Shown here in pieces: positions 1 through 10,813 of a DNA stretch of 10,813 bases. The position numbers and the translations under genes were made by a program. The stretch comes from Patescibacteria group bacterium (lineage in GTDB: Bacteria > Patescibacteriota > CPR2 > UBA1875), in NCBI GenBank assembly GCA_041737595.1, contig JBGSRK010000016.1:1-10813 (forward strand), given 5' to 3'. The notes beneath the pieces were generated by a model, which searched no databases, was not told the DNA's origin, and saw only the letters and a list, made by a program, of their open reading frames with translations. The first letter of the stretch is position 1. Every line of letters starts with the position of its first letter.

Positions 1-2
1 GG

Positions 3-644
3 CAAAGCTTTACTGATAGTAGATGTGGTTTTAAAATGTATTCAAAGGAAGCTTCAGAGAAGATTTTTCCGCTTTGTACGATTAAAACCTGGGATTTTGA
101 TTCAGAGGCATTGGTTTTAGCTAAAAAATTTAAATATTCTATGGTAGAAGTTCCAGTTGAATGGTTTGATGATGCAGAAGCATCAAACTTTAATATAAAA
201 GATATGATAAATGGTTTTACAGCTATATTTAAAATTAGATGGAATCAGATTATCGGTAAATATAGTAATAAAAAAAATAATTTGTTTTTATTTGGATCCA
301 TTTTATTGGGATTTATATTTATTATATTATTATGGTGGAATTTATCTGCTTGTAAAATTTCAAATGAGATAAAATCTTACATAAATGGAAAAGAAAATGT
401 TTATATTCTAGAAGATACTAAATGCCCATTTCAGTTAAAATATAATAAAATTGAAATAGATGAATTTGATAAACTCCCTAAAACTGGTAGTTTTGAAATA
501 TTATTATCAGATGATAATAGTTCTCAAGAAGTTGAACAAGCATTACTTAAATATTATGCTTCTTTTTCTAGTTTTAAAGCTTCAGGTGGTGATGAATCAT
601 TTAAAATATATGAGGTAATATGTACAACATGTGGTCAAAAATAG
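3..644 (+). CDS. GT2 family polyprenol/dolichyl-phosphate glycosyltransferase (DPM/DPG-synthase-like), 5'-truncated by the window edge, with a C-terminal TM helix and extra domain
   Basis: The frame is open from position 3 (QSFTDSRCGFKM...), giving a variant of the DTQCGFK motif. FDSEALVLAKK...EVPVEW matches the C-terminal half of DPM/DPG synthases. The ATG at 36 is internal. TAG stop at 642-644. Confidence 0.85.
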   Translation, partial: QSFTDSRCGFKMYSKEASEKIFPLCTIKTWDFDSEALVLAKKFKYSMVEVPVEWFDDAEASNFNIKDMINGFTAIFKIRWNQIIGKYSNKKNNLFLFGSILLGFIFIILLWWNLSACKISNEIKSYINGKENVYILEDTKCPFQLKYNKIEIDEFDKLPKTGSFEILLSDDNSSQEVEQALLKYYASFSSFKASGGDESFKIYEVICTTCGQK

Positions 645-2173
645 TAAAATTTTTCAAAGCTAACTGGATAATAATACTTATACTTTGTGTGGCAGTATTT
701 TTAAGATTTTATAAGCTTGATTCTATCCCATTTGGGCTTTACCCTGATGAAGCAGCTAATGGACAAGATGTAATCAGAATGATTGATAACGGTGATCATA
801 GAGCTATATATGACACAAATGGTCCACGAGAATCTTTATTTATATATTTTCAAGGTCTATTTGTGTGGATAGGGCAAACATTTAATATTAAAGCATTATT
901 TTTTACACCTCTTGCGCTTAGAATAGCACCAGCAATTATTGGTGTAATAACTGTATTTGGTATCTATTTACTTGCTAAAGAACTATTTAATAAAAATATT
1001 GGCCTTTTGGCTGCTTCTACTCTTGCGGTTTCAGCTTGGCATATTCAATTTTCAAGAAATGGGTTTAGGGCGGTAATGCTACCTATGGCACTTTGTTTTA
1101 TTTTTTACTTCTTTATTAGGGCTTATCGTGAAGGAAAACTAAAAGATTATCTCTGGTTTGGAGTATTTTTAGCTATGGGCTTTTATACATATCTTTCTAT
1201 AAGAATGGTTCCACTTGTTTTTGGTGCATTTATAGTTTGGACATTCTTTTTCGACAAAAAGTTTTTTAAGAAAAATATTAAGAATATCTTATATGCAGGT
1301 GGTATTTTTATGCTTTTAATGGTGCCAATGTTTATTAGTTTTGTAAAAGACCCAAGTCTTATTGCTGGAAGAGCCTCAACTAGTATTTTTAATCCAGAAT
1401 TAAACAATGGTAGCTGGTTTGGTGCATTAATTAATAGTATTACTAAAGAAATTACAATGTTTAATTTTGCTGGAGATGCTAATTTTAGACATAATCTAGG
1501 TGGATCACCAATGCTTGATATGATAACTGGGATATTCTTTTGGGTTGGTTTTGTTTATTCCTTATTAAAAATTAAGAAGATTGAGCATTTTTTACTACTT
1601 ACCTTATTTGGGGCTATGAGTCTCCCAATGGTACTTACTGCAGAAGGAATACCTCATGCCCTAAGGCTTGTAGGTGCAATTCCTGTAGTGTTTATCTGGA
1701 TTGCGCTTGGTATAAATTTTGTTGTAGAAAAAATAAATAATAAAAATGTTAAATATATTGTTTTGGGTTTAATATTAATTATTGCAGGAGGACTTGGCTT
1801 TAAGAAATATTTTATAGATTTTCCAACGTATACTGAGGCAAGAGAAGCATATTCAGAAGATATGGTTGTTATGGCAGATGATATCAAAAATTCTTCTTCA
1901 GAAAGAATAAATTATATGATAACAGGAGAATTTGGGCTAAAAACAGTTGATTATATGACTCATGGTTCAAAACCTGAAATTATTCAATATGAAACTTATG
2001 AAATAGTAGATAACTTTAAAGTAACAGGTGATAATTATAAAATATTTGTTACTCCAAATTGGCTTAAAGATGCAGATAAAGCATTCTTAATGTCAGGTTA
2101 TTATTTTGACTTTAAACCAGTAAAGTCTGACCTTGATGGAAGAATTTTATATTATGAGTATTCAAATAAATAA
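620..2173 (+). CDS. GT-C fold membrane glycosyltransferase (ArnT/PMT_2, GT39/GT83-like)
   Basis: 517 aa polytopic membrane protein. First TM is followed by LRFYKL...GLYPDEA (the DE motif), plus WHIQFSR and a soluble C-terminal domain. Start is either ATG 620 or ATG 629 (GAGGT at 612-616). Confidence 0.85.
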   Translation: MYNMWSKIVKFFKANWIIILILCVAVFLRFYKLDSIPFGLYPDEAANGQDVIRMIDNGDHRAIYDTNGPRESLFIYFQGLFVWIGQTFNIKALFFTPLALRIAPAIIGVITVFGIYLLAKELFNKNIGLLAASTLAVSAWHIQFSRNGFRAVMLPMALCFIFYFFIRAYREGKLKDYLWFGVFLAMGFYTYLSIRMVPLVFGAFIVWTFFFDKKFFKKNIKNILYAGGIFMLLMVPMFISFVKDPSLIAGRASTSIFNPELNNGSWFGALINSITKEITMFNFAGDANFRHNLGGSPMLDMITGIFFWVGFVYSLLKIKKIEHFLLLTLFGAMSLPMVLTAEGIPHALRLVGAIPVVFIWIALGINFVVEKINNKNVKYIVLGLILIIAGGLGFKKYFIDFPTYTEAREAYSEDMVVMADDIKNSSSERINYMITGEFGLKTVDYMTHGSKPEIIQYETYEIVDNFKVTGDNYKIFVTPNWLKDADKAFLMSGYYFDFKPVKSDLDGRILYYEYSNK

Positions 2174-3674
2174 ATTTTTAGTTAAGCATATCTGGTTTTG
2201 GCCCCTTCTAATTGGATTAGTTTTAAGATTATATAAAATTACTGCTTCTTCAATTTGGCACGATGAAGGCTATACAATGTGGATTTTAAGATTTAACCCT
2301 GCTGAAATTATTGCAAGAAATATTAGAGATGTTCACCCACCTGGTTATTATTTAATTGCAAAACCTTGGGTAACAATCTTCGGGAATTCAGTTTTTTCAA
2401 TTAGGTTTTTATCACTTATTTTTTCCATAGGAATCATATATTTAGTTTTTTTAACTGTTAAAAGATTATTTAACGTACGAGCTGCTTTTTGGGCCTCTTT
2501 ATTTGTAGCGCTTTCACCATTTATGATTAGATTTGGTCAGGAAGCAAGAATGTATGGAGTAGTAGCATTTTTTACTACCCTTGCAACTTATTTTCTAGTT
2601 AAATTTATCCAAGAAAAAAAGAGTATAACACTACTTTGGTATGCACTTTCAATGATTTTAGCTGTTTATAGCCAATATTATGGTTTTTTTGTAGTTATAT
2701 CTCATTGGATAATTATAGCAATAGCAACTCCTGATTTCTTTAAATTCAAGTGGGGTAAGACTTTTAAAGAGAAATATTTAATTTGGAATCCTTGGTGGTG
2801 GGTTGCAAATATTAGTATATTAATTGCTTATTTACCTTGGTTCCCTAAAGCATATAAGCAGGTGACTAGAATATCTGGAGATTATTGGATTAAGCCAGAG
2901 TGGATAACCGAAAGAACTATTCCAAATAATATTATTCATTTTATTACCTATACTCATATGGACGCAGTATTTTTTTGGAATAAATTTTTTGGTCCTCTAT
3001 TCTTTTGGTTGATAATAGGACTTTTGGTATTTTCTCCTTTTTGGTTATTTTATAAATATAAAGATAAAGAGCAAAAAGCTAAACTTTTTTCAGTAATTAT
3101 TTTTGGATTTCTTCCTATGTTATTAGTTTTTACAATTTCAAAGCTAAAAACACCTGTTTATCAAGATCGATATTTCCCATTTTCTGCAGTAGGTTTATTT
3201 GCTTTGTGGGGTATATTTGTCTCTGAAATATCAAATAAAAAAGTTAAATATTTAGTTTGTGGGCTTGCTATTTCAGCCTTATTAGTTGGGAATGTTTATA
3301 TGCATATTGATGTAAACCATCAAATGAAAAAAATGACGGATGTTGTGAAATCGCAAAGTCTTCCAGGTGATAAATATGTCTCAGGCGAACTTTATACTTT
3401 TTTAGATAGTAGTTATTATATGGGCTATGGAAATATTAAATTTTTGTCTAAACCTGTTGATGGTTTTGGAGAAAGTTCTTTATTCTATAAAGAACAAGAC
3501 GAATATCTTATTAACCCCGATCAGATTGAAAACTATGGTAATAGAATATGGGTAATAGGTAAAACCGGAGATAAAGAATATTTTTCAGATGAATTTTGGG
3601 ATGGTTGGTCCTCAAGTACATATTTTGAAGAAAATAAAAATAATGGTCTTAGGGCAACCTTATATTTTAAATAA
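2154..3674 (+). CDS. GT-C fold membrane glycosyltransferase (PMT_2/mannosyltransferase-like)
   Basis: SIWHDE, DVHPPGYY and QEARMY motifs typical of bacterial PMT_2 proteins, with many TM segments. ATG 2154 (GGAAG at 2138-2142) is preferred over the TTG at 2133. Overlaps the upstream gene's end. Confidence 0.85.
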   Translation: MSIQINKFLVKHIWFWPLLIGLVLRLYKITASSIWHDEGYTMWILRFNPAEIIARNIRDVHPPGYYLIAKPWVTIFGNSVFSIRFLSLIFSIGIIYLVFLTVKRLFNVRAAFWASLFVALSPFMIRFGQEARMYGVVAFFTTLATYFLVKFIQEKKSITLLWYALSMILAVYSQYYGFFVVISHWIIIAIATPDFFKFKWGKTFKEKYLIWNPWWWVANISILIAYLPWFPKAYKQVTRISGDYWIKPEWITERTIPNNIIHFITYTHMDAVFFWNKFFGPLFFWLIIGLLVFSPFWLFYKYKDKEQKAKLFSVIIFGFLPMLLVFTISKLKTPVYQDRYFPFSAVGLFALWGIFVSEISNKKVKYLVCGLAISALLVGNVYMHIDVNHQMKKMTDVVKSQSLPGDKYVSGELYTFLDSSYYMGYGNIKFLSKPVDGFGESSLFYKEQDEYLINPDQIENYGNRIWVIGKTGDKEYFSDEFWDGWSSSTYFEENKNNGLRATLYFK

Positions 3675-3687
3675 TTATATCTAATAC

Positions 3688-3716
3688 TTGCGTAACTTCT
3701 TTTATTCGAATAAACT
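3688..3716 (+). promoter_or_regulatory. sigma70-like promoter for hypothetical-ybaB-recR, possibly leaderless
   Basis: TTGCGT (3688-3693), 17 bp spacer, TAAACT (3711-3716). The GTG start at 3723 lies 6 nt after the -10 box. Confidence 0.5.
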
Positions 3717-3722
3717 TATTTT

Positions 3723-3965
3723 GTGAGTATATTTAATTGGGAAGATATATTTGTGGAAGAATGGATTGCCCAGAAACAAAGGGACAAATATTTAGATATG
3801 AGAAATGCTCACATTTTAGCTAAAAAACAGGTTTCTCAAGATACGGTTGAAATAAATATAGTAGAATATCAAAAAGTATATAAACAAATCTTCGATAGTC
3901 TTTCAATTGATTTTGACAATAGACTTTCGGGGCATATAAGAAAAAGGAGTACAAATGTTTGGTAA
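3723..3965 (+). CDS. hypothetical protein (80 aa)
   Basis: Fills the gap between the GT-C gene and ybaB, follows a promoter-like motif and overlaps the ybaB start by 11 nt. No recognisable motif. Confidence 0.55.
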   Translation: MSIFNWEDIFVEEWIAQKQRDKYLDMRNAHILAKKQVSQDTVEINIVEYQKVYKQIFDSLSIDFDNRLSGHIRKRSTNVW

Positions 3966-4230
3966 AGCAAAAGAACAGTTTGAATTTGTAAAAAAAGCAC
4001 GTGAAATTCAGAAAAAATTAAAAGATATGACAGTTGAGGGTGAATCTGGATCAGTTAAAATTACAATGAATGGTGAACAAAAAGTTCAAAGTGTAGAGGT
4101 AGACAAAGAAAACATTGATAATATTGAACATGATATTAAGGGTGCAATTTCAAGCGCAGTCGAAAAATCTCAAAAAGTAGCTGCAGAAGTTATGAAAGAT
4201 ATGGGCGGGCTTGGTTTACCAGGTATGTAA
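3955..4230 (+). CDS. ybaB: YbaB/EbfC family nucleoid-associated protein
   Basis: KKAREIQKKL...VEGESGSVKITMNGEQKVQSVEV...GGLGLPGM signature. AAGGAG RBS at 3944-3949. Lies immediately upstream of recR, the conserved arrangement. Confidence 0.93.
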   Translation: MFGKAKEQFEFVKKAREIQKKLKDMTVEGESGSVKITMNGEQKVQSVEVDKENIDNIEHDIKGAISSAVEKSQKVAAEVMKDMGGLGLPGM

Positions 4231-4238
4231 TTTTAACC

Positions 4239-4838
4239 ATGAAGTTATTACCAAAATCAGTTCAAAATTTAATTGATGAACTTTCAAGGTTGCCTGGGGT
4301 TGGACCAAAGAGTGCTCAGAGATTAGCCTTCTTTTTACTTCGAGGGACAAAAGAAAGAGCTCAAATGCTAGGTGATGCAGTTTTAAATATAAAAAATAAT
4401 ATTAAAATCTGCTCTATTTGTTCTAATCTTGCAGAGGAAGATCCTTGTGTTATTTGTAGCGATCCCAAAAGAATATCATCTCAAATTATGATAGTAGAAG
4501 AGCCCCTAGATATTATTGCATTTGAAAGTACAGGAAAATATGAAGGTACATACCATGTACTTCATGGGGCAATTTCACCAGTAGAAGGAATAGGTCCTGA
4601 TGATTTATATATAAAACAACTACTCGATAGAGTTCATGCTGGTGGGGTAGAAGAGATAATTTTGGCTACAAATATTAATGTAGAAGGCGAAGCAACTGCA
4701 ATGTATTTACAGAAAATTATTGAACCTCTAGATATAAAAATTACTCGTATCGCGAGAGGTCTTCCCGTTGGTTCTGATATTGAATATGCTGATGCAATTA
4801 CTCTTTCACGTGCTCTTGAAGGACGTGGTGATTATTAA
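4239..4838 (+). CDS. recR: recombination mediator RecR
   Basis: HhH motif LPGVGPKSAQRLAF, C4 zinc finger CSICSNLAEEDPCVIC, Toprim segment YHVLHGAISP...EIILATN.NVEGEATA, and C-terminal RIARGLPVG.DIEYAD. Confidence 0.98.
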   Translation: MKLLPKSVQNLIDELSRLPGVGPKSAQRLAFFLLRGTKERAQMLGDAVLNIKNNIKICSICSNLAEEDPCVICSDPKRISSQIMIVEEPLDIIAFESTGKYEGTYHVLHGAISPVEGIGPDDLYIKQLLDRVHAGGVEEIILATNINVEGEATAMYLQKIIEPLDIKITRIARGLPVGSDIEYADAITLSRALEGRGDY

Positions 4839-4841
4839 CAC

Positions 4842-4883
4842 TTGAGTTTCCCCTTGTTCTAAAGCATAATTGTATAGAAAGGA
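4842..4883 (+). promoter_or_regulatory. sigma70-like promoter and RBS for the ABC-cysS-dus unit
   Basis: TTGAGT (4842-4847), 17 bp spacer, CATAAT (4865-4870). AAAGGA at 4878-4883 precedes ATG 4892. Confidence 0.5.
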
Positions 4884-4891
4884 ATTATTTA

Positions 4892-6655
4892 ATGAGAGAT
4901 CTTTGGCGTGCCATAAAATTAGCTTCAATTAAAAAGAAATTAACTGTCATAGCGGTTTCATTCTCTTTTGCATATACAATATTTAATCTTATCCAACCCT
5001 TAATTTTAAAAAAGTTTTTTGATTTAATAGAAACGAATATTAGAAATGGTAATTTTAATTATATCCCTGATGAATATTGGAAATATTTAATATTATTTGC
5101 TTTTGTAATTTTTATACAAGATTTTATAGGTCAAGGCAGCAACTATTTTATTACCAAATGGTGGATAGAAACAAGAAGAGTATTACAGCTTAAGGTGTTT
5201 GGTCATTTAGAAACTTTGTCTCTTGGTTATTTTGAAAAATATAGTACAGGTAAAATCAAGGAAAGAGTAGATTCTGGGATTCGAGACCTTAATAATGTTA
5301 TGGAAGGGGCCATAATAGATATTGCCCCACAAATACTATTTACAATAGTAGCTTTATATTTTCTTTTTAGTATAAATTTTACCTTTGGTTTTTTACTTTT
5401 AGTTGCTGTACCATTATTTACATTTATTAGTTTTAAATTTGCTCCAAAATTAATAGCAGTGCAAGATAAAGTGAGAACCAAATATGAGATTTTGGGTGGT
5501 AGCACAACAGAATCAATCATAAATATTCGTACTATAAAATCATATACAACAGAAAAAAAACATTACTCTAGAGTTGCAATAATTTTAGATAATATTATTA
5601 GTTTAGAAATGAAATATATTATCACCCGAATTATTATGAATATCTTTCGATTTCTTATTGTAAATCTTGCGCAAATAGTAATATTTGGTCTTGGAGTATA
5701 TATGGCGTTAAAAGGAGAAATTACTCTTGGTACATTCACATTAGCCTGGCAATATACCAATAGAACAATAACCCCACTTTGGTATTTAACTAGAGTTATT
5801 GATGATATACAAAAAGATATGAGAAGTGTAAGGAGAGTGTTTGAACTTTTAGACACTAAACCCGAAATTAATGATATTAAAGACGCAAAAAACCAGAAAT
5901 TTAAAAATGGGATAATTAAATTTAATAACATAAAATTCTCTTATCCTGGTAAGAGTGTTTTAAGAGGTATAAATTTAGAAATTCCTTCTGGAAAAACATT
6001 AGCACTTGTTGGACATTCTGGTTCTGGGAAATCTACCCTAGTAAAATTATTACTTCGTTTTTATGAGCTTAATAGTGGTCAAATATTGGTTGATAATCAG
6101 GATATATCAAAGGTAAAACAAAAATCGCTTAGACAAAAGATTGGTGTTGTAATGCAAGATAGTATCTTATTTAATGATACTGCCTTTAATAATATTTCTT
6201 ATGGGGTTAAAGGAGCAAATAAATCTGATGTTATTTCTGCTGCAAAAGTTGCAAATGCACACGATTTTATTATGAAATTACCAAAAGGCTATCAAACTAT
6301 AGTAGGTGAAAGAGGGGTAAAACTTTCTGGTGGGGAGCAACAAAGAGTAAATATTGCTCGTGCAGTGCTGAAAAATCCTCCAATACTTGTATTAGATGAG
6401 GCAACATCTTCCCTTGATTCAGAGAGTGAAAAGTTAATTCAAGATGCGCTTTGGAAATTAATTAAGGGTAGAACTGCTATAATTATTGCACATCGCTTGT
6501 CTACTGTTATGCGGGCTGATATTATTGCTGTAATGGACAAAGGTAAAATAGTAGAACTGGACACACATGAAAATTTAGTTAAAAATAAAGGTGGAATATA
6601 TGAAAACTTATTTAAAATTCAGTCAGGCGGTTATTTAGATGATAAAACTATATAA
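4892..6655 (+). CDS. ABC exporter, fused permease/ATP-binding protein (MsbA/Atm1-like type IV half-transporter)
   Basis: N-terminal TM domain, Walker A GHSGSGKST, Q-loop VMQD, signature LSGGEQQR, Walker B ILVLDE, D-loop SSLD, H-switch AHRLS. Confidence 0.95.
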   Translation: MRDLWRAIKLASIKKKLTVIAVSFSFAYTIFNLIQPLILKKFFDLIETNIRNGNFNYIPDEYWKYLILFAFVIFIQDFIGQGSNYFITKWWIETRRVLQLKVFGHLETLSLGYFEKYSTGKIKERVDSGIRDLNNVMEGAIIDIAPQILFTIVALYFLFSINFTFGFLLLVAVPLFTFISFKFAPKLIAVQDKVRTKYEILGGSTTESIINIRTIKSYTTEKKHYSRVAIILDNIISLEMKYIITRIIMNIFRFLIVNLAQIVIFGLGVYMALKGEITLGTFTLAWQYTNRTITPLWYLTRVIDDIQKDMRSVRRVFELLDTKPEINDIKDAKNQKFKNGIIKFNNIKFSYPGKSVLRGINLEIPSGKTLALVGHSGSGKSTLVKLLLRFYELNSGQILVDNQDISKVKQKSLRQKIGVVMQDSILFNDTAFNNISYGVKGANKSDVISAAKVANAHDFIMKLPKGYQTIVGERGVKLSGGEQQRVNIARAVLKNPPILVLDEATSSLDSESEKLIQDALWKLIKGRTAIIIAHRLSTVMRADIIAVMDKGKIVELDTHENLVKNKGGIYENLFKIQSGGYLDDKTI

Positions 6656-8030
6656 TACTCTTACTAAAAAGAAGGAACTATTAAAACCAATTAAAAAAGG
6701 TGAAGTTAAGATTTATAATTGTGGGCCAACAGTATATAACGATCCAACTATTGGTAATCTTAGAACATATATTAATGTAGATATATTAAGAAGATCATTA
6801 AAATATCTAAATTTTAAGGTGATAGAAGCTATGAATATTACTGATATAGAGGATAAAATTATAAGAGATTCAATAAAACTGAAAGTTCCATATACTGAAA
6901 TTACTAAAAAATATGAAAAGTCATTTTTCGAAGCATTAACTGATTTAAACATTGAATTACCAGAATATACTCCAAGAGCAACAGAGGAAGTCCCGGGGAT
7001 GATAAAAATAATAGAAAAATTACTTAAAGATAAATACGCCTATATATCTGATGATGGTTCTGTCTATTTTTCTATTTCAAAGTTTAAAAACTATGGAAAA
7101 CTTTCTGGGTTAGATAATAGAGAAATTATAAATGGAGCTAGAGTCGCACAAGATGAATATGAAAAAGAAAACGCTCAAGATTTTGCTATATGGAAAGCTA
7201 AAAAATTAGGGGAACCATCATGGAAAGCTCCTTTTGGAGAAGGTAGGCCTGGTTGGCATATAGAATGTACAGCAATGAGTACTAAATATTTAGGTAAAAC
7301 AATTGATATCCATTCAGGAGGAGTAGATTTAATATTCCCACACCATGAAAATGAAATTGCTCAAAGCGAAGCGTACACAGGTAAAAAATTTGTTAATTTA
7401 TGGTTCCATGGAGAACATCTACTTATTAATGGCAAAAGAATGGGTAAATCGATGGGGAATGCTTATACACTGGATAATTTAAAGGATAAATATACGGTTG
7501 AACCCTTGGCTTTTAGAATGCTTTGTCTTTCGTCACATTACCGAGATAAGTTAAATTTTACTGATAAATCTATACTTGATGCACAAAATACACTACATAA
7601 TTTAAGAGAGTTTATTTTAAGAATGAATCTAGTTGAAAATGACGGAAAATTATCAGAAAAAGTTAATAAAGAAATCGAAAAAACTGAGAAGTTATTTGAA
7701 AAATATATATCAGATGATCTATCAATATCTAAAGCACTCGCAACAATATTTGGTTTAATTAAATTTACTAATAAACAAAAATTCCTTACCAAAAACGATG
7801 CCACTTCGGTACTTCACTTTATGGGAGTAGTAGATAGAGTTTTAGGTTTGCGCTTAGATGATATTAAAGTTGAGAAAATACCAGATGAAATACATAAAAT
7901 GGCCGTATCACGTGAAGATGCAAGAAAGAATAAAGATTATAAATTAGCAGATAATTTTAGATCTAAAATCGAGAAAGCTGGTTATATGGTCGAAGATACA
8001 GAAGACGGCCCGTTAATAAGAAAGATATAA
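6639..8030 (+). CDS. cysS: cysteine--tRNA ligase
   Basis: LYNTLT, YNCGPTVY, NITDIEDKII, DFAIWK, GRPGWHIEC, DIHSGGVDLIFPHHENE and C-terminal R..ARKNKDYKLADNFR. Zinc ligands are intact. Confidence 0.98.
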   Translation: MIKLYNTLTKKKELLKPIKKGEVKIYNCGPTVYNDPTIGNLRTYINVDILRRSLKYLNFKVIEAMNITDIEDKIIRDSIKLKVPYTEITKKYEKSFFEALTDLNIELPEYTPRATEEVPGMIKIIEKLLKDKYAYISDDGSVYFSISKFKNYGKLSGLDNREIINGARVAQDEYEKENAQDFAIWKAKKLGEPSWKAPFGEGRPGWHIECTAMSTKYLGKTIDIHSGGVDLIFPHHENEIAQSEAYTGKKFVNLWFHGEHLLINGKRMGKSMGNAYTLDNLKDKYTVEPLAFRMLCLSSHYRDKLNFTDKSILDAQNTLHNLREFILRMNLVENDGKLSEKVNKEIEKTEKLFEKYISDDLSISKALATIFGLIKFTNKQKFLTKNDATSVLHFMGVVDRVLGLRLDDIKVEKIPDEIHKMAVSREDARKNKDYKLADNFRSKIEKAGYMVEDTEDGPLIRKI

Positions 8031-9058
8031 TGAATTCAAATAATTATAGGATGGAAAAACCAATTTTAGTATTGGCCCCTATGGCGAATATAACAACATA
8101 CCCATTTGCTTCTCAATGTGTTAAATATGGAGCTGACTTGGTTTTTACGCCCATGGTCCATACAGACACTATTATTAATAATTGGCCAGAGGCTGAAAAA
8201 ATATTAAATTTTGAAGATCCTAATAGTCATCCTGAACACAGTGAAGCCTGCCTGCCGGCAAGGCAGGGATCTATAGATTATTCGGTTTCGCCTCAGAATG
8301 ACAAATATATAGGTATTAAAAATTACGTAGTTCAAATTATTGGTTCTGAACCGGATAAAGTATCAGAAGCCATAAAAATTATTGATAAAAAACTAAAACC
8401 AAAAGGAATTGATCTAAACTTTGCTTGTCCAGATAAAAATATTATTAAATCTGGTTGTGGTGGATATCTTATGCAATATTCTGATAAAATAGTCGAAATA
8501 TGTAAAGCTGCAAAAAGAAGTACAAAATTACCAATTTCAATAAAAACAAGAGCTGGATGGGATAACCATACAGATATTTTTAATATATTAAATTTAATAC
8601 AAAAAGAAGGTATAAATACAGTCACGATACATCCAAGAACGGTTAAAAGTGGTTTTTTGGGCGTATCTGATTGGAATATTATTAAAGAAGTTGTAAAAAT
8701 GTACCCAAAATTAAATATTATTGGGAGCGGTAATATAGAAACATGGCAAGATGCCTTAGAAAAACAACGAGTTACAAAATGTTTCGGAGTTATGATAGGC
8801 AGAGGTGCTCTTGGAAAACCCTGGTTATTTAAGGAAATCAAAGATAAAAAAGATTATATTTCTAATTTTACAGAAATTAAAAAGTTAGCTTTAGATTTAA
8901 CCCAAAAAGCTCATGATATTTGGGGTGACAAGGGGATTACAGAATCAAAAAAACATTTTGCATGGTATTTTAAAGGATTCCCAGGCGCCAGCTCTTATCG
9001 AAAAGGGTTAATGGAGACTAAAAACCTCAAAGAAGTTAAAAGTATTTTAGAAAACTAA
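8030..9058 (+). CDS. dusB: tRNA-dihydrouridine synthase (DusB-like) containing an in-frame repeat insertion
   Basis: LAPMA, VVQIIGS, DLNFACP (catalytic Cys), SIKTRAGW, TIHPRT, GVMIGRGALGKPW and KKHFAWYFKGFPGA. ATG 8030 overlaps the cysS stop (TAATG). Alternative start at ATG 8051. Subfamily assignment is less certain than family. Confidence 0.88.
   Translation: MNSNNYRMEKPILVLAPMANITTYPFASQCVKYGADLVFTPMVHTDTIINNWPEAEKILNFEDPNSHPEHSEACLPARQGSIDYSVSPQNDKYIGIKNYVVQIIGSEPDKVSEAIKIIDKKLKPKGIDLNFACPDKNIIKSGCGGYLMQYSDKIVEICKAAKRSTKLPISIKTRAGWDNHTDIFNILNLIQKEGINTVTIHPRTVKSGFLGVSDWNIIKEVVKMYPKLNIIGSGNIETWQDALEKQRVTKCFGVMIGRGALGKPWLFKEIKDKKDYISNFTEIKKLALDLTQKAHDIWGDKGITESKKHFAWYFKGFPGASSYRKGLMETKNLKEVKSILEN
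8226..8302. repeat. 77-bp palindromic REP/RPE-like miniature element inside dus
   Basis: Terminal inverted repeats GTCATCCTGA (8226-8235) and TCAGAATGAC (8293-8302) match 9/10. Internal perfect palindrome ATCTATAGAT (8269-8278). GC-richer than the host gene. Confidence 0.75.
8247..8267. repeat. 21-bp GC-rich palindrome CCTGCCTGCCGGCAAGGCAGG nested in the larger element
   Basis: One extra A relative to the perfect 20-bp palindrome CCTGCCTGCCGGCAGGCAGG. It splits the left arm (GAAG|GATCT) of the outer element's inner hairpin. Confidence 0.8.
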
Positions 9059-9085
9059 AAAGCCGCCCAAAAGGGCGGACTTTTT
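9057..9085. terminator. bidirectional intrinsic terminator between the convergent dus and RRM genes
   Basis: AAAAAG-CCGCCC-AAAA-GGGCGG-AC-TTTTT. Confidence 0.85.
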
Positions 9086-9101
9086 AAAATTGAATTATCA
9101 A

Positions 9102-9377
9102 TTATCTTCGGTCGTCGCGTGGAGCCATTGGCTTAGCAACGTTGACAGTTAAAGGTCGTCCTTCAGTGTCTTTTCCGTTCATAGCTTCGATAGCTTTAGC
9201 AGCGTCTTCTTCATTTGCAAAAGTAACAAATCCAAAACCTTTTGATCGGCCAGAGAATTTGTCAGTGATAACTTTAGCTTCAGAAACATCGCCAAATTCA
9301 GCGAACATTTCAGCTAGAGTACCATCATTAATTGTAAATGGAAGATTACCTACATATAGTTTATTCTTTTGTTCCAT
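9102..9377 (-). CDS. RRM (RNP-1) RNA-binding protein
   Basis: RNP2 LYVGNL, RNP1 KGFGFVTF, and AIEAMNG...GRPLTVNVAKP. AGAAGGA RBS upstream. Confidence 0.96.
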   Translation of the reverse strand: MEQKNKLYVGNLPFTINDGTLAEMFAEFGDVSEAKVITDKFSGRSKGFGFVTFANEEDAAKAIEAMNGKDTEGRPLTVNVAKPMAPRDDRR

Positions 9378-9470
9378 TTTTTTCCTTCTTACTTATTTGT
9401 CGACCCCGTTTGAATTCTCGGAGTCTTATATGTAAACATATTTATTCCTCGATTTATCAAACCTATACAT

Positions 9471-9499
9471 ATTATACCCTATTAATATATATTATGCAA
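9471..9499 (-). promoter_or_regulatory. sigma70 promoter of the RRM gene
   Basis: On the minus strand: TTGCAT (9499-9494), 17 bp spacer, TATAAT (9476-9471). Confidence 0.65.
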
Positions 9500-9500
9500 C

Positions 9501-9528
9501 CAAAAAAGGAGCTTTTGCTCCTTTTTTG
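9501..9528 (-). terminator. intrinsic terminator of the DUF5684-like gene
   Basis: Perfect 12-bp inverted repeat CAAAAAAGGAGC-TTTT-GCTCCTTTTTTG, 11 nt past the stop codon. Confidence 0.88.
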
Positions 9529-9539
9529 TAATTAACTTA

Positions 9540-9956
9540 TTAAGCTGTGTATTCGCTTTTACCGAATGCAAGCATTGGCCAACCAACGACCCCTAAAAGA
9601 CCAAGCATTATTACACCCCAAGCGCCACTTTTGCCAAATTTCTTTGCGATATCAGCATAAGCGATGAATAAACAAACGATGTTTGCAAATGGAACAAATA
9701 GAATAAGTACTACCCACCAAGCAGGTCTTCCTGCTATCTCAAGTAACACAATAATATTATAAACTGGGATGATTGCAGCCCATCCTGGTTTACCAGCCTT
9801 TACAAAGACTTTCCACATACAAACGATCATTACGACTGCTACTACCATAAGAACTAGCCACATACCGGCCATTACAGCAAATAATGCTGCGATTACGCCA
9901 CTATCTACATTTGTAGCAGTAGTAGTCCCGTAATCATAAGTTGTTGTATAATCCAC
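9540..9956 (-). CDS. DUF5684-like small membrane protein
   Basis: MWKVFVKAGKPGWAAIIPVYN...GRPAWW...AKKFGKS motif pattern and 3-4 hydrophobic segments. GTG start with a strong AAGGAGGA RBS (9961-9968). Confidence 0.85.
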   Translation of the reverse strand: MDYTTTYDYGTTTATNVDSGVIAALFAVMAGMWLVLMVVAVVMIVCMWKVFVKAGKPGWAAIIPVYNIIVLLEIAGRPAWWVVLILFVPFANIVCLFIAYADIAKKFGKSGAWGVIMLGLLGVVGWPMLAFGKSEYTA

Positions 9957-10041
9957 TTTTTCCTCCTTTATTTAGTGGTTATTTATTATTGATTATATTA
10001 TCTCAATTAAATGTATTATAGGTCAAGTCTAAAATACTTTA

Positions 10042-10097
10042 TTGACTTTTGCACTACAATATGTTTTAATTTATCCATTGGTCTTCGACAAGGGAGG
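10042..10097 (+). promoter_or_regulatory. sigma70-like promoter and RBS of the orphan gene
   Basis: TTGACT (10042-10047), 17 bp spacer containing TG at 10062-10063, TTTAAT (10065-10070). GGAGG at 10093-10097. Confidence 0.6.
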
Positions 10098-10102
10098 AAG
10101 AA

Positions 10103-10516
10103 ATGGAAGGGGACTTTGCACCTGTATCAGTGGGTATGCTAGAAAGCGCAGTGAAGGAGTGGGCACTTGAAGCACTCCGGGCTGTTGCCGCAGATACCCA
10201 AACGTTCGATGTTGCCCATGATATTGATCTGAATATGCTTCGATGGACCGAGGTCGCACACGACCTCGAGACTTCTCGGCATACACCAGATAACCGAGAT
10301 ACGTATCTTGTACAGTGTTCTCTCGGTGAGTCATACGCGCAATTCACGGTGGATGTAGTCCATGAGGATGATGGTATAGACCGATTTGGTCACTCCATCT
10401 TCTTCGATATCAGCCATCAAGGTCATGATATCCAGGGGAGTGTTCTTCTCCCGCTATCCGCTGATGACGGAGAACCTTTTGTTCATGTATGGTCGATTGA
10501 AAATATCGACCAGTAG
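10103..10516 (+). CDS. hypothetical acidic protein (137 aa), GC-rich orphan
   Basis: Strong RBS, own promoter-like motif and a hairpin directly after the TAG. About 49% GC by manual count. No recognisable family motif. Confidence 0.75.
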   Translation: MEGDFAPVSVGMLESAVKEWALEALRAVAADTQTFDVAHDIDLNMLRWTEVAHDLETSRHTPDNRDTYLVQCSLGESYAQFTVDVVHEDDGIDRFGHSIFFDISHQGHDIQGSVLLPLSADDGEPFVHVWSIENIDQ

Positions 10517-10557
10517 CCCGCCCAATCTCGACGAAAACCCGAGAAGGGCGGGTTTTC
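10517..10557 (+). terminator. intrinsic terminator-like hairpin after the orphan gene
   Basis: CCCGCCC (10517-10523) pairs with GGGCGGG (10546-10552), with inner TCTCG/CGAGA, followed by TTTT. Confidence 0.65.
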
Positions 10558-10563
10558 ACATTA

Positions 10564-10592
10564 TTGATAATTTATGGTTTTTAGTATATAAT
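10564..10592 (+). promoter_or_regulatory. sigma70 promoter of tRNA-Gln
   Basis: TTGATA (10564-10569), 17 bp spacer, TATAAT (10587-10592), ending 11 nt before the tRNA. Confidence 0.8.
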
Positions 10593-10603
10593 TTTTGGGT
10601 TGA

Positions 10604-10678
10604 TGGGGAGTCGCCAAGTGGTAAGGCACATGGTTTTGGTCCATGCATTCGGGGGTTCGAATCCCTCCTCCCCAGCCA
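10604..10678 (+). tRNA. tRNA-Gln (anticodon UUG)
   Basis: Acceptor stem TGGGGAG/CTCCCCA, D arm GCC-AAGTGGTAA-GGC, anticodon stem CATGG/CCATG with TTG at 10636-10638, T arm GGGGG-TTCGAAT-CCCTC, G discriminator and encoded CCA. The U1-A72 pair is typical of bacterial tRNA-Gln. Confidence 0.98.
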
Positions 10679-10715
10679 GTGAACAAAGGTGGCCTTTAGG
10701 CCATTTTTTGTTTAC
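10679..10715 (+). terminator. terminator hairpin after tRNA-Gln
   Basis: GTGAACAAAGGTGGCCT-TT-AGGCCATTTTTTGTTTAC: a long stem with G-U pairs and a U tract. Confidence 0.8.
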
Positions 10716-10725
10716 CAGATTGGTA

Positions 10726-10799
10726 GGATTCGAACGGGTGCGAGTGGGGGAAGCGAATACATGTAGCTTTCCTGTGTGATGCACCCCGGACTTCGAATC
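10726..10799. repeat. GC-rich nested inverted-repeat element downstream of the tRNA, possibly continuing past the window edge
   Basis: Stems GATTCGAA (10727-10734)/TTCGAATC (10792-10799), GGGTGC (10736-10741)/GCACCC (10781-10786) and GGGAAGC (10748-10754)/GCTTTCC (10766-10772). TACATGTA palindrome in the loop. Confidence 0.55.
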
Positions 10800-10813
10800 G
10801 GAGTGAGAAGGCG

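Follow-up and report, generated by a model that had tools for sequence, protein, structure and literature searches.

A perfect, GC-rich 20-bp palindrome, CCTGCCTGCCGGCAGGCAGG, forms a family of repeats with sharp boundaries, which occurs at filled and empty sites, nests within other repeats and recurs with one additional A. The copy in the 10,813-nt stretch of DNA analyzed here (the window) is probably the +A allele of this widespread, non-coding repeat, lodged in a REPIN-like arm within the gene dus. It would then represent passenger or selfish DNA that leaves no target-site duplication (TSD), for the spread of which two routes are offered below as best guesses.

The palindrome and its hairpin host in dus

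The inner palindrome was located at positions 8247–8267 (no strand assigned), where CCTGCCTGCCGGCAAGGCAGG consists of the perfect 20-mer plus one A and is bordered by GAAG (8243–8246) on the left and GATCTATAGATTATTC (8268–8283) on the right. This is in agreement with an earlier sequence-only reading of the same DNA, which had described a 20-bp palindrome with an extra A inside an outer hairpin. Within the ORF at 8030–9058, these 21 nt keep the frame and are read as ACLPARQ; all six of their frames are free of stop codons, and the corresponding RNA was computed to fold into a hairpin of −11.8 kcal/mol. No match to the 20-mer (≤3 mismatches) was obtained in 200 shuffles of the window, a count in which the real 21-nt copy, an insertion variant, likewise does not register. 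The Logan contig sets X1 and X2, both possibly from the source sample, were identical to positions 8000–8600, extra A included, and no dus allele without the palindrome was seen in their contigs. The source genome is a MAG of 143 contigs, which include foreign GC-rich ones.

The palindrome interrupts a two-armed hairpin repeat of the GTCAT...ATGAC family at 8226–8302 (plus strand), which measures 77 nt, or 56 nt minus the palindrome. The C-type arm, GTCATCCTGAACACAGTGAAG^GATC (8226–8271, plus strand), has a 5-bp stem, ATCCT/AGGAT, that is cut between AG and GAT, the palindrome sitting in the 3′ strand of this stem. The T-type arm (8276–8302, minus strand), GTCATTCTGAGGCGAAACCGAATAATC in the minus-strand reading, is slightly degenerate (GAAT vs. 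GAAG in the family) and showed a 29-nt match to C67:19085–19113. Computed folding of the emptied outer element paired the two arms with each other. Pairing by hand of the rejoined GAAGGATCT with AGATTATTC gave seven Watson–Crick pairs, one G-T and one G-A mismatch, which reproduced the hairpin (seven pairs, one G-U, one mismatch) previously claimed to be restored on excision.

The source genome harbors 18 paired outer elements, 16 of them without the palindrome, and its 31 other arms of the form GTCATYCTGA..GAAGRATC are all unsplit, the dus arm being the single split one. Stem covariation was found to be perfect among these 31 arms (17 ATTCT/AGAAT, 14 ATCCT/AGGAT, none mixed). A near-identical outer copy at C54:29328–29379 reads GAAG|GATC and is empty; this copy and a 152-nt contig in X1, also empty, are the closest relatives that the dus arm has within its own genome and sample. 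These counts uphold the proposed nesting, and comparison of the sequences supports the view that the 21-mer is probably an addition to the outer hairpin repeat and no integral component of it. The outer arm motif was present in 28 of 61 related genomes, as against none for a reversed control. The 77-nt outer element had no match among plasmids and two weak ones (E 0.6) in Gordonia phages. Rfam at gathering scores returned only tRNAs for the window and 11 loci, and no noteworthy match was obtained for 8150–8380 at E up to 10. A literature string search with 11-mers of the outer-repeat ends yielded unrelated papers alone among the matches listed.

The host gene, dus (8030–9058, plus strand), encodes a tRNA-dihydrouridine synthase of 342 aa with an intact reading frame. 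The protein gave a full-length family match to the PF01207 profile (E 7.5e-59, residues 15–339), and the 37 invariant columns of a 12-sequence Dus alignment, including C133, K172, H201, and R203, are retained. The outer repeat lies in frame just ahead of the conserved VQIxG strand, and the protein carries ∼32 extra residues (∼63–95) that are absent from 11 relatives; alignment to 1vhn_A and textbook TIM-barrel topology assign them to a putative surface-loop position. As judged from the profile match and the retained invariant residues, dus appears intact, in keeping with the earlier proposal that the gene may still be functional.

Distribution, insertion sites and the +A allele

The perfect 20-mer has one further copy in the source genome (C36:40604–40623). 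Of 61 related genomes, 10 contain the exact 20-mer or the same 21-mer, and none contains the reversed control. When up to two mismatches were allowed, 135 of the 401 genomes scanned from the phylum had the palindrome and one had the reversed control. The number of sites per genome of ∼1 Mb ranged from 0 to 45 within the phylum, the richest being genome G281 with 45. At least 120 genome-contig stretches, from MAGs as well as isolates, carry the palindrome; among the matches listed, the records are labelled Patescibacteria, Bacteroidota, Omnitrophota, Planctomycetota, Proteobacteria, Chloroflexi, and others, and cultured Bacteroidota are among the carriers; the isolates include Winogradskyella echinorum, Flagellimonas yonaguniensis, Longitalea luteola, and Flavivirga sp. 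It is also contained in 42 viral-contig stretches. Four copies were noted at the viral locus L191, on a GC-rich contig with unreliable ORF calls. Copies are strikingly uniform, letter for letter, across phyla. An exact-string search of the literature with the 20-mer, its 14-nt core and three peptide readings retrieved no paper; the palindrome may be listed in the REP catalogues that accompany PMC3733652. The earlier reading had named two observations as counting against a nested insertion, namely, a single-copy motif or a motif carried by every outer copy. Instead, the palindrome is multi-copy in unrelated contexts, extends beyond the source genome, and is missing from most outer copies.

The site tests below overstate independence, as sites from paralogous copies and from related genomes were counted too; with this limit, the palindrome was found to stop at the flank boundary, with no extension, in 132 of 194 unique sites. 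No conserved base was found in the flanks (388 half-sites), their sole trait being few T at −1 (0.08), and ∼180 different flanking tetranucleotide pairs were counted among 198 unique sites. Abutting direct repeats of 2 nt were observed at nine and of 3 nt at two of the 194 sites, and direct repeats of ≥7 nt at eight, every one within tandem arrays. The lack of an obvious target duplication described earlier for the dus copy is borne out by the 194 sites as a whole. Emptied 60-nt sites had a mean fold energy of −11.9, as compared with −12.1 for shifted controls. A GTCAT-type end lay within 70 nt at 34 of 194 sites vs. 53 of 1134 shifted controls.

Presence and absence could be compared directly between a filled locus of genome G017 and its empty orthologue in G025, which differ by the 20-mer and show 100% identity outside a patch of ∼45 nt. 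Of the 14 copies of the host-repeat family concerned that were aligned, 12 are empty and two contain the palindrome at one shared position. In its right flank, the patch of the filled G017 copy agrees with the host-family consensus, AATCGTTAGCC, whereas the empty G025 copy deviates from it, AATCTTCTGCC. ORFs can be hosts as well. Besides the copy in dus, others were found inside murB, ftsK, gatB, scpB, and further ORFs; the murB copy (locus L070) amounts to a gain of exactly seven residues (LPAGKAG).

Two candidate target rules were rejected. A general preference for hairpin loops was not supported, since the junction lay in a loop at 59 of 194 sites and in 299 of 942 controls. Likewise, tRNA genes were discarded as the main target because in-silico removal of the palindrome yielded a complete tRNA across the junction at just 2 of 194 sites, the remaining tRNA-like hosts being 5′ fragments. 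Locus L195 is an example of a full tRNA gene with the palindrome inside it. A long parent element flanked by two half-sites was sought in the source genome and not found.

The inserted base is A in 24 of 25 21-mers, and the same 21-mer as in dus is present in six copies in G017. The +A form is a recurrent allele of the 20-bp palindrome, which contradicts the earlier idea of a private compensatory change. Homology-confirmed coding copies made up 4 of 19 21-mers and 4 of 134 20-mers (Fisher p 0.009; eight sites, the dus copy among them). A weaker form of the earlier idea, an enrichment of 21-mers among coding copies, is upheld by this comparison, and the private compensatory origin of the A was not retained.

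Origin of the dus copy and candidate routes of spread

In the explanation favored here, the palindrome would join other repeats, tRNA genes or their fragments, its own copies, short tandem arrays and, occasionally, ORFs, precisely and without a target-site duplication. Within genes, frame-keeping copies would survive, by which the 21-nt allele would be favored. Our best guess for secondary spread is movement with and between host-repeat copies, through composite co-mobilization and gene conversion, as suggested by the composite junctions in 76 metagenome stretches and by the flank of the G017 patch that matches the host-family consensus. Gene conversion within genomes fails to account for the letter-perfect identity between phyla. 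Primary insertion, again as a best guess, could be a rare event in which a single-stranded hairpin made by a trans-acting enzyme is inserted, a route to which the Y1_Tnp genes of the source genome and of 21 of 30 high-copy genomes point.

The source genome encodes two such Y1_Tnp genes, both RAYT-like, which scored 55.9 and 47.3 against NCBIfam REP_Tyr_transpos, under the cut-off of 80. The genes were mapped to C54:115280–115909 and C67:1–1029. One of them is flanked by another palindrome, and the 20-mer is not placed beside the RAYT-like genes. Of the 30 genomes with ≥10 sites, 21 have a Y1_Tnp match, as against 190 of 401 overall, a comparison made by eye with kinship ignored; the nine high-copy genomes without a match include G281 and four of genus g88. 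An HUH/Y1 (RAYT-like) transposase might tentatively be predicted as the leading candidate enzyme. Of the co-occurrence with transposases that the sequence-only reading had suggested looking for, a loose association with Y1/RAYT-like genes was found, and the mobilizing enzyme was not identified.

The two successive insertions proposed in the earlier reading may have taken place at this locus. Alternatively, a ready-made composite, i.e., an outer repeat already containing the palindrome, may have entered dus in a single step, as GAAG[palindrome]GATC is a frequent junction at other loci; the 21-nt length would then be coincidental. The identical junction was recovered from 76 metagenome stretches, and 48 of 68 unique junctions had GTCATYNNR within 45 nt upstream, i.e., lay inside GTCATCCTGA... 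arms. It is also present in genome G035, in an arm (GTCATCCTGAACGGAGTGAAG) that differs by 2 nt from that of dus, and seven hairpins of G017 carry the palindrome at the identical point, as expected if composites multiply. However, 21-mers account for just two of the 68 unique composite junctions listed, yet the copies in dus, in a coding composite of G017 (L025) and in murB (L070) are all 21-mers, as a frame filter on the palindrome by itself would produce. Moreover, the 50 composite arms that could be parsed are spread over 43 arm alleles with loops of 7–35 nt, and the nearest relatives of the dus arm (C54:29328 and the 152-nt X1 contig) are empty. A one-step entry is considered possible but rather doubtful.

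It is unlikely that the 20-mer is a non-mobile functional module, such as an operator, an RNA stabilizer or terminator, or an extension of the outer stem, which selection holds identical. The uniformity of the copies across phyla, the strong RNA hairpin (−11.8 kcal/mol), and the reuse of fixed points of covarying host hairpins would suit such a role. In contrast, the ∼180 immediate contexts, which include conserved ORFs (dus, murB, ftsK, gatB, scpB) and tRNA genes or fragments, the presence/absence at orthologous and paralogous sites, the range of 0 to 45 copies among genomes of one phylum, and the lack of an Rfam family match do not. In addition, the covarying stem in dus is split and not lengthened.

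Hairpins are known to provoke template switching during replication. A local artefact, be it such switching at the outer hairpin or mis-assembly of the 143-contig MAG with its foreign GC-rich contigs, followed by addition of an A for frame, is nevertheless extremely improbable and in our view refuted by recurrence elsewhere, since other genomes, isolates included, share these 21 letters at numerous unrelated loci, X1 and X2 concur on the site, and the flanks offer no template for the palindrome.

Relation to known repeats and significance

The earlier statement that no mechanism can be named for a mobile unit of this size was overstated, as mobile palindromes of 20–40 bp have precedents in REP/REPIN sequences and mitochondrial GC clusters. 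Like REPs and REPINs, which are GC-rich, many-copy palindromes of 20–40 bp devoid of coding capacity, the unit described here is 20–21 bp in length and reaches 45 sites per genome. The outer GTCAT...ATGAC element is built like REPINs, whose inverted doublets form larger hairpins, and RAYT-like genes are present in the source genome. REPs are described as occurring occasionally within ORFs and occasionally nested in other palindromes, and as bearing a tetranucleotide tag, GTAG or CGTC, at one of their ends (PMC3733652). The palindrome, in contrast, has neither this tag nor a conserved flank (388 half-sites), and being perfect, it is without orientation. For REPINs, vertical inheritance and lineage-specific sequences have been described, whereas the identical 20-mer is shared across phyla and viral contigs. 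REPs are mobilized by RAYT (Y1 HUH) transposases, the genes of which they typically flank. The palindrome also differs from REP/RAYT systems in that it does not flank the RAYT-like genes and 9 of 30 high-copy genomes are without a Y1_Tnp match. Hence, it fails the defining features of REPs, i.e., the tag and lineage-specific vertical inheritance.

Rickettsia palindromic elements (RPEs) are ∼100–150 bp in length and confined to Rickettsia, unlike the present unit of 20–21 bp, which is mostly non-coding and found in many phyla. RPEs are reported as in-frame repeats in genes that stay functional (PMC3733652). The in-frame placement within ORFs left intact (dus, murB, ftsK, gatB, scpB) is a likeness of behavior and not of sequence membership. 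MITEs generate a target duplication. They resemble the palindrome as non-autonomous, inverted-repeat DNA of many copies. MITEs are described as 70–300 bp long with terminal inverted repeats (PMC3733652); the palindrome fits neither this size nor the duplication, and no longer element bounded by half-sites was found in the source genome. Mitochondrial hairpin elements offer a further comparison, namely, the RHE of sponges (PMC2800124) and the GC clusters of yeast, short palindromes, rich in GC, that have invaded AT-rich genomes and are described as merging, shuffling, moving by an unknown mechanism, and being exchanged horizontally (PMC4478555). The yeast GC42 is 42 nt in length and has an AG target duplication (PMC4478555). 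These clusters differ from the palindrome in being organellar and not bacterial, in their duplication, and in their unrelated sequence. We put forward, tentatively and with more doubt than confidence, that CCTGCCTGCCGGCAGGCAGG may be the smallest known self-propagating bacterial DNA unit, a "hairpin parasite" that crosses phyla, possibly via phages, and inserts into other repeats, tRNA genes, itself, and ORFs by a TSD-free, undescribed, hairpin-based trans-acting mechanism distinct from REP-RAYT.

At the practical level, assemblies are broken by such palindromes and by the repeats that host them, with copies sitting at contig ends. The palindromes also add stop-free stretches, which can fall within predicted ORFs, and in-frame insertions that are carried silently by annotation pipelines. 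If the explanation favored here is true, a 20-bp sequence acts as a discrete genetic unit over much of the bacterial tree, with letter-perfect copies nested in repeats, in tRNA genes, and as seven-residue loops in essential proteins. This would raise the question of how an invariant 20-mer is written into DNA without target duplication, and by what enzyme or repair pathway, and the presence of the palindrome in cultured Bacteroidota makes experiments possible.

The palindrome in dus and its host repeat

The 21-mer at 8247–8267, CCTGCCTGCCGGCAAGGCAGG, is flanked by GAAG on the 5′ side and by GATCTATAGATTATTC on the 3′ side, and equals the perfect palindrome CCTGCCTGCCGGCAGGCAGG with a single A added. 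Its host gene is dus (8030–9058, + strand), coding for tRNA-dihydrouridine synthase (PF01207, E = 7.5e-59, residues 15–339) and lying among ordinary genes, i.e., two PMT_2 glycosyltransferases, ybaB, recR, an ABC transporter, cysS, an RRM protein and tRNA-Gln. The source assembly (G000) comprises 1.09 Mb in 143 contigs, the window being contig C14. The G+C content is 32–37% in the large contigs and 45–63% in many small ones (e.g., C127, C5, C93, and C34); the latter look foreign, and the bin probably includes foreign DNA (reported contamination 3.5%).

BLAST of 8200–8330 against the genome and a pattern scan placed 8226–8302 in a repeat family with the ends GTCATYSYGA...TCRSRATGAC, represented in G000 by 18 paired copies, typically 52–60 bp long, and by many single arms. 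The two arms are inverted relative to each other and each is a hairpin with a 5-bp stem (ATYCT/AGRAT), tandem GA/GA, a 2-bp helix and a small loop. Covariation was perfect in the stems of the 31 uninterrupted G000 arms (17 T/A, 14 C/G, 0 mixed) and likewise in the inner 2-bp helix around the tandem GA/GA (e.g., C54:29328, C67:40284, and C71:2903), which argues that the arm hairpin, as DNA or RNA, is under selection. The arm motif was found in 28 of 61 related genomes (reversed control, 0/61) and was absent from all four genomes of the family of G000; no Rfam family matched the arm.

The palindrome of the dus copy interrupts the 3′ strand of the stem (AG^GAT). The near-identical copy at C54:29328-29379, GTCATCCTGAACGCAGTGAAG|GATCT..., is devoid of it, and hence the sequence-only reading was right that excision restores the hairpin, in agreement with hand pairing and the fold. 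The second G000 copy, a perfect 20-mer (C36:40604-40623), is present inside an outer-family element of the GTCATTGCGAG subfamily, directly following GTCATTGCGAG on the opposite-strand reading; two sister copies of this element are empty at that point, with an AT-rich hairpin a few bases off. GC hairpins related to the palindrome occur in other G000 arms (C80:8519, C71:48802, C137:1654, and C108:56286). Different nested inserts, mostly GC-rich hairpins, were observed in arms or loops of other outer-repeat copies, three of them among those just named (C54:106759-106857, C80:8519, C71:48802, C137:1654, and C56:5845), for example CCTGCCCATCCGCAGGCGGG within the loop of GTCATTCTGAA..TTCAGAAT.

About 32 residues of this Dus (about 63–95) are missing from the Dus proteins of 11 relatives, and the alignment of the 12 sequences showed all 37 invariant columns to be retained. 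The outer element accounts for most of these residues, leaving about five or six; its 77 nt are not divisible by three, and counting in a single flanking A (A|GTCAT...ATGAC|A) would give an insert of 78 nt, of which 57 nt would be left once the palindrome is taken out. Query residues 14–59 and 97–339 aligned to residues 8–53 and 59–300 of chain 1vhn_A, placing the insert directly before the conserved VQIxG strand and, going by textbook TIM-barrel topology, presumably on the face opposite the active site.

Distribution, boundaries and insertion contexts

The palindrome is multi-copy and widespread. Exact copies of the 20-mer or of this 21-mer were detected in 10 of the 61 relatives (none with the control), among them G017, which harbors 21 sites, six with the identical 21-mer. 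Of 401 genomes in a sample of the phylum, 135 were positive when ≤2 mismatches were allowed (control, 1/401), with a maximum of 45 sites in one genome. Collection scans, restricted to exact matches, yielded at least 120 stretches from a collection of one genome per species and 42 from viral contigs. The genome stretches listed carry labels of Patescibacteria groups, Bacteroidota (including cultured Winogradskyella, Flagellimonas, Longitalea, and Flavivirga), Omnitrophota, Planctomycetota, Gamma- and Deltaproteobacteria, Chloroflexi, Thermodesulfovibrionales, and others. Two variants recur in the ≤2-mismatch list: CCTGCCTGCCGGTAGGCAGG, where one C-to-T change gives a G–T pair (e.g., G230, G104, G080, and G148), and CCTGCCTGTCGGCAGACAGG (e.g., G272, G371, and G407). 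The G000 copy CCTGCCTGTCGCAGACAGG (C67:98205) is similar to the latter, and its host looks to us like a putative T-box leader.

Palindromy stopped at the unit ends in 132 of 194 unique flanked sites. No flanking position was conserved over the 194 sites (T was rare at −1, 0.08), and about 180 different flanking tetranucleotide pairs were present among 198 unique sites. The absence of an obvious target duplication, remarked upon earlier, was borne out over the 194 sites: direct repeats of 1–3 nt abutting both ends occurred at chance level, those of 4–6 nt in no case, and those of 7, 8 or 14 nt at eight sites, every one within heptamer or octamer tandem arrays. The palindrome is in phase with the 7–8-nt units in the arrays at loci L081, L096, L136, L138, L158, L168, L175, and L189.

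A GTCAT-type end was located ≤70 nt away at 34 of 194 sites versus 53 of 1134 shifted controls (odds ratio 4.3, inflated by G017 paralogues). G017 contains seven GTCATTCTGG...CCAGAATC hairpins with the palindrome at the 5′ edge of the loop, and an empty copy, GTCATTCTGG|CTTGACCAGAATC. The dus-type junction GAAG[palindrome]GATC was found in 76 metagenome stretches, with GTCATYNNR ≤45 nt upstream in 48 of 68 unique junctions; 50 parsable composite arms comprised 43 distinct alleles, their loops spanning 7–35 nt, and G035 showed the mirror image of this junction in a closely similar arm. Other hosts were 5′ tRNA-like fragments, a few full tRNA genes, palindrome copies and short tandem arrays. Within tRNA sequences, the insertion lies at the 3′ edge of the D-loop, at the 5′ edge of the anticodon loop or in the variable region. 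A preference for hairpin loops in general was not supported when sites were compared with controls.

The tRNA genes or fragments concerned are at L195, L141, L022 and L023 (both at about position 1500), L063, L088, L156, L202, L163:3709, and L079:3628. Several fragments bear the palindrome at the D-loop 3′ edge, and L163 at the anticodon-loop 5′ edge; an intact tRNA gene often lies 20–300 nt downstream. ARAGORN called tRNA-Met at L195:2239-2330 despite 20 nt in the variable region. Back-to-back 21-mers in opposite orientation form a 42-bp perfect palindrome in viral contigs (L182:632-673 and L204:2003-2044), and a 20-mer lies within a 20-mer at L066 and L093. The set of nested hairpin repeats at the same position of an orthologous ORF differs between the congeners G015 (L208, G015:C22 ~8019-8228, with the variant CCTGCCTGCCGGCGAGGCAGG) and G017 (L025, G017:C2); the site is a hot spot of in-frame repeat turnover.

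Copies within genes and the additional A

The palindrome was stop-free in all frames by inspection. Comparison of palindrome-spanning ORFs with G000 by tblastn, the alignments of which were read for gene names, revealed seven copies within conserved genes besides dus. These are a G017 ORF, in which a GTCAT hairpin again hosts the palindrome and the reading is ACLPARQ; murB, with exactly seven residues (LPAGKAG) added and no duplication; an rRNA-methyltransferase-like gene; ftsK; a dTDP-glucose-dehydratase-like gene; scpB; and gatB. The frame-keeping length was enriched in genes, 21-mers constituting four of eight coding copies (3/7 without dus) against 19 of 153 of all sites examined (Fisher p 0.009), sites that include paralogues and related genomes and are thus not independent. 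The 20-mer was present at 173 sites; the inserted base of the 21-mers was A in 24 of 25 and G in one. Owing to this recurrence, the extra A represents a propagated allele rather than local repair, contrary to the earlier suggestion of a compensatory change. In genes, the surviving allele does seem to be determined by frame selection.

Known systems and possible modes of spread

The closest bacterial kind is the REP/REPIN elements, for which locations within ORFs and nesting in other palindromes are described by Di Nocera et al. (PMC3733652). Unlike these, the present palindrome is perfect, carries neither a GTAG nor a CGTC tag, is not confined to particular lineages and was not seen to flank RAYT genes. 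In-frame behaviour is common to it and the Rickettsia palindromic elements. Mitochondrial GC clusters (PMC4478555) resemble it as GC hairpins of an AT-rich genome that merge and shuffle by an unknown mechanism, but show an AG duplication, unlike the palindrome. An exact-string search of the literature, covering texts outside supplements, returned no paper with the palindrome sequence or its peptide readings.

Secondary spread could proceed by mobilisation of the palindrome together with its host repeats and by gene conversion between host-repeat copies; both are better supported than HUH mobilisation, and neither accounts for the identity of the palindrome across phyla. The comparison of filled and empty sites gave a clean orthologous pair, ...GTCAACAC[20-mer]TTTGAG... 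in G017 and ...GTGACAC|TTTGG... in the congeneric G025, 100% identical on both sides outside a ~45-nt patch. The site lies inside a ~200-nt host repeat with the palindrome at the same point in two of 14 aligned copies (one each in G017 and G015) and 12 empty. On the right flank of the patch, the filled orthologue agrees with the consensus of the host family and the empty one deviates from it, which hints, in this single case, at conversion from a filled paralogue.

HUH mobilisation is a lead rather than a finding, as Y1_Tnp (the HUH transposase domain) was not detected in nine of 30 genomes with ≥10 sites, including the richest (45 sites), and as the two Y1_Tnp genes of G000 matched REP-associated tyrosine transposase, their best NCBIfam hit, below the cut-off. 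Y1_Tnp was present in 21 of these 30 genomes versus 190 of 401 overall in the phylum sample. One RAYT-like gene (C54) is flanked by two copies of a different 27-bp palindrome, ATTGATGGAAGTCGGACTTCCATCAAT, and has one in frame inside it. This third palindromic repeat of G000 has five copies (C54:115210, 115452, and 115920; C108:68027; C120:7150; L013:1231-1258 and 1933-1965 in locus coordinates). Viral contigs carrying the palindrome may serve as a vehicle.
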